The position numbers were made by a program, and so were the translations under genes. A DNA stretch of 64,000 nucleotides, taken from Candidatus Saccharimonadota bacterium (lineage in GTDB: Bacteria; Patescibacteriota; Saccharimonadia; Saccharimonadales; Saccharimonadaceae). Every line of letters begins with the position of its first letter. Positions within the stretch are counted from its first letter, which is position 1. The DNA lies in NCBI GenBank assembly GCA_017652765.1, contig JAGCAJ010000008.1, positions 9,230-73,229 on the forward strand, written 5' to 3'. This document shows positions 1 to 64,000 of the stretch, one piece after another. Below the pieces are notes generated by a model. It made no database searches, was not told the DNA's origin, and was given only the letters and a program-made list of their open reading frames with translations.

Positions 1-669
1 AGAAACTGCGGTGCGAATATTTTTGGGTGAATAGTCCGTAATGTTATGTTCGTCTAAATATTTCTGGAGAGAGCTATAGAGTGGACCCTCGATATATTCT
101 TCGTTTTCTAAGACAAAAGTGACGGCAACAATGAAATATCTGCCAGCGTCTTTCCCTGTGTTAAAAATTGTGCTTCTGTAAGACATTTTCATATCTTCGC
201 GTCCGATTACGACTAGCTCGGAAGTCTTAGTGTCATAAGCTTCTATACTTTCAACAACCTGGGAAATATCCTGGCCATAGGCGCCAATATTCTGGACTGG
301 GGCCGCACCAACAGTGCCAGGGATTTTGCTCATGGCTTCTACGCCGGAATAGCCACGCTCCACCGTCCAAGCCACAAAATCGTCCCAAACTTCACCGCCA
401 AAAGCACGCACAACAACTTCGTCGGATGTCTCGGAAATAACTTCAATACCTTTAATCTTATTAATGATAACTACTCCAGGGAAGCCGTCGTCCGTAGCGA
501 TAGTATTAGCGCCACCACCAAGTATAAAGACGGGTAGATTTTTGTTTTTTGCAAAATTAAAAGCTTCTGGAATATCTTTTAGACCTTCGATTTCATAGAC
601 ATACCGGGCGTTTCCGCCTAGACGCATAGTAGTGAGGGTTGATAATGGAACATTTTCTTTAATAATCAT
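1..669 (-). CDS. murB: UDP-N-acetylmuramate dehydrogenase (partial, runs off the left edge)
   Basis: Manual translation from ATG at 669: MIIKENVPLSTLTTMRLGGNARY...LPVFILGGGANTIATDDGFPGVVI, the typical MurB N-terminal FAD-binding region. Not in the ORF track. Confidence 0.9.
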   Translation of the reverse strand, partial: MIIKENVPLSTLTTMRLGGNARYVYEIEGLKDIPEAFNFAKNKNLPVFILGGGANTIATDDGFPGVVIINKIKGIEVISETSDEVVVRAFGGEVWDDFVAWTVERGYSGVEAMSKIPGTVGAAPVQNIGAYGQDISQVVESIEAYDTKTSELVVIGREDMKMSYRSTIFNTGKDAGRYFIVAVTFVLENEEYIEGPLYSSLQKYLDEHNITDYSPKNIRTAVS

Positions 670-718
670 ACTTTTTATATTATACCATAAAAGCAGGGTG
701 TTGCCCTGCCATAATACC

Positions 719-795
719 TGGTACGCCCGGGAGGATTTGAACCCCTGACCTTCAGGACCGGAACCTGACGCTCTATCCAGCTGAGCTACGGGCGC
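719..795 (-). tRNA. tRNA-Arg (CCG)
   Basis: Cloverleaf GCGCCCG...; anticodon arm TCAGG-TT CCG GT-CCTGA; TTCAAAT T-loop; encoded CCA. Confidence 0.95.
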
Positions 796-854
796 ATGCA
801 AAAATATTATACCATAATCTAGCCAGAGTGGCGACGCAGCCGGCCTAGACGGAG

Positions 855-3800
855 CTAGGCCTGACCGTTATTATCATTATTATTGCCGTTATTGCTGGTA
901 TTGTTATTATTGTTATTCTGCTGGTCAATAGCTCGATTGATACGTTTTAACGCGTTATAGTCTTGCCTTGTCGCCGTACGATTGTCAACTTTATTCTGGT
1001 AGTGCTGACGGAATCGTTCCATCCCTGCGCCCGTTAGTCGCGTATTGAGTGGGGCTCCGTTTGCCTGGCGAATAGTCTGACCGGCTGGGCGGTCTGGCTG
1101 TATGGCATTGATACCGCCACCACCTCTTACGTTGAAGACTCCGCCAGGCTGGGCGCCAGTGTTAAACCCTTCTTGAAGTTTATCGAGAGCTTTCTCTTTG
1201 GTAATATCGTAAGTGCCGCCTTCGCGACCCTCTTGCTGGGCGCGCGCGGCGAGCTCTGCGAGAAGTCGCTTGTCGCTATCGGAGGCTCTGTCGCCAAGTT
1301 CTTCGATAGACCCCTTGCTTTGGCCGTATAGTTCTGCACCGTTTGTAACATGGTGGTCAATAGCGTCATGAACATTTTTGGCGTTAGAGCTCCATTGCCC
1401 ATAGTTCATAGTACCACCGTTTGCGCCCTTAACAGCATTGCTTCCTTGCGTTATTTGCGAGGCATATTCAAAGCCCATAGCGTTGCTGGCGCGGTAATTC
1501 TTGCTATTATCACCCGTGGCAATTTGCTTTGCGACCTTACCGAGCACGTCTTCATGGCCGTCATAAACACCACTCGCGGAATCCTTTTTAAACTTTTGGA
1601 TAAATGCATTAGCCGTATCTTTGCGACGGCCAGCAATTTCTGCGATAGCGCGAGCGCGCATGACATTACCAGAAGCAACAGCGTTATCATACATACTGAA
1701 GAGCTCGACCTGGTTTTCTCCCTTGTCTGTGTTATCATTAACAATGTCTATTTCCGTAGCAAGCTGCTCCTTCTCTGCGGCCATCGCCTGCGAACGCTGG
1801 TACTTCTGGAAGAAATCTGGACTATTGAGGTTTTCTTGACGTTGCTGATCAGATAGATATTTAGCGTAGGCGCCACGAGCTCTAGCGCTAGCGCGACGGT
1901 TCATACCTTTCATACCAGGCACTCTACTAAAGATAGAGCGACCTTCTGCTATGTCCATACGGCGACGACCAAGCCAGTTTGCATTGCCATTTGCATCAAC
2001 GCCGGCGTTCATACGAAGTTGCATCTCTCTAGCAGTGTCAGAATTACCAATAGCGCCAGTAAGCCTCCTGCTCACACCCTGGCCAAAGCCAGAAATCCTA
2101 GCACCGATATTACCCATGGCACTCATAGAATTTCGGAGTAGCGTAGGGATGAAGAAGAACGGAACCACGCCGACGAGCATAGCGATAAGTTTGCCGAGGA
2201 AGCCAACGTCAAGAGTCATAAGGACGCTACTAGCAAAGGCAGAGCCACCCATAAGTGCGCCACAAATTGGATAAACGATGAGTGCACCTTCAAAGGCTTT
2301 GAACCATCGGCTGAAGATATTCTTAGTATTTGGCAACATGTAGCAAGCAAATGCCACAGGTGAAATGACCACCAAGATAACTATAGCCGCCTGTCTGACG
2401 CCAAGGATAATGAAGAAGAATAATACGCCAAGGAGAGTAGCAAGCAAGCCTAGGAAGAGCGGGATGATGATAACAGCACCCCAGAGACCTACGGTCCCGA
2501 CCGCGAGAGCTCCGACCGCACCACCTACGGCCAGGGTCATAACGGATGAAATGGCGGCCGCGCCAGTACTGCTAGCGCTAAGGCCCTCTACTTCGACAGG
2601 GATGTTAGCGAAGAGCGAGTTTAACCCTACGCCGAGAATATTAGACAGATCTATCGCAAGTAGACAAATGATATATGACAAATTAATTAGAATTGCAGCC
2701 ACGATGAGCTTTGGTAGAATACGCTTAATACCAAAGTTGTCGATGCCAAATCCAGTTACCTGGGAGAAAATAACGATTAGGAATACGATAACAAAGATGA
2801 TGTTTGCGAAGGACTGGAAAATTTGCCAAGCTTTATAAACGTTACCACCGATTTCGTAGCTCTTGGCGTTGACCTCGAGGAAGTTGGAAACGATGCTATC
2901 ATAAATACTCGTAATTGTATCCTGGACGAAGCTAATGATTGGGCAGAGAATCCAGCCAAGCGCGCCAGCAGAATTAAAACAATCGACATCGTCGGTGTTG
3001 GCAGCCGTAGCAGCACTGTCGCCACCACCGCCAGCGCTATCATCCTCTTCGCCATACATAGAGAAGTTGGCGTCTACTACACTAGAAGCCCATACACCAT
3101 CCACAGAGTGGGAAGCAAGATAGTTTAGGATATCCGTAACGCTAACCGTCTTGTACCAATCGTTGCCATTAAACCCGATAAAATCTTTGTCTGAAATGTT
3201 AACATAACAGTTCGACTTAGTCTCACCGTTTTTCTCTAGGTTGACTTTTATGTCTTTATAGCCGTTACCAACAAATTGGTCCTTTTTGTCGTCCGGAACG
3301 CCACAAATCATGGCTGTAGCATTTTCGTTGAGATAGATTTGGTAAAGACTAATTATTTCTGCTGGAGCAAATGAACTGGTAGTCGTACCAAGGAGGTTTT
3401 GGGCGGCAGCTTTACCGCCGGCCGCGTTAGTGGCAAATTCATTGTCAACGCTTTTACTTGTAGTAGTTTCTAGATTACCTTTGGCGTACATCCAGTATCT
3501 AGTTCCATTCTCCGTCGGAATAGTTACGGTGTTTAGCTTGAACTTAGGGAGACAAGAGCTAGCAAAATTCTCCCCCTTGGAACAGCCGACTTCTTGTGGC
3601 CCCATAGTGTTGCCGTCCGCCGCATTGTATGACACAGTAATAAATCCTGTACTAGGCTGAGTAGTAAGCAGATACGGGTCTTTTGCTCCGTTACTTAGAC
3701 CCGAGGATGACCCCTCTACATACATCTTACCGTCAATAAGATTGCCACTCTCGTCGACTCTGGCGCAGATTTTGGCTGTTTTGTATGTAAACGAAGAGAC

Positions 3801-4283
3801 CGCGCCATCCACTGTTCCATCGTTAAGATATCTAGAAACATCAAATGTCACGCGATTACATTGCACGCTATCTTTTTTGCCGGTAGGAGTATAACCGACC
3901 TTTTTGAGGAACTCACCTTGCTGGGCTGGATCGTCAGAGTTTAAGCCATCGCTAGTGCCACTTCTGCTTAGAACTTCTTTTAATACCTGTTTACAGGTGA
4001 GCGAGCTTGAGCCGGCGCCAGTTGGGAGTGCGCCAACCGCGGTATTATCGTTCTTAGCTAAATCTTGGAATTGATAGACGTCAGCATTAGAGCCAACGTG
4101 GACTGGGGAGTTCATGCGGCCGTTGTAGCAAGTGTAGAGTGCAGAGACGAGAGCTTTCTTGGAAATCCAGTTTTTGTCGTATAGCTGGTCGTCAGCGCTA
4201 ACCGAGACGGTAGAGAAAATGCCAGTAAAAATTGCTACTGTCGCAAGAACTAATGAAGCGATAATTATTCTAGCTTTCTTCAT
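855..4283 (-). CDS. Large (1142 aa) signal-peptide-bearing multi-pass membrane protein with a TrbL/VirB6-like membrane domain
   Basis: N-terminal signal, ~400 aa Cys-containing extracellular region, several hydrophobic helices (WQIFQSFANIIFVIVFLIVIFSQ, LPKLIVAAILINLSY), long cytoplasmic tail ending in an Asn-rich run. The VirB6-like call is recalled family resemblance, not a search. Confidence 0.6.
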   Translation of the reverse strand: MKKARIIIASLVLATVAIFTGIFSTVSVSADDQLYDKNWISKKALVSALYTCYNGRMNSPVHVGSNADVYQFQDLAKNDNTAVGALPTGAGSSSLTCKQVLKEVLSRSGTSDGLNSDDPAQQGEFLKKVGYTPTGKKDSVQCNRVTFDVSRYLNDGTVDGAVSSFTYKTAKICARVDESGNLIDGKMYVEGSSSGLSNGAKDPYLLTTQPSTGFITVSYNAADGNTMGPQEVGCSKGENFASSCLPKFKLNTVTIPTENGTRYWMYAKGNLETTTSKSVDNEFATNAAGGKAAAQNLLGTTTSSFAPAEIISLYQIYLNENATAMICGVPDDKKDQFVGNGYKDIKVNLEKNGETKSNCYVNISDKDFIGFNGNDWYKTVSVTDILNYLASHSVDGVWASSVVDANFSMYGEEDDSAGGGGDSAATAANTDDVDCFNSAGALGWILCPIISFVQDTITSIYDSIVSNFLEVNAKSYEIGGNVYKAWQIFQSFANIIFVIVFLIVIFSQVTGFGIDNFGIKRILPKLIVAAILINLSYIICLLAIDLSNILGVGLNSLFANIPVEVEGLSASSTGAAAISSVMTLAVGGAVGALAVGTVGLWGAVIIIPLFLGLLATLLGVLFFFIILGVRQAAIVILVVISPVAFACYMLPNTKNIFSRWFKAFEGALIVYPICGALMGGSAFASSVLMTLDVGFLGKLIAMLVGVVPFFFIPTLLRNSMSAMGNIGARISGFGQGVSRRLTGAIGNSDTAREMQLRMNAGVDANGNANWLGRRRMDIAEGRSIFSRVPGMKGMNRRASARARGAYAKYLSDQQRQENLNSPDFFQKYQRSQAMAAEKEQLATEIDIVNDNTDKGENQVELFSMYDNAVASGNVMRARAIAEIAGRRKDTANAFIQKFKKDSASGVYDGHEDVLGKVAKQIATGDNSKNYRASNAMGFEYASQITQGSNAVKGANGGTMNYGQWSSNAKNVHDAIDHHVTNGAELYGQSKGSIEELGDRASDSDKRLLAELAARAQQEGREGGTYDITKEKALDKLQEGFNTGAQPGGVFNVRGGGGINAIQPDRPAGQTIRQANGAPLNTRLTGAGMERFRQHYQNKVDNRTATRQDYNALKRINRAIDQQNNNNNNTSNNGNNNDNNGQA

Positions 4284-5463
4284 TTTCTGGCTCCTCCGTA
4301 TTATCTTCTGTGTTATTCTCCGTATTGCTCTCCGTATTGTTGTCTTCTGGTGGAACGTCTACGGGAGCTTCGCTATAAGTTTCTTCTTCTGTAGGTTGTT
4401 GCATCTCGCTGTAGATAGTGCTGACACTTAGAATTAACTGGTTCGTGATAACGCTAATGCTTCTATCCATGCTAGTCTTTAGAGTATTAAGTTTTTGGTT
4501 CATTTCTTTAGCGGGGGCGGAACTATTTAACAACTTGGACTGACAAGTATAGTCAATAGCTTCATCTATGATGCAGCTATTAGAATTCAACAAATCAAAC
4601 CAGTCTACAATAATGTCGCCACGCGCTCTTGCAAATTCGACGAAATCTGAAGCAGAATCGCCTTGCTCGGCTAAGACGTCATAAATACCGTTTAGCTCGT
4701 TTTTGAGTTCGCTACCAGCGCCAAGATATTTTTCTAGAAGGTCGTCGTCGGAGAAATTATAATCTTCGAGATAACTTAAGTAGAAAGTTAGGTTATCGTT
4801 ACTAGCTTCAACAGTACTACTAAGATTAATGTATGATGCTAATTCTGAATTACCAAAAGCGGAATAGAACGCATCGTAATATTCTTTGGCGGTTTTGACA
4901 TAGTCGATTCTGCCTTCAGGCTGGCCAAACATAGCGTAAGCATAATAATATGGGCCAAATTCATCAAGGTCAGCTGGCTCTTCTGTAGAATCTTCACCAG
5001 AAATCATCCAGTTGGCGTAACGATTGAAGGCTTCCTGGTAGCTAAGTGTAACCGACGTGGCTTTGGGCGCGTCTTTTGGTTTATTATTAATTACCATTAC
5101 CACCGTGAAAATAGCTAGGGCGACGAGGGCGATGCCACCGAAAATTAGGCCGAATTGAATGAGGCGACCACGGTTAATTCCCTGTTTTGGTTCCTCAGTA
5201 ATGATATTGCCGGATGGATCAATCAGAATGTCACCAGTACGCGGAGCGACTTTTTGGAACTGGTGCTTGGCAAAAGGCGAATTCTGGGTAGCGGATTTTC
5301 TGTTACTGTTAAGATCCGACATGGCGCGTGCAACATTAGCACCTGTCGACAACGTGCCAGAATTGTTAGCGGTATTATTAGCTGGCTCACTAGAGAATGA
5401 AAATCCCCCGGCAGGAGCATTGCCAGGACCACTGTTTTGACCTTCTGTTTGTTTTGGATCCAT
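4270..5463 (-). CDS. Hypothetical single-pass membrane protein (397 aa)
   Basis: Long ORF, one TM helix (LIQFGLIFGGIALVALAIFTVVMVI), acidic tail; overlaps the next gene by 14 bp; -10 box 8 nt before ATG. Confidence 0.75.
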   Translation of the reverse strand: MDPKQTEGQNSGPGNAPAGGFSFSSEPANNTANNSGTLSTGANVARAMSDLNSNRKSATQNSPFAKHQFQKVAPRTGDILIDPSGNIITEEPKQGINRGRLIQFGLIFGGIALVALAIFTVVMVINNKPKDAPKATSVTLSYQEAFNRYANWMISGEDSTEEPADLDEFGPYYYAYAMFGQPEGRIDYVKTAKEYYDAFYSAFGNSELASYINLSSTVEASNDNLTFYLSYLEDYNFSDDDLLEKYLGAGSELKNELNGIYDVLAEQGDSASDFVEFARARGDIIVDWFDLLNSNSCIIDEAIDYTCQSKLLNSSAPAKEMNQKLNTLKTSMDRSISVITNQLILSVSTIYSEMQQPTEEETYSEAPVDVPPEDNNTESNTENNTEDNTEEPENEES

Positions 5464-5512
5464 TTGGAGTTATTATACCATAAGCATTTTCTAAAAACAA
5501 TCATAATTTAGC

Positions 5513-5545
5513 ATCAAAAAGTCCCCGAAATGGGGACTTTTTGAT
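5513..5545. terminator. Bidirectional intrinsic terminator
   Basis: ATCAAAAAGTCCCC-GAAAT-GGGGACTTTTTGAT, 14-bp stem. Confidence 0.85.
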
Positions 5546-5605
5546 TTGTTAGGCTAGTTGCTTAGCACCGCCCAGATACCACCCTATTACCTTAGAGGCG
5601 GTCAA

Positions 5606-6949
5606 TTAACGTAAAGACTTACGGCTAGCAATGTAGTAACCAGCAACAGTAACAACGGAACCAGCACCAATTACACCCGTTACGACAGAAGCAGGGCCAG
5701 TAGTTGGCATAGCTGCTGGAGTGTCGTTAGGGAATTTGTTGTCTTCCTGAGGTTTGTCTGGTTCTGGGGTTGGGGTAGGTTTGTCACAACCTTCAGTTTT
5801 CTTCACCATAACGAAGGCGTTATCCTGAAGAGTAGTTTTGCCAACACCAACTTGACCCCAGTTGACTAGTTTGTTAGTACCACAAACCATGTCTTTGTCT
5901 ACAACTTTGGCGCGGAAACGAATGTAAGCGTCACCGTTAGCGTTGTAACCACCAATGTTGATACCGGTAGTGATAATAGTATCGTCATTGACAACTACGC
6001 CGTTTTTGTTAGTAGTGTTATAAAGTTTGGTAGTACCTTTGATATACTCCATGTTGTTTGGAAGAATATCTTTTACCATCACATTGTCAACGTGCTGGGA
6101 AGAGGTATTTTTGTAGTGAATCTGATACTCAACGGTATCACCAACGTTGGCGTCAACCGTATCCTTAAAGGTTTTGTCAGAATCACCAATCTTACGAACA
6201 GTTTTCTCAACAGTGTAAGAATTATCAAGGTAAACGGCCTTTACACGAATAGTAGTGTAAGAGTCGTACTTGAAACAGCCCGGGATGTTACCATCGAGAG
6301 CAGAGTAACCGATTTTAGCACCGTTGCTAGTAATAATGTTATCGGAAAGTTTGATACCGCCGTTAGCGCCGATACCGTTGTTTTCATAAAGGGCAGAACC
6401 CTCAATGTAATCAAGGTAGAAAGCACGACCGTCGGCACTCTTAAAGACTACATCATCGTAAACACGAGTTGGGTTTGCGTTGGAAGAGTCGATAGAACCC
6501 TGAACAGAGAGGCTAGTACCAGCCTGGGTAGGAAGGGTAAAGTGAAGGGTCACATCCTTTGCCATACCTTTTTCAGCGTTAGGGTTGTTGTTGTGAGCGT
6601 AAAGACGGACAAGGTATTCCTTACCATCTTCAACGGTAATTTCATTAGCATTCCATTTGTTGGCTTTACCGGAGTTAACACCAGTATTTAGACGAGCGCC
6701 AACGAAGTTGCGCTCATCACCACCAATTTCTGGGTTGTTAGTGATAGAGTTAAAAGTAACTTTGTCGCCTAAAAGTGGCTCAATGTTACAAGTAGTATAG
6801 TTTGCGTCACAGTTAGTGAGCGTATAGGTCTGGCGGCCAGAGGCGTTGCCAGAGTTGTCACCCCACGCCATGACAGCAGGAGCGACGTTGACTCCGATAA
6901 TCCCGGCTACAGCCAAGACAGCGGAGGCAGTCTTAATAATATGTTTCAT
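5606..6949 (-). CDS. Surface protein with DUF11/conserved-repeat (pilin-like) domain and LPxTG-like C-terminal anchor
   Basis: Signal peptide; ANVGDTVEYQIHYKN...NVMVKDILPNNMEYIKGTT DUF11-type motif; Pro-rich linker; MPTTG followed by hydrophobic stretch and RKSLR tail; SD GAAAGGAG. Confidence 0.75.
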   Translation of the reverse strand: MKHIIKTASAVLAVAGIIGVNVAPAVMAWGDNSGNASGRQTYTLTNCDANYTTCNIEPLLGDKVTFNSITNNPEIGGDERNFVGARLNTGVNSGKANKWNANEITVEDGKEYLVRLYAHNNNPNAEKGMAKDVTLHFTLPTQAGTSLSVQGSIDSSNANPTRVYDDVVFKSADGRAFYLDYIEGSALYENNGIGANGGIKLSDNIITSNGAKIGYSALDGNIPGCFKYDSYTTIRVKAVYLDNSYTVEKTVRKIGDSDKTFKDTVDANVGDTVEYQIHYKNTSSQHVDNVMVKDILPNNMEYIKGTTKLYNTTNKNGVVVNDDTIITTGINIGGYNANGDAYIRFRAKVVDKDMVCGTNKLVNWGQVGVGKTTLQDNAFVMVKKTEGCDKPTPTPEPDKPQEDNKFPNDTPAAMPTTGPASVVTGVIGAGSVVTVAGYYIASRKSLR

Positions 6950-7020
6950 AAAAATTCTCCTTTCAAAAAGAATTATTAGAATTATTTGCTAGCCGAATTT
7001 TTAATTTTCGTCTTAACCAG

Positions 7021-7049
7021 ATTAAAATCGAATCGTCTCAGATGCAAAT
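7021..7049 (+). repeat. Left copy of 29-bp inverted repeat
   Basis: ATTAAAATCGAATCGTCTCAGATGCAAAT matches the reverse complement of 9458-9486 at 26/29. Confidence 0.9.
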
Positions 7050-7070
7050 TCTTGGAGTTATTTTTGGAGT

Positions 7071-7094
7071 TCCCAGAGCCCGAAGGCTCTGGGA
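7071..7094 (-). terminator. Stable hairpin (terminator-like, no U-tract) after the 566-aa gene
   Basis: TCCCAGAGCC-TTCG-GGCTCTGGGA on the minus strand, 10-bp stem with UUCG loop. Confidence 0.55.
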
Positions 7095-7118
7095 TATAAA
7101 AGAGCTAAAGTGTGCTAA

Positions 7119-8789
7119 TTAATCAACGGGGGGCTCGTCCATAGCGCCATTGTCGCTACCTGCGGAATCGTTGGATCCACCAACATCAGTATCATGTACT
7201 GGGATAGGATCGGGATCCGGAGCATCGCCGTTGTCAGTGTGGTCAGCCTTAGGACCTTCATCGTGGGGACCGTCGTCATGAGATTCGGAGTTACCCTGCT
7301 GGTACTGAGAATCCGGAACGTTGTCAGACTGACTGTTGCCCTGGTCGGGCTTCTGAGGTCCCGGTCCGGGATCATCGTTTTGTCCGCCACCCGTGTCGGC
7401 ATTACCCTGAGAACCAGAACCCTCATCGGGATGTTTCTCTTCCTTCCTGTCCTCTACTTCGGGCGTATTGTCCGGTTTTGAAGAAGGAGTAGGATCAGAT
7501 GGAGTATTGTCTTCTACCTCAGGTGTGGACGGAGTACTAGACTGAGCCTCGGGAGTGCTCGCGGACTGTGGCGTAGTTTGAGGAGCGGCAGGCTGAGTAG
7601 TCTGCGTCTTAGGGGTAGAGGTCTTTTTCTTGGTGGTCTTCTTCTTTGGCTTTGACGTGGTAGTCATATTCAGAACTTCGGGACGTTTGTCACGATAGTT
7701 TGCGCCAAATCTGATACCAACCTTGCCGTTCTTGAGGTAGAACGTAAACGTCATAGACGCTAAAGTCTCCTCATAATTAGCGGGTGTGGCCTGTCTCATG
7801 CTAGAGAAATCTCCAGCAATAAGATGATAATGGTCACCTGCTTTGGCGGTTAAAACCTCTCCCTTGGTCTCTCTAGGCCAGAGGAGCTCGATAAGAGCGA
7901 TAACATATTTCTGGTAATCCTTGTTGGTGTAGTAAATACCATTGACCTTGCGGAGCCAGATGTTAATGCCTTTACCCTCGGCACGAGCCGTGTCGGTTAG
8001 ATCGATGTACTCTCTACCGGCTTTCCAGTGATCGATGAGGTTAGTATCCTCACCGATTTTCTGGGATGTAACGAGTCTCATCCAAGATTCAAAGAGAATC
8101 GGATTCTCAAAGAATTCGCGGAAAAGCTCCATACGCCAGGCCTCTAATTCTTCTTCAGAGAAATCAATCTTTGCGCCGTTTTTTGCCGCTAATATCTTCT
8201 GTACCTGCTCGTTCGTGAGGTTGAAAGGATAGGATACCGCATCATCAATGGGCTTCTTATCCTTCTGGAGACCAGCCTTAACGGCGGCATAAGGTCTCTC
8301 GTCGTCGGTTACCTGCAGAGAATTATAGGTCAGAGGAGGCATACGCACTCCATCAGGGTCTTTCCCATAACCTTCGAACTGAGGATGATTCATAAAGAAA
8401 TCTTCGACTGCGTTTTCGTCAATGTCGGGCTGTTCTTCAAGAAAAGTCTTGAAAGCTTCAACATCTTCGGTGGTCAAATCTTCTTTATAGGCAAGCTCGT
8501 CTTTGTCGATGTCCGGATCTTCGTCGCGGATATCTTCGTACGTGCTAGCTTCGGCAGAATTGTCTGTCGTTTCCTCAGTTACAACTTCGGAAGCGCCGTC
8601 AGGTTCTTCGGCAATTTCGCCGGGAGTTTCTACGGTAGCTTCTTCGGTGCTAACCATGGGCTCTGCTAAACTTTTTACTACTTCGGGTTGCTCAGTATCT
8701 CTAGACATAATCTTCGGGATTTTCCAGAGGCCGAGACAGATTAATGCGATTGCCAAGATGGTAATCAATGCGGTTGTCAGTTTCTTCAT
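7119..8789 (-). CDS. Hypothetical membrane-anchored protein with acidic stalk, central globular domain and low-complexity P/S/D/Q tail
   Basis: ORF track 7119..8819; start moved to MKKLTTAL at 8789 because SD AAGGAGGTGA precedes it; one N-terminal TM. Confidence 0.8.
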   Translation of the reverse strand: MKKLTTALITILAIALICLGLWKIPKIMSRDTEQPEVVKSLAEPMVSTEEATVETPGEIAEEPDGASEVVTEETTDNSAEASTYEDIRDEDPDIDKDELAYKEDLTTEDVEAFKTFLEEQPDIDENAVEDFFMNHPQFEGYGKDPDGVRMPPLTYNSLQVTDDERPYAAVKAGLQKDKKPIDDAVSYPFNLTNEQVQKILAAKNGAKIDFSEEELEAWRMELFREFFENPILFESWMRLVTSQKIGEDTNLIDHWKAGREYIDLTDTARAEGKGINIWLRKVNGIYYTNKDYQKYVIALIELLWPRETKGEVLTAKAGDHYHLIAGDFSSMRQATPANYEETLASMTFTFYLKNGKVGIRFGANYRDKRPEVLNMTTTSKPKKKTTKKKTSTPKTQTTQPAAPQTTPQSASTPEAQSSTPSTPEVEDNTPSDPTPSSKPDNTPEVEDRKEEKHPDEGSGSQGNADTGGGQNDDPGPGPQKPDQGNSQSDNVPDSQYQQGNSESHDDGPHDEGPKADHTDNGDAPDPDPIPVHDTDVGGSNDSAGSDNGAMDEPPVD

Positions 8790-8805
8790 ATCTCTCACCT
8801 CCTTC

Positions 8806-9363
8806 TTAGATGAGTGCAAGAACTACAATAGCAATAGCGAGAATCGCTATAAATCCCCAGGCGACAGCGATACCAATCGTGTCAACGCCAGGAGTTTTGG
8901 CAACTCTTCCCTCTTTTTTATTCTTTTTGTCTACCAAATTCTGGATTCTGTAAGCGCTAACTGCGCCACAGATGAAAGGTAGAACGATAGGAATGAGCCA
9001 GAGAAGCCAGAGCGGGTTAAACTTGTTTTCTGTTCTGTGGTAAACCACGGACAGAATCAAGAGAACTGCATAGAGAGCTGAAAGAATGTTCCAGCTGACT
9101 CTACGTTTTCTACCTTCAAGGTTGATAGCCTGGAATAATGCAACAATCACGAGGAGAATTGCATAAAACCAAGGGCTAACCCACTGGAAAACTGCGCCGA
9201 AAATGGTATTTATCAGGATGTAAAACATCCAAACCCATGAAGCGAGCGGTTTTTTGCGGGTCTCCTTTGAAGAATCGTTGGCTACCTGGACCGAGAAAAG
9301 TCCTACGGCTGAGCCGAGAATTGTAATTACAACTACGTCGAAGAATGTTAACTGATCTAACAT
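8806..9363 (-). CDS. Hypothetical multi-pass membrane protein
   Basis: ORF track 8806..9417; start moved to MLDQLTFF at 9363 after SD ACAGGAGGT; about 6 hydrophobic segments. Confidence 0.75.
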   Translation of the reverse strand: MLDQLTFFDVVVITILGSAVGLFSVQVANDSSKETRKKPLASWVWMFYILINTIFGAVFQWVSPWFYAILLVIVALFQAINLEGRKRRVSWNILSALYAVLLILSVVYHRTENKFNPLWLLWLIPIVLPFICGAVSAYRIQNLVDKKNKKEGRVAKTPGVDTIGIAVAWGFIAILAIAIVVLALI

Positions 9364-9457
9364 AATTTGCACCTCCTGTATATGATATTTTCGGGATATA
9401 TGTGAACAGGAGGCCAACCCTCCTGTAGTAGAGAGTTAGTAGCACACTTCCAGATAC

Positions 9458-9486
9458 ATTTGTATCTGGGATGATTCGATTTTAAT
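9458..9486 (-). repeat. Right copy of 29-bp inverted repeat
   Basis: Reverse complement ATTAAAATCGAATCATCCCAGATACAAAT; its inner end overlaps a 9-bp-arm palindrome CCAGATACA-TT-TGTATCTGG (9450-9469). Confidence 0.9.
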
Positions 9487-9535
9487 GGTCGTCACTGAGA
9501 TGGTGCTTTGCAACTCTTCCCAATAGACTGATTCC

Positions 9536-9564
9536 ATTATAGCACACTTATGCTAAAAAGTCAA
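9536..9564 (-). promoter_or_regulatory. Sigma70-type promoter, copy C of the shared promoter
   Basis: TTGACT-17 bp (TTTTAGCATAAGTGTGC)-TATAAT; near-identical to promoters at 11750 and 13910. Confidence 0.8.
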
Positions 9565-9781
9565 TGCTAAAAACATATTTCGGTTATGTTTGTAACAGGG
9601 GTGGTAAAATGCTTACGGTGTTATTTTTGGCGATTTTGCTTGATTTTTTATTAAAATTATGCTTTTTGTGAAAATTCTAGTGGTAAATCGGAAAACGTTA
9701 TTGGTATTTTTAAAAATGCTATTGGCAAGTTTTAAGATAGTATTGGTAAAATTTGAGATGGTTGTGGCATTTTTGGGCATT

Positions 9782-9807
9782 AAAAAGCCCCGCGATAGAC
9801 GCGGGGC
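9782..9807 (-). terminator. Intrinsic terminator of the 336-aa gene
   Basis: GCCCCGCG-TCTAT-CGCGGGGC-TTTTT. Confidence 0.85.
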
Positions 9808-9887
9808 CAATACCATATTGCTCCCTCCAAATTGAATGGTGTGTGCATACTCTCTTCCCGGGCGGAGGGAGCATCAATAAGGAGGTG

Positions 9888-10892
9888 TTAAGTGGTAGCC
9901 TTGCCAGCATTATCAGGAGCAGGGTTACCACCGTTGTCGGCTTTCTTGTTGGACTTTTTGCCCTTTTTGGGCTGATTCTTAGGCTGATTCTGAGACTGGT
10001 TAGCTTGCTCGGACTTCTTTTCCCTCTTGGGGAGATGAAGCTTCTTCCTAAGCGCAAGTTTATCGCCGTTGAATTTATCAACGTAAGCCTCTACTTCTTC
10101 TATAGAAACTCTGTCGCCGAGGTTACCCTCTGCGTCGACCCTTCTATAAAAGGCCTTGAAGACTTCCTTCGGATCAACACCGTAGGTGTCGATTTCCTTC
10201 TGGATAGTAGCACAAGCTTCTTTGAAGGTTGCGTACTCTTTGTTGTCTTCGGAATCTTTGGAGTTGATAAACAGTACCTTGAACGGAACGAATTTGTGGT
10301 CGTCAGCTTTCTTGGCTTCTCTGATAGCATCTTCGACGAGTTCAGGATTCTTCTCTAAAACTTTAGGGAGAACCTTGCTCACAAAGTCAACAGAGAGAAC
10401 TCTGTCGTCCTCGATAGCGCCAATGATCCAGTCGCGAAGCTCGGGGGCCATCTCTAGGCCACGATCAAAATCGTAAATCTTGTCAGCAATCTTGCTGTAG
10501 AACTTAAAATCTCTCATCTGGTTTCTTGCCTCCTTAGGCTGTGTGGGTGTGGGATTTTCGGGTTTCTCTGTATTATCCTCAGATACAAGGGCTTCTTCAA
10601 TAATTCTAGCTGATATACCATCAGCTTCTTCCTTTGAGAGAAGTTCATCATCTGCGGGTTCTTCTTCGGTAGCTTCCTCAGGGGATTCATCCTCTGCAAT
10701 AGGCTCCTCTTCTACTTCGGGCTCTTTGGCCTCTTTTTTATTGGACTGTTTAGACTCTTCTCTTGCCTCTTCGGCAGGAGTTTCAGGTTCGCTGGTAGAG
10801 CTATCCTGCCCTGCAACTTCTTCTGCGATCTCTTCCGCCGGAGCGGCACCTAAAACTTCTTTTGCTCTGTCCAAAAAATTCTTCTTTGACAT
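9888..10892 (-). CDS. Hypothetical protein, highly acidic N-terminus and basic low-complexity C-terminus
   Basis: ORF track 9888..10898; SD AAGGAGG supports start MSKKNF at 10892. Confidence 0.8.
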   Translation of the reverse strand: MSKKNFLDRAKEVLGAAPAEEIAEEVAGQDSSTSEPETPAEEAREESKQSNKKEAKEPEVEEEPIAEDESPEEATEEEPADDELLSKEEADGISARIIEEALVSEDNTEKPENPTPTQPKEARNQMRDFKFYSKIADKIYDFDRGLEMAPELRDWIIGAIEDDRVLSVDFVSKVLPKVLEKNPELVEDAIREAKKADDHKFVPFKVLFINSKDSEDNKEYATFKEACATIQKEIDTYGVDPKEVFKAFYRRVDAEGNLGDRVSIEEVEAYVDKFNGDKLALRKKLHLPKREKKSEQANQSQNQPKNQPKKGKKSNKKADNGGNPAPDNAGKATT

Positions 10893-10957
10893 AATCAATT
10901 CCTCCTTATTTTAAAGAACTCTAATTTTAATAGCTACAATATGGTATTGTGGCGTCC

Positions 10958-10986
10958 ATTATATCACACATGCTTATTTTTGTCAA
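10958..10986 (-). promoter_or_regulatory. Sigma70-type promoter of the 336-aa gene
   Basis: TTGACA-17 bp (AAAATAAGCATGTGTGA)-TATAAT; partly resembles the shared promoter. Confidence 0.75.
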
Positions 10987-11033
10987 CTGTGGTACCATAA
11001 TTCTTAAGCTTTGGCTTGTGATATAATAGGGGT

Positions 11034-11441
11034 ATGAGTTTGATGAAAATAGCAGCAGATTACGCTGCAAGACACCAGGATAGATCGGATTTTAAGCATT
11101 CTTCAGGATATGCTAAGGCGCAAAATAAAGAGGGCTTCGGCGCGACTAGTACGGCCAGTTTTGAGGCGAGAAAAGCGATAGATGAATCACGGAAATTTGT
11201 AAGGGGATACGGTAATTCCCAGATAGCAAGTAGGTTGCGACCCGGAGAAAGGGCGCGCGTATATGAGAAGCCAAGATACGGTGAAGATGCTGGCACCCAG
11301 GGACAGAAAGATACAGGAATGGCGAGCCTAGCAGACAGAAAGAGACAGTTCAATGCGGGCGGACAAGACACGAAGAAAACAGGGGTGGTATTAGGCGATG
11401 CACGGGCGCCACAGGTGCCAAGAACACCAACAGGAATCTAA
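11034..11441 (+). CDS. Hypothetical hydrophilic protein (135 aa)
   Basis: ORF with TGA-TATAAT 6 nt upstream of ATG. Confidence 0.65.
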   Translation: MSLMKIAADYAARHQDRSDFKHSSGYAKAQNKEGFGATSTASFEARKAIDESRKFVRGYGNSQIASRLRPGERARVYEKPRYGEDAGTQGQKDTGMASLADRKRQFNAGGQDTKKTGVVLGDARAPQVPRTPTGI

Positions 11442-11474
11442 CTTAGCCAACAAAAAACAGCCGTCCAGGCTGTG

Positions 11475-11549
11475 TGGTGCGGGTAGAGAGAATCGAACTC
11501 TCATCCCAAGTTTGGAAAACTTGTATACTAACCACTGTACTATACCCGC
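11475..11549 (-). tRNA. tRNA-Gly (UCC)
   Basis: Anticodon arm CAAGT-TT TCC AA-ACTTG; TTCGATT T-loop; encoded CCA. Confidence 0.95.
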
Positions 11550-11552
11550 AAA

Positions 11553-11630
11553 TGGGGCGGGTGACTGGAATCGAACCAGCGACCTTCTGGACCACAATCA
11601 GACGCTCTAACCAACTGAGCTACACCCGCC
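11553..11630 (-). tRNA. tRNA-His (GUG)
   Basis: Anticodon GTG, extra 5-prime G (G-1), encoded CCA; one A-C mismatch in the anticodon stem. Confidence 0.93.
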
Positions 11631-11749
11631 ATAGTAAGCTTCTCCCCCATGGCAGAAATTATAGCATATTCCTCAGAAAAATGGAAGGAGTCTAAATGGC
11701 TCTAACTGGTAAAAATAGCATAAGCGGGATAGATTTTGGCATAAGCATA

Positions 11750-11778
11750 TTGACTTTTACACATAAGTGTGATATAAT
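11750..11778 (+). promoter_or_regulatory. Sigma70-type promoter, copy A of the shared promoter
   Basis: TTGACT-17 bp-TATAAT; CATAAG at 11719, 11740, 11762, 11784. Confidence 0.85.
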
Positions 11779-11856
11779 GTAAGCATAAGGTTAAATAATT
11801 AACCTTATAAAATTGTACATTAGGACTTAGGGACAGTATTCGCGGAGGTACAGCCA

Positions 11857-11955
11857 GTGGCGTACCAAAAGAAAGATACTTATTGCGGTCAATACAGAAG
11901 GAGTCAGTCAACTGATAACAATAAGGTCCGTTCCAAAAGTCATGCAAATAGATAA
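11857..11955 (+). CDS. Unannotated 32-aa small ORF (MAYQKKDTYCGQYRRSQSTDNNKVRSKSHANR); alternatively a structured sRNA
   Basis: GGAGGT, 7 nt, GTG start; TAA stop directly abuts the terminator; own promoter. Confidence 0.55.
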   Translation: MAYQKKDTYCGQYRRSQSTDNNKVRSKSHANR

Positions 11956-11977
11956 GCCCCCAGAAATGGGGGCTTTT
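11954..11977 (+). terminator. Intrinsic terminator
   Basis: AAGCCCCC-AGAAAT-GGGGGCTT-TT. Confidence 0.85.
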
Positions 11978-11996
11978 GCAATACTGTTTTATAAGG

Positions 11997-13088
11997 TTAT
12001 TCCTGGAAGAAAGCCAAGTAAACTACAGCGCCAAGACCCGCGCCGAGGATAACTGTTAGGACAATAGCTAAAGTCATAGCAAAGCTATGGGACTTTGGCT
12101 CTGGGGTGGAAATAATAGAGGCGCTATGTTTAACGGGGGTGGATTTGGCAGATTTGGTGGACTTAATAGGCCTAATAGATTTGGTGAATTTGGTGGATTT
12201 AGTAGGTTTAACAGGGGTGGATTTAGTGGCACCGGTAGCAATAGAAGTAGTGGAAGCGGTACTAGAGAGAGGACGTTTTTCTACGCTAACAGAGGTGAGG
12301 AAACGGGAACGGTCCCCTAGTGGGATGATTGAGTGCTTCTTTGGGGCGCTATCGAACAGAGGTTTTGGCTCTTCGACGAATTCTTTGGCTTCTGCTTCTA
12401 GGTGGTCGGAAAGCTGGTCTTCTAGGTCATCAGCAAGGATATCTAGCTCGTCTAGAGCGTCGAGCTCCTCATTAAAGTCGTTAACTTCTTTGGACAAATT
12501 GTCTGTCAGAACAGGAGTGGAATCGTCGTCAGCAAAACCGGCGAGGGCGAGGGTGAGATCGTCGTCGTTCATCATAGGTTCGACATCGTCAAAACCGGCA
12601 AACTCGTCAAAATCCTCTGGCTCTGGAGTAGGTTTTGGAGCGGGTTTTGAGATAGGCCTTGGGGTAGGCTTTGAAATGGCCTTCTGGGCGGGTTTTGAAG
12701 CGCGGGGAGAAACTCCGGAAATTTTAATAGAACGAGGGCCGGATTTAGCAGGTTTAACAGGGGTAGGAGCCGGAGCGCGGTGAGGAGTTACAGTTGGACG
12801 AGGGATCGGATGAGTAACAGGGGGCTTGTGAACGGCTGGACGAGAAGTTGGGCGCGCAAAATCAATGCGAAGACCGCGCGGAGCGACAGGGCGACGACGC
12901 GGAGCGGCGTTTGTGGCGACCGTAACCGTGGTCTTTTTGACGGTTTTTATAACTGGCTTTGGAGTAGGCTTTGAGACAGGTTTTAAGATGATCTTCTGGG
13001 CGGGTTTTTCAACTTTTTTGGACACGACAGGACGAGCCGAAACGGCAGGACGAGGACGCTGTGGGGCAAAGTCAATATATCTTGGCAT
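11997..13088 (-). CDS. Hypothetical Pro/Lys-rich protein with acidic middle and C-terminal TM anchor
   Basis: 363-aa ORF; KPTPKP repeats; C-terminal hydrophobic helix; TAATG overlap with tpiA stop. Confidence 0.75.
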   Translation of the reverse strand: MPRYIDFAPQRPRPAVSARPVVSKKVEKPAQKIILKPVSKPTPKPVIKTVKKTTVTVATNAAPRRRPVAPRGLRIDFARPTSRPAVHKPPVTHPIPRPTVTPHRAPAPTPVKPAKSGPRSIKISGVSPRASKPAQKAISKPTPRPISKPAPKPTPEPEDFDEFAGFDDVEPMMNDDDLTLALAGFADDDSTPVLTDNLSKEVNDFNEELDALDELDILADDLEDQLSDHLEAEAKEFVEEPKPLFDSAPKKHSIIPLGDRSRFLTSVSVEKRPLSSTASTTSIATGATKSTPVKPTKSTKFTKSIRPIKSTKSAKSTPVKHSASIISTPEPKSHSFAMTLAIVLTVILGAGLGAVVYLAFFQE

Positions 13089-13852
13089 TATTTAACTCTT
13101 TTAGCTATGTCAATTATATCAATAAATTGATCAGCAATCAAGGAGGAGCCACCGACGAGGAGGCCATTTACCCCTGGAATAGTGAGGTAAGCGCCACAGT
13201 TAGAAGGGTTGACGCTACCGCCATAGAGGACCGGAACGTCTTCGGCAGTCTTGCCAAAGGTGTCTTTTAGGTGTTTTCTAATTAAATCAATGCTGGCGGA
13301 AATATCATCCGGAACGGCGATGTGGGCGCCTTTAACAGAGGAGATAGCCCAGACAGGCTCGTAGGCGATGATAATTTTGTCTAGGTCCTCTTTAGCGATA
13401 TCAGAGAGGCCAGAGGTGAGCTGATCGCGCAAGACATCAGCGGTCTCGCCGAAAGTGCGCTCAGATTCGGTCTCGCCGATACAGAGGATGGCGGTGATAT
13501 TATTGCGGACGCAGGCGGAAACCTTATCTCTAATATCTTTATCGGTTTCATTAAAAACATAGCGACGCTCGGAGTGGCCAACAATACAATAATCCACTAG
13601 GCCACGAAGCTGAGCGACGGCAGTTTCTCCGGTGTAGGCGCCAAAATCACGGGCGCAACAATTCTGGGCACAAAGCTTAATTTTTTTGCGGTCAAGCTGG
13701 AGAGATAGAGGCTGAAGTGCAATCAGAGACGGCGCAACAGCGATTTGGATACCACGCGATACAGGGATGCGTTTTAAGAGTTTATGAAGATAGATGGAAG
13801 ATTCACCGATGGTGAAATTCATCTTCCAGTTGCCCACGATATAAGTTCTCAT
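13088..13852 (-). CDS. tpiA: Triosephosphate isomerase
   Basis: GNWKMN, GHSERR, AYEPVWAI, LYGGSV, GLLVGGSSL motifs; start moved to MRTYIVG at 13852 (-10 box 6 nt upstream). Confidence 0.97.
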   Translation of the reverse strand: MRTYIVGNWKMNFTIGESSIYLHKLLKRIPVSRGIQIAVAPSLIALQPLSLQLDRKKIKLCAQNCCARDFGAYTGETAVAQLRGLVDYCIVGHSERRYVFNETDKDIRDKVSACVRNNITAILCIGETESERTFGETADVLRDQLTSGLSDIAKEDLDKIIIAYEPVWAISSVKGAHIAVPDDISASIDLIRKHLKDTFGKTAEDVPVLYGGSVNPSNCGAYLTIPGVNGLLVGGSSLIADQFIDIIDIAKRVK

Positions 13853-13909
13853 ACTGATATTATAGCATAGTTGGTTTGGGATTTTTGTCGACTTTTTAGC
13901 ATAAACGTA

Positions 13910-13938
13910 TTGACTTTTAAGCATAAGTGTGATATAAT
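13910..13938 (+). promoter_or_regulatory. Sigma70-type promoter, copy B of the shared promoter
   Basis: TTGACT-17 bp-TATAAT; 44/49 identical to copy A over 13899-13947. Confidence 0.85.
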
Positions 13939-13991
13939 GTAAACATAGAACATTAAAACTTATGCTTGTATTAGATAAGGGGTGATTATTT

Positions 13992-14141
13992 ATGTTAAGA
14001 AGTATAAAAGAATTTATGGTTTTACTGTTGACAGGTCTCGCTATTTTATTAACTTATTTTGGAGGCACATGCGCCTACCACTACATCGATCAGAATGTAC
14101 CAGTTGTCATTGAAGGCACATTGCTAATCTATCATAATTAA
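13992..14141 (+). CDS. Unannotated 49-aa small membrane protein (MLRSIKEFMVLLLTGLAILLTYFGGTCAYHYIDQNVPVVIEGTLLIYHN)
   Basis: SD AAGGGGTGA, ATG, one TM helix, followed by a terminator; own promoter. Confidence 0.7.
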   Translation: MLRSIKEFMVLLLTGLAILLTYFGGTCAYHYIDQNVPVVIEGTLLIYHN

Positions 14142-14153
14142 ATAAGAACTTTA

Positions 14154-14185
14154 AAACTCCCGTGGAATCCGCGGGAGTTTCTTTT
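14154..14185 (+). terminator. Intrinsic terminator
   Basis: AAACTCCCGTGG-AAT-CCGCGGGAGTTT-CTTTT; the G-U pair forms only on the + strand. Confidence 0.85.
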
Positions 14186-14198
14186 GGTCTTTATAAGG

Positions 14199-14972
14199 TT
14201 ATTTCTTCTCTGTAACGCCGAGAATACCGCGGAGGGCGTAGGCGGTATCTTCGTGGCTTCTAACAGTAATAGTATCTATTCCCATCTGGACAACAGGGTA
14301 ATCGTTGCCACCCGGCTGGGTCATATCACCAAAGTAGAGGATCTCATCTTTTGTAACTTTTAGCTCTTCTAGCATGTGGGTCATGCCAAATTCCTTGTTC
14401 ATACCAGGGGTGATAGCATTAATAGAGGTCGTGCCGCCAATTTCGTAGTCGAATTCTGGGGCGATTTCCTTGCAACGGGCGACGATTTTTTCACGTTTTT
14501 TGCAATCTGGGTCCCAAGCATATTTCTCTTTGGTGCCAGCCTTTTGACCTAAAGCAGAGAAAGTAACCTGAGAAAGGCGATTTTCAATGATTTCGTCACC
14601 ATCTTTTAGCTTATCTTCTTCCCAGTAGCCGAGTTCCTTGGCGGAAGTTTCGATGGCGTTTGTGATTTTTTCTACTTGTTCATCTGTTAGAGGATAGTTA
14701 TAGACCTGTTCCCACTCTGTACCGGTGTAGCGGTAGTACTGGGTACCCTGAGCGACAAACAGATGGAGATTCTTGAGTTGGGCAGGGGTAGCACCGCGCT
14801 CGACCAGCCTATCGACAATCTGGATTAGGAATTGGTCGAATTTCTGGCCAGAGATAGGGCAGATTTGATAATAGTTAAGACAGTCGTTTAAGAGGTCGGC
14901 AATCTCGTCTGGAACAGGGGTCTTGGCGATATTTAAAGTTTGATCAATATCAAAGGCTAAAACTTTCTTCAT
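14199..14972 (-). CDS. HAD-IIB family phosphomannomutase (PMM-type)
   Basis: FDIDQTL motif I, EIGGTTSI, FGDMTQPGGNDY motif III/IV. Confidence 0.88.
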   Translation of the reverse strand: MKKVLAFDIDQTLNIAKTPVPDEIADLLNDCLNYYQICPISGQKFDQFLIQIVDRLVERGATPAQLKNLHLFVAQGTQYYRYTGTEWEQVYNYPLTDEQVEKITNAIETSAKELGYWEEDKLKDGDEIIENRLSQVTFSALGQKAGTKEKYAWDPDCKKREKIVARCKEIAPEFDYEIGGTTSINAITPGMNKEFGMTHMLEELKVTKDEILYFGDMTQPGGNDYPVVQMGIDTITVRSHEDTAYALRGILGVTEKK

Positions 14973-15030
14973 AGTAACTCCACTTAAGTATTAAGATGAT
15001 TATAACATATTATGATATAATACTCTTATT

Positions 15031-16260
15031 ATGAAGTTATCAGAAGAGCTAATTTGGCGCGGGTTTACCGCCGAAACTACTATCAAAGACCCTAGCGTGT
15101 TAGATACGATGGAGAATAAAACATTCTATTGGGGCGCGGATCCATCGGCTGATTCCCTGACAATTGGGAATTTGGCAGCTCTGATGATGTGTGCTTGTTT
15201 TGTGCGACACGGATACAGACCATACCTCCTAGTTGGTGGAGCGACGGGTCAGATTGGTGACCCAAAGGAAAATGGTGAGCGCGAGCTAAAAACCCTAGAC
15301 GAAGTAGAGCATAACAAAAAATGTATCGCTGGGCAGATTAAGCGCGTGATTAATACTGACGAAGTAGTAATGGTGGATAACTATGACTGGTTCAAAAACA
15401 TCAATTATATTGATTTCTTGAGGAATGTTGGCAAGCAATTTTCGATGACACAGCTTCTTGATAGGAAGTTTATTCAGAATCGTATCGGAGAAGGTGGAAG
15501 CGGGATTTCTTATGCGGAATTTTCTTATACGTTAATCCAGGGATATGATTTTTATCACCTATACAAGACATACGGAATCCAGTTGCAGCTTTGTGGAGCA
15601 GACCAATATGGAAACTGTTCAAGTGGCATTTCCCTGATTCGCAAACTAGAAAATGCCGAAGCGAATGTCTGGTCTACGCCTCTAATTATCGACCCGGTAA
15701 CAGGGAGGAAATTTGGCAAATCCGAGGGGAATGCGGTGTGGCTAGCAAGTTCTGATAATGGACAAGGAAACTTTACGACGATATTTGATTTTTATCAATT
15801 TTGGCTAAATCAAGCAGATGAAGCGGTAGAATACCTCCTAAAAATTTACACGGTACTAGAAAAAGAAGAAGTAGAGGAGATTCTAAAGAGACACAAAGAG
15901 CATCCAGAACAAAGAATTGCGCAACGTGCACTAGCAAGGGGCGCAACAGAGGTGGTGCACGGAACTGAGGCGGCTGATGCGATAGAAGGCTTGACAGAGA
16001 AATTATTCAGTAAGGACGCTAGTTATTCTGCAAAAGATATAGAAAATGCCTCAAAAATCCTGCCCGTAAGGCCGATTTCTGCGACACTAGTAGAAGACCT
16101 AGTATGCTCGGGATTAGCGAGCTCTAAGAAAGAGGCGCGCACGTTCATTACGGCGGGAGCCGTATCTGTAAATGGTGAGAAAATCACCGACGAAAATAAG
16201 GTGTTAAACGCGCCGGCTATCTTAAAACGTGGCAAAAATAAATTCGCTGTTGTAATGTAA
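15031..16260 (+). CDS. tyrS: Tyrosyl-tRNA synthetase
   Basis: GADPSADSLTIGN (HIGH-like), EFSYTLIQGYDF, GADQYGN, KFGKSEG, C-terminal S4 domain. Confidence 0.97.
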   Translation: MKLSEELIWRGFTAETTIKDPSVLDTMENKTFYWGADPSADSLTIGNLAALMMCACFVRHGYRPYLLVGGATGQIGDPKENGERELKTLDEVEHNKKCIAGQIKRVINTDEVVMVDNYDWFKNINYIDFLRNVGKQFSMTQLLDRKFIQNRIGEGGSGISYAEFSYTLIQGYDFYHLYKTYGIQLQLCGADQYGNCSSGISLIRKLENAEANVWSTPLIIDPVTGRKFGKSEGNAVWLASSDNGQGNFTTIFDFYQFWLNQADEAVEYLLKIYTVLEKEEVEEILKRHKEHPEQRIAQRALARGATEVVHGTEAADAIEGLTEKLFSKDASYSAKDIENASKILPVRPISATLVEDLVCSGLASSKKEARTFITAGAVSVNGEKITDENKVLNAPAILKRGKNKFAVVM

Positions 16261-16314
16261 TTTTAAGCGGTTTAGACCCTAAATTTGCTGTTTTGTGGTA
16301 TAATAAAAGAGTTT

Positions 16315-19029
16315 ATGGAAAAAACGGCTAAAAATTCAAAAAACAAGAAACTAAAGACTGCGAAGGCGCCGAAACGGAGTCTGCTTGCTCGTTCCAAAAA
16401 CAAGGGGATGAGCACGTATTCTAGTTTGGTACATCGTAGCAAAGTAAAACGTGATAAAAAAGCTAGGAAGAGGGCGGAAGATCTAGCTACTCTGCCAAAA
16501 GAGCCATGGAAGAGATTCTTGGCGCATTTTCATCCAAAACGCGTATTCCATTATTGGTTTTCAATGCGCGGACTCAAAACTTTTGCAAAAATTTTAGCCG
16601 TATTAATATTACTTACTATTATTGGAATTGGTGGATTATTCCTATATTACAAAAAAGACCTAGACGCTATCCAGTTGGACGAGCTAAAGGTGTCGGAAAC
16701 CGTAAACACGTACCTAGACCGTAATGGCGAAGTGTTGTGGGAAGATAAAGGCGACGGCGATTATCGCTTAGTCGTAGACGGAGACCAGATTGCTACCTAT
16801 ATGCGCCAAGCTACGGTTGCGATTGAGGATAGAAACTTCTATAATCACAACGGCGTAGATCTATGGTCACTAGTGCGCGCGGCGTTCTCTACTCTTTCTG
16901 GAAAGAGCGTACAAGGTGGCTCTACCCTAACACAACAGCTAATTAAGCAGGTCTATTTCTCTGATGAGGCAAAGGATAGAGGCCTAACTGGTATTCCACG
17001 TAAGATCAAGGAGGCAATTCTAGCTCTAGAAATCGAGAAAATGTATTCTAAGGAGCAGATTATTACGATGTATCTCAATGAGTCGCCTTATGGTGGTCGT
17101 CGCAACGGTGTAGAATCTGGCGCACAAACTTACTTTGGGAAGAGTGCAAAAGATCTAACATTAGCAGAATCTGCGCTACTTGCGTCTATTCCGAATAACC
17201 CAGCCGTACTTAACCCATACAATGAATACGGGCACGAAGCGCTAATTTGGCGTCAGCAATATACGCTAGACGTGATGGCGGAGCTTGGATACATTACCAA
17301 GGAAGAGGCCGAGGAAGCCAAGCAAGAAAACGTACTAGACAAGATTCTACCTGAGACAAATCAGTACGACAACATTAAAGCGCCACACTTTGTCTTAACC
17401 GTAAAGAATATGCTAGAAGATAAATACGGCGTGAAGACAATGCGCGCGGGCGGTTTTACGATTAAGACCTCGCTTGATTATCGTGCACAGCAGATGGCAG
17501 AACAGGCCGTGGCCAATGGTGCAGCTCTAATGAGCAGGAATGGTAGCGATAATATTGCGCTGGCGTCCGTAGATGTAGAAACTGCGCAAGTGATTGCGAT
17601 GGTCGGGTCGTCCGACTGGAATGCGCCGGGCTATGGCGAGCTAAATGCAGCGACATCCCAGCTAGAGCCGGGCTCATCGATTAAGCCAATCGTAGATTAT
17701 GGTCCGTTGTTTATGCAACGTGAGGGACAAAACTATGGGCCCGGGTCCGTATTAAAAGATGAGAACATTGACTCTATCTATTGTGGTGGATATAGCGGTG
17801 GTTCTTGTGCGCTACGTAACTATACGGGTCAGTGGTACGGTAATGTGACGATCCGTCGTGCGCTAGCTGGCTCCCTAAATATTCCAGCTGTAAAGGCGAT
17901 GTATATTAACGGAATCGACAATAGCCTAGAGGTAGCAAGACAACTCGGTGACGTTTCCTACTGTGCAGGTGAAGGCGTAACGGGTGGACTTTCTACGGCG
18001 ATTGGTTCTGGTTGTACTGTAACGCCGATTGAGCATGCTAACGCTTATGCATCCGTAGCACGTGGTGGCGTGTATAAGGAACTAGCTTATGTGCTAGAAA
18101 TGAAGAACTCCGCTGGCGATGTGATTGAAAGCTGGAAAGATAGCGAGGGCAAGCGTGTTTATGATGAACAAGTAGCCTATATGCTTTCTTCTATTCTATC
18201 CGACGCCAACGCAAGATCTATCACGTTTGGCTCGCAAGGTAGAGCATTTGGATTTGTAATTCCTAATGTATGGACCGCGACTAAGACTGGTACTTCTACG
18301 ACTGCTAATGCTTCTATTGCGAAGGACTCTTGGATTATGAGCTATTCGCCAGTAGTAGCAACGGCGGTTTGGAATGGTAATCACGATGGGTCTGGTCTAG
18401 CGACATCCGACAACACGCTAGTACGTCGCGTAGTGAATGACTATATGGCTCCTGTACATACAGAGCTCTATGCTAAGGAAGGCAAGTGGACGGCTAATCA
18501 GGCTATTCCTCAGCCAGCTGGCATGCAGAGATTAACCGTAAATGGTAACACGGATATCTGGCCAAGCTGGTATAATTCTAAGACTTCTGGTGTAACGAAT
18601 GAGACATTAACATTCAACAAATATACCAAGAAGCTCGCTACGGATTGTACACCGGCAGACCAGAAGATTCAGATTGAAGCAACCAAGACGATTGACCCAA
18701 TCACGAAGCGTGAAATCTGGAACGTACCGGATGGATATAATCGCGATGAGAAAGATGACTGTAGCTATAAGGGGCCAAGCGTAACATTATATTCTAGCGA
18801 CGGATCGCTAAAGGCTAATATCCAATATGGTTCATCTTCTTCGGTGAGCTGGACTCTCTACGAGAATGGCGCAGCATACAAGAACGGTAGTACAAGTGAT
18901 ACTACACTAGCTCTACCTTATGACGTAAAAGGTAGTAAAAATGGCACAAAGCTCAAAATAACCGTCACAGATAGTAATGGTTATGAAAAGAGTAAAGAGT
19001 GTACAGTAAATAAAGGGAGCTGTTCCTAG
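16315..19029 (+). CDS. Class A penicillin-binding protein (transglycosylase/transpeptidase, PBP1A-like)
   Basis: EDRNFY, QGGSTLTQQLIK, RKIKE, PGSSIKP (SxxK), SLN, KTGT; start moved to ATG at 16315. Confidence 0.95.
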   Translation: MEKTAKNSKNKKLKTAKAPKRSLLARSKNKGMSTYSSLVHRSKVKRDKKARKRAEDLATLPKEPWKRFLAHFHPKRVFHYWFSMRGLKTFAKILAVLILLTIIGIGGLFLYYKKDLDAIQLDELKVSETVNTYLDRNGEVLWEDKGDGDYRLVVDGDQIATYMRQATVAIEDRNFYNHNGVDLWSLVRAAFSTLSGKSVQGGSTLTQQLIKQVYFSDEAKDRGLTGIPRKIKEAILALEIEKMYSKEQIITMYLNESPYGGRRNGVESGAQTYFGKSAKDLTLAESALLASIPNNPAVLNPYNEYGHEALIWRQQYTLDVMAELGYITKEEAEEAKQENVLDKILPETNQYDNIKAPHFVLTVKNMLEDKYGVKTMRAGGFTIKTSLDYRAQQMAEQAVANGAALMSRNGSDNIALASVDVETAQVIAMVGSSDWNAPGYGELNAATSQLEPGSSIKPIVDYGPLFMQREGQNYGPGSVLKDENIDSIYCGGYSGGSCALRNYTGQWYGNVTIRRALAGSLNIPAVKAMYINGIDNSLEVARQLGDVSYCAGEGVTGGLSTAIGSGCTVTPIEHANAYASVARGGVYKELAYVLEMKNSAGDVIESWKDSEGKRVYDEQVAYMLSSILSDANARSITFGSQGRAFGFVIPNVWTATKTGTSTTANASIAKDSWIMSYSPVVATAVWNGNHDGSGLATSDNTLVRRVVNDYMAPVHTELYAKEGKWTANQAIPQPAGMQRLTVNGNTDIWPSWYNSKTSGVTNETLTFNKYTKKLATDCTPADQKIQIEATKTIDPITKREIWNVPDGYNRDEKDDCSYKGPSVTLYSSDGSLKANIQYGSSSSVSWTLYENGAAYKNGSTSDTTLALPYDVKGSKNGTKLKITVTDSNGYEKSKECTVNKGSCS

Positions 19030-19057
19030 AAAAATCGGGCTTTATAGCCCGATTTTT
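19030..19057. terminator. Bidirectional terminator
   Basis: AAAAATCGGGCT-TTAT-AGCCCGATTTTT between convergent genes. Confidence 0.85.
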
Positions 19058-19077
19058 TGTGGGGTGATGATTCTGAT

Positions 19078-19761
19078 TTAGATTTTTTTGGCGAAGATGA
19101 TGCGACCAGCAGAAGTTTGGTGGGCGCGGACGACTTCCGCGCTGATTTCTTTGCCGACGAGTTTAGATGCGTGGTCTATGACGACCATAGTGCCATCGTC
19201 TAGATGGCCGACGCCCTGGCCGCGGTTACTACCTTTCTCGGTAATCTTAATGCGGAACTTAGTGCCGGGGGTGGTGTTACCAAGTAAGTTCATGGCGAGG
19301 TCATTAACGTTCAAAACGTCGATATGCTCGGTAGCACAGACTTTATTGAGATTGTAATCATTGGTACAAATTAGGCCGTGATACTCCTTGGCTAGAGAAA
19401 TAAGACGCTCGTCAACTGGGGTGCGGTCGAGCTCGTCCTCAAAAATTTCGGCATTACAAAAGACAACACGTTCTAACTCGCGAGCAACATCCATACCACG
19501 GCGAGCAAGGGCACGCTTGTCATTGTCCTTGCCGTCGGCCAGGAGCTGGAGCTCGCGAATAACGCTACGCGGGATTAATAAATTATCGCCGATAAATCCA
19601 GTCTTGGCAACGGCGAGAATACGTCCGTCTATCAGGGCGGAAGTATCAACAAAAACCTTACGGCGACCGGATCTTTTGGTATCTTTTTTGAGATTTTTTA
19701 TCAGGATAACCGTAGTCTCCGCAAGGAGAATCAAAACAACTACTAGGATTAAAATTTCCAT
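19078..19761 (-). CDS. PIN/TRAM domain protein (YacL-like)
   Basis: N-terminal TM; VDTSALIDGRI, ELQLLAD, TNDYNLNKV; TRAM GQGVGHLDDGTMVVI. Confidence 0.92.
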   Translation of the reverse strand: MEILILVVVLILLAETTVILIKNLKKDTKRSGRRKVFVDTSALIDGRILAVAKTGFIGDNLLIPRSVIRELQLLADGKDNDKRALARRGMDVARELERVVFCNAEIFEDELDRTPVDERLISLAKEYHGLICTNDYNLNKVCATEHIDVLNVNDLAMNLLGNTTPGTKFRIKITEKGSNRGQGVGHLDDGTMVVIDHASKLVGKEISAEVVRAHQTSAGRIIFAKKI

Positions 19762-19768
19762 TCTTATA

Positions 19769-20974
19769 TTATACCATATTTATCAAATCTTCGCCAGTGA
19801 GACGAGCGTGCTCGGCGTTATCGTGCAGGATTTTATGGTATTTGTCGACAAGGTCCTGACGATTTTCGCGATAAGCGATATCGAGAGCGAGATCGTAGCG
19901 CGAAGCGTGATTTAGGCGGAGCATTTCAAATGGAGTCGTAGTAGAACCGCGCTCGATAAAGCCATGAACAGAGAGACGATGCTGATCGGAATAATTAGAG
20001 AGAATGGTACGGAGGGCGTCTGGATAACCATGGAAATTGGCGATAATCGGCTTGTCGTAAGTATAGTAATCGTTAAACTGGTCCTGGGTCATCTTGGCGT
20101 TAGTCGTGCCGACAGCGTTGTAAGACAGGGCGTTAATCCCAACAAAGCGAAAACGGCGACCCGGAATGTCCTCACGAAGAATGTTAAGGGCATAAAGAGC
20201 TTCGCGCGTTGTAATATCACCAGCAGAGGTAAAGATATAATCTGGATCGTCGTCCGAAGCAAAGCCAAAGATACTGGCGCCGTGATTATATTGGAAAGAG
20301 GCGTGTTTTCTATCTATCCAGCGAGGCTCCATGGTCTTGTTAAATGTTGTAAGATTTACAACATTTTTGGAATTGTACATAAATTGGAAGCAGGCAGAGG
20401 AGGCAACGTCATCTACTGGAAATAGAACGTTGGCGAAGTCGGTCGGCTGGGAGAGGAGGGCGGAAATAAGAGCCGGGGATTGGTGCGAAAAACCATTGTG
20501 GTCCTGACGCCAACAAGTACTAGTAGAGAGCAAATTAAGAGCCGGAACGGAGCCACGCCAAGAGACTTCAGAAGACTGACTAAGGAATTTAAGGTACTGG
20601 AAAATTTGGGAAGTAACGATAGAAAAGAAGGATTCGTAGCTAGTCATCATTCCCTGCCCGCCGGATAAAACGTGGCCGACCATGACAGCTAGGAGTGTGT
20701 TTTCTGAAAGAAGTTCCACGATGTGGCCGTTTTCTGATTCTGGCATATCCCAAGGTTTTTTAGATAGAGCCCAGGCGCGAGTACTGGAATCGTAGGCGGA
20801 GTCTAGTTTGTTTGACGTAGTCTCGTCGGGAGAAAACAGATAAAAACTAGAGTCCTGGCGCAAGGCGTACTTAATACATTCGCCAAATTTCTCGGCGGAA
20901 GAGGCGCGGTCTATGCCTGGATTTTTGATCTCGTTAGGGCCTAGAAGCTGATCTGGGAGGAAGATATGTCTCAT
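19769..20974 (-). CDS. Phosphoketolase, C-terminal part (XFP/XFP_C)
   Basis: FSPDETTSNKL, LSENT, SYESF, WRQDHNGFSHQ, FHGYP, HGFIERGSTTTPF. Confidence 0.9.
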   Translation of the reverse strand: MRHIFLPDQLLGPNEIKNPGIDRASSAEKFGECIKYALRQDSSFYLFSPDETTSNKLDSAYDSSTRAWALSKKPWDMPESENGHIVELLSENTLLAVMVGHVLSGGQGMMTSYESFFSIVTSQIFQYLKFLSQSSEVSWRGSVPALNLLSTSTCWRQDHNGFSHQSPALISALLSQPTDFANVLFPVDDVASSACFQFMYNSKNVVNLTTFNKTMEPRWIDRKHASFQYNHGASIFGFASDDDPDYIFTSAGDITTREALYALNILREDIPGRRFRFVGINALSYNAVGTTNAKMTQDQFNDYYTYDKPIIANFHGYPDALRTILSNYSDQHRLSVHGFIERGSTTTPFEMLRLNHASRYDLALDIAYRENRQDLVDKYHKILHDNAEHARLTGEDLINMV

Positions 20975-21930
20975 AGTGTAAACCCTTCCTTTTTATTAAA
21001 TAGCTCGGAAAAGCGGTAACCCTCTAGCCAGACTTGGAGCAAATGTAGTTCGTCTGGGTCGGTCTTGGCGTGTTTTAGTGGGATTTGGTGGGCGAGGAAA
21101 TTGCCAGCAACCTTTTTACCATCTACAAAAGTAGGGCCGGTCTTGCCTTTTTCTGATTTCATGATGATGAACGGATTCTTTGTATGAGAAGCAACATCTA
21201 GGGCATCCTGGAAAGCATTAGTGTCTTCGCCATTAACCAAAAGCGGGATATAGCCAAATCCCCGGATAAGTTCTAGGAGTTCGCGCTCGGATTTCCTAGC
21301 AGTAACAGTAGGGCCAGAAATTTTGTAACCGTTAAGATGCAGTACGGGGAGAACCCTGCCGTTAACGTCAGAGCCAAGAAGCTTGCAAAGATTCATCGAA
21401 GAAAGAGCAGTAGCAGTTTCGAATTCGCCATCACCAATTAACACGGCGACGGTTTTTCTAGGGTGGCCCAGCGCGGAACCATAAGCCGTGCCTAGGGCGT
21501 AACCTAGTTCCCCGCCCTCGCAAATTACGCCCGGAGTAACGGGGCTAGCATGCGACGGAAAGCCGCCTGGCCAAGAAAAATTACTACAAATATAAGCAAT
21601 ACCGTCGGCGTCTGGAGTGGCCTTGGTGTCGACTTTTTCTAGATCGCCGTCGATGAAAAGATTGGCCTGTAGAGCCGGGAAACCGTGGCCAGGACCTAGG
21701 ATGAAGGAGAAGTTAGGGTCTTTACCATAAAAGTATTTAAGATTAGCATAGGCAAGATTAATGCCATGACAAGTACCCCAGTGACCGAGCAGGCGAGGTT
21801 TAATATCGTCAAACGTTAATGGTTTTTCTAAGAAGAAATTAGATTGCAAAAAAAGTTGGGCGACAGAAAGGTAATCGCAAGCGCGGACGCGACGCGAAAT
21901 CCATTCCGGATTGATGCCCAGCCCATACAT
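20971..21930 (-). CDS. Phosphoketolase, N-terminal part (XFP_N)
   Basis: KPRLLGHWGT, GPGHG, FSWPGGFPSH, EGGELGY, GDGEFET, LHLNGYKIS, HQIP. Confidence 0.9.
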   Translation of the reverse strand: MYGLGINPEWISRRVRACDYLSVAQLFLQSNFFLEKPLTFDDIKPRLLGHWGTCHGINLAYANLKYFYGKDPNFSFILGPGHGFPALQANLFIDGDLEKVDTKATPDADGIAYICSNFSWPGGFPSHASPVTPGVICEGGELGYALGTAYGSALGHPRKTVAVLIGDGEFETATALSSMNLCKLLGSDVNGRVLPVLHLNGYKISGPTVTARKSERELLELIRGFGYIPLLVNGEDTNAFQDALDVASHTKNPFIIMKSEKGKTGPTFVDGKKVAGNFLAHQIPLKHAKTDPDELHLLQVWLEGYRFSELFNKKEGFTL

Positions 21931-21952
21931 ACCCTAATTATAGCATAAGCGA

Positions 21953-22594
21953 TTAGTAATTTCTACCTTGGGCGAAGCTATAAAGTCTATTGACTAGCTC
22001 TTCAAAAACTTCTTCGCGAGTCATGTCGGCGCGGACCTGGACGAGGAGGCCTAGAGTTTGATAGTGGAAAATGACCGGCATGGTTTTTTCGTTAAATTCA
22101 TCAATGCGCTTCTTAAATACGCCACGGAATTTGTCGTCTTCACGCTTGGTGACTTCTTGGCCGGATTCACGTTGGCCGGCTTCTTTGACGGCTTCCCAAC
22201 GCTCTTGGACATCAGCTTCGGAGATATTAAGCAAAATGGCGGCCTTAATCGGGTGGCCAGCCTCGGCGGCGGATTTCATAACTTCGTCTTCTTCTCCGGC
22301 CCAACGACCGACAGAGGAAAGAACGAGTGAAGAATCTTTTAGATCTTCGCGCGCAAAGTAAGGAAGAACCCATTCGTAGAAGATATCAGTAGGAGCAAGC
22401 GCGCCACCTTCGGTGTAGTGTTGATTTTTTTCTTGTTCCATAGCACGGATAATCATACCAGAAGACAAGAATCTAGCACCTAAATTTTCGGCGAGTTTAA
22501 TGCCGACGGTATCCTTGCCACTCATAGGTAGGCCAAAGATATTAATAGAGCCCGTTCCCAACCACTGTTTAATTGCGTTAAGTTTTTCTTCCAT
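21953..22594 (-). CDS. adk: Adenylate kinase family nucleoside monophosphate kinase
   Basis: P-loop GLPMSGKDT, LSSGMIIR, REDD...KRIDEFNEKTMPV. Confidence 0.8.
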   Translation of the reverse strand: MEEKLNAIKQWLGTGSINIFGLPMSGKDTVGIKLAENLGARFLSSGMIIRAMEQEKNQHYTEGGALAPTDIFYEWVLPYFAREDLKDSSLVLSSVGRWAGEEDEVMKSAAEAGHPIKAAILLNISEADVQERWEAVKEAGQRESGQEVTKREDDKFRGVFKKRIDEFNEKTMPVIFHYQTLGLLVQVRADMTREEVFEELVNRLYSFAQGRNY

Positions 22595-22612
22595 AATTTG
22601 ATTATAACACCT

Positions 22613-23038
22613 TTAGATATTTTTTACTTTGACCATAGCGGGGCGAATAACGTTACCATCATAGGTATAACCAGCGCGAAGAGTCTCAGCAACGACTTCT
22701 TTTTCCCCTTCGCCATCCTCCATCATGACGGCGTCATGTAAATCAGGATTAAATTCTGTGCCGGGAGTAGTGTTGATTTTTTGAAGTTTTAGTTCGTTTA
22801 ATGTTTTTTCTAGGTTTTTTTCTAGAGGTTTGAGCTCTGGGGTAGCGGAGATAGCGCGGTCAAGGTCGTCTAGGAGGGGGAGGAATTTCTTGACGGTTTC
22901 GTATTTAGCAAAAGCAGTAGCCTGAGATTTTTGAGCGTCTATTTGTTTTCTATAATTCTCGAAGTCAGCGCGGGTGCGCTGAAGATCGTTAGTTAACTCG
23001 GTGATTTTTAAAAGGTTTGGATCTGATTTTTTAGGCAT
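22613..23038 (-). CDS. grpE: Nucleotide exchange factor GrpE
   Basis: QRTRADFENYRK, LPLLDDLDRA, FNPDLHDAV, GYTYDGNVIRPAMVKV. Confidence 0.95.
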   Translation of the reverse strand: MPKKSDPNLLKITELTNDLQRTRADFENYRKQIDAQKSQATAFAKYETVKKFLPLLDDLDRAISATPELKPLEKNLEKTLNELKLQKINTTPGTEFNPDLHDAVMMEDGEGEKEVVAETLRAGYTYDGNVIRPAMVKVKNI

Positions 23039-23786
23039 TGTAGACCTCCTCTAACATATTTCCTGCGCGACGGACAAGCGACATTACACGGCCGTAGTTC
23101 TGGCGGGTAGGGCCAAGTACGCCAATATAGCTATTGTCGGAATAAGGCGAGCGGAACTTACTAATAATTAGTGAAACGCCGGAAGTTTTGCCGATGGGGT
23201 TTTCTTGACCAATGAAAATATTGAGTGGCTCGCCCGGGGCAGCTTCACGAAGCCAAGGCTCGAGATTGTCAAGTAATTTGGCGACGCTCTGGACGCGATT
23301 AGTATCCATGAACTCTGGCTGAGTAAAGAGGCGAGACATGCCAGCGAGATAGAGTTGGTCGCCGATAGTAGCAAGACCCAAATTCCCAGTAAGCTCAACA
23401 AGGGAGTCAACAGCGCCACGAATGGCAAAGTCAGCACGTTCCTGGGCGTTGATGCGAAGCTCGATAGCGCGAGTACTACGGTCGTCTCCGTCAGAAAGCA
23501 GGCGGGCGGGGTTGTCCTCACGAGGCTTGTCAGAAGCGTGATTCATTGCTTCGGAAAGGGAGTTAACATAGAGACGATAGCCAGCGTCGGTCGGGATGCG
23601 GCCGGCAGAAGTATGAGGCTGGACTAGATAGCCGGCTTCTTCTAGTTTGGCCATTTCGGCGCGAATGGTAGCGGAAGATACGCCAAAAAGCTTAGCCAAA
23701 GTGACAGAGCCAACAGGGGCAGCCATCTCGGCGTATTCTTCGATAATAGCAAAGAGAATCTCTTTTTGGCGTTTAGTAATATCCAT
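23031..23786 (-). CDS. hrcA: Heat-inducible repressor HrcA
   Basis: PVGSVTL, SSATIRAEMAKLEEAGYLVQPHTSAGRIPTDAGYRLYV, GVLGPTRQNY; start moved to MDITKRQ at 23786. Confidence 0.96.
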   Translation of the reverse strand: MDITKRQKEILFAIIEEYAEMAAPVGSVTLAKLFGVSSATIRAEMAKLEEAGYLVQPHTSAGRIPTDAGYRLYVNSLSEAMNHASDKPREDNPARLLSDGDDRSTRAIELRINAQERADFAIRGAVDSLVELTGNLGLATIGDQLYLAGMSRLFTQPEFMDTNRVQSVAKLLDNLEPWLREAAPGEPLNIFIGQENPIGKTSGVSLIISKFRSPYSDNSYIGVLGPTRQNYGRVMSLVRRAGNMLEEVYNA

Positions 23787-23803
23787 ATCTAAATTATAGC
23801 GAA

Positions 23804-23830
23804 TTAGCACTTAAAATGCAAGAGTGCTAA
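23804..23830 (-). promoter_or_regulatory. CIRCE operator of hrcA-grpE
   Basis: TTAGCACTT-AAAATGCAA-GAGTGCTAA (one mismatch to consensus); overlaps the lepA stop codon. Confidence 0.92.
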
Positions 23831-25611
23831 TCGTCGCGTTTGAGCATAACGGTGAAGGCTTCGGACGGGATATCGACCTTGCCAAAACGTTTCATACGGG
23901 CCTTACCACGCTTCTGTTTATCAAGCAACTTGGCTTTTCTGTCGCGGTCGCCAGTATGAATCTTGACGGTAACGTCTTTTCTGTAGGCACCAATAGTTTC
24001 TCTAGCAATAATACGTGCGCCGATAGCAGCCTGGAGGGCTACTTCGTAATTTTGGCGCGGAATGACCTGTTTTAGTTTCTTGGTGATGTCTCTACCGATT
24101 GCGTCGGCCTCGGACCTGTGACACATGATAGAAAGTGCATCCATTTTTTGGCCGGCGACTAACACATCTACACGCACCAAATCTTCGGCGCGATAATCTT
24201 TGAGTTCGTAGTTAAAACTAGCATAGCCGGAAGTAGAAGACTTGAGCTGGTCGTAAAAATCGGTTAGGAGATTAGCCATTGGGGCCTCGAAGTCAATCAC
24301 GGCACGGTCTTCAATATAGGATAAATTAGTTTGGTGCCCGCGTTTTTCTACGATCAAATTTAGGACATTACCAATCATGTCTTTTGGTACGATAATCTCG
24401 CCCTTCACCCAAGGCTCGCGAATCTCTAGGACTTCGTTCATGTCGGGCAAATCGGCAGCGGATTTAATTTCTATTTCTTCACCAGAATTTAGCGTAACCT
24501 CATAGTTGGTGGATGGATTGGTGACGACTAAATCTAGGCCAAACTCACGCTCTAAACGTTCGCGAATAATGTCCATATGGAGAAGACCCAAGAAACCGAT
24601 ACGAAGGCCAAATCCTAAAACGGGAGAATTCTCCGGTTCGAACTGGAGGGCGGAGTCGGAAAGCGCTAATTTTTCTATGGCTTCTTTCAAAGTTTTATAA
24701 TCCTCGTTAGAAACCGGGAAGAAGCCAGCATAGACAAATGGCTGGACGTTCTTATAGCCCGGCAGAGGTGTGGTGGCAGGAGATTTAGCAAGAGTAACAG
24801 TGTCGCCAACTTTTGCTTCACGAGTAGTTTTAAGGTTAGTCACAATGTAGCCGATTTCGCCTTCTTCTAGCTCTGGTTTTGGGGACATTTCTGGTTTCAA
24901 AATACCAACTTCTAGAGCGAGGCCTTTGGTGCCGGCGGCCATCATTTTGATTTCACTGCTCTTTGGTAAAACGCCGTCAAAAATACGAACGTAAAGAACC
25001 ACTCCACGATAATCGTCGAAATAGCTGTCGAAAATTAGAGCCCTCGTGGCGTCGCTTATCTCCGACTTGCTCGGACAAGGCGCTTTTTTAATAATCCTGT
25101 CTAGGACTTGCTCGACGTTGAGGCCGGTTTTGGCGGAGACGCCGATAATGTCGGAGCGGTCGCAACCAAGTAAATTTACGATTTGGTCGGAGACTTTTTC
25201 GACGTCGGCAGCGGGAAGGTCGATTTTATTAATGACTGGAATAATATACAAATCTTGTTCTAAAGCCAAATAGACATTGGCAAGAGTTTGGGCCTGGATG
25301 CCTTGCGTAGCGTCCACTACTAAAATCGCGGTTTCTACGGCCTGTAAGGAACGGCTGACTTCATAAGAAAAGTCAACGTGGCCCGGAGTGTCGATTAGGT
25401 TTAGCTCGTAACCTTTGTAATGCATCTGGACGGGGGTAAGTTTAATGGTAATTCCCTTTTCCCGCTCCAATTCCATAGAATCAAGAAGCTGCGCTTTCAT
25501 TTCGCGCTTTTCTACGGTGCCGGTAAGCTCCATCATACGGTCAGCCAAGGTAGACTTGCCGTGATCGATATGGGCAATAATACAAAAATTACGGATTTTG
25601 TCGGTATTCAT
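23827..25611 (-). CDS. lepA: Elongation factor 4
   Basis: IRNFCIIAHIDHGKSTLADR, LIDTPGHVDFSYEVSRSL, GFLGLLHMDII, KRGKARMKRFGKV. Confidence 0.98.
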   Translation of the reverse strand: MNTDKIRNFCIIAHIDHGKSTLADRMMELTGTVEKREMKAQLLDSMELEREKGITIKLTPVQMHYKGYELNLIDTPGHVDFSYEVSRSLQAVETAILVVDATQGIQAQTLANVYLALEQDLYIIPVINKIDLPAADVEKVSDQIVNLLGCDRSDIIGVSAKTGLNVEQVLDRIIKKAPCPSKSEISDATRALIFDSYFDDYRGVVLYVRIFDGVLPKSSEIKMMAAGTKGLALEVGILKPEMSPKPELEEGEIGYIVTNLKTTREAKVGDTVTLAKSPATTPLPGYKNVQPFVYAGFFPVSNEDYKTLKEAIEKLALSDSALQFEPENSPVLGFGLRIGFLGLLHMDIIRERLEREFGLDLVVTNPSTNYEVTLNSGEEIEIKSAADLPDMNEVLEIREPWVKGEIIVPKDMIGNVLNLIVEKRGHQTNLSYIEDRAVIDFEAPMANLLTDFYDQLKSSTSGYASFNYELKDYRAEDLVRVDVLVAGQKMDALSIMCHRSEADAIGRDITKKLKQVIPRQNYEVALQAAIGARIIARETIGAYRKDVTVKIHTGDRDRKAKLLDKQKRGKARMKRFGKVDIPSEAFTVMLKRDD

Positions 25612-25620
25612 TACCGTATA

Positions 25621-26454
25621 TTATAACATAAATTCAGTTTTATTAAACTTAACTAGATGGTCTTTTGGGAGATTGAATTTTTTGCCAGATTCATAGGTTT
25701 TGATAGCATGCAAAAAATCACGAAGCTGGGGGCGAGTAGCAGAAATGCCAGAACGGGCGAGAATGGCACGCAAAAGCTCTTCGGCAGTAGTACTATCCAA
25801 ATTTTCAAATAGGGACCGAGGATAGGTACTGCCAGACGGTAAAATCTCTGAAGCTAAATCTTCGATTTGACTACGCAGAGCTTCTTGGCGAAGGCCGATA
25901 GTGAGCAATATTACGCCGGACGAAGGGTTATCATACAGAAAATCATTTATAATTGGGCGGACACGATTACGGAGATAATCATCTTCGTGGTTGGTTGGGT
26001 CTTCTCGGAAAACAATTTGGTGTTTATCTGCATATTCATAGATTCTCGACTTAGGCCAATAAAGCATTGGGCGGGCGATGTCAGAATTAATCAAAGCTGT
26101 AATGCCTCGCCAACCGGTGCCTCGCAAAAAGTTAATGGCAACAGATTCGCAATAATCGTTCAGGTGATGTGCTGTAAGAATAATGCCTTTTTGTTCCTTG
26201 GCGAGATTTCTTAAAAATTTGTAACGCGCTTCACGGGCAGTTGCTTCGGAGACGTTTGGACCGAGGCTTGCTCTACCGATATAATATGGAAGGCCGTATT
26301 TTTTGGCATAACTTATGACGAACTTTTCGTCTGCGTCGGCGGACGGGCGAGTGCCGTGATTAAAATGTGCGACAACTACGTCTTTTTCGTCTTTTAACAT
26401 ATGTAGAAGACACATAGAGTCGATACCACCGGAAATTGCCAAAATCTTTTTCAT
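25621..26454 (-). CDS. tilS: tRNA(Ile)-lysidine synthase (short form)
   Basis: AISGGIDSMCL, AREARY, TAHHLND, EDPTN...YLRNRVR. Confidence 0.93.
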   Translation of the reverse strand: MKKILAISGGIDSMCLLHMLKDEKDVVVAHFNHGTRPSADADEKFVISYAKKYGLPYYIGRASLGPNVSEATAREARYKFLRNLAKEQKGIILTAHHLNDYCESVAINFLRGTGWRGITALINSDIARPMLYWPKSRIYEYADKHQIVFREDPTNHEDDYLRNRVRPIINDFLYDNPSSGVILLTIGLRQEALRSQIEDLASEILPSGSTYPRSLFENLDSTTAEELLRAILARSGISATRPQLRDFLHAIKTYESGKKFNLPKDHLVKFNKTEFML

Positions 26455-26511
26455 ATTGCATAATTATAACATGAACAGCTTAATTTTTGGCGCTTGTGCT
26501 ATAATGAAAGT

Positions 26512-27114
26512 ATGTTACTAGAATCAACTAGGCTCTTAAATTACCCTATTCTTAGTTTACATATGGGCGGGATGATTGCCAAGACGTCCGAGCTAGTAGT
26601 CGACCCAAATAATCTAAAAATTATGGCATTCAAATTGTATGGTCCGGAAGTCGGCAAAGAGGCTGGAGAATATTTGCGCACGGAAAACGTACGAGAATTT
26701 TCGGGGCTGGGTATGGTAGTGGATTCTAGCGATGATTTTGTGAACAGTGATGAAGTAATAAAACTAAAAGAAATACTAGACCTTAATTTTTCTCTAATCG
26801 GTATGAAAGTAGAGAGTAAAAAGGGCACTAAGCTTGGGAAAGTAGGCGGATATTTTGTAAATACCGAGACGTGGCAAGTGCAACAAATTGTCGTAAAGCG
26901 CCCACTGATGAAAGCATTTATGGATCCGGAGCTTTTGATTGGAAAAAGTGAAATCGTAAAAATTACAGACGACAAAATCATTGTAAAAGACGAGGAGTCT
27001 AAAATTCGGCAGAAAGCTACAACGGAAGATTTTGTACCTAATTTTGTGAATCCATTTCGAGAACAGCGTCTTTCGACTGCTGATAATCAAATCCTTGACG
27101 AACCAGATAACTAA
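26512..27114 (+). CDS. PRC-barrel domain protein
   Basis: Two PRC-barrel-like halves (LIGMKVESKKGTKLGKV); start moved to MLLESTR at 26512. Confidence 0.75.
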   Translation: MLLESTRLLNYPILSLHMGGMIAKTSELVVDPNNLKIMAFKLYGPEVGKEAGEYLRTENVREFSGLGMVVDSSDDFVNSDEVIKLKEILDLNFSLIGMKVESKKGTKLGKVGGYFVNTETWQVQQIVVKRPLMKAFMDPELLIGKSEIVKITDDKIIVKDEESKIRQKATTEDFVPNFVNPFREQRLSTADNQILDEPDN

Positions 27115-27793
27115 TTAATTTATCCGGTGTGTATCTACTGCGTTTTTTGTTGATGATTTTTTGAATTTCGTCGGCGTCCGAACGTTCGGAATTGCCTAAT
27201 GATTTTTCGATAGTGGCAGAATCAATGCCTTTTTGGCGGAGCTCCTGGACGAGGCGTTTTTTGCTAATACCCTTTTTATAGTAGCGATTTTCTACGTAGA
27301 ATTTGGCAAAATTCTCATCGCTGACGTAGTTTTTTTCTATGAGGCGCGTAATAACTGCATCGATGTCTGCGTCGGTGTAGAGCGGAATTTCTTTAGTTTT
27401 TAACTTGAATTTGATGCGCTCTTCTTTGGGCTTTTTGCGATTATTTAGGGCTTGGCGATTCATCATTTCGCGACGACGACGCTTCTGGACTAGATGATCG
27501 CGAACTTCTTTAATGGAATGTGGTCGGGACAGGGCATATTCTAGCGTACTAGCGTAGAGCTTACCAAACTCCGAGGCGTGATGACAATCGTTTAGCTCGC
27601 GCGGGGTTAGGCGCCGACCAACTTTAATGTGAAGGTCGACGACCTGGGCGATATCTAGAGAAAAATCAAACTTGTCATTAACAAAAATATTAACGCGATT
27701 CTCGGTCTTGATGGCGGGCTTGATGGCAGTAATCAGATAAGGACGGCTAGCGTCAGGAGAGTCGCTAGAAGATGAAAGTTTAACAATATCCAC
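27038..27793 (-). CDS. recX: Regulatory protein RecX
   Basis: RVNIFVNDKFDFSL, ALSRPHSIKEVRDHL, YVSDENFAKFYV, LRQKGID, YLVRQGF; downstream of recA. Confidence 0.9.
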   Translation of the reverse strand: MDIVKLSSSSDSPDASRPYLITAIKPAIKTENRVNIFVNDKFDFSLDIAQVVDLHIKVGRRLTPRELNDCHHASEFGKLYASTLEYALSRPHSIKEVRDHLVQKRRRREMMNRQALNNRKKPKEERIKFKLKTKEIPLYTDADIDAVITRLIEKNYVSDENFAKFYVENRYYKKGISKKRLVQELRQKGIDSATIEKSLGNSERSDADEIQKIINKKRSRYTPDKLISYLVRQGFDYQQSKDAVLEMDSQN

Positions 27794-28325
27794 GATCTTT
27801 GAACCACCCGTCTAGGATTTTGAAGAATGTTTCATCTTCTCTTAGCGGTTTTTTGACGTAGTCTTTTAGGAAATCTTTTAGCTCGGAATATGGCACCCAC
27901 TTGACCTCGGAGACCTCTTCGTCGTCGAAGTGAAACGCATCCTCTTTGTCTGTCCAATCAACACAATAAGCCCAGTAAACATTCCTCAGATTGCGCCAAG
28001 CCGAGCAGACAAACTCTAAATCCGCAGGAGTAACTTCTGCGCCAATTTCTTCCCTAGCCTCGCGACAAGCGGCATCCTCTACCAGCTCACCATAGTTGAT
28101 GTGGCCCCCGGCAGAAATGTCCCATTCGCCAGGATAATTATCGACTTTGTCGCCACGTTTTTGGAAAAGCAATTCTAGACCGTTGTCTCCATGACGATAA
28201 AGAAAAACCACAGTAGCACCATAAACACTACCATCCTTAGGATTACCAAGCGAGGACGGATAGCCGCCGGTCATCTCTGGCTTGCCGGTCTTATCAAACA
28301 ATTGCCAAAGTTCGTCGTGATGCAT
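27780..28325 (-). CDS. NUDIX hydrolase (IDI-like subfamily)
   Basis: WDISAGGHINYGELVEDAACREAREEIG Nudix box. Confidence 0.9.
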   Translation of the reverse strand: MHHDELWQLFDKTGKPEMTGGYPSSLGNPKDGSVYGATVVFLYRHGDNGLELLFQKRGDKVDNYPGEWDISAGGHINYGELVEDAACREAREEIGAEVTPADLEFVCSAWRNLRNVYWAYCVDWTDKEDAFHFDDEEVSEVKWVPYSELKDFLKDYVKKPLREDETFFKILDGWFKDRGYC

Positions 28326-28327
28326 AG

Positions 28328-29377
28328 CTACTTAGATTCTCCTGAATCTTCTTTTGAGGGGAGGGCCTTTTCGCGGACTTTGGCTTCAATTTCTGCCATG
28401 AGCTCTGGCTTTTCTTTGAAGAGCTTCTTGACGGCTTCGCGACCTTGGCCCAAAGTCTCTCCGTTGTATTTCACAAAGGCGCCAGATTTTTCTAGGATGC
28501 CTTTTTCTACGGCGAGGTCTAGAATGTCGCCAGTTTTGCTAATACCTTCATTGTACATAATGTCGAATTCTGCGGTACGGAAAGGTGCAGAAATCTTGTT
28601 TTTGACAATCTTGACCTTGGTACGGTTACCGGAAATATTGTCGCCATCCTTTATTTGGCCGATACGACGAATGTCGAGACGGACAGAAGCATAAAACTTC
28701 AATGCGTTGCCACCGGTGGTAGTCTCAGGATTACCAAACATGACACCGATTTTCATGCGAATTTGGTTGATAAAAATAACAGTAGCTTTGGATTTGCTAA
28801 TAATACCGGTAAGCTTTCTCATGGCCTGAGACATGAGGCGAGCCTGGAGACCCATCTGGGCATCGCCCATATCGCCGTCGATTTCGGCTTGTGGAACTAG
28901 GGCGGCGACAGAGTCGACTACGATCAAGTCAACCGCACCAGAGCGGACTAGAGTCTCGCAGATTTCTAGAGCTTGTTCGCCGTTATCCGGCTGAGAAATA
29001 AGCAGATCTGCAGTGTTGACACCGATTCTCTTGGCGTAGGCCGGATCTAGGGCGTGCTCTGCGTCGATAAAGGCAGCCTGGCCACCTTGTTTTTGGATTT
29101 CGGCGATAGCATGGAGAGCTAGAGTAGTCTTACCGGAAGATTCTGGACCATAAATCTCTATGATACGACCCTTTGGGTAGCCACCGCCAAGTGCGAGGTC
29201 TAGAGAGAGTGAGCCAGACGGGAGAAGCTCTACGTCAATCTTCCTAGTTTCGCCAAGCTTCATAATAGAACCGTCGCCAAATTGCTTAGTGATTTGAGCA
29301 ATTGCAAGACTTAGGGCTTGGCTTTTGCCGCTGCCTGGCTGCTCGGTTTTTTCGGATTTTTCAGATTTTTTTGCCAT
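28328..29377 (-). CDS. recA: Recombinase A
   Basis: [54 protein letters not shown]. Confidence 0.99.
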
Positions 29378-29480
29378 TGATTTTGCTCCTTTGAAAATAA
29401 TTATACCTTATTTTACGCTCCACGGACAAAATCATAAGAGATTTAGGCCAGACAACAATTTGAATGGCGAAGCTGTGTCC

Positions 29481-30983
29481 CTAGATTAGCATGGGCGGAG
29501 ACTTGTCTGCAAGCATGGGCGTTTTGTTTTCTATAATTTTCTTGGCTTTTTGCTTTTTTAATTGAGAGAAGATAAATGTTGTAAAAATTACAACAATTAG
29601 CGGGAGATATAATAAAAATATGAGTGGATTGTTAGCATCCATAGAAACAAGAAAACTCTTTTGCTCGCCAAAGAAATTAGCGACATTAATCTGATAATCT
29701 AGGATAAACTGGGTAGCGCATCCAAGCGGAGCGGCTAAGACTGGAAAAATAATAGCAGAAATGCCCGTCAAAAAGGTCAGACCCATAGCGATAGAAACCG
29801 TAGGCAAAATAAGGAGATTGGCAAAGATAGAAATTAGGGAGATTTGGCCAAAGTAGAAAAGCAAAACCGGAATCGTGAGCAAACCCGCAGAAGCGGACGA
29901 AATCAGCGTGGCAAAGACAAAATTAGGGTTTCTGTCCTTGCCATAGAGAAACTTAGTAAGAAACGGGGCGAGAACTAAAATAGCGGAAAAAGAGAGAAAA
30001 GACAAAAGCCAAGCAAGATCCGTAACATAAAATGGATTATAAATTAGCGTAGCAGAAGCAACTAAAATAATAAGGCGAAGCGGACGAATTTCTCGGCCAA
30101 CATACCACAACAAAAGCGACAAGCCCGTAACTAGCCCGGCGCGGAGCATACTAGGAGAAAGGCCGGTAATGCCGATAAAGAAAAGCGTGGCAGAAATAGC
30201 AGAAAGCAGACTAGCGAACCTAGAGAGACGGCCAAAGATTTTACGTGCAAAGCCTGTCAAAGTAGAAAGATGTGCGCCAGAAGCCACGATAATATGTGTG
30301 AGGCCAATGAGTTGTAAAGTTTCTTTAATTGTCTTGTCGACACCGGATTTTTGGCCAAGCAAGTAGCCTAGGGCGAGGCCACTTTCTGGGGCGGGAATGT
30401 ATGCCTTGATTTTTTCTGCGAAGAAGTTGCGAATCTTTAAAAAGACATCACCAGGCTCGGGGCGAGAAATCTCTTTAAGCTCCGGGCGATAAATTGTCGC
30501 AATATAAGAGCCAAACCCAGAAGATAGTTCCCCGCTGATAGTAATACGATCGGAACGTTGAAGAGTTTTGTTATTTGCCTGGGTAAAAAGATGGCCGGAA
30601 ACTGGTTGTGCGCCGTCTGGGAGATTGATTTCTAAATCTGATAAATTTAGGTTGTATTTACCGTTATTTTCGTCTGGGTCTTTAGAAATTGTGCCAGAAA
30701 TTGTGATGTTTTGGCCAATAAACTGGTTGATATAGTCCTGGGAGATAAAATCAGGGCTAGCACGAGAAAAAGTTAGCAATATTCCAGCAAAAAGTGCAAG
30801 CGGAAGCATAATGTAGCGCGAAATAGCAAGCGACAAAATTAAAAGCGCTATTGCTAAGAATAACCATAACGGCGACACAAAAAAGCTAATGCGGAAAATG
30901 CAAACAATAATACTACCGGCAATAATGCCAAGGGAAAAAGTTAGAAGTAGGAGCGAAGCGTGGAGAGATTTAAATATCTTCAT
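29481..30983 (-). CDS. comEC: ComEC/Rec2 competence channel (no metallo-beta-lactamase domain)
   Basis: GLTHIIVASGAHLS, PSMLRAG, LSFLSFSAI, ANLLILP; start moved to MKIFKS after SD AAGGAG. Confidence 0.9.
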   Translation of the reverse strand: MKIFKSLHASLLLLTFSLGIIAGSIIVCIFRISFFVSPLWLFLAIALLILSLAISRYIMLPLALFAGILLTFSRASPDFISQDYINQFIGQNITISGTISKDPDENNGKYNLNLSDLEINLPDGAQPVSGHLFTQANNKTLQRSDRITISGELSSGFGSYIATIYRPELKEISRPEPGDVFLKIRNFFAEKIKAYIPAPESGLALGYLLGQKSGVDKTIKETLQLIGLTHIIVASGAHLSTLTGFARKIFGRLSRFASLLSAISATLFFIGITGLSPSMLRAGLVTGLSLLLWYVGREIRPLRLIILVASATLIYNPFYVTDLAWLLSFLSFSAILVLAPFLTKFLYGKDRNPNFVFATLISSASAGLLTIPVLLFYFGQISLISIFANLLILPTVSIAMGLTFLTGISAIIFPVLAAPLGCATQFILDYQINVANFFGEQKSFLVSMDANNPLIFLLYLPLIVVIFTTFIFSQLKKQKAKKIIENKTPMLADKSPPMLI

Positions 30984-31087
30984 AGCTCCTTTACGGTTAG
31001 ACCCACACCTGGGTCTATTATTAGCCGAAATAAAGCGAAATTGCAAGCACTAGCGTCAAGCTCTACCCGCGCCAACGATATTACTCG

Positions 31088-31534
31088 TTAGTCGTGGTAC
31101 ATGAGGAGGTCGAAGTAGGCGGAAAGGACACCGACGAGGACGAGCGGACCTTCTATGGATTTAATGAAATTAGAAATCTGGACGGCGAGACTGTCGAAGC
31201 CGATATATTGGGAAATGGTGGTAGAGAGGAGGGCTGTAAGTAGCGTAGCGAAAATCGCCGCCTCGGCGATACGGAGAATACCAAAAAGGCCTCCGCGTGA
31301 CGAACGGAGATAAAGCAAAATCGGGAAAACTAAAATTAGCGCGACAAAGACGCCGGACTGAATGACTTCTAGAGGGAACTTGTCTATAACCTTGCCAATC
31401 CATTCGGCAAAGTTAACGCCGAACATATTGTAGACAGAAAGGCCAGCAATCATAGCAAGATGAGCAGGGCCGGTATGGTGACGGATGAAAAAGAAGAGGA
31501 CGAATAGCGCAACTAATAAGCCTATGAGAATCAT
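31088..31534 (-). CDS. Hypothetical multi-pass membrane protein
   Basis: 148-aa hydrophobic ORF with -10 box 6 nt before ATG. Confidence 0.75.
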   Translation of the reverse strand: MILIGLLVALFVLFFFIRHHTGPAHLAMIAGLSVYNMFGVNFAEWIGKVIDKFPLEVIQSGVFVALILVFPILLYLRSSRGGLFGILRIAEAAIFATLLTALLSTTISQYIGFDSLAVQISNFIKSIEGPLVLVGVLSAYFDLLMYHD

Positions 31535-31570
31535 AGGCTTATTATATCATAAATGGTAGTGCTTATAAAC

Positions 31571-32479
31571 TTAGGCGCCGACTTTGTCTTTGGAGTTCTT
31601 GCGAGTGGCGTTATGTTCGACGTACTCAATAATCTTAGACGCGACGTTTCTACCGGTAATTTTCTCAATACCGAATCCTGGAGAAGCGTTAACTTCCAAA
31701 ACTAGTGGACCACGAGAGGAGCGCATAAGGTCGACACCAGCAACGTGAAGGCCCATGGCCCTGGCGGCGTTAATAGCGAGCTTCTTTTCTTCGTCGGTAA
31801 GTTTAATTGAAGTTCCCTCACCACCCTTGTGAAGGTTGGAGCGGAAATCATCGTCTAGGGATTTTCTCTGCATGCTAGCAACAACACGAGAGCCAACGAC
31901 GAAGGCGCGAATGTCGGTACCGGCGGATTCTTCAATATATTCCTGAAGGAGAATGTTGGTACCGTCTTCATTGTAAAGATAGAAGGCTTGGAGAGCAGAC
32001 TTAGCGGCTTTCTTGGAGTCAGCAAGAACGACGCCGTTACCGTGAGTGCCGGTAGCAAGTTTGATAATAACTGGAAGGCCGATTTGATCAATGAGGTCGT
32101 CAATGTCGGCGGAGTTTCTGGAGACAAGAGTCTTTGGAGTGTCAACGCCGGCCTTAGTCAAAATCTGGGCGGCGCGCAATTTGTCACGAGCACGGGTAAT
32201 CGCGATAGAGCTAGACATAGTCCAGAGGCCTTGCATCTCAAACTGGCGGACGATAGCACAACCGTAGCGAGTCATATTGTTAGAAATGCGCGGAATGATG
32301 GCATCATAGCCCTCAAGTTTTTTGCCGTGATAGTGGACGTCTGGGTGTTTTTCGTCTAAAGAAAGATAGCAGTTCTTGTATTTAATAACATCAACTTCGT
32401 GACCACGAGCCTCGGCTTCTTCTACGAGACGCTTAGTGGAATAGTTGGCGTTGCCGTTAGAGAGAATTGCGATTTTCAT
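31571..32479 (-). CDS. rimK: RimK family alpha-L-glutamate ligase (ATP-grasp)
   Basis: IIPRI, RARDKLRAAQIL, DIRAFVVG, DFRSNLHKGG, GVDLM, LEVNASPG. Confidence 0.95.
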   Translation of the reverse strand: MKIAILSNGNANYSTKRLVEEAEARGHEVDVIKYKNCYLSLDEKHPDVHYHGKKLEGYDAIIPRISNNMTRYGCAIVRQFEMQGLWTMSSSIAITRARDKLRAAQILTKAGVDTPKTLVSRNSADIDDLIDQIGLPVIIKLATGTHGNGVVLADSKKAAKSALQAFYLYNEDGTNILLQEYIEESAGTDIRAFVVGSRVVASMQRKSLDDDFRSNLHKGGEGTSIKLTDEEKKLAINAARAMGLHVAGVDLMRSSRGPLVLEVNASPGFGIEKITGRNVASKIIEYVEHNATRKNSKDKVGA

Positions 32480-33003
32480 ATTGCTCCTTTCTTGTTAGTA
32501 TATTTCTTGTAGAATTCGTGTGGGTCTTCCTGCAATTCCTGTCTTAAAGTCTTGGACTTTTTGATTTTGGGGGGTCGGTCTACTTCGGTCTTTGAGACGT
32601 CAACTAGGAATTTGTCGGAAATAGTGCGACGGCCAATTAGAATTGGGAAATTGTTGCGACTACGGTCGGAGAGATTGAAGAGGGTGCGGATTTTGTGCCC
32701 GGCAATATAAAGCGTAAGGTAGGCGCGGTAGCGAATTTGCTCTTCGCCAGTAGCACTACGCACGACTGCGACTTTGTAATCTCTGCGTTTGATGACTTTG
32801 CCGTTGTAAAATGGGCTAGACTCATCAAAAAGGCGGAATTTTAGTACGCCGTCTTTGTCTATGCGTAAATGGCTTACCCAGATAGAAGATGAATCTGCGC
32901 CAGTATCAATCTTGGCTGGGACGTTCTCGCGTCCGCAGATAGAAACTAGGGTGTTTGAGCCGAGAATTGGTAGTGTCTCTTTAATCATAGGAAAAAATCC
33001 CAT
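32476..33003 (-). CDS. RimK-associated retropepsin-like aspartic protease (PF05618-type)
   Basis: AKIDTGADSSS catalytic motif, LSDRSRNNFPILIGRR; 4-bp overlap with rimK. Confidence 0.88.
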   Translation of the reverse strand: MGFFPMIKETLPILGSNTLVSICGRENVPAKIDTGADSSSIWVSHLRIDKDGVLKFRLFDESSPFYNGKVIKRRDYKVAVVRSATGEEQIRYRAYLTLYIAGHKIRTLFNLSDRSRNNFPILIGRRTISDKFLVDVSKTEVDRPPKIKKSKTLRQELQEDPHEFYKKYTNKKGAI

Positions 33004-33022
33004 TTATTAATGGTATGATTCT

Positions 33023-33068
33023 ATTTTATCACAAAATTATTGACGTGTCAATAGGCTAATGCTAAAAT
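33023..33068. promoter_or_regulatory. Symmetric divergent promoter pair
   Basis: Plus strand TTGACG-17-TAAAAT; minus strand TTGACA-17-TAAAAT; the two -35 boxes form the palindrome TATTGAC-GT-GTCAATA (33038-33053). Confidence 0.8.
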
Positions 33069-33074
33069 AGGGGT

Positions 33075-34043
33075 ATGGAAAACTTATATGAGATACCAGC
33101 GACGGAACTAAGTATGTCTTTGAAGGCATTTGTAGAAATTTTGAAGAAAAAGGGGTGGCCTAAGGCGGAAATTATCCGCGGGGATAGGGTCTTTTTAGAG
33201 CTAACGCGACCAGATGGAAAAATTCTAAGGACGCATTTTCTAACATCGCCTAAGACGAGCTATTTTTCTGGGATGATTGCGTCTGATAAGTTGGCGTCTT
33301 ATTTCTTGCTAGAAAAAGCTGGGGCAAAACAACCGGAAACTTGGATTGTGCCGGAAGATTCCGCAAAGAGGGCCGAGCTCTTTACGCGGATGATAAATAC
33401 GCATGGCAAAGTCGTGATAAAGCCAATCGGTGGAGCGCACGGAAACGGGGTATTTGTAGGAATTGATAGTGCAGAATCAGCAGAAGAAGCATATGCTAAA
33501 GATGCGGAAAACTCAAGAGTATTAGTACAGGAACAGCTCGTGTCCGACAAGCCGGAAGTAAGAGTAATCTGTATAGATTATAAATTTGTAACAGGGTTTG
33601 CAAGAATCCCGGCCATGGTTACTGGCGACGGAACACACACTGTATCGGAGCTAATTAAAATAGAAAATGAGACCCTAAGGACGCCGGCATACAAATCTAA
33701 CCTGGCCTTCATCAATGAAGATGGGGCAAAAAGATATTTAGCACAAACTGGCAAAGCTGGTTATGTGCCGGCTAGTGGTGAAAAAGTACAGGTGATGGGG
33801 ATTTGCAATATTGGGAATGGTGGAACGGTAAAAGACGTTTCCAAGGAAATCACCGAGGAACAGAAAAAGCTGTCAGAAAAAATCGCCCGCGAGTTTGAGC
33901 TACCAGTGATTGGGATTGATTTCTTTGGGGAGAACGTAATTGAAGTAAATAGTGGTCCTTCCCTATTCTATCCGACTGGCGACGATTCTGCGACGATTTG
34001 TGTAGAAAAATATGTTGAGATGATTTCTAAAATGGAGATTTAG
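33075..34043 (+). CDS. Stand-alone ATP-grasp ligase (cyanophycin synthetase/GshF-like ATP-grasp domain)
   Basis: VVIKPIGGAHGNGV, VLVQEQL, EVRVICI, PAMVTGDGTHTVSELI insertion, NIGNGG, GIDF, IEVNSGP. Confidence 0.82.
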   Translation: MENLYEIPATELSMSLKAFVEILKKKGWPKAEIIRGDRVFLELTRPDGKILRTHFLTSPKTSYFSGMIASDKLASYFLLEKAGAKQPETWIVPEDSAKRAELFTRMINTHGKVVIKPIGGAHGNGVFVGIDSAESAEEAYAKDAENSRVLVQEQLVSDKPEVRVICIDYKFVTGFARIPAMVTGDGTHTVSELIKIENETLRTPAYKSNLAFINEDGAKRYLAQTGKAGYVPASGEKVQVMGICNIGNGGTVKDVSKEITEEQKKLSEKIAREFELPVIGIDFFGENVIEVNSGPSLFYPTGDDSATICVEKYVEMISKMEI

Positions 34044-34174
34044 AGAGCTCCGCCTTCTATGCGACCTTCGACCCAGCCAGTGCTGAGGTTTACTATAACT
34101 GAATCTACTCCGTTTACTGCTGGCTCTATACGATGCGTAGCCCAACCAGACGCATCACGAATAACGTATGACAT
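34040..34174 (-). CDS. Unannotated 44-aa peptide (MSYVIRDASGWATHRIEPAVNGVDSVIVNLSTGWVEGRIEGGAL)
   Basis: SD GGAGGT; own promoter TTTACA-17-TATACT (34229-34201); stop overlaps the ATP-grasp stop. Confidence 0.65.
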   Translation of the reverse strand: MSYVIRDASGWATHRIEPAVNGVDSVIVNLSTGWVEGRIEGGAL

Positions 34175-34231
34175 TTTACCTCCAAAAAATTGTTCTTCTA
34201 AGTATAGTGCTAGTGCTTAGAATTGTAAAGA

Positions 34232-34558
34232 CTAAATGCCGAGAGATTCGTCCGAAAGTGGGGCGCTAGAGAACGGACTTTCTAAATCGTCGATATAATC
34301 AACGACTTCTTGGAAATGCTCAATATATTCGTTTAGAGCTTCCTCGGTAATTGCCCCGGAAGACGGGAAGGTGTAATTAGTCTCGGGGAGCTTTTGGACT
34401 TCGTCTTCGTCCGGCAAGAAACCTGGGCGAGAGCGATCGAGATAGATATCTCCGGAGTTGTGATAGACAACTAGACTGACAACTGTAGTAATAATAGCAA
34501 TACTGACAGAAAGAATGCCGAGGACGAGGAGGTTGTGGTTAGTTCTATTCGGCGACAT
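34232..34558 (-). CDS. Hypothetical single-pass membrane protein
   Basis: 108-aa ORF, TM followed by YLDRSRPG; overlaps the upstream gene by 14 bp. Confidence 0.75.
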   Translation of the reverse strand: MSPNRTNHNLLVLGILSVSIAIITTVVSLVVYHNSGDIYLDRSRPGFLPDEDEVQKLPETNYTFPSSGAITEEALNEYIEHFQEVVDYIDDLESPFSSAPLSDESLGI

Positions 34559-35075
34559 CTTTTGCTCCTAGGGTGTTTTTAAGTTTTCTGACGGCGGTAA
34601 GATGCTCAGCAATAAGGTTTCTAAGGTTGGTCGTGGTGGTGGAGAGGACGTCGCGACGACGGCGAGTCTCAACGAGTTTGTTGTAAAAATCTTCGGGGTG
34701 GCCATAACAGTCACTAGCGAGCAAATCGTCTAAAGATTGGGCGTAGGAGGTGTATTCGGAAATGAAATTCTTGCGAGTGTCGACAATCTCGGAATGGAGC
34801 GTAGTAAGGTTGGTGTTTGGCTGGTTGGCGCTAACGAGACGAAGGTTAAGCGGAGTAATGAAGCTCCCCAAAATTCGCTCGTAGGAAGAGCCTAAATAAG
34901 AACGCACGCGAGCGTCGGTGCGCTGGAGAGAGCGGAGGGACTGTTTAATAGATGCGCAATTGTGAACGATAGGGTTGTTGTCTGGGTCGGTCATATCAAG
35001 TGCGGACGCAGGGCGAGACAAAAAGATAGCTAGCAGAATACCAACAATAGCTGGGAGCACAATATATCTCTTCAT
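34545..35075 (-). CDS. Hypothetical secreted helical protein
   Basis: Signal peptide (…SRPASA), two Cys, helical composition; -10 box 7 nt before ATG. Confidence 0.75.
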   Translation of the reverse strand: MKRYIVLPAIVGILLAIFLSRPASALDMTDPDNNPIVHNCASIKQSLRSLQRTDARVRSYLGSSYERILGSFITPLNLRLVSANQPNTNLTTLHSEIVDTRKNFISEYTSYAQSLDDLLASDCYGHPEDFYNKLVETRRRRDVLSTTTTNLRNLIAEHLTAVRKLKNTLGAKDVAE

Positions 35076-35106
35076 TGTATTAATTATAACATGTGGGTAT
35101 GAAAAT

Positions 35107-35128
35107 GGGGCCGTAATATTACGGCCCC
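35107..35128. terminator. Perfect 22-bp palindrome after uraA, probable terminator
   Basis: GGGGCCGTAAT|ATTACGGCCCC. Confidence 0.65.
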
Positions 35129-35145
35129 GAAGTCAGAGAGAAAGG

Positions 35146-36447
35146 TTACTCAGAACGATTTGCCTTGACGGCAAAAGTTCCTTCCGAAGAATCCTCGGTA
35201 GTGCTGCCAAATTCGTAATCTTTACCGGGAAGGATAGCATTTAATAAAATACCAACCACGGCAGAGATGGCTAGACCGTTGCTCGGCAGACCCAGTCCGC
35301 AAACTAGAATCACGCTCACGATGATAAGGTTGCGCGATTTGGACAGAGAAACTTTGTTCTCGAACATGTTGCGGACGCCAATAGCGGAAATCATACCATA
35401 AAGAATGAACGAAATTCCGCCGATAATGGCAGTCGGCATGCTACTAATAACTGCGGAAACCTTGGGGATGAAGCCAAGGAGAATTGCAATTATAGCGGAC
35501 AGACGAATAACGAATGGGTCGTAAACGCCAGTAAGCGCAAGGACGCCAGTATTCTCGCCATAGGTTGTATTAGCGGGCGCACCAAAGAATGCTGCAATAC
35601 TGGTAGCAAGGCCGTCACCAATAAGCGTGCGATGAAGGCCCGGATCCTCTATGAAGTTTTCTTTGGTGGTGGCAGAAATAGCAGAAATATCGCCGACATG
35701 CTCCATCATAGTAGCGAGCGAAATCGGAGTCATTTGCAAAATTGCCACGGTGCCGAATTTGGCTAACGTAATAGGTGGAAGACCAATAATCGCAGAATTA
35801 GCGATATTATTAAAATCAATAGTCTGGATGCCAAAAACAACCTGCATGATAACCGCCACAATGTAAGAAATTACTACACCCATCAAAATCGGAATGACGC
35901 CCCACATACCTTTGCCCCAGATATTAAAAATAATAACTACGGCAATAGCAACAATGGCAAGGAACCAATTCTGGCTAGCGTTACTAATAGCGGAAGGTGC
36001 CAGTGACAGACCGATACAGATAATAATCGGGCCGGTGACGACAGGCGGAAGATAGCGCATGACGCGCTTAACGCCGACAAGCTTAATAATGATCGCGAGA
36101 ACGATATACATAAGTCCGGCAATGACGATACCGCCACAAGCGTAGGCTAACTGCTCGCTTTCTGGCAAACTTACGTAGGCGGGCGCGGATTTAACCGCAG
36201 AAAATCCACCAAGGAATGCAAACGAAGAGCCAAGAAAGGCCGGGACCTTGAACTTAGTCATGACGTGGAAAAGCAACGTGCCAATACCCGCAAAGAGCAA
36301 GGTAGTCTGAACAGGAAGACCCGTCAGAATTGGTACCAAAACAGTTGCGCCAAAAAACGCAAAGACGTGCTGAATGGCCAAAATCAGAATCTTGGACCAG
36401 GAAAGTTCAGCCCTAGCATCATAAATAGGTTTTCTTCCTTTTTCCAT
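35146..36447 (-). CDS. uraA: Uracil/xanthine permease (NCS2/UraA family)
   Basis: QHVFAFFGATVLVP, FLGSSFAF, EHVGD, PANTTYGENTGV signature. Confidence 0.93.
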   Translation of the reverse strand: MEKGRKPIYDARAELSWSKILILAIQHVFAFFGATVLVPILTGLPVQTTLLFAGIGTLLFHVMTKFKVPAFLGSSFAFLGGFSAVKSAPAYVSLPESEQLAYACGGIVIAGLMYIVLAIIIKLVGVKRVMRYLPPVVTGPIIICIGLSLAPSAISNASQNWFLAIVAIAVVIIFNIWGKGMWGVIPILMGVVISYIVAVIMQVVFGIQTIDFNNIANSAIIGLPPITLAKFGTVAILQMTPISLATMMEHVGDISAISATTKENFIEDPGLHRTLIGDGLATSIAAFFGAPANTTYGENTGVLALTGVYDPFVIRLSAIIAILLGFIPKVSAVISSMPTAIIGGISFILYGMISAIGVRNMFENKVSLSKSRNLIIVSVILVCGLGLPSNGLAISAVVGILLNAILPGKDYEFGSTTEDSSEGTFAVKANRSE

Positions 36448-36546
36448 ATTATTACCCCCTTCTTTTAAAGAACGTCAATTTGAATTATAAAATTTTTCTC
36501 TCTGAACTGGGTTTATTATATCAGAGATTTATAGATACGACAAAAA

Positions 36547-36622
36547 TGGTCAGGGTGATGAGACTTGAACTCACGACCTCAGCGTCCCGAACGCTGCGCG
36601 CTACCAACTGCGCTACACCCTG
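36547..36622 (-). tRNA. tRNA-Pro (CGG)
   Basis: Anticodon arm CAGCG-TT CGG GA-CGCTG; encoded CCA. Confidence 0.95.
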
Positions 36623-36662
36623 ATCGTTTCTCATTTTAGCAGAAAACTGTTAAAATATCTAT

Positions 36663-37058
36663 ATGAAGAGATTTTGGGCTTCGCGACGACGTCGTTTTAT
36701 AATGATTTTTATTGTAGCCTCCGTTACTGGCATTGTTAACGGTGCCGTCATTTTTAATCTTACTCATCAATTCGGGTTTGCCGTGGACGCAGTCCCGGGC
36801 ATTATGGCCATGTCGGAACAGGACAAAATTATTATTGTTGACAACGAGCAAGATTATAAATATTTTAGTTCTTTTGCCACGGATTACGCCGTTTATAGAA
36901 TAGAAAATCTTCCAGACAATGTGGAACGTGCTTGGTATGTGTTTGGTCCGGATAATCCCAAAAAATCAGAGGACCCAAATAGTCTGATTCCGGGATACCA
37001 CGTAGTCTCGGAGATTATCGATAACCGTTACTCTGCCTTTGAACTTGAAAAACTCTAA
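36663..37058 (+). CDS. Hypothetical single-pass membrane protein
   Basis: 131-aa ORF, basic N-terminus then TM; TGT-TAAAAT 6 nt before ATG. Confidence 0.65.
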   Translation: MKRFWASRRRRFIMIFIVASVTGIVNGAVIFNLTHQFGFAVDAVPGIMAMSEQDKIIIVDNEQDYKYFSSFATDYAVYRIENLPDNVERAWYVFGPDNPKKSEDPNSLIPGYHVVSEIIDNRYSAFELEKL

Positions 37059-37083
37059 ACTTAGTGCTATAATGATGAGAAGT

Positions 37084-37159
37084 CGGGGCGTAGCGCAGTT
37101 GGTAGCGCACGCGGTTTGGGACCGTGAGGTCGCAGGTTCGAGCCCTGTCGCCCCGACCA
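37084..37159 (+). tRNA. tRNA-Pro (UGG)
   Basis: Anticodon arm CGCGG-TT TGG GA-CCGTG; encoded CCA. Confidence 0.95.
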
Positions 37160-37182
37160 TTATCGTCCATTTGGACGATTTT

Positions 37183-37719
37183 TTATATTGTATAAATCAC
37201 GATTTCGTCGTTTTTGTGATGGAATTTAGTGTAGTCGGCGTCTTCGCCATAATTATTAACGATAGACCAAATACAACGCGAGACAAAACTATGCGTAATC
37301 AACAGAATTTCTGCGTCGGCTGGAAATTCTTTTTTTAGGTCGGACAAAAATTCGCGCACACGGATAATACCGGAGCCAAAAGTCTCGGCGTTGCCGTCGG
37401 TTTTTAGCTTGACTAGAGAATTCCAGTCGGGCATCTGCCAAAGTTCATCTATAGTATGGTCTTTTAGTTCGCCTAGATTTCTTTCGGAGATTCGGTCGTC
37501 GACTCTATAATGAACTTCTGGAATAATTATTTCGGCAGTCTGTATAGTGCGATGCATTGGTGAGACAAACACGGCGTCAAATTTTTTGTTGCCGATTTTT
37601 TTGTTGAGTTCTTGGGCTTGTTCGATTCCCTTTTTGGTTAGACCTTCATCGGAACGACCAGCGACAATGCCGGTAATATTACTAGGTGTTTCGCCATGTC
37701 TAATACAGTAAATTTTCAT
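37183..37719 (-). CDS. Histidine phosphatase (phosphoglycerate mutase-like) family protein
   Basis: IRHGET, SPMHRTIQTA, ERNLG, LLITHS. Confidence 0.9.
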   Translation of the reverse strand: MKIYCIRHGETPSNITGIVAGRSDEGLTKKGIEQAQELNKKIGNKKFDAVFVSPMHRTIQTAEIIIPEVHYRVDDRISERNLGELKDHTIDELWQMPDWNSLVKLKTDGNAETFGSGIIRVREFLSDLKKEFPADAEILLITHSFVSRCIWSIVNNYGEDADYTKFHHKNDEIVIYTI

Positions 37720-38807
37720 TTTTTGCTAGCCCTGTTTTCTTGATAGACGGTAAAAGCGGAAATTAGAAGTTTTTTGATAAAGCTAGTAATAACTTTGCGG
37801 TCGTCACGAGAGAGGGTGTGGTAAGCCTTGAAAAATGTAGGGATGGCCTTAAACCCGGCAGCAGCAACATCAACCGGCGTGCCGAGTTTGCTAACTTCTA
37901 GCATCCTGAACAGCAAATCAACAAAGACCTCGCGCTGCTCCTGCGAAGCGCTCTGGATCCAACGGTCGATAGTTTTGTCAACAAAATCGCTCTTAGGTGT
38001 AGATTCGGAGCGAACGGGGCATTTGTTTTCTAGATCTATTTCCCACGAATAAATATTGTGTTGCCAGAAATTTTTGGCGTTGCTTTTTACGACTTCAAAA
38101 GTCTCGGTATGGTTCAGGAGGCGCCCAATAATAGAATCCTGGGGGATAAAATTCTTAATGCGTGGCATGACGGAACGGCCAAGGTCCTGATCGACAATTT
38201 TCTTGGTCATGCCAGGGCCATCTAAACTACAAACGGAAATAATACGGTTTTGGTAAAAATCGCGAACCACAATAGCAGAATACATGGCAATATTACCACC
38301 TTTGGAATGGCCACCGAGATATAGTTTTTTCCAGAAATAACGACGCGCAACTTTTTTTAGATATTTGGCGCCGGAAATTTGGGAAGGAATTTCGTTCATG
38401 AGGGCAAGATTAAAATCTTCACGCCAGCCATGGAGTGAGCTATCTGTGCCAATATAAGAAATAAACATCTTGGTTTTACTAATGTGAATAGTAATAGCCA
38501 TGAATTGCTCGGCGATTTTGGCACTGCTTTTTTTGACATAGTGCGTGGTCTTAAATGAGGAGAAGCGAGGAGCAAGACCCATAGCCTGGATTAGTTCGGA
38601 ATCTTCTGGCCAGGCAAAATCATCAACGTCTAACGCACTCATTTTTTGGGCAATAGAATAAATCGTATCTCTTCTTTTTAGCCTAATTTTATGAAACGGA
38701 AGATAGGAAAACCGCGACAACACCATAGCGTCTAATTCGTTGAATGGTGCCGCGCGATTAATTCTATATCCACCATGGGCTTTAATATAGTCAACGATAT
38801 TTGCCAT
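37716..38807 (-). CDS. DUF2974/Mbeg1-like alpha/beta-hydrolase
   Basis: FNELDAMVLSRFSY, GTDSSLHGWREDFN, GGHSKGGNIA nucleophile elbow, DGPG, SIIGRLL, QHNIYSW. Confidence 0.85.
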   Translation of the reverse strand: MANIVDYIKAHGGYRINRAAPFNELDAMVLSRFSYLPFHKIRLKRRDTIYSIAQKMSALDVDDFAWPEDSELIQAMGLAPRFSSFKTTHYVKKSSAKIAEQFMAITIHISKTKMFISYIGTDSSLHGWREDFNLALMNEIPSQISGAKYLKKVARRYFWKKLYLGGHSKGGNIAMYSAIVVRDFYQNRIISVCSLDGPGMTKKIVDQDLGRSVMPRIKNFIPQDSIIGRLLNHTETFEVVKSNAKNFWQHNIYSWEIDLENKCPVRSESTPKSDFVDKTIDRWIQSASQEQREVFVDLLFRMLEVSKLGTPVDVAAAGFKAIPTFFKAYHTLSRDDRKVITSFIKKLLISAFTVYQENRASKK

Positions 38808-38823
38808 ATCGTTATTATACTAC

Positions 38824-39795
38824 TTACTGGGTAGTAGTGCGAGTGCGAGATTGTTTCTGGCCATCGGATTGTATTGCTGGACGTTCGCCGCTAGGAGCCT
38901 GGCCGTTCGTTGGGGACTGACCATTTGCTTCTGCTTGCCCGCCACCTGGCATGAAGCCACCCATGCCACCACCAAATTGATTGGTGAGCTCCGTGATAGT
39001 TTGACCGTTAACGGTGACAGTGCCACCGTTAAGCTGGCCGGTGCCGTCAAAGTCAAATGGGGACTGCGCGGTGATATTGATTGTACCGCCGTTGATAATC
39101 AAGTCACCATTGGAGTCAATAGCATCGGTGTCACCTTGACCCATATCAATAGTAATATTGCCGCCATTTATTTCGATTTTGACAGAATATTTGTCAGATT
39201 TGGCGCCAGCGTTGATGGCGTCATCGGTAGCTTTGATCGTGATGTTACCTCTGTCAATTTTGACATAGGTTGCCTCAAGGCCTTCGTGTGCAGTAATATT
39301 TAGTGTGCCGTTTTCAACGGTCAACATACCATCCGCGTGGATACCGTCGTCGGCAGCATTGATAGTAAGCGAGCCATCTCCTGCAATAATGAGATCGCCT
39401 TCGGAATTAATGCCGTCATTATCGTTGTTTGCGGTGATTTTGTTTTCGCCAACAAGTTCAACAGTAACGTTGGTGTTTTCTTGGCATTTAATTGCGGCGC
39501 CGTCGCTACTTGTGATAGCAACATTATTCAAAACAATGGTAACAGCTTCCGTCGTATCGACAGAAATTTTGCCACTAGAGATCGTGCCAGTAAATGTATA
39601 TGTGCCACCAGAAGTGATCTTATTAGTTCCCTCCACAAGTGAAGACGAACTTGAGCCAGATGGCTCATCGCTTGAGACAATAGTAGTTTGTCCAGACCGG
39701 CTGTTATGACTGATGATTAAATAGGTTCCAGCTCCGGCAACGCCAAGTGCTAGGACTGTTCCGCCAACAATTGCGGCTAAAGTTTGCTTTTTCAT
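38824..39795 (-). CDS. Carbohydrate-binding domain protein (Cthe_2159/DUF4353 family, beta-helix)
   Basis: ITSGGTYTFTG, DGINSEGDLII, DDGIHAD, EGLEA, DDAINA, DAIDSNG repeats; start at MKKQTL after SD GAGGAGG. Confidence 0.85.
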   Translation of the reverse strand: MKKQTLAAIVGGTVLALGVAGAGTYLIISHNSRSGQTTIVSSDEPSGSSSSSLVEGTNKITSGGTYTFTGTISSGKISVDTTEAVTIVLNNVAITSSDGAAIKCQENTNVTVELVGENKITANNDNDGINSEGDLIIAGDGSLTINAADDGIHADGMLTVENGTLNITAHEGLEATYVKIDRGNITIKATDDAINAGAKSDKYSVKIEINGGNITIDMGQGDTDAIDSNGDLIINGGTINITAQSPFDFDGTGQLNGGTVTVNGQTITELTNQFGGGMGGFMPGGGQAEANGQSPTNGQAPSGERPAIQSDGQKQSRTRTTTQ

Positions 39796-39796
39796 A

Positions 39797-40459
39797 TTAT
39801 AATTCCTCCTCGATAAGCGGGTGAGAGAGTGAAACTTTGAGATTTCCATTCTTTACACGAATCTTATCAATAAATTCTTTTTCGTTAATATTCTTTTTAG
39901 CATTAATTCTATAAGTTAGTTCAAACATACTGCCCATATTTGTAGTCTTGGATTTTTCTAAGAGATGACTTTTGGTGTATTTAGAAAAGACGTCATCAAA
40001 GATTTCGGTATAGTCTAAATCTTCTGGAACTAGAATAGTAAGTTTTTTGTCTTCGCTGGCAGATTCGCCAAAGTTGATATACTTTAGGAATACGATAATA
40101 GCAGATACGATTATTGTAAATAAACTAGCAAAGGCGACATAGCCAGTACCTACTGCAAGACCAATGGCCATAGCAAAGAACACAGACAAAATACTGCGTG
40201 AGTTTCCAGCAATAGAGCGGAAACGCACTAATGAAAATACGCCAACGGTAGCTACACCAGCACCGAGATTGCCGTTAACTAGCATAATCGCCATAGAAAC
40301 TAGCATAGGCAGAATAGCTAATGTGGTGATAAAGTTACTACTACTTCTAGCAGTTTTCTTGTGCGTAATCGCAACAACTAATCCAAGCACAAGCGCAACA
40401 CCAAGACAAATAAAGAAATTTGCCGGCGTAAGGCCTCCGCTAATAATACTGTTAAACAT
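39797..40459 (-). CDS. DUF4956 family membrane protein
   Basis: NGNLGAGVATVGVFSLVRFRS, AIGLAVGTGY, KTTNMGSMFELTY. Confidence 0.9.
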   Translation of the reverse strand: MFNSIISGGLTPANFFICLGVALVLGLVVAITHKKTARSSSNFITTLAILPMLVSMAIMLVNGNLGAGVATVGVFSLVRFRSIAGNSRSILSVFFAMAIGLAVGTGYVAFASLFTIIVSAIIVFLKYINFGESASEDKKLTILVPEDLDYTEIFDDVFSKYTKSHLLEKSKTTNMGSMFELTYRINAKKNINEKEFIDKIRVKNGNLKVSLSHPLIEEEL

Positions 40460-41159
40460 ATAAATTCTCCTTCTTATTATTTAATATTTTTTCCGTAACG
40501 CGACCATACTTTGAAAATGAGGCTGGATAGATTTTCAGCTTTGACAGGGCACGAACAAAATAAAACGGATAGCGGTCTAGAGCTTTTACTTCCATAACGA
40601 CTTCACCATTTTTGAAATGCTTCTTGCCGTGGTCGCCATTTTCTAGATGCAGGTCATTGTTTCTACTTCTAATATTTCTATCAAAAGTAATACGGAATGT
40701 TGGGTCGTCCTTGTCGCAATATGACGTGCGGTCATAAGCCAAAAACATAGTGGGCTTTAGATTGTAGCGTTTAAAACAGCTACCTAGCTCTTTTTCAATA
40801 ACTTCTGAATTACTATCTAGCTTACCAGTTTTTAGGAACTTATAAAAATCAGAAAGCTTGATTGGAATACGACGCTTACTGCCGATACCTTTGTATTTTT
40901 TCTTAATTTCTAGAAAAACTGTATCAGAAAGTTTTGGTACGCCATAGCTTCTGATCCTTACTTTTTCTTTGTAGAGTGGTTTTTCTAATGAGTGGATTGC
41001 GAGGTAGCGATTCTCATCATCAAAATAAATGCTACAATTTGTACTTTTAAAGTAACGATCTTTTTCCAGATATGGTTCAATTAGCCATAGCAAAGATTTT
41101 ACTTCGTCTTCAGAAAGCAGATATTTTATTTCGGTTCTTCTAAAGATTTGCTGAACCAT
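40452..41159 (-). CDS. VTC (polyphosphate polymerase) domain protein
   Basis: FRRTEIKY, SIYFDD, KEKVRIRSY, FLEIKKK, RITFD, VMEVK, SFSKY; start moved to MVQQIF after SD GAAAGGA. Confidence 0.9.
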   Translation of the reverse strand: MVQQIFRRTEIKYLLSEDEVKSLLWLIEPYLEKDRYFKSTNCSIYFDDENRYLAIHSLEKPLYKEKVRIRSYGVPKLSDTVFLEIKKKYKGIGSKRRIPIKLSDFYKFLKTGKLDSNSEVIEKELGSCFKRYNLKPTMFLAYDRTSYCDKDDPTFRITFDRNIRSRNNDLHLENGDHGKKHFKNGEVVMEVKALDRYPFYFVRALSKLKIYPASFSKYGRVTEKILNNKKENLYV

Positions 41160-41238
41160 ATTAATCCTTTCTATCAAAACTAATACTAATTTTGATATTT
41201 GGATTATACCCGGATTAGCTTAAAGAAACCTTAAAGGA

Positions 41239-43014
41239 TTAGTCTTCTTCTGGTTCGATGACTTTGATGCAAGCGTCTTCTAGCTGGTATTCATCAACAA
41301 CAGAAGGAGAGTTCATCATGAGGTCTACGCCGGAGCCGTTCTTAGGGAAGGCGACGATATCGCGAATATTTTTAGCGTCGGTTAGGACCATAAAGATACG
41401 TTCGAGACCAAAAGCGCAGCCAGCATGTGGAGGCGCACCGAATTTGAAGGCGGAAAGCATGCCACCAAAACGATTTTCGACGTATTTGTGATCGTAGCCT
41501 AAGAGCTCGAAAACTTTGTACATGATGTCTGGGTTGTGATTTCTAACGGCACCAGAACAGATTTCGTAGCCGTTCATAACCATGTCATATTGGTCGGCTA
41601 GGATGGCTAGTTTTTCTTCGTCGGTCTTGGCGGATTCTAGGGCTTTTATACCACCTTTTGGCATAGAGAATGGGTTGTGACCAAAATCTAGTTTTTCCTC
41701 ACCGTCATTCCATTCATAGAATGGGAAGTCAACAATCCAACAAAGCGCCACGATATTGTCATCCTTCAAGTTAAAGTGGTCGGCAAAGGCAATACGGAGA
41801 ATACCTAGGACTTTGTTGACCTTTTCGCGGGTGTCTGCGCCAAAGAATACAGCATCGCCATCCTTGGCACCAGTAGCGGATTTAATAGCATCTAGCTCTT
41901 CACTTTTCAAGAATTTAGCAATTGGAGACTTGGCCTCGCCATTGTCGTATAGAATATAAGCAAGACCGCCAGCACCATTTTTCTTGGCGAGGTCGGTAAA
42001 GTTGTCGATCTGGGAGCGAGTGAGGCTGGCACCGTTTTTGACGCAGAGAGCCTTAACACAAGGCGATTGGAATACTTTGAAATCGGTACTTTTCAATGCG
42101 TCAGTTAGATCAATCAATGGCATATCATAACGAAGGTCTGGTTTGTCTGTGCCGTATGTCTCCATCGCATCGCGGTAAGAAATACGTGGGACGTCTTCGG
42201 ATTTTAGTTTTTTGCCAGCAAATTTGGTAACGAGACACTTAATGAGTGGTTCCATTTCTTGGCGGATAGTTTCGCCATCGTCGACAAAAGCCATCTCTAG
42301 GTCTAGCTGGTAAAAATCGCCATAGAGACGATCAGCACGAGGGTCTTCGTCGCGGAAGCACGGGGCGATTTGGAAATAGCGCGGAACGCCACCGACCATT
42401 AAGAGCTGTTTGAATTGCTGTGGAGCCTGTGGCAAGGCGTAAAAATGGCCTGGGTGGATTCTAGATGGAACGAGAAAATCACGAGCACCTTCTGGAGAGG
42501 AGTTAGCGAGAATTGGAGTAGTAACCTCTATAAAATCGTGCTCGACCATGTATTTTCTTAGGACTTGGTAATATTCGGAACGGCGACGCAAGCGATTCTG
42601 CATGCTTGGGCGGCGCAAATCGAGATAGCGATATTTGAGGCGCAAATCTTCGGAAGATTCCGCGCCATCGTCGTGAGTATTTACCGGGAGAGGCTCGGAG
42701 CGGTTGAGGAGTTCCAAATCCTCTACGACAAGTTCAATATCGCCGGTTTCGATATTTGGGTTTTTGAGTTCCGGGGCACGCTCACGCATTTTGCCGGTAG
42801 CGGTGATAACGAATTCATCACGCAAAGTCTCTGCGAGGGCAAAAGCATCTTTAGTATCGGGAGTAACAACGAGTTGAATGATTCCCTTGTGGTCGCGAAG
42901 ATCGATAAAAATTAATCCACCATGATCACGACGAGAATTAACCCAGCCAGCGACAGTAACAGTTTCCCCTAATTTTGATTTTAAATCCAAAGATAGAGTT
43001 CTCATATCAGACAT
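41239..43014 (-). CDS. aspS: Aspartyl-tRNA synthetase
   Basis: RDHGGLIFIDLRD, RLKYRYLDLRR, PEGARDFLVPSR, PQQFKQLLM, FRDEDPRADR, GAPPHAG. Confidence 0.98.
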   Translation of the reverse strand: MSDMRTLSLDLKSKLGETVTVAGWVNSRRDHGGLIFIDLRDHKGIIQLVVTPDTKDAFALAETLRDEFVITATGKMRERAPELKNPNIETGDIELVVEDLELLNRSEPLPVNTHDDGAESSEDLRLKYRYLDLRRPSMQNRLRRRSEYYQVLRKYMVEHDFIEVTTPILANSSPEGARDFLVPSRIHPGHFYALPQAPQQFKQLLMVGGVPRYFQIAPCFRDEDPRADRLYGDFYQLDLEMAFVDDGETIRQEMEPLIKCLVTKFAGKKLKSEDVPRISYRDAMETYGTDKPDLRYDMPLIDLTDALKSTDFKVFQSPCVKALCVKNGASLTRSQIDNFTDLAKKNGAGGLAYILYDNGEAKSPIAKFLKSEELDAIKSATGAKDGDAVFFGADTREKVNKVLGILRIAFADHFNLKDDNIVALCWIVDFPFYEWNDGEEKLDFGHNPFSMPKGGIKALESAKTDEEKLAILADQYDMVMNGYEICSGAVRNHNPDIMYKVFELLGYDHKYVENRFGGMLSAFKFGAPPHAGCAFGLERIFMVLTDAKNIRDIVAFPKNGSGVDLMMNSPSVVDEYQLEDACIKVIEPEED

Positions 43015-43020
43015 ATTTTA

Positions 43021-43734
43021 TCATTTTCCTAACTTTTCGTCAATTTTCTCACGGAAGACGTTAAGGAAGCCTTCCTCGCCCTTGGTCCCGGAAAAATCGA
43101 TTCTCTCGCCATCTAGGAAAAAGGCTGGGGTACCGGTGATTTCTACCTGCTCGGCGATACCAGCGTCAAAGTTAATTTTCTTTTTGACAGCTTCTGAGGT
43201 CATGTCTTTTTTGAACTTAGCCTCATCGCCAGCGCCGCCGGTAACAGTGCGGAACATATCTACAAAAATCTGGGTGCGATTCTCACCGGAAGCATCTTCC
43301 CAGAGAGACTGATTAGCAAAAAGCTTGTCGGCATATTCTTTCCAATATCCCTGGAGGCCAGCAGCCTCGGCGGCGGAAGCAGCAGCGGTGCCGTTCTGGT
43401 GGTAGCTTAGGAGATAATTGCGATAGACTACGGCGAGGTCGCCATTGTATTCTTCGATAAGTTTATTGATGCGTGGATTAGCGGAGCTACAGCCTGGACA
43501 CTGGAAGTCGGCATATTCGTAGATAATGACTTTGGCTTTTTCAGCATCACCCTTAACGTGGTCGGCAATATTGCCATTCTCGGCATTACCAGAAATGACG
43601 GAATTTGCGTCATAGCCGGCGATGGCGGCCTGGGTATTAGCCTTGTCAATAATGCGCCAAACCAATACGCCAGCAAAAAGCACCCCAATAGCAACTAGCG
43701 CAATAATAGCACCAATATTTCCTTTTTTGTTCAT
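43021..43734 (-). CDS. DsbA family thiol-disulfide oxidoreductase
   Basis: EYADFQCPGC, GTPAFF; N-terminal TM; start moved to MNKKGNI after SD AAGGAGG. Confidence 0.9.
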   Translation of the reverse strand: MNKKGNIGAIIALVAIGVLFAGVLVWRIIDKANTQAAIAGYDANSVISGNAENGNIADHVKGDAEKAKVIIYEYADFQCPGCSSANPRINKLIEEYNGDLAVVYRNYLLSYHQNGTAAASAAEAAGLQGYWKEYADKLFANQSLWEDASGENRTQIFVDMFRTVTGGAGDEAKFKKDMTSEAVKKKINFDAGIAEQVEITGTPAFFLDGERIDFSGTKGEEGFLNVFREKIDEKLGK

Positions 43735-43800
43735 TTTCCTCCTTGGATTAGAAATTTTCTCGTCAATATGATATAATATATATAATAGCATATTATCTGG

Positions 43801-44451
43801 ATGATGGCCATGAATAATTTCGGAAAAAAGGTAGTAAAATGGGTGGATCCAAAACTTGATAAATTTCGTGAGCCGACAAAACCCGTCGAGCTCCCACCGT
43901 ACGTGCCAAAAGACCTGGGCGATTTAATCGGAATATTAAAACGAACACCAAAAGAAATTCTATCTAGTAAACAGAAGGCGATAATTGCGTCGAGTATGAG
44001 TTTTTCTGAGAGGGAAGTTGCAGAAATTATGATGCCGAGATCGGAAATTACTTTTGTATATGAACATGACTTTTTGGGGCCATTAATGCTCGATAAATTA
44101 TACCAATCTGGGTTTTCTCACTTCCCGGTATTATCTTCTGACGGAAAGCAGATTGTAGGATTATTGCATACCGACCAGCTAAATTCTCTAGAAATAAAAG
44201 ATACGGACCGGGCATCAAAATATATTGACAAGAAGGTATATTATTTACGCACTGATTATACGCTAGAGCAGGCGATGTCCGCGTTCATTAGGACGAATTG
44301 TTTCTTTTTCTTGGTGATTGATAAGGGCGGGCAGTTAGTTGGGCTTCTAACTTATAAAATGCTGGTTTCATATCTATTAGGATATGCACCGAATGATGAT
44401 TTTAATGGGGATTCTTCTATTGCGTCAGTGATGAAGCGCGAGTTAAAGTAA
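43801..44451 (+). CDS. CBS domain protein (CorC/TlyC-like CBS pair without DUF21)
   Basis: EIMMPRSEI, SGFSHFPVL, FLVIDKGGQLVGLLT. Confidence 0.8.
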   Translation: MMAMNNFGKKVVKWVDPKLDKFREPTKPVELPPYVPKDLGDLIGILKRTPKEILSSKQKAIIASSMSFSEREVAEIMMPRSEITFVYEHDFLGPLMLDKLYQSGFSHFPVLSSDGKQIVGLLHTDQLNSLEIKDTDRASKYIDKKVYYLRTDYTLEQAMSAFIRTNCFFFLVIDKGGQLVGLLTYKMLVSYLLGYAPNDDFNGDSSIASVMKRELK

Positions 44452-44461
44452 ATTTAGGAAC

Positions 44462-44686
44462 TAAAAAGGCCTCTGATGCTATATCTTCTGATATGGCGTC
44501 GGAGGCCTTTGCGCGTTTTACCAACGAAACTTTTCTAAACAATCTTCGTTTCGATGAACTCTAGTCCGAGGACTGGAGATTCGTGCGACTTTTTGCGGGA
44601 ATAATTCCGCTTAAGTCCGATACGCATAGGTACTTTCGTACTCCTGTTTAGTTTTATCGTTCAACGACAATTTGGAAAGAACGACC
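44462..44686 (-). ncRNA. Candidate structured RNA (6S-like fold), alternatively a 30-aa ORF transcript
   Basis: Own promoter TTGCAT-17-TATCAT (44720-44692); long-range pairing and several hairpins found by eye; ends in a long hairpin at 44464-44510. Confidence 0.35.
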
Positions 44687-44745
44687 TTTCTATGATATCA
44701 AACTTTGGCAAAAAATGCAACCCCTATAAGTGCTAGCGCGATAAT

Positions 44746-45564
44746 CTAAGCGTGGACGCTATTTAGAAGTAGGACAGTCAACACGACTACCGCAATAAAG
44801 ATGCGATAAAACCCAAAGGCTTTCAAAGAATTGGACTTTTTGAGGTATTTGAGACAGAAAGTAATGGCAAAGAGGCCGGAAATGAATGCGACTAGGTTAG
44901 AAACGGCGAGAGAGCCAAGGTTGTCAAACAGGTAGGCGCGCGTAGAAGACGACAAAAGGGTCTTGGCACAGACCGCAGTCATAAGTGGAATGGAGACTAA
45001 GAAAGAATAGTCCGCGGAAGATTTGGCGTTAAGGCCCATGAGACGGCCGGCGACAATAGTGCTACCAGAGCGAGAAACACCCGGAATAAGCGCAAAAACC
45101 TGGGCAAGGCCAATAGTGAGGGCACGAGGTTTGGACAGATAGTTCTCGTTTTTTAATGCGGACTTTTTTGGTAAAATATCGACAATTACCATCAAAACAC
45201 CGACTACCGCCATAGCAATAGCGATAGTGTAAAGCGAAGAAAAGAAAGGGTTTTCTTCGATGAATTTAGATAGTAGTAAACCCGCAAGCCCGGCAGGAAT
45301 ACAGGTAATAACGATGTTTATGGCAAGTTTGATGTTGTGATTTTTGCCGAAAATATCTTTCAAGATTTCTATAATGCGTTTGCGATAATAGATAAGAAGT
45401 GCTAGCAAAGTGCCAAAGTTGATTAGTTCCAAAAAATAATGAAAATCGTCGGCACGACCACCGATGAGTTGCTGAACGAGCTCTAGATGGCCGGATGATG
45501 ATACTGGAATAAATTCTGTTAGACCCTGGACGAGGCCCAAAATAATTGCAATCATTATACTCAT
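44746..45564 (-). CDS. uppP: Undecaprenyl-diphosphate phosphatase
   Basis: GLVQGLTEFIPVSSSGHL, ALIPGVSRSGSTI; start moved to 45564. Confidence 0.96.
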   Translation of the reverse strand: MSIMIAIILGLVQGLTEFIPVSSSGHLELVQQLIGGRADDFHYFLELINFGTLLALLIYYRKRIIEILKDIFGKNHNIKLAINIVITCIPAGLAGLLLSKFIEENPFFSSLYTIAIAMAVVGVLMVIVDILPKKSALKNENYLSKPRALTIGLAQVFALIPGVSRSGSTIVAGRLMGLNAKSSADYSFLVSIPLMTAVCAKTLLSSSTRAYLFDNLGSLAVSNLVAFISGLFAITFCLKYLKKSNSLKAFGFYRIFIAVVVLTVLLLNSVHA

Positions 45565-45672
45565 AATGGTTATTATACCACACAAAAATAAGGGCTAAGT
45601 ACTAGCGAAAAGAGCAAAAATCTGTTATAATGTATATAAGTTTGTGAAATAAATTAAGTTCAAGGAGAAAGA

Positions 45673-46374
45673 ATGTCTGGACACAGTAAATGGGCAACGA
45701 CGAAGCGCCAAAAAGCTGTAGTTGATGCAAAACGTGGAGCGCTTTTTACTAAAATCGGAAATCAGATTGCGATTGCGGCGAGAGGCGGTACGGATCCTAA
45801 TATGAACCCAAGCCTTGCGATGGTACTAGAAAAAGCAAGACTAGCTAACATGCCAAAGGCCAACATTGAAAGAGCAATTGCGCGCGTGCAGTCTAAAGAA
45901 AGCGCGGCGCTAGTTGAAGAAACTTATGAAGCATATGGTCCTGGCGGAATTGGGATTGTAATTGAGGTTGCGACTGACAACAAAAACCGTACAATGCCAG
46001 AGGTAAGAAATGCCCTAACTAAAAACGGCGGGCGGATGGCCGACCCTGGAAGCGTGATGTTCCAATTTGAGAGAAAAGGCGTAATTTTTGTGACTGACAA
46101 GGGCGACGAAGTAATGATGACAGCACTCGACGCTGGTGCAGAAGATGTGGTTGAAGAAGATGACGGAACAGAAATTACTACCAGTTCTTCTGACCTTATG
46201 AAAGTGCGTCAGGCGTTGGTTGATGCGGGCATGAATGTAACTAGTGCAGAGCTAAAATATATTTCTAATGCTAATATTGAGCTAGATGGCGACGACCTGG
46301 ATAAGGCAGAAAAACTACTTGATGCGATTGACGATCTAGACGACGTAACTGCTGTCCATACTAACTTGGCCTAA
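45673..46374 (+). CDS. YebC/PmpR family protein
   Basis: MSGHSKWATTKRQK, YEAYGPGGIGI, TDNKNRT, LDDVTAVHTN. Confidence 0.96.
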   Translation: MSGHSKWATTKRQKAVVDAKRGALFTKIGNQIAIAARGGTDPNMNPSLAMVLEKARLANMPKANIERAIARVQSKESAALVEETYEAYGPGGIGIVIEVATDNKNRTMPEVRNALTKNGGRMADPGSVMFQFERKGVIFVTDKGDEVMMTALDAGAEDVVEEDDGTEITTSSSDLMKVRQALVDAGMNVTSAELKYISNANIELDGDDLDKAEKLLDAIDDLDDVTAVHTNLA

Positions 46375-46404
46375 AAAATAACGCCCCGCGGGGCGTTATT
46401 TTTT
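46373..46404. terminator. Bidirectional terminator, perfect 32-bp palindrome
   Basis: AAAAAATAACGCCCCG|CGGGGCGTTATTTTTT between convergent stops. Confidence 0.85.
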
Positions 46405-47278
46405 ATCTTTTGGATTTTTTGGCTTTGGTATTTGGCTTTTTGATAATGAGGAATGTGATTAGGCTACCAACAAATATACCAAGCACGGCGACGACAGCAA
46501 CAAGGCTAGCTGTCATAGCTTCTGGGGGGATATTAATAGAGCCAATAGAAGATGTTGTGATGGTGGAAAGAGAGGTTGCTTCGGATACTGCGCCAAGAGG
46601 CTCCGCGAAGGCGGATTCGGCAGAGTTGTCGTCTGCGGTAGAATGACTGTTTTCTATGGCAACAACTTCATTTTCTAGCTTTTCGTAGGCGATAGAAGAT
46701 TCGGAAGTGGCGATACTAGTAGCGCCGTCTTCGTCTTCGAAGAGAAGCGAGATTTTGTCGGAAACGTTGCCAGCTTCAGGGGAAAGTTTGTAGCGAAGAT
46801 AGACTTTGTTGCTACTAGTGCTGGCTGGGCCTAGACGTAAGGCGTTGTCTAATTTGTATGTACCATTGTCAACAGTGCCGGATATTTCCATCCAGGCGGA
46901 TGAGCTAGCGGAATACGAATATTCTATGCTTCCCTGGTCAAAGGAGATAAAACCGGTATTTTTACTATCGTTGATACGGGAGGCGATACTAGTGAGATAG
47001 ACTGGGATGTGGCTACTTTTGTTCTCTATTACGGTTAGGTAGGCTAAATGATCTCCGGCATCTTTGACCTGGGTACTAGTAGAAATAGCAGAAGAATATG
47101 CCGTACCAGACCAGATAGAAGGTACACCTTTGTCGTCAGACAAAGAAGCCCGACTTACTAAGTCGGACATATTAATAACTGATTGTGCGGTAAACCCTGC
47201 GAAAGCTACGAAAGCGGTTGTTGCGACTATGCCCACTATCGTCATTTTCTTTGATATAGAAGATATATTTATACCCAT
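46403..47278 (-). CDS. Hypothetical exported protein with C-terminal TM anchor
   Basis: N-terminal signal-like segment, Ser-rich beta-type domain, C-terminal TM plus basic tail. Confidence 0.7.
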   Translation of the reverse strand: MGINISSISKKMTIVGIVATTAFVAFAGFTAQSVINMSDLVSRASLSDDKGVPSIWSGTAYSSAISTSTQVKDAGDHLAYLTVIENKSSHIPVYLTSIASRINDSKNTGFISFDQGSIEYSYSASSSAWMEISGTVDNGTYKLDNALRLGPASTSSNKVYLRYKLSPEAGNVSDKISLLFEDEDGATSIATSESSIAYEKLENEVVAIENSHSTADDNSAESAFAEPLGAVSEATSLSTITTSSIGSINIPPEAMTASLVAVVAVLGIFVGSLITFLIIKKPNTKAKKSKR

Positions 47279-47291
47279 TATACTTTATATT

Positions 47292-48098
47292 CTATGACTT
47301 TTTGGATTTTTTAGCAATAGAATTATTAAGTTCGCCATCGTCAGCGTAGTCTTCTAGATCGTGGCGCAAGGCTTTGTTATCTTGTTCTAGGACACTTTGG
47401 CGACCAAGTAGGCGCATAATGTTTTCTTGTTGCTTATAAAGAATGGCAAATATTACCGCGCCAATTGCTACGAGAACTACGACGAGACCAATATTGCCCT
47501 CGCTAAGACCTGTGCCGATAACGTTATTTCCTACAACTGCGGGTAGGCGACCGAGGGCAAAAATAACAATAAGTTTTTTGATTGGGACGTCTGTAAGTCC
47601 GGCAACGTAACAAACGATGTCGTCCGGGAGGCCCGGGATAAGGAAAATTAGAAATAGAATAACACTAGCACGTTTACCAATGACAAAATCGAATTTGTCT
47701 AGAGATTCTTTTTTGACTAGTTTCTCTACGAGAGCACGACCGAAGTGGCGCGAGACCCAGAATACCAGTGTTGCGCCGATAGTCGCGCCGATAGTAGTCC
47801 ATAAAATTCCCCACCAGCCAAAGAGTAGACCACCGATAGCGCCAACGGCGTTACCCGGAATCGGGGCAACTACGGTTTGGAGAATTTGTAGGCCAATGTA
47901 GGCGAGCGGGCCAAGCGGGCCGAGGCTGTCGACAATTCTGATTAGTTCTTCACGGTTATTGAAAAGCTGGGTGAGTGGACCGCCGGCGACGATGTCCCAA
48001 ATGAGATATGTGGCGGCTAGTATAATAATGGCGACAACAAGAGCAACCTCAATTTTGAGTTTTTTGCTAATACGTTTTTTGAAAACTTGATCTGCCAT
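47292..48098 (-). CDS. TVP38/TMEM64 (DedA/SNARE-associated) membrane protein
   Basis: LQTVVAPIPG, FWVSRHFGR, FLIPGLPDDIVCYVAGL. Confidence 0.9.
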   Translation of the reverse strand: MADQVFKKRISKKLKIEVALVVAIIILAATYLIWDIVAGGPLTQLFNNREELIRIVDSLGPLGPLAYIGLQILQTVVAPIPGNAVGAIGGLLFGWWGILWTTIGATIGATLVFWVSRHFGRALVEKLVKKESLDKFDFVIGKRASVILFLIFLIPGLPDDIVCYVAGLTDVPIKKLIVIFALGRLPAVVGNNVIGTGLSEGNIGLVVVLVAIGAVIFAILYKQQENIMRLLGRQSVLEQDNKALRHDLEDYADDGELNNSIAKKSKKS

Positions 48099-48118
48099 AC
48101 ATATATATTATATATGTA

Positions 48119-49636
48119 TTATTTGGCATATTCAACGGCGCGAGTCTCACGGATGACATTAACCTTAATCACGCCAGGATAGCTCATGGTAGCTTCAATC
48201 TTGTTGGCGATATCGCGGGCAAGTTTAAGAGCAGTGAGATCGTCGATCTGTTTTGGCTCGACGATGACGCGAACCTCGCGACCGGCAGAAATAGCATAGG
48301 CTTTGTCGATGCCCGGGAAGGACATAGCGATATTTTCTAGGTCACGCATACGCTCAGCGAAGTTCTCGGCGGAGATATTGCGAGCGCCTGGGCGGGCAGC
48401 AGAAATAGCGTCGCAAATCTTAACGATAACGGCCTCTGGAGTAGTTGGCTCGATATCGTCGTGATGTGCGGCAATAGCGTGGACGATTTCGTCGCCCATA
48501 CCATATTTCTTGGCGAGCTCAGCACCAATGTCGGCGTGTTTACCTTCGATTTTGTGTGTGACGGCTTTGCCGATGTCGTGCATCAAAGTAGCAGTCTTGG
48601 CGATACGCTTGTCTGCGCCAATTTCTTCGGCAATCATACCAGCCATATGAGCCATTTCGACGGAGTGTAGAAGTACATTCTGACCATAAGAAGTACGGAA
48701 TTTTAGTTCGCCAAGAAGGTGGATAAGCTCGCGCGGAATACCAACAAGGCCAACCTCGCGAACGGCGTCTTCGCCAGCGCGGACAACTTCTTTTTCGATT
48801 TCTTTTTCGCCCTTGGCGACGGCTTCTTCGATGGAAGATGGATTGATGCGACCGTCTTTCATTAAGCGCTCTAAAGCATACCTAGCAACTTGTCGGCGGA
48901 TTGGGTCGAAGCTAGACAGGACTACCATGCCCGGAGTGTCATCTACCATGATATCTACGCCAGTAGCGCGCTGAAGAGCTTGGATGTTTCTACCTTCTTT
49001 GCCGATAATACGGCCTTTCATTTCGTCGTCTGGGAGTTTAAGTGCGGTAATAGTGCGGTCCGCGGTGACTTCGGAAGACATGCGCTCCATAGCAGTAAGT
49101 AAAATAGCCTGGGCAGTCTCGTCGACGTCGTGTTTGATTTCTTTTTGTTCTTTGTTGACTAGGTTAACGAGGTCTTGTTTGATGTCGTTTTGGGTCATTT
49201 GCATAAGCTTGTCTTTTGCTTCTTGCTTGGACAGGCCAGCAATTTTCTCGAGCTTAGCGTGTTGCTTTTCGCGGATGTCGCGAATCTCGTTTTTTAGGCT
49301 TTCGATTTCTTTTTCTTGTTTAACTAGGCGCTCGGACTTTTTCTCGATTTGGTCGAGCTTATTATCTAGAGTAGTCTCACGCTCAGCGAGGCGGTTTTCT
49401 GTTCTTTTCCACTCTCTACGACGATCGTTCTCTTCGTTTTTGGACTTTTCTGCAATATCGGCAGCTTCTTTTCTGGCGCTCGAAACAATGTCAGAAGCCT
49501 CGTTTTTAGCTTTTCTAACTAAATCTTCAGCGCGGTTTTTACCACCGTTCTCGTTCTTTTTGTTATATGCGTAAACAGAGCCAGCCCCAGCGCCAATGCC
49601 AAGGATAGCCGCAATTACAATTATGGCAATCTCCAT
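48119..49636 (-). CDS. rny: Ribonuclease Y
   Basis: N-terminal TM, coiled coil, KH (KGRIIGKEGRNI), HD (RTSYGQNVLLHS, MHDIGK, DAISAARPGAR). Confidence 0.98.
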   Translation of the reverse strand: MEIAIIVIAAILGIGAGAGSVYAYNKKNENGGKNRAEDLVRKAKNEASDIVSSARKEAADIAEKSKNEENDRRREWKRTENRLAERETTLDNKLDQIEKKSERLVKQEKEIESLKNEIRDIREKQHAKLEKIAGLSKQEAKDKLMQMTQNDIKQDLVNLVNKEQKEIKHDVDETAQAILLTAMERMSSEVTADRTITALKLPDDEMKGRIIGKEGRNIQALQRATGVDIMVDDTPGMVVLSSFDPIRRQVARYALERLMKDGRINPSSIEEAVAKGEKEIEKEVVRAGEDAVREVGLVGIPRELIHLLGELKFRTSYGQNVLLHSVEMAHMAGMIAEEIGADKRIAKTATLMHDIGKAVTHKIEGKHADIGAELAKKYGMGDEIVHAIAAHHDDIEPTTPEAVIVKICDAISAARPGARNISAENFAERMRDLENIAMSFPGIDKAYAISAGREVRVIVEPKQIDDLTALKLARDIANKIEATMSYPGVIKVNVIRETRAVEYAK

Positions 49637-49740
49637 AATATACCTTTCTGTTTGCCGATATTTTCCTGATATCAGCGGGTTAACAAATATATAAAATAAT
49701 TTAAATTGATAATTCCAATTTAATTATACCACATTTTCTG

Positions 49741-50658
49741 CTATTCGTAATGGGAAATGTTGTTTGAGACCATGTTCTTGATAATCTGGATAGCTGTATC
49801 TTCTAGACCCTGCTCGGCGGCGTCTTGGGAGAAGTGGGCGGACGGAGCAGTATAGAAGTAGTTGTATTCGCCATAGGAATAGACTGGCTGGCCAAAGCTA
49901 ATGCCGGTGTCTTTGTCTTTGTCACCTTCGGCGGTAGCTACGCGAGTAATACAACCTAGGCCACCTGGGTTCTGGTCGATGTCGGCAAAGGCTGGGAAGT
50001 ATTTAATGCCGATTTTGTTGCCTGTAAAGCAAATTTGTGGGCGATATTTCTGGTCAAGAATGTAAGAGACGTTTTCTATGTCATCTGGAATCTTGAATTT
50101 AATTCCCCATTCCGTAATGTAGATGTTGCCCTTGACTGGGGCATAAGCAGGAACGTTATCTGGGGAAGTAATAGTAACACCGGTATCTTCTTCTACCTTG
50201 GCAATAATGGCGCCAGCGTTGTTTAATGCAACCTCGGCGGAGGCGAGCTTCTGGGAAGTGGTAATATTAGAGACTAGGCTCCAGATACCAAGAATGATGC
50301 CGACAAAAGCAAAAGCGCCGAAAATAATAGAAAGAAGCATGTAGGTTTTCATTTTTTGTTCTGGGGACATCTGAGACTTAGAAGAAGACATACCGCCTGG
50401 CATATTCTGAGGGTTAAGATTTGGGTTTTGCATACCGTCAAAATGGGTAGGTTCTAGAATAGGAGAAGCTAGAGGAACGCCGGTATTGTGTAGGGCTGGG
50501 CCAGAGGTAATTGGCGCGGTTGGTTGGCCGAATTGGCCTGGTTGGGGTTGATTATCAACAGATTGGGCTGGCTGATTCTGGTCCATAGCTGGCGGGAGCG
50601 ACGGGTCGATTGGTCGATTGCTCGGCTGTGGGCTAAAAGGTTGCATATTATTATCCAT
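49741..50658 (-). CDS. Hypothetical membrane protein with Pro/Gln-rich N-terminus
   Basis: 305-aa ORF, one TM, extracellular domain with two Cys. Confidence 0.75.
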   Translation of the reverse strand: MDNNMQPFSPQPSNRPIDPSLPPAMDQNQPAQSVDNQPQPGQFGQPTAPITSGPALHNTGVPLASPILEPTHFDGMQNPNLNPQNMPGGMSSSKSQMSPEQKMKTYMLLSIIFGAFAFVGIILGIWSLVSNITTSQKLASAEVALNNAGAIIAKVEEDTGVTITSPDNVPAYAPVKGNIYITEWGIKFKIPDDIENVSYILDQKYRPQICFTGNKIGIKYFPAFADIDQNPGGLGCITRVATAEGDKDKDTGISFGQPVYSYGEYNYFYTAPSAHFSQDAAEQGLEDTAIQIIKNMVSNNISHYE

Positions 50659-50710
50659 TAAAAAGTCCTCATATTATGACTTTATTATAACATACTGTGT
50701 AGGCTTATGG

Positions 50711-51043
50711 TTACTTTTTGGGTTGAGAAATATTGGCTTCTCTACCATAGTCTGGCAAGATGATTTGGTGTTTGTTACCACGATGGTCGTAAAGCGGGAT
50801 TTCTAGCTGATCGGCCAAAGCATTCACAATGGCGGCACCGATACGGAGGCCAGTAAAACTACCTGGGCCAGACATATACATAATTTCTGTAATATCATGC
50901 CAATCTTTTTGGTTTTCTGTGAGCTTTTCTTTGATAAATTCATGAAGTTTTTCGGCCATATCGCGACCAAGCTCGGCACGATATTCTTTGTCGTCAAGTT
51001 TAAGAATACAAGTTGGGGTAGATGTGTCTAGATAGAGTTTCAT
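50711..51043 (-). CDS. tsaB: t6A biosynthesis protein TsaB (short form)
   Basis: LYLDTST, SGPGSFTGLRIG; adjacent to tsaE. Confidence 0.85.
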   Translation of the reverse strand: MKLYLDTSTPTCILKLDDKEYRAELGRDMAEKLHEFIKEKLTENQKDWHDITEIMYMSGPGSFTGLRIGAAIVNALADQLEIPLYDHRGNKHQIILPDYGREANISQPKK

Positions 51044-51466
51044 TTAGGCTTTTTCCTCTTCTACGAGACGAGAGCCATCATCATTTAGTGTAATGCGATA
51101 AATTGTATGGTTTTTTGGTAAAAAATTGGCAACTGAATCGGCCCACTCTATAATGGTTATAGTATTTTGGTCGTTTAGCGATTCCGCCAAATCTTCCGCC
51201 ATGAGCCCGGGATCTTCTAGGCGATAAAAATCATAGTGAACAAGATACTGCTTTTGGTTATTTTTAGCAAAAGCATAATGATTAGAAATAGTGAAACTTG
51301 GAGATGTGACGGGAGATTTAATACCAAGGCCTTCTGCAATGCCACGAGTTAGGGTAGTCTTACCGCTACCGACATCGCCAACTAATTCAATAACGGCTGG
51401 GGCGTTTAGGTTTTTGCCGATTTTTCGGCCAAAAGAAATTAGTTCTGCTTCTGTTGCAAAATTCAT
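51044..51466 (-). CDS. tsaE: t6A biosynthesis ATPase TsaE
   Basis: GDVGSGKTT, VTSPSF, HYDFYRL, IIEWAD. Confidence 0.95.
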   Translation of the reverse strand: MNFATEAELISFGRKIGKNLNAPAVIELVGDVGSGKTTLTRGIAEGLGIKSPVTSPSFTISNHYAFAKNNQKQYLVHYDFYRLEDPGLMAEDLAESLNDQNTITIIEWADSVANFLPKNHTIYRITLNDDGSRLVEEEKA

Positions 51467-51502
51467 ATTATCATTTTAACAGAAAAACTAGTTTTGTCAA
51501 GA

Positions 51503-53131
51503 TTAGATGACGCGAGCGACTTCGTCTAGAGTAGTCTGGCCACGCAGAGCAGCAATAACGCCTTTTTGTTCTAGAGTTAACATACCGTTTTGTTTGGCTG
51601 CAGATTCGATAGCGTTAGTATTAATGTCTTTAACATCGCCACGAATGAAGGCTTGAATATCTTCTGTGACGATTAGCTGTTCCATAATAACGTCGCGACC
51701 TTTGTAGCCGAATGGAACTTCTGGAGATGGAACTGGTTTGTAGAGGGTAACATTATCTAGGTCTACGCCGTATTCTTTGAGAGCTTCTGGAGAAACGCCT
51801 TCGAAGACGCGATTGATGTACTTCATGGTGGCTTCATCTGGCTGATAGGCTTCTTTGTTGTCGGCAAGTTTGCGCACCAGGCGCTGAGCAATAATAAGAC
51901 GGACGGAGCTAGAGAAAATTGGGTTAGTACCAATCATATCGATCATACGAGAGAAGGCGGCGGAAGTAGAGTTGGCGTGGAAGGAAGACAGCACTAAATG
52001 GCCAGTGATAGAGGCCTGGATGGCGGTACGAGCAGTATCGGTATCGCGAATCTCGCCAACCATTACGACATCAGGATCGAGACGGAGAACGGAACGGAGA
52101 CCGTCGGCAAAGCTACCGCCCTCGGTGGTATTGATTGGAATTTGGGAAATACCGGTAATGCCATATTCGATTGGGTCCTCTAGGGTAATAATCTTTCTAT
52201 CGGTGGTATTAAGCGCATTGATGATAGAGTATAGAGTGGTAGATTTACCAGAACCAGTAGGACCGACCATCAGGACGAGGCCACGCGGATGAGAAACGAC
52301 CTCGTTGATCTCGGCGAGCTCCTTTTCTCCGAGACCAAGCAAGTCAAGATTAAGCAAGGATTCGTCAAAGTTAAAGAGACGGAGTACGGCGTCTTGACCG
52401 TACATCGTAGGAATCATCTCAACACGGATATTCAAAAGGTGAGTGTTACCGTCACGATAGATATCCATCTGCATATGGCCGGATTGAGGCTCACGCGAGG
52501 CGGTGGAAACATTGGCGCGAGAGGAAAGCTCGCCCATAAAGACACGATAGCGATCGCGATTAATAGTGGCAACAGGGTGGAGCAAACCATCTACACGCAT
52601 ACGAATACGGATGCTGTCGCGAAGATTCTCGATGTGAATATCGGAAGCACCGAGGCGGTCGGCCTGATCTAGAAGATAGTCAAAAACACGGTCCGTAGCA
52701 ACTTCGTTTAGAACTTTAGAAACGGAAGCAAGGGTCTCCGAATCGCCTTCACCAGCGATGGTAATGTCGTCATAGTGAGTCTCCTGTGGCGGGTCATAAC
52801 GAAGCATAAACACGCGATAAGCAGAGTCAGTAATTAGGAAGAAATCGGCGTGCTCACCCTTGTCGTTGTATTCTTTGCGCATTTTATCGATGATAGAACG
52901 AGGAGTCTGGGATGTAACCATGAACTGATAATGCTCGCCATCGCCACCTTTGTGAAGCGGGAGGACAAAATCGCGGTGCATTTCTTCTTTGGATAAGACG
53001 CCTAGAGTCAGAGGAAGGTCGTTTTCAAAGTTGCGAGTATCGAGATATGGCAAACCAAGAATCCGCGCGCGGGAAGCGGCAGCGCTCTCTTCGTTTTCTC
53101 GGCGTTTAGTTTGGATTTCTTGTTCGTCCAT
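51503..53131 (-). CDS. GspE/PilB family type IV pilus assembly ATPase
   Basis: ASDIHIE, RMRVDGLL, GPTGSGKSTTLY, TLEDPIEY, LRLDPDVVMVGEIRD, TGHLVLSSFH. Confidence 0.93.
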   Translation of the reverse strand: MDEQEIQTKRRENEESAAASRARILGLPYLDTRNFENDLPLTLGVLSKEEMHRDFVLPLHKGGDGEHYQFMVTSQTPRSIIDKMRKEYNDKGEHADFFLITDSAYRVFMLRYDPPQETHYDDITIAGEGDSETLASVSKVLNEVATDRVFDYLLDQADRLGASDIHIENLRDSIRIRMRVDGLLHPVATINRDRYRVFMGELSSRANVSTASREPQSGHMQMDIYRDGNTHLLNIRVEMIPTMYGQDAVLRLFNFDESLLNLDLLGLGEKELAEINEVVSHPRGLVLMVGPTGSGKSTTLYSIINALNTTDRKIITLEDPIEYGITGISQIPINTTEGGSFADGLRSVLRLDPDVVMVGEIRDTDTARTAIQASITGHLVLSSFHANSTSAAFSRMIDMIGTNPIFSSSVRLIIAQRLVRKLADNKEAYQPDEATMKYINRVFEGVSPEALKEYGVDLDNVTLYKPVPSPEVPFGYKGRDVIMEQLIVTEDIQAFIRGDVKDINTNAIESAAKQNGMLTLEQKGVIAALRGQTTLDEVARVI

Positions 53132-53159
53132 TAAGAATAATTATAACACTTATGATAAA

Positions 53160-53729
53160 TTAGGACAATCTCTTTGCGGAATTTTGGCTAAGTCGAGCGA
53201 GGTAGTTAGCGTAGTAAGAAATACGGTCTTTGTTGAATTTTTCTTTAGTGCCCCAAAAACCAATAACGGCATAGACCTCGGCGGTGAGAATCCTAAAGCA
53301 GAACTCAAGAAGATTCAAATTAAAATTGCTCCAGCCCTTCATAATTATAGGGCGGAAAATAGTGATTATGCTAAAAATTGGCGTGGGATTTTGGCAACGA
53401 AAACTCGTTCTATAATAGTCGCGATTTTTGTAAACGAAATGCAAAATTTTAGCATAAGCGATTTCTAAACTGCAATTCTGACGCGATACTTCGTGACGCA
53501 AATCCTTAATATTAGAATCGTATTTGTGGCTAAACTGAGTAATGGCGTCGTCAAGATTATCATAGTGGTCATAAAAAGTAGAGTCCCAGACTTTGGCCTC
53601 ACGGCTAAGATCGGGGACGCATAACCTAGCTATGTAATTTTTGCGAAGAAATTTGGCCAGAGCATGCTCTAGCTTTTCTTGAACTTTTAGAAAGCGGACG
53701 TCATTACGATTTTTAATCGAATGTCCCAT
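53160..53729 (-). CDS. TetR/AcrR-like transcriptional regulator
   Basis: HTH-like VPDLSREAKVWDSTFYDHY near the N-terminus; helical C-domain. Confidence 0.7.
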   Translation of the reverse strand: MGHSIKNRNDVRFLKVQEKLEHALAKFLRKNYIARLCVPDLSREAKVWDSTFYDHYDNLDDAITQFSHKYDSNIKDLRHEVSRQNCSLEIAYAKILHFVYKNRDYYRTSFRCQNPTPIFSIITIFRPIIMKGWSNFNLNLLEFCFRILTAEVYAVIGFWGTKEKFNKDRISYYANYLARLSQNSAKRLS

Positions 53730-53807
53730 AATGCTTATAATTATACCTCATTTTAGTATTTTTGTCAAAATATGTTAAAAATAAGTCGCTTATGATATAA
53801 TTTGATT

Positions 53808-54185
53808 ATGTTTATGGTCGACCTACTACAGTGGTGGTATTTCCGTGGATGGGGCGTGTTTTTTAGCGGACTAAAGACCAAGCTGGGTGACACTGCGGAT
53901 TTATTTTCTATCGGGGACATGTTTAGAACCTTGTTCAAACCGTTTAGACAGATTTCTGCGGGAGCGTCGGGGAGTGAAGCGCTAGACGCAAAAATGGCAC
54001 AGTTTTTTGATAGGCTAATTTCTAGAATTGTAGGGATGTTTGCTAGATTAACAATTATTCTGGCGGGGACAGTCGTACTTATCTTGGAGCTAATATTTGG
54101 AACTATACTAATGATACTGTGGCCAGTAGTGCCACTATTGCCGGTATGTGGCATAGTATTAATGATAATGGGGGTAACATTCTAA
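53808..54185 (+). CDS. Small membrane protein coupled to the Clp ATPase
   Basis: WWYFRGW motif, C-terminal TMs; TAATG overlap with the ATPase start; start moved to 53808. Confidence 0.8.
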   Translation: MFMVDLLQWWYFRGWGVFFSGLKTKLGDTADLFSIGDMFRTLFKPFRQISAGASGSEALDAKMAQFFDRLISRIVGMFARLTIILAGTVVLILELIFGTILMILWPVVPLLPVCGIVLMIMGVTF

Positions 54186-56587
54186 TGGAAGAAATGAATT
54201 TTAATTATAATTCCCTGCGCGCAAGAAATGCTAGACGTGGGAAAGTTTTTGGCAAACCGTCTATGCTTTTTGTGATGACGCTAGTGCTTATTGTAAGTGC
54301 GATTGGCGGGGTGACTTTAATCGTAATGCGTATGGCGGTGGGCTGGATTTGTATTAGCCTAGCAGTTATCGTATTAATGATAATTTATTGGACAAAGAAA
54401 GAGCTAATTACTGTGCCAGTAAACGAGAGGCGTGGGATAAATGGACTTTTGTCTAATGATGTACTAGGAGCGATGCCAAGAAATCCGCATGTGAAAGATC
54501 TTCCTGCAGTGATAGCAAAGACTAATAGTGGAAAATTCTTGCATGTACGATATGGGATTTCTAAACAGCTATTAGAGGAAGTTGCGTCGATGTTACCACC
54601 GGAAGTCGGGCCGATTTTCCAGACGGCAAAGAAAATCCAGGAAGGCACAAATTCCGAAGAAATACATGGGGCGATTCTAGCGACATCAATACTGGCTAAT
54701 TATCCGAATAGTGAAATGCTACTAAAACAAATGCGCCTAGAAATGGTGGATATTCTAGACGGGATTGTGTGGTTTAACTATCTAAACGGCCTGGTTAGAA
54801 ATATGAACATACATAGACATACAGGCGGGATTGGTAGAGATTTGTCTTTTGGATATATCCCAACGTTACAAAGATTTGGGCAAAATATTTCCGTAGTGGG
54901 CAAGGGGGCAATGCGAACACAGTTGCATCTTTCTGAACACAAAGAAATCCTAGCAAAAATGACAGAAATTTTTTCTAATAATGGCCGACAAAATGTGGCA
55001 CTAGTTGGGCCGGATGGAAGTGGCCGAGCTACAATCGTAAATGCATTTGCGGAATATCTAATGGACGCAGATAGCAAGCTTCCGGAGAGATTAAAATATC
55101 GTCAAATATTTAGACTTGACGCGGGAGCAATACTGAGCGCGGGGGCCGAGCGCGGTCAAACAGAAGCACTAGTAATGCGCATACTAGGCGAAGCATATGC
55201 GGCAAAGAATATTATTATTTGGCTAGAAAATGCAGAGTTGTTCTTTGAAGATGGAACGGGGAGCGTAGATATTTCTAACGTGCTTCTACCAGTACTAGAG
55301 GGTGGAAGAATGAGGATGATTCTAACAATGGATAGGCAGAGATTCTTAGAAATTTCTGCAAAAAAACCAGCGCTGGCTAACGCACTAAATAAAATTATGG
55401 TAACGCCAGCAAACGAGGAAGAAACCATGAAGGTGATGCAAGACCAGGTGCCAGTATTAGAATATAGCCACAAAGTATCTTATACAATTTGGGCGCTAAA
55501 AGAAGCTTATAGGTTAAGCGAAAGATATGTACATGACCTAGAGATGCCAGGAAGAGCATTAGCGCTACTTGATGCATCGGGCGCTTATGCCAACCAATAT
55601 AAATTAGTAACGGCGGAAAGCGTACAAAAAGCAATTGAAAAAACGGCTGGCGTAAAAATGCAACAGACAGCCACGGCGGACGACAAGGCAAGATTGCTCA
55701 ATATGGAAGACCTTATTCATACTAGAATGATTGACCAAGTGCAAGCCGTAAAAACTGTGTCTGATGCGCTACGTCGTTCGGCGGCGGGAGTACGAAACGA
55801 GAAACGACCGATTGGAACTTTCCTATTCTTGGGGCCTACGGGCGTAGGTAAAACAGAATTAGCAAAAGCAGTATCGGAAGTCTATTTTGAAGGCGAGAAA
55901 AATATCGTACGGGTAGACTTAAACGAGTTCGTGCGAGCGGAAGACGTAGCAAGATTGATCGCCGACGGAGCAGAAGACAGTATGAGTTTAACGGCGCAAG
56001 TGTCAAAACAGCCGTTTGCGGTAGTATTGCTCGACGAAATCGAAAAAGCGCATCCACAAGTTTTGACAACGTTACTGCAAATGCTAGATGAGGGGATTTT
56101 GCGCGACAGTAAAGGTAGAGAAATATCGTTCCGCGATACGATTGTAATTGCAACGAGCAACGCAGGCGCAGAAAAAATCCGTGAATATGTTAATAACGGC
56201 GTGTCGCTTGATTCTGTAAAAGACGATTTTATGAATTGGCTGATGAGTACAGAGATGTTTAAGCCGGAATTTCTGAACCGGTTTGATGAAGTGTGCTTGT
56301 TTAAGCCACTTTCCCCGGCGGATTGTCTGGCGGTATTAGATCTGCTAATTGCGGGAGTAAACAAAACTCTAGCACCACAAAAAATTGGCGTAGTATTAAA
56401 CCAGGATGCAAAAGAATTATTAGTACAGCGCGGATATGACCCACAACTAGGGGCTAGACCGATGAAGCGCATAGTACAAAAGACTGTAGAAAACATCGTA
56501 GCAAAGGCAATGCTAGCCGGACAGGCGGGGAGCGGAATGACAATTACAGTGACACGCGAGATGATCGAATCGGAGCTAGGGCAATAA
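54185..56587 (+). CDS. Membrane-anchored ClpA/B/C-family AAA+ ATPase
   Basis: Two N-terminal TMs; NBD2 FLFLGPTGVGKTELAK, LLDEIEKAHP, FKPEFLNRFD, GARPMKR; NBD1 degenerate. Confidence 0.88.
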   Translation: MEEMNFNYNSLRARNARRGKVFGKPSMLFVMTLVLIVSAIGGVTLIVMRMAVGWICISLAVIVLMIIYWTKKELITVPVNERRGINGLLSNDVLGAMPRNPHVKDLPAVIAKTNSGKFLHVRYGISKQLLEEVASMLPPEVGPIFQTAKKIQEGTNSEEIHGAILATSILANYPNSEMLLKQMRLEMVDILDGIVWFNYLNGLVRNMNIHRHTGGIGRDLSFGYIPTLQRFGQNISVVGKGAMRTQLHLSEHKEILAKMTEIFSNNGRQNVALVGPDGSGRATIVNAFAEYLMDADSKLPERLKYRQIFRLDAGAILSAGAERGQTEALVMRILGEAYAAKNIIIWLENAELFFEDGTGSVDISNVLLPVLEGGRMRMILTMDRQRFLEISAKKPALANALNKIMVTPANEEETMKVMQDQVPVLEYSHKVSYTIWALKEAYRLSERYVHDLEMPGRALALLDASGAYANQYKLVTAESVQKAIEKTAGVKMQQTATADDKARLLNMEDLIHTRMIDQVQAVKTVSDALRRSAAGVRNEKRPIGTFLFLGPTGVGKTELAKAVSEVYFEGEKNIVRVDLNEFVRAEDVARLIADGAEDSMSLTAQVSKQPFAVVLLDEIEKAHPQVLTTLLQMLDEGILRDSKGREISFRDTIVIATSNAGAEKIREYVNNGVSLDSVKDDFMNWLMSTEMFKPEFLNRFDEVCLFKPLSPADCLAVLDLLIAGVNKTLAPQKIGVVLNQDAKELLVQRGYDPQLGARPMKRIVQKTVENIVAKAMLAGQAGSGMTITVTREMIESELGQ

Positions 56588-56595
56588 AAAAGACC

Positions 56596-56672
56596 TGGTA
56601 CCGTCGGAGGGATTCGAACCCACGACCCCTTGTTCCGAAGACAAGTGCTCTAATCCACTGAGCTACGACGGC
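56596..56672 (-). tRNA. tRNA-Arg (UCG)
   Basis: Anticodon arm CTTGT-CT TCG GA-ACAAG; encoded CCA. Confidence 0.93.
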
Positions 56673-56698
56673 ATATTTTGGCCTTTAATAATTTAGCG

Positions 56699-56721
56699 AA
56701 AAAGGCAGGTTTTCACCTGCC
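56699..56721 (-). terminator. Intrinsic terminator after the 26-aa ORF / dnaJ
   Basis: GGCAGGT-GAAA-ACCTGCC-TTTTT. Confidence 0.8.
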
Positions 56722-56728
56722 ACGCAGA

Positions 56729-56809
56729 TTATTTGTTATGTTTGCGCTTTTCGCTATGCTTGTGATTGTTGTTGCGATTTAATTTCGCGATACGTACTTT
56801 TTTGGTCAT
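56729..56809 (-). CDS. Unannotated 26-aa basic peptide (MTKKVRIAKLNRNNNHKHSEKRKHNK)
   Basis: TGT-TAGAAT 6 nt before ATG (same leaderless geometry as many genes here); followed by a terminator. Confidence 0.5.
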   Translation of the reverse strand: MTKKVRIAKLNRNNNHKHSEKRKHNK

Positions 56810-56827
56810 GAATATATTCTAACATAT

Positions 56828-57757
56828 TTAGCCAAAAATGCCATGCTTTTTGGCGTTCTTGAATTGCTCTAGGAGCTCACGTTGTTTGCGCGATAGGTTC
56901 TTTGGAGTTTCTACAATAATTGTAACAATGTGCGGACCACGATCGCCGTCGGCGCGGAAAGGTACGCCATGGCCAGAAAGCTTGAATGGAGTGCCGGACT
57001 GTGTGCCGGCTGGGACTTTCATGGTGACAGGGCCGTCGACGGTTTCTACTTCTACTTCACAGCCAAGAGCGGCGTCTACCATGCTAATCTTTTCTTCTGA
57101 GAGAATCAAGGTGCCTTCACGAGTGAGAGATTTGTGTGGCTTGACGCGGACGAGAACATATAGGTCGCCCTTTTCTGCACCTGGGATACCTTCTGGAGCT
57201 GGGCCACCACGGCCTTTAAGTCTGATACTCATACCGTCATCAATGCCGGCTGGGATTTTAACTTTTAGGGATTTGCCTTCAACGCTTAGTGACTTAGTCG
57301 TGCCAAAAATAGCTTCTTTGAAGTCGACTGTAACTTGGGTGCGATAATCTGCTCCGCGAGCTTGGCGTCTACGTCCAGCGCCACCAAAACCAAATAGATT
57401 ACCAAGAATATCGTCTAGGCCACCGCCACCAAAATCGAAGTGGAATTCCTGACCATTGAAATTAAAGTTACCGCCCTGGCCAAATGGATTGCCTCCGCCG
57501 AATGGATTGCCATAAGCTCCGCCACTAGCGCCATTCACGCCGGCATGGCCAAATTGATCATAGCGGGCACGTTTTTGTTTGTCGGAAAGAACTTCGTGAG
57601 CCTCGGAAATTTCCTTAAATTTTTCTTCGGCTTCTTTGTCGCCGGGGTTTTTGTCAGGATGGTATTTAACGGCGAGCTTTCTATAAGCTTTTTTAATCTC
57701 GTCATCAGATGCGTTTTTTGATACGCCTAGAACCTCATAATAGTCACGTTTTGTCAT
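56828..57757 (-). CDS. dnaJ: DnaJ-family co-chaperone lacking the zinc finger
   Basis: [17 protein letters not shown]-rich region, [14 protein letters not shown]; no CxxCxGxG repeats; CIRCE upstream. Confidence 0.92.
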
Positions 57758-57775
57758 ATATATTATTATATATAA

Positions 57776-57802
57776 TTAGCACTCAAAATGCAAGAGTGCT
57801 AA
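57776..57802 (-). promoter_or_regulatory. CIRCE operator of dnaJ
   Basis: TTAGCACTC-AAAATGCAA-GAGTGCTAA, perfect consensus. Confidence 0.95.
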
Positions 57803-57849
57803 TAGCTCGTGTGATATACTTAGGGTAATCACCATAGGAAAGGAACGAA

Positions 57850-58724
57850 ATGGCAAAAGTTTATTTTACGAAAGAGATTACACCGGAAAGTCTAGACCGG
57901 ATTTATAAGGCGCTGGGCGTTTCCCTTCCTGGAAAAATTGGTGTAAAAGTTTCTACGGGCGAAGCGGGAGCAAAAGGATATCTAAAAGCCGACTTGATTG
58001 GGCCGTTTGTAAAATCATTGAACGGCACAATTCTAGAATGTAATACTGCCTATCCTGGAGAAAGAACTAGCACTAAGGCGCACAGAAAAGTGGCGGAGGA
58101 CCATGGATTTTCTAGCTTTGCGGAAGTAGACATTATGGATGAGCACGGAGATAAGAAGATTCCTGTGCGCAACGGGAAACACTTGAAGTTTGATTTGATT
58201 GGAAAAAATTTTGATAACTATGATTCTTATGTAAATCTAGCACATGCAAAGGGTCATGTGATGGGTGGATTTGGAGCAAACCTAAAAAATCAGTCGATCG
58301 GAATCGCGTCGAGGCATGGCAAAGCTTATATTCATTCGGCGGGACACACAAAAAGTCCGCTACTATGCTGGCGCGATAAGCATGAGCAAATTGATTTTAT
58401 CGAGTCGATGGCAGAAGCTGCAACAGCGGTGGCGGATTATATTAAAGAGCAAGGCAAGCAGATAGTATATATTACAGTAATGAATGCGATTCTGAACAAG
58501 GTGACCCAGTAATGCCAGATCTCGGAATAGTGGCTTCACTTGACCCGGTGGCGAATGACCAAGCGTTTATTGATATGGTATGGAAATTCAAAGAAGAAAA
58601 TCCGGAACATGAGGGAGTGAAGGCATTAATAGAGAGGATAGATAGTAGATTGGGGCGAGAAATTCTGCCATATGCAGAGAGTCTAGGGCTGGGAAACCGT
58701 GAGTATGAGCTGGTGGAAATATAG
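57850..58724 (+). pseudogene. DUF362 family Fe-S protein, frameshifted (ORFs 57850..58512 and 58512..58724)
   Basis: KVSTGE, ECNTAY, HAKGH..GGFGANLKN in part 1; GIVASLDPVANDQA in part 2; alternate frame reads EQGDPVMPDL across the junction. Confidence 0.7.
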
Positions 58725-58785
58725 TCAAAATCTGGTATAATTGGGAAAAGTTTTGCTTTGGCTCTTTAGAGAGGAGGGGTGCGTT

Positions 58786-58923
58786 ATGCAAAGAAATGAT
58801 AGCAAACCAAAAACCGACCGACAAACAAGAGAATTCATAAAAGCCCGAGAAGAAGCGGACGCAAAAGCCAGAACACATCTACTCCAAATGATTAATGAGT
58901 GGTTCAAAGCGAGACACTACTAG
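58786..58923 (+). CDS. 45-aa small helical protein (MQRNDSKPK...EWFKARHY)
   Basis: SD AGGAGG, TGG-TATAAT upstream, terminator downstream; ORF-track start at 58741 is upstream of the SD. Confidence 0.6.
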   Translation: MQRNDSKPKTDRQTREFIKAREEADAKARTHLLQMINEWFKARHY

Positions 58924-58945
58924 GCCATGTCATTAATCCCCTATG

Positions 58946-58972
58946 GGCCAGATTAGATAATCTGGCCTTTTT
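58946..58972 (+). repeat. 27-bp palindromic direct repeat, copy 1 (terminator-like)
   Basis: GGCCAGATTA-GA-TAATCTGGCC-TTTTT, identical to 59919-59945. Confidence 0.9.
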
Positions 58973-59050
58973 CTTGCTTATTATAATATTTGTGGTATAA
59001 TTTCTTGTGGACGGGGTATCCCGTAGAACTTTTACAGGAGGTATAGGTAT

Positions 59051-59875
59051 ATGAAAGTTGAAAGTTTTGAATCAAAACGAGCGTTTCATGCGATGCAAGC
59101 TGCGCAAAAAGTAATGCAGGAGTCGCAAGACAGGATGATGACCGCGCAACACAAGACGACGGAAATCTATCATGAGATTGGCGACCTGCAGGCTGATTTT
59201 GACAAAGCAAAACTTGCAAAGGACGCGGAGTGGGCGGAGTTCATGGAAAAACTTGAGTCCGCAAAACTGCAGATTGGTGAGAAAATTAATGCAATTACTA
59301 TCTGTAACCAGAAGGAAGAGGAATTTAAAAAACTCTCCGAAGACAAAGAATTACCAGAGGAGCACCGCGCAATTTATGCAGAAGGAATGAGATTTTTCTC
59401 AAAATTAGTATCTCAGAAGATGTTAGAGCGTGATGATTTAATCACGAAAAAGCGTCAGATGGTGGCTCCGGATATGTCGAAGCTAACAGAGATGAAGGAG
59501 ACGCTAAAACGACTCCGCGAGGAGCAAGACGAGCTATTAGAGCAATATCACGAAGCAAAAAGTGATTTTGGACTAAGAAAGGCCAGTTTTGACCGTGCAA
59601 AAGCGAAGTATGACGCTCTAAGAAATCCTGATTCTAGCCAGAATGTAAATGCTTTTAGTTCCCGTCCTCAGAGGATGGAGCTTGATACGAGCCTGCTGAC
59701 ACTTGCAAAGATTCCAAAAGAATATTGGACGAATTGCACGATGGAACGCAGAGCCGATGGGAAGGTTGATATCTATTATGGCGGAGCCGAAGGCATCCGT
59801 CATGGACATGCTATTATCGCTGGAAACAGCGTAGAATTCTCTAGGAAGCCGGAAAAGGTTTCGAAAAACGCTTAA
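59051..59875 (+). CDS. Hypothetical coiled-coil protein with small C-terminal domain (DIYYGG...HGH)
   Basis: 274-aa ORF, heptad-rich, SD ACAGGAGGT. Confidence 0.8.
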   Translation: MKVESFESKRAFHAMQAAQKVMQESQDRMMTAQHKTTEIYHEIGDLQADFDKAKLAKDAEWAEFMEKLESAKLQIGEKINAITICNQKEEEFKKLSEDKELPEEHRAIYAEGMRFFSKLVSQKMLERDDLITKKRQMVAPDMSKLTEMKETLKRLREEQDELLEQYHEAKSDFGLRKASFDRAKAKYDALRNPDSSQNVNAFSSRPQRMELDTSLLTLAKIPKEYWTNCTMERRADGKVDIYYGGAEGIRHGHAIIAGNSVEFSRKPEKVSKNA

Positions 59876-59918
59876 ATCTTTTAATTCTAAATCTATAATT
59901 TATACTTCTACTATGTTA

Positions 59919-59945
59919 GGCCAGATTAGATAATCTGGCCTTTTT
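59919..59945 (+). repeat. 27-bp palindromic direct repeat, copy 2 (terminator-like)
   Basis: Identical to 58946-58972. Confidence 0.9.
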
Positions 59946-59979
59946 TATGTTATAATTATAGATAAATAAGGAGTTTTTG

Positions 59980-61239
59980 ATGGAAAATAAATTAATTCTG
60001 ATTACAAACCCAGGAAGTTCTAGCCGTAAATACGCACTCTATAAGGGTAATGATGAAATCTGTTCGTTGCACTTTGAGTATGAAGGCAAAGACGTAATTT
60101 GCACACTTAAAAAAGCCGATGGAAGCAAAAAAGTCCTAAAGCAAGATTTTAAGGAGCTAACTTCTACTGTAGCTAACATTAATCGTATCTTGACCGAAGA
60201 GGGGATTTTGGGTGGAATGGCTAAGATTGATGCCATCCTAGCTCGTGTAGCTTGCCCTGGCGAATTCTTTACCCAGGATCACGTAGTAGACGAAGCGTAT
60301 CTAAAGGCGCTAGACAAAGCCAAAAAACGCGCACCGCTACATGTGCCAGTAGTAGCGGCAGAAATCGAGCACTTGGTAAAGAGCTTTAAGGGAACTCCAG
60401 TTATTGCAATTTCTGATTCTTCTTTCCATGCTGATAGGCCAGATTTAATGAAATATTATGCATTCGATACAGAGCTAGCTGATAAGGCCGACGTAAAACG
60501 CTTTGGCTATCACGGCTTGTCCGTAGGCGCGATTGTACAATATATGAAAAAACAAGATATCTTGCCGCAGAAGCTGATCGTATGTCACTTAGGATCTGGC
60601 TCCTCTATTACGGCGGTGTTCGAAGGTAAATCACTAGATACAACGATGGGCTATTCCCCGCTCGAAGGTCTAATGATGGCGACAAGATGCGGTAATATTG
60701 ATCCAGCCGCCGCGCTCGCAATTAAGCACTATCTAAAGTTTGAGAGCGACGAAGGAATTGAAAAGTATCTCAACAAAGAAGCTGGACTAAAGGGTGTATC
60801 TGGACAGACCGATGATATGCGTGAGATTTTAAGACTGCGCGACGAGGGCGACAAGCGCGGAACATTTGCGCACGCAATGTATGTCTATAAGGTTCAAAGT
60901 TTAATCGGCCAAATGGCAGCAAGCCTTGGTGGGGTAGACGCTATTGTATTTACTGCGACGATTGGCGAGCGTTCCGACGAAATACGTCGCACGGTCTCTC
61001 AGAAATTAAATTACCTCGGATTTGCAATTGATGAGAAAAAGAACGTGGCAGATATGCCAGAGCGCCATACTAATATTGGGGCAGAAGGCAGTAAGCCGGT
61101 CTGGGTAATTCGCACAGATGAAAGCGAAGAAATGATTAGGCGTGCTGGCGCGATTCTTGATACTAACAAAGACGGCGAAGTCTCTCAGAACGAGCTAGAC
61201 ACAGCCGCAGAGAAAAATCGTGTCACAAAGAAAAAATAA
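59980..61239 (+). CDS. ackA: Acetate kinase
   Basis: NPGSSSRKY, APLHVP, RFGYHGLS, CHLGSGSS, DTTMGYSPLEGLMMATRCG, FTATIGE. Confidence 0.96.
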   Translation: MENKLILITNPGSSSRKYALYKGNDEICSLHFEYEGKDVICTLKKADGSKKVLKQDFKELTSTVANINRILTEEGILGGMAKIDAILARVACPGEFFTQDHVVDEAYLKALDKAKKRAPLHVPVVAAEIEHLVKSFKGTPVIAISDSSFHADRPDLMKYYAFDTELADKADVKRFGYHGLSVGAIVQYMKKQDILPQKLIVCHLGSGSSITAVFEGKSLDTTMGYSPLEGLMMATRCGNIDPAAALAIKHYLKFESDEGIEKYLNKEAGLKGVSGQTDDMREILRLRDEGDKRGTFAHAMYVYKVQSLIGQMAASLGGVDAIVFTATIGERSDEIRRTVSQKLNYLGFAIDEKKNVADMPERHTNIGAEGSKPVWVIRTDESEEMIRRAGAILDTNKDGEVSQNELDTAAEKNRVTKKK

Positions 61240-61870
61240 TTCTTCTAGGCAAGAGTATTTACAGCAGGTCTCAGATAACGAGACCGCTGTAATTTTGTCG
61301 GAACTACGCAATGCATTGTCGCGAGATGTGAGTGGCGATATTGTAGAATTTGGATGTTATCGGGGCGATACTTCCCTGCTAATGGAGCGCGTCCTAGAGC
61401 GGGAATTTCCTAAAAGCCAGTCCCGACTTTGGATCTATGATTCTTTTGAGGGGCTACCGGCACGAACACGCGAGGACGCATCGGTGGCGGGAGATAATTT
61501 CCGCGCTGGCGAATTACTCGTGACAAAGCGCGAAGTAGTAGAGAGGTTCAAAAAAGCAGGACTACGCGTACCGAGAATACGTAAAGGATTTTTTGAAAAT
61601 TTAAGCAATAGTGATTTGCCAGAAGAAATTGCTTTTGCTTTTCTGGACGGAGATTTGTATCAGTCAATTAAAACGAGCCTGGAATTAGTGGCGCCAAGAA
61701 TGAACAATGCTGGCGTAATATTAATACACGACTATAATAATCCGCAACTGCCGGGGGCAGCACGAGCGATTGATGAGTGGATGGCTGGCGGATGGTGCGC
61801 CTGGTCGGCGCAACAAAAAACGGCGCCGAAATTACAGCGCCGTGAAACTCTAGCAATTATTTCTTGGTAG
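61220..61870 (+). CDS. TylF/MycF/NovP family O-methyltransferase
   Basis: GDIVEFGCYRG, YDSFEGLP, KGFF, AFLDGDLYQS, IHDY. Confidence 0.88.
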   Translation: MSQRKNNSSRQEYLQQVSDNETAVILSELRNALSRDVSGDIVEFGCYRGDTSLLMERVLEREFPKSQSRLWIYDSFEGLPARTREDASVAGDNFRAGELLVTKREVVERFKKAGLRVPRIRKGFFENLSNSDLPEEIAFAFLDGDLYQSIKTSLELVAPRMNNAGVILIHDYNNPQLPGAARAIDEWMAGGWCAWSAQQKTAPKLQRRETLAIISW

Positions 61871-62540
61871 ATTTTTTGGTGGTCTTAGTGGATTTTTTTG
61901 TCTCGGATTTTTTGGCGGAATCTTTGACGACCTTAGCTTCTTTTGCGACTGGCTTACCACCGTTAACTAGGCGAACGTGATATTCTGCAAGCGTAGTCTG
62001 GACATATGGAACGACCCAAATAGATGCGATACCAAGAGTAATACCACAAAGAAGATACCACGGAATAAAGGAAAGACCGAGGACGAAATACTCCCATTTG
62101 TGACCTTCCATCATTTCCATGGATTGTTTCTGAGCTTCGCCGGGGTCTAGCTTGTCATCTTCGGCGAGAAGGTAGAACATCTGGGAATAAGAGATGCTTT
62201 TAATGATACCTGGGATCCAGAAGAGTAAACTCCAGAGGAAAGTAAAGACCACTAGGCGGATATAGGCAACAAAAGTGCGCAAGAAATTGTCGTCCTTAAA
62301 ACCGACGAGCAAATCTTCTACTTTTGGAACGCGAGATTTGTTAGTGATGCCAAGGTAAATAAATACCTGTGCAAAGGCGATTGGGCCAGAAATAAGAAGA
62401 GTAGCGATACCACCAACTGGGCCTAAAATAAAGCTAATAGCGCCCGACGCTACGCTAATAATAAGTGTAATTGCCAAGAGGATAAGAATCTTACCTTTGA
62501 TTTGCTCCTTGGCGTGAGCTTTCATACTAGCACGATCCAT
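61857..62540 (-). CDS. DUF975 family membrane protein
   Basis: WSLLFWIPGIIKSISYSQ, SMEMMEGHKW, LSFIPW. Confidence 0.88.
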   Translation of the reverse strand: MDRASMKAHAKEQIKGKILILLAITLIISVASGAISFILGPVGGIATLLISGPIAFAQVFIYLGITNKSRVPKVEDLLVGFKDDNFLRTFVAYIRLVVFTFLWSLLFWIPGIIKSISYSQMFYLLAEDDKLDPGEAQKQSMEMMEGHKWEYFVLGLSFIPWYLLCGITLGIASIWVVPYVQTTLAEYHVRLVNGGKPVAKEAKVVKDSAKKSETKKSTKTTKKSTKK

Positions 62541-62586
62541 GCCAAACTCCTTAAATATTATTTAATTATATGATAACATATTAGAT

Positions 62587-63150
62587 ATGAAAGTGATAAT
62601 TTTACTTCTTAAAATTGCAATTGTAATAACTGGGTCAGTGCTTGCGGTATTGTATTTTATTCCAGGGACTGGATTTACAAAAATTTGGAGCTATCTAGCG
62701 ACGCTGGCATTGCCATTCGCGATGGATTTTGCGAGATTAATCGGAATCAAAGTATCTAAACGATTTGAACTGGCGTATTTATTATTTATTATTCCGGCAA
62801 TGGTGCTGGGAATTGATTTTGATGTATACAAGATTATTTATCCGTTTGACAAAATTGTACACACTCTATCTGGGACGTTGACGGCGTTTGGAGCAAGAGA
62901 AATTATCGACCAAGCGTCGGGGAAACCGGACCAAATGTGGTTTAAGGCGCTGTTTTCTATGGCGTTCGTGGCGTTCGTGGCGGCGATTTGGGAATGCTTT
63001 GAATTCTTAATGGACCAAGTAACGGGGACGAATATGCAGGAGCTAATTGCGCCGGGGATACAAGATACGATGTATGATATGATTGTGGCGCTAATTGGTG
63101 GGGCAATTGGAACGGTGCTAGCATTTCCGGTAGTACGAAAAAAGGCTTAA
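62587..63150 (+). CDS. Inner membrane protein (DUF2238/VanZ-like)
   Basis: FDKIVHTLSG, AIWECFEF, DTMYDMIVALIGG. Confidence 0.75.
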   Translation: MKVIILLLKIAIVITGSVLAVLYFIPGTGFTKIWSYLATLALPFAMDFARLIGIKVSKRFELAYLLFIIPAMVLGIDFDVYKIIYPFDKIVHTLSGTLTAFGAREIIDQASGKPDQMWFKALFSMAFVAFVAAIWECFEFLMDQVTGTNMQELIAPGIQDTMYDMIVALIGGAIGTVLAFPVVRKKA

Positions 63151-63172
63151 TTTTATTGATTTTACCCCTGTA

Positions 63173-63199
63173 TTAGCACTCTTGACATGGGAGTGCTAA
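63173..63199 (+). promoter_or_regulatory. CIRCE 1 of dnaK containing the -35 box
   Basis: TTAGCACTC-TTGACATGG-GAGTGCTAA, then TTTGC-TACAAT. Confidence 0.95.
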
Positions 63200-63221
63200 T
63201 TTGCTACAATGGGGATAAGAA

Positions 63222-63248
63222 TTAGCACTCAGTAAGCATGAGTGCTAA
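63222..63248 (+). promoter_or_regulatory. CIRCE 2 of dnaK (in the leader)
   Basis: TTAGCACTC-AGTAAGCAT-GAGTGCTAA. Confidence 0.95.
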
Positions 63249-63264
63249 ACGAAAGGAGTAACAC

Positions 63265-64000
63265 ATGAGTAAAATTATTGGTATTGACCTTGGTACAACC
63301 AACTCGGCATTTGCCTATATGGTGGCCGGAAAGCCAGAGGTAATCACGAACGCAGAGGGTGATAGAACTACCCCATCCGTAGTCGCCGTAACTAAGAAGG
63401 GCGAGAGATTAGTTGGTAAAGTTGCGCAACGTCAGCGTGTAACTAACCCAAAAAATACAATCTATGGTATCAAGCGTTTAATCGGGCGCAAGATTGATGA
63501 TAAAGAAGTCAAGCGTGATATGGATATTATGCCATATAAGATTGTGAAGAAGGGCAGTCAGGCTGCCGTAGAGATGGATGGCAAAACTTATACTCCTGAA
63601 GAAATTTCTGCGATGGTGCTTTCTAAAATTAAGGCTGATGCCGAAGCATTTCTAGGCGAGAAAGTAACCGAAGCTATTATTACGGTGCCAGCTTATTTTG
63701 ATGATTCTCAACGTCAAGCAACTAAGGACGCCGGCAAAATCGCTGGACTAGAAGTAAAGCGCATTATTAACGAGCCAACTGCCGCAGCGCTAGCTTATGG
63801 GCTTGAGTCCAAGAAAGACGAACAGATTGCGGTATTTGACCTTGGTGGTGGTACGTTTGATGTATCCATCCTAGAGCTTGGTGATGGTGTGTTTGAGGTA
63901 AAGTCCACTAACGGTGATACGCACCTAGGCGGTGAAGATTTTGATAACATCATCGTGAATTATCTTATTGACGAGTTCAAGAAAGAGAGTGGCGTAGATA
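63265..64000 (+). CDS. dnaK: Chaperone DnaK (partial, runs off the right edge)
   Basis: Manual translation [14 protein letters not shown]...[10 protein letters not shown]...[18 protein letters not shown]...[12 protein letters not shown]; SD AAGGAG. Confidence 0.98.

What the first reader, a model, noticed from the sequence alone, without database searches (positions are those of the whole stretch)
9536..13947. One promoter/operator sequence reused three times to drive unrelated orphan genes
Seen: copy A (11739-11787) and copy B (13899-13947) are 44/49 identical. Copy C (9536-9564, minus) shares ATTGACTTTTWAGCATAAGTGTGMTATAATG with copy B. The promoter at 10958-10986 is a looser relative. All are TTGAC-17-TATAAT. 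In A, CATAAG recurs at 11719, 11740, 11762 and 11784 (21-22-bp period, two helical turns); in B, CATA(A/G) recurs at 13900, 13922 and 13944. The cargo differs completely (32-aa ORF, 49-aa membrane peptide, IR-flanked operon). Inference: a small regulon with a phased direct-repeat operator bound by an unknown regulator, or a self-copying promoter module that turns on new orphan genes.
Basis: partly seen in the sequence, partly recalled or inferred. Interest (0 to 1): 0.72.

Follow-up and report, generated by a model that had tools for sequence, protein, structure and literature searches.

The report
Genus-wide strong promoter, not a private regulon
The three look-alike promoters are real, but they are local copies of a sharply defined consensus promoter used throughout this genus of rumen Saccharibacteria, mostly in front of lineage-specific genes, so this is a useful description of a promoter grammar and not a newly found three-gene regulon.

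Summary
Copies A, B and C sit at the stated coordinates. A fourth copy (D) lies on another contig. A and B are the most similar of all 2016 pairs among the 64 strongest promoter-like sites in the genome (44/49).

Most shared bases belong to the consensus promoter of this rumen Saccharibacteria genus: ta-TTGACTTTTt, a 17-bp spacer, TGTGnTATAAT, then a start motif. The remaining shared piece, the spacer CATAAG, defines a discrete subclass found across the genus. It occurs in 41 of 61 genomes (84 sites, 0 in reversed-pattern controls) and in 23 of 150 perfect promoters against about 1 expected. Outside the genus it is rare (11 of 147 genomes, one site each).

GCATAA also recurs at two other fixed positions, 5-6 nt upstream of the -35 and 4 nt after the -10, with any spacer type. 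These three positions match known RNA-polymerase-read elements: the UP-proximal site, the four-region spacer and the YRY start.

The cargoes differ. A drives a conserved ~195-nt structured RNA, not a 32-aa ORF. B drives a conserved 49-aa membrane peptide. C drives a conserved leader RNA followed by a membrane protein.

Orthologous promoters in other species swap the spacer, which argues against a fixed regulon. A dedicated binding factor is not excluded.

The parts
11716..11790 (+). Promoter A. Upstream GCATAAG boxes at 11718-11724 and 11739-11745; -35 TTGACT at 11750-11755; spacer box ACATAAG at 11761-11767; TGTG at 11768-11771; -10 TATAAT at 11773-11778; start box GCATAAG at 11783-11789. Predicted start is A11785.
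   Evidence: Sequence; scan 11/12 with TG; about 90% conserved in G077 from 11716 on. The start site is inferred from the YRY rule, 7 nt after the -10 (PMC12641261).
11785..11982 (+). Cargo of A: an RNA of about 195 nt ending in the terminator 11954-11975 plus U-run. It is non-coding.
   Evidence: About 92% identical to G077 against about 78% in flanking genes. In G077 the SD (GGAGG to AGAAG) of the 32-aa ORF is lost and its frame is broken by a 1-nt deletion. The hairpin GGUAC/GUACC is replaced by GUGCG/CGCAC. MFE -59.7 kcal/mol, z -6.6. No Rfam family. Absent from the syntenic site in G078.
13890..13948 (+). Promoter B. Upstream box GCATAA at 13899-13904 (inside GACTTTTTAGCATAA, a 22-nt-shifted copy of the -35 plus spacer); -35 at 13910-13915; spacer box GCATAAG at 13921-13927; TGTG at 13928-13931; -10 at 13933-13938; start ACATAG at 13943-13948. 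Predicted start is A13945.
   Evidence: The core is conserved in G077 and G078. The upstream box is present in G078 and degraded in G077.
13992..14180 (+). Cargo of B: a 49-aa single-pass membrane peptide ORF (13992-14141) and its terminator (14154-14180).
   Evidence: ORF. The G077 ortholog has the same length and stop, 32/49 aa identical (counted by hand from the alignment), with about 76% DNA identity. Terminator. No Pfam family.
9536..9564 (-). Promoter C (TTGACTTTTTAGCATAAGTGTGCTATAAT). Predicted start is at 9529.
   Evidence: Conserved in G077 (AGCGTAAG, A at -13) and G078 (AAGCATAAG).
9395..9529 (-). Cargo of C, part 1: a conserved 5' leader RNA. It has a P1 stem, the invariant GACGACCAUUAAAAUCGAAUCAU, the hairpin CCCAGAUAC/GUAUCUGG, GUGUGCU, and a terminator-like hairpin CAGGAGGG..CCUCCUG.
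   Evidence: 100% identical to G077 over about 100 nt. In a six-species alignment, 7 of 28 pairs are kept through double changes, and the core is invariant. No Rfam hit. An inverted copy of the core lies at 7021-7049.
7119..9363 (-). Cargo of C, part 2: a 185-aa multi-pass membrane protein (8806-9363) and a 566-aa membrane-anchored acidic protein (7119-8819).
   Evidence: ORFs. No Pfam family above cut-off. Homologs in only 4 of 60 genomes of the genus, at 27-31% identity.
10958..10986 (-). Looser relative: a perfect TTGACA-17-TATAAT promoter with TGTG and spacer ATAAGCATG. It drives the 336-aa acidic protein (9888-10898).
   Evidence: The cargo has no Pfam family.
11801..11811 (+). AACCTTATAAA, one of only three copies of this 11-mer in the genome. 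The other two are inverted, at 11988-11998 and 14190-14200, just past the terminators of A and B.
   Evidence: inverted repeats I5 and I6 and direct repeat D12. In G077 the 5'/3' complementarity around A is kept by a double change (TAACC/GGTTA to TAGCC/GGCTA).

Best explanation
A, B, C and the fourth copy D are near-perfect examples of the housekeeping (sigma-70/sigma-A type) promoter consensus of this genus of rumen Saccharibacteria. They most likely work as strong promoters read directly by RNA polymerase.

The consensus has five parts:
- an optional upstream GCATAA(A)-rich box at the UP-proximal position;
- TTGAC followed by a T-run;
- a spacer of the general T-tract / GC-ish / AT-tract / G-rich type, whose sharpest form is TTTTT-AGC-ATAA-G;
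- a Gram-positive-style TGTG-extended -10;
- a C-A-T start motif whose A lies 7 nt after the -10.

The copies resemble each other because all sit at the top of this consensus. A and B resemble each other even more because they are also related by descent, through local duplication or gene conversion of a promoter-plus-5'-end module.

The promoters are attached to lineage-specific cargo: a structured small RNA, a small membrane peptide, a leader RNA plus membrane proteins, and a 210-aa protein without known domains.

Shown: the sequence grammar, its genus-wide distribution, the discrete CATAAG subclass, and the conservation and nature of the cargo. Inferred: promoter activity, start sites, and direct reading of the boxes by polymerase.
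For: - Genome consensus, built from 64 and then 102 sites: ta-TTGACTTTTt ... A(A/T)n-TGTG-n-TATAAT-r.AA..ATA.
- The frame TTGACTTTT-N9-TGTGNTATAAT is present in 29 of 31 genomes of the genus, up to 20 sites each, with 0 in reversed controls.
- The CATAAG spacer occurs in 23/150 against 1.0 expected and is linked to A at -13 (19/23 against 30/127). It is found in 41/61 genomes at 84 sites. The flanks and cargo are mostly unrelated.
- GCATAA upstream of TTGAC peaks at gaps of 5-6 nt (34/58) with all spacer types. GCATAA after TATAAT peaks at a gap of 4 nt (20/28), which puts C-A-T with A at +7.
- Kuo et al. 2025 (PMC12641261) describe a four-region spacer (T-tract, low-signal/GC, AT-tract, G-rich with Ex) that changes strength up to 600-fold. 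They also describe a YRY start element centred 7 nt after the -10, and TRTG in Firmicutes. All of this matches.
- Orthologs of C's cargo keep the frame and leader but not the spacer.
- No functional theme links the cargoes.
- A-B is the pairwise outlier in the genome. Similar promoter-plus-5'UTR pairs with different cargo occur in G015 and G022.
Against: - An exact hexamer that is about 20-fold over-represented is sharper than the compositional spacer preference described for polymerase.
- The same 6-7-mer at three positions 22 bp apart is an odd coincidence if three different polymerase contacts are involved.
- A leaderless 230-aa membrane gene keeps AAGCATAAG without any -35 in five species. 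This could equally mark a factor site.
- Perfect -35/-10 promoters with a conserved spacer word are also what tightly repressed promoters look like.
- No expression or start-site data could be obtained.
Confidence: 0.55

Rival explanations
1. A genus-specific DNA-binding protein (a repressor or global factor) recognises (A)GCATAAG. Its sites sit on one face of the helix at about -46, -24 and -2. Promoters carrying them, including A, B, C and D, form a co-regulated set.
For: - Discrete subclass (23 against 1 expected).
- Near restriction to one genus (41/61 against 11/147 genomes).
- Three fixed positions 22 bp apart.
- The box is conserved without a -35 in five orthologous promoters.
- D's homolog in G062 keeps TAGCATAAG.
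- The genome does use operators that overlap promoters, such as CIRCE.
Against: - The boxes occur about as often alone as together: 4/34 upstream-box promoters and 5-6/20 start-box promoters have the CATAAG spacer, against a 15% baseline.
- C-type orthologs swap the spacer.
- The cargoes have no common function.
- No LytTR-domain protein is encoded; only one OmpR-type regulator was found.
- The proposed TetR-like ORF has no Pfam hit.
- There is no genus-wide box at -66.
Confidence: 0.25
2. The resemblance is mainly historical. A promoter-plus-5'-end cassette is repeatedly copied by local duplication, gene conversion or a small mobile unit and captures or spawns new short genes. The CATAAG word is a frozen passenger of that cassette.
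For: - A-B identity extends into low-information positions (25/30).
- The 11-mer AACCTTATAAA occurs only three times in the genome, all at the ends of the A and B units.
- G022 has two adjacent paralogs (35% aa identity) with identical promoter plus 5'UTR. G015 has 2-3 copies within 4.4 kb with similar 5'UTRs and unrelated cargo.
- The A unit is present in G000 and G077 but missing at the syntenic site in G078.
- Perfect promoters cluster and precede Pfam-less genes.
Against: - Across species, homology between copies stops at the promoter edges.
- There is no interior homology between the A and B units (z 1.8).
- There are no target-site duplications and no transposase.
- Species this diverged (TyrRS 65-75% identity) could not keep a neutral hexamer exact in 84 sites, so selection on the word is still required.
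Confidence: 0.15
3. The similarity is a chance resemblance of unrelated AT-rich intergenic sequences.
For: None beyond the AT-richness of intergenic DNA.
Against: Reversed-pattern controls give 0 hits in every search. A-B is 4.6 sd above the mean of promoter pairs.
Confidence: 0.01

Closest known systems
Gram-positive sigma-A promoters with the -16 'TRTG' extended -10 (Bacillus subtilis type)
   Same: TTGACA-like -35, 17-bp spacer, TATAAT, and TRTG immediately upstream of the -10. The motif is named as common in Firmicutes in PMC12641261.
   Different: Here the consensus is much sharper. It continues into a fixed T-run after the -35 and, in a subclass, an exact CATAAG word in the spacer. The organism is a candidate-phyla-radiation bacterium with no mapped start sites.
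Four-region spacer and YRY 'start' element model of bacterial core promoters (Kuo et al. 2025, NAR, PMC12641261)
   Same: TTTTT / AGC / ATAA / GTGTG follows the T-tract, GC-ish, AT-tract, G-rich order. TATAAT-N4-G-CAT puts YRY with R exactly 7 nt after the -10.
   Different: That model describes compositional preferences. It does not predict one exact hexamer 20-fold over expectation, nor the same word at three positions. Patescibacteria does not occur in the paper's text.
UP element, proximal subsite (alpha-CTD contact, about -46 to -38)
   Same: The upstream box GCATAAAAAGTA sits directly against the -35 and is A-rich, at the position of the proximal UP subsite (the position rule is from established knowledge).
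   Different: The GCAT prefix is not part of the E. coli UP consensus. Contact with the alpha subunit is untested.
LytTR-type operators (9-bp direct repeats with 12-13 bp between them, upstream of peptide and bacteriocin genes)
   Same: A has direct repeats with a 21-22 bp period at -66 and -45 and drives a short product. B drives a small membrane peptide.
   Different: No LytTR-domain protein is encoded. The -35 is perfect instead of weak. The -66 box is not recurrent in the genus.
Sets of near-identical strong early promoters in phage genomes
   Same: Several near-consensus promoters lie close together, each driving a short orphan gene with its own terminator.
   Different: A, B and C lie between tRNA, tpiA and tyrS genes and are syntenic in two other species. 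No phage genes are nearby. The viral contigs carrying the pattern are unrelated low-GC phages.

Membership tests
Housekeeping sigma-70/sigma-A promoter with extended -10 | -35 hexamer close to TTGACA and -10 close to TATAAT, 17 +/- 1 bp apart | tested here: met
   11-12 of 12 matches with a 17-nt spacer at all four sites.
Housekeeping sigma-70/sigma-A promoter with extended -10 | TG (TRTG) one base upstream of the -10 | tested here: met
   TGTG-n-TATAAT in A, B, C and D; G at -14 in 86% and T at -15 in 83% of 64 sites.
Housekeeping sigma-70/sigma-A promoter with extended -10 | Transcription actually starts about 7 nt downstream of the -10 | not testable with these tools
The start is inferred from C-A-T/C-A-G at +6 to +8.
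Transcription-factor regulon with a shared operator | Motif distinct from the general promoter consensus | tested here: inconclusive
   About two thirds of the shared bases are general consensus. CATAAG is a discrete subclass, but it fits the general spacer composition rule.
Transcription-factor regulon with a shared operator | Motif kept upstream of orthologous genes across species | tested here: inconclusive
   Kept for the 230-aa leaderless membrane gene in 5 species and partly for D. Not kept for C's orthologs in G048, G065 and G022.
Transcription-factor regulon with a shared operator | Functionally coherent target genes | tested here: not met
   The cargoes include a small RNA, membrane peptides, ProRS, UvrC, TrmD and a flotillin-like protein (named from their translated N-termini, not by a family search), plus many Pfam-less proteins. 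Only one ortholog group and one paralog pair were found.
Transcription-factor regulon with a shared operator | A cognate DNA-binding protein and co-expression | not testable with these tools
   No binding or expression data. The candidate ORF 53160-53729(-) has no Pfam hit. One OmpR-type regulator lies at G000:C2:10930-11151.
LytTR direct-repeat operator | LytTR-domain regulator encoded in the genome | tested here: not met
   PF04397 gives no match in the 95%-complete genome, while the controls respond.
LytTR direct-repeat operator | Paired direct repeats about 21 bp apart upstream of the -35, recurrent among targets | tested here: not met
   Present in A only. Genus-wide gaps of 18-46 nt are flat, with no peak at 26-28.
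Mobile or duplicated promoter cassette | Copies homologous beyond the functionally constrained positions | tested here: inconclusive
   True for A/B and for the pairs in G015 and G022. Not true between species or inside the A and B units.
Mobile or duplicated promoter cassette | Terminal repeats, target duplications or a mobilising enzyme | tested here: not met
   A 13-bp inverted repeat flanks A's cargo, but it co-varies like an RNA helix in G077. No target duplication and no transposase were seen.

The most novel reading that the evidence does not exclude
In this genus a single recognition word, (A)GCATAAG, acts as a portable promoter module. It can be placed at any of three positions two helical turns apart (about -46, -24, -2). 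It is read either by a lineage-specific factor bound to RNA polymerase or by an altered polymerase surface. This would be a phase-locked grammar that tunes or gates the strongest promoters and is preferentially attached to newly arisen genes.
Probability: 0.2. Interest if true: 0.6.

Novelty: new variant of a known kind. Interest (0 to 1): 0.4.

Why it matters
Saccharibacteria and other candidate-phyla-radiation bacteria have only recently become genetically tractable (my own knowledge, not checked here). Three full-text searches of the paper library found no promoter description for them. A precise, genus-wide consensus gives ready-made strong native promoters for expression constructs, with optional upstream, spacer and start boxes. 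It also gives a yardstick for annotating small genes and RNAs in these genomes.

Perfect-consensus promoters preferentially precede genes without known domains (3/20 against 12/19, p = 0.008). This bears on how reduced epibiont genomes express lineage-specific surface and small proteins.

Following the cargo turned up two conserved, unannotated RNAs: a ~195-nt small RNA and a leader conserved across at least six species. Both are better candidates for new biology than the promoter resemblance itself.

Tried and rejected
- Rfam at gathering and permissive thresholds found only tRNAs in 9000-14400.
- The small SRP RNA and 6S RNA models gave no match in the genome, so A's RNA could not be placed. 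Its absence from G078 argues against a universal RNA.
- The single metagenome scan with a conserved 23-mer of A's RNA returned only one near-identical strain whose contig starts inside the RNA. It adds no covariation data and no promoter.
- RNAalifold on two sequences misaligned the variable hairpin and reported no double changes. I read the hairpin replacement by eye.
- Tandem Repeats Finder does not call the 21-22-nt units in A.
- The LytTR lead was rejected.
- Interior homology between the A and B units is not significant (z 1.8).
- Phage origin: 11 viral contigs carry the pattern, but most are one family of low-GC (about 35%) phage contigs of 136-196 kb with a single orthologous site. This is uninformative.
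- Gene conversion of B's upstream box from A was considered and dropped, because G078 also has the box at B.
- The TetR-like candidate has no Pfam support at E <= 0.001, although its N-terminus looks TetR-like by eye.
- Three literature searches found no promoter study of Saccharibacteria.

Full report
**Where this is.** The window is contig C4:9230-73229 of a 748-kb, 21-contig, 44% GC genome. Its tyrosyl-tRNA synthetase is 97% identical to a goat-rumen Candidatus Saccharibacteria MAG (G077) and 88% to a second MAG (G078). It is 59-75% identical to dozens of other gut and oral Saccharibacteria MAGs, mostly from ruminants, some labelled Nanosyncoccus.

**Observation.** Every coordinate and count in the finding is correct.
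- A (11739-11787) and B (13899-13947) are 44/49 identical. The repeat finder extends this to 54 nt at 89%.
- C, read on the minus strand from 9564 to 9536, is TTGACTTTTTAGCATAAGTGTGCTATAAT.
- The site at 10986-10958 is a looser relative.
- All four are TTGAC(T/A)-17-TATAAT with a TG-extended -10.
- The CATAAG positions in A and the CATA(A/G) positions in B are as stated.
- A fourth close copy (D, 2 mismatches of 30) lies on contig C10 at 28785-28813(-). After D there is a gap to 6 or more mismatches.
- In a set of 64 strong promoter-like sites, A-B is the most similar of 2016 pairs: 44/49 against a next best of 38, with mean 24.9 and sd 4.1. At 30 low-information positions it scores 25/30 against a next best of 19.

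**How much is just the lineage's promoter.** A position table from 64 sites, and a listing of 102 sites, show a sharp consensus: ta-TTGACTTTTt, then A at -20, A/T at -19, TGTG, any base, TATAAT, then an A-rich stretch and ATA around the expected start. About two thirds of the bases shared by A, B and C are therefore ordinary for this genome.
- The frame TTGACTTTT-N9-TGTGNTATAAT occurs in 29 of 31 genomes of the genus, up to 20 times per genome, and never in the reversed control.
- In the own genome two spacer endings dominate, ATC-TGTG (16 sites) and AAG-TGTG (13 sites).

**What is left over.** A, B and C share C-A-T-A-A-G just before TGTG; D has CGTAAG, one base different.
- Among 150 perfect-frame promoters listed for the genus, 23 have exactly CATAAG there, against 1.0 expected from the column frequencies. 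CAT precedes AAG in 23/60 cases but precedes other triplets in only 3/90. The class is linked to A at -13 (19/23 against 30/127).
- The 17-mer CATAAGTGTGNTATAAT is present in 41 of 61 genomes of the genus (84 sites, 0 controls). In the order outside the family it occurs in only 11 of 147 genomes, once each.
- Flanks of 37 distinct sites share nothing upstream of 'ta' before the -35. Downstream they share only the general g.aAg.ATAg start region.
- Their cargoes are almost all unrelated. They include small membrane or secreted proteins and what read, from their translated N-termini only, as ProRS, UvrC, TrmD and a flotillin-like protein. Only one ortholog group and one paralog pair were found.
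- So the three copies belong to a genus-wide promoter subclass, not to a private set.

**The phased boxes.**
- In the own genome GCATAA is not enriched overall (462 against 448 expected). Inside promoter windows, however, it piles up at -11, +11 and +33 relative to the -35 start.
- Genus-wide, GCATAA upstream of TTGAC has a sharp peak at gaps of 5-6 nt (34 of 58 hits across gaps 0-24). It occurs with all spacer types, often as GCATAAAAAGTA-TTGAC.
- GCATAA downstream of TATAAT has a sharp peak at a gap of 4 nt (20 of 28).
- The boxes do not clearly co-occur. Only 4/34 promoters with the upstream box, and 5-6/20 with the start box, have the CATAAG spacer, against a baseline of about 15%.
- A's fourth box at 11719 has no genus-wide counterpart: gaps of 18-46 nt are flat. 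It reads CATTAA in G077.
- B's upstream box is degraded in G077 but present in G078.

**Fit to known polymerase-read elements.** Kuo et al. 2025 (PMC12641261) analysed mapped start sites in 49 bacteria and ran saturation mutagenesis.
[quoted passage not shown] Spacer composition can change strength up to 600-fold.
- They also report a 3-bp Y-R-Y 'start' element that fixes the start site when centred 7 nt after the -10.
- TTTTT-AGC-ATAA-GTGTG follows that order exactly, and TATAAT-N4-G-C-A-T puts the A at +7.
- The upstream box lies where the proximal UP subsite lies (established knowledge).
- Each box therefore has an ordinary explanation as a polymerase contact. What remains unexplained is why one exact word serves at all three places and why the spacer version is so discrete.

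**Tests of the regulon idea.**
- Homologs of C's membrane protein exist in only 4 of 60 genomes. In G048, G065 and G022 they keep the perfect hexamers, T-run, TGTG and the whole leader RNA, but carry the spacers TGGTATTG, TACCCCTG and TGCGCATC.
- D's homologs show TAGCATAAG (G062), TAGTAAAAG (G022) or no -35 at all (G048).
- In contrast, a leaderless 230-aa membrane gene keeps AAGCATAAG-(T/C)(G/A)TG-n-TATAAT without any -35 in five species, including this genome at C4:76036.
- The box is therefore functional and selectable, but evolutionarily labile. It is not tied to a fixed gene set.
- The 21-22-bp direct-repeat layout recalled LytTR operators, but no LytTR domain is encoded. There is one OmpR-type regulator. 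The ORF proposed as TetR-like has no Pfam hit.

**Tests of the copying idea.**
- A and B share promoter, start region and a 3' 11-mer. AACCTTATAAA occurs three times in the genome, all at these units. Their interiors are unrelated (z 1.8).
- G022 has two adjacent paralogs (35% aa identity) with identical promoter plus 5'UTR. G015 has two to three copies within 4.4 kb with similar 5'UTRs and unrelated cargo.
- The A unit is present in G000 and G077 but absent from the syntenic site of G078.
- Local duplication or conversion of a promoter-plus-5'-end module therefore does happen, and it explains the extra A-B similarity. It cannot by itself keep an exact hexamer across species this diverged.

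**Consensus promoters and orphan genes.** The genome has 27 sites of TTGAC-N13-TGTGnTATAAT. Of 20 cargo proteins, only 3 reach a Pfam cut-off: a RelA/SpoT-type synthetase, Wzz and a sortase. By comparison, 12 of 19 randomly drawn ORFs of 100-350 aa reach a cut-off. One drawn ORF was itself a cargo and was left out. Fisher p = 0.008. The link between a 'full' promoter and Pfam-less genes thus holds for the whole consensus class, not only for the CATAAG form.

**What the three promoters drive.**
- A: a ~195-nt RNA (11785-11982). It is about 92% identical to G077, against about 78% in neighbouring genes. In G077 the Shine-Dalgarno sequence of the 32-aa ORF is lost and its frame is broken. A hairpin is replaced by a different hairpin at the same place, and the 5'/3' complementarity is kept by a double change. 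The fold is far more stable than shuffles (z -6.6). It matches no Rfam family.
- B: a 49-aa membrane peptide conserved as a coding sequence in G077 (32/49 aa by hand count, same length).
- C: a leader RNA that is 100% identical to G077 over about 100 nt and conserved in six species. It has covarying stems, an invariant 23-nt core and a terminator-like hairpin. It is followed by two membrane proteins.
- D: a 210-aa protein without known domains.

**Verdict.**
- Best explanation (0.55): these are top-of-consensus, polymerase-read strong promoters of the genus, with A and B additionally related by local duplication.
- A dedicated factor reading the box (0.25) and cassette copying as the main cause (0.15) remain open.

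Noticed in passing
window 9395-9529 (-); also L129, L136, L137, L138 and G077: The leader RNA downstream of promoter C is conserved in at least six species. It has covarying stems, an invariant core GACGACCAUUAAAAUCGAAUCAU and a terminator-like hairpin, and it matches no Rfam family. It is a candidate new cis-regulatory RNA for a membrane-protein family. An inverted copy of its core lies at 7021-7049, so a DNA-level role (an invertible segment) is an alternative.
   Followed up: partly
window 11785-11982 (+): A structured small RNA of about 195 nt is conserved at 92% in G077 and in one metagenome contig (L144). It is absent from the syntenic site of G078. The 32-aa ORF inside it is not conserved.
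   Followed up: partly
window 11450-11700: The tRNA-Gly/tRNA-His pair with its terminator is inverted relative to its flanks when compared with both G077 and G078. One breakpoint lies just upstream of promoter A's outermost box (about 11716).
   Followed up: partly
window 9780-9887 (-): The 3' untranslated region after the 336-aa acidic protein gene is about 97% identical to G077, against 78% in the flanks. It contains a long hairpin (CUCCCUCC...GGAGGGAG) plus a terminator. Rfam gives only sub-threshold hits.
   Followed up: no
window 63173-63210 (+) and G000:C7:43004: Perfect CIRCE elements (TTAGCACTC-N9-GAGTGCTAA) overlap the -35 and spacer of two promoters. This is an example of how a known operator looks in this genome.
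   Followed up: no
G000:C19:12000-27000 (-): Five perfect-consensus promoters lie on one strand within 15 kb, four of them with the ATC-TGTGC spacer. Each drives a short Pfam-less protein, so this may be an accessory island. Several consensus promoters elsewhere are followed by a shared 5' motif, atatggggtgg(t/c)(g/a)ct(c)tt(t)a.
   Followed up: no
window 13852-13870 (-) and G000:C4:76036: tpiA and a conserved 230-aa membrane gene start 6 nt after a TG-extended -10, so they are leaderless-type starts. Housekeeping genes seem to use this form, while Pfam-less genes use the full -35 plus SD form.
   Followed up: partly
L009 (G022:C5:14659-15700): Two adjacent paralogous genes (35% aa identity) carry promoter and 5'UTR that are identical over about 100 nt. 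This suggests gene conversion or very strong constraint on the non-coding part.
   Followed up: no
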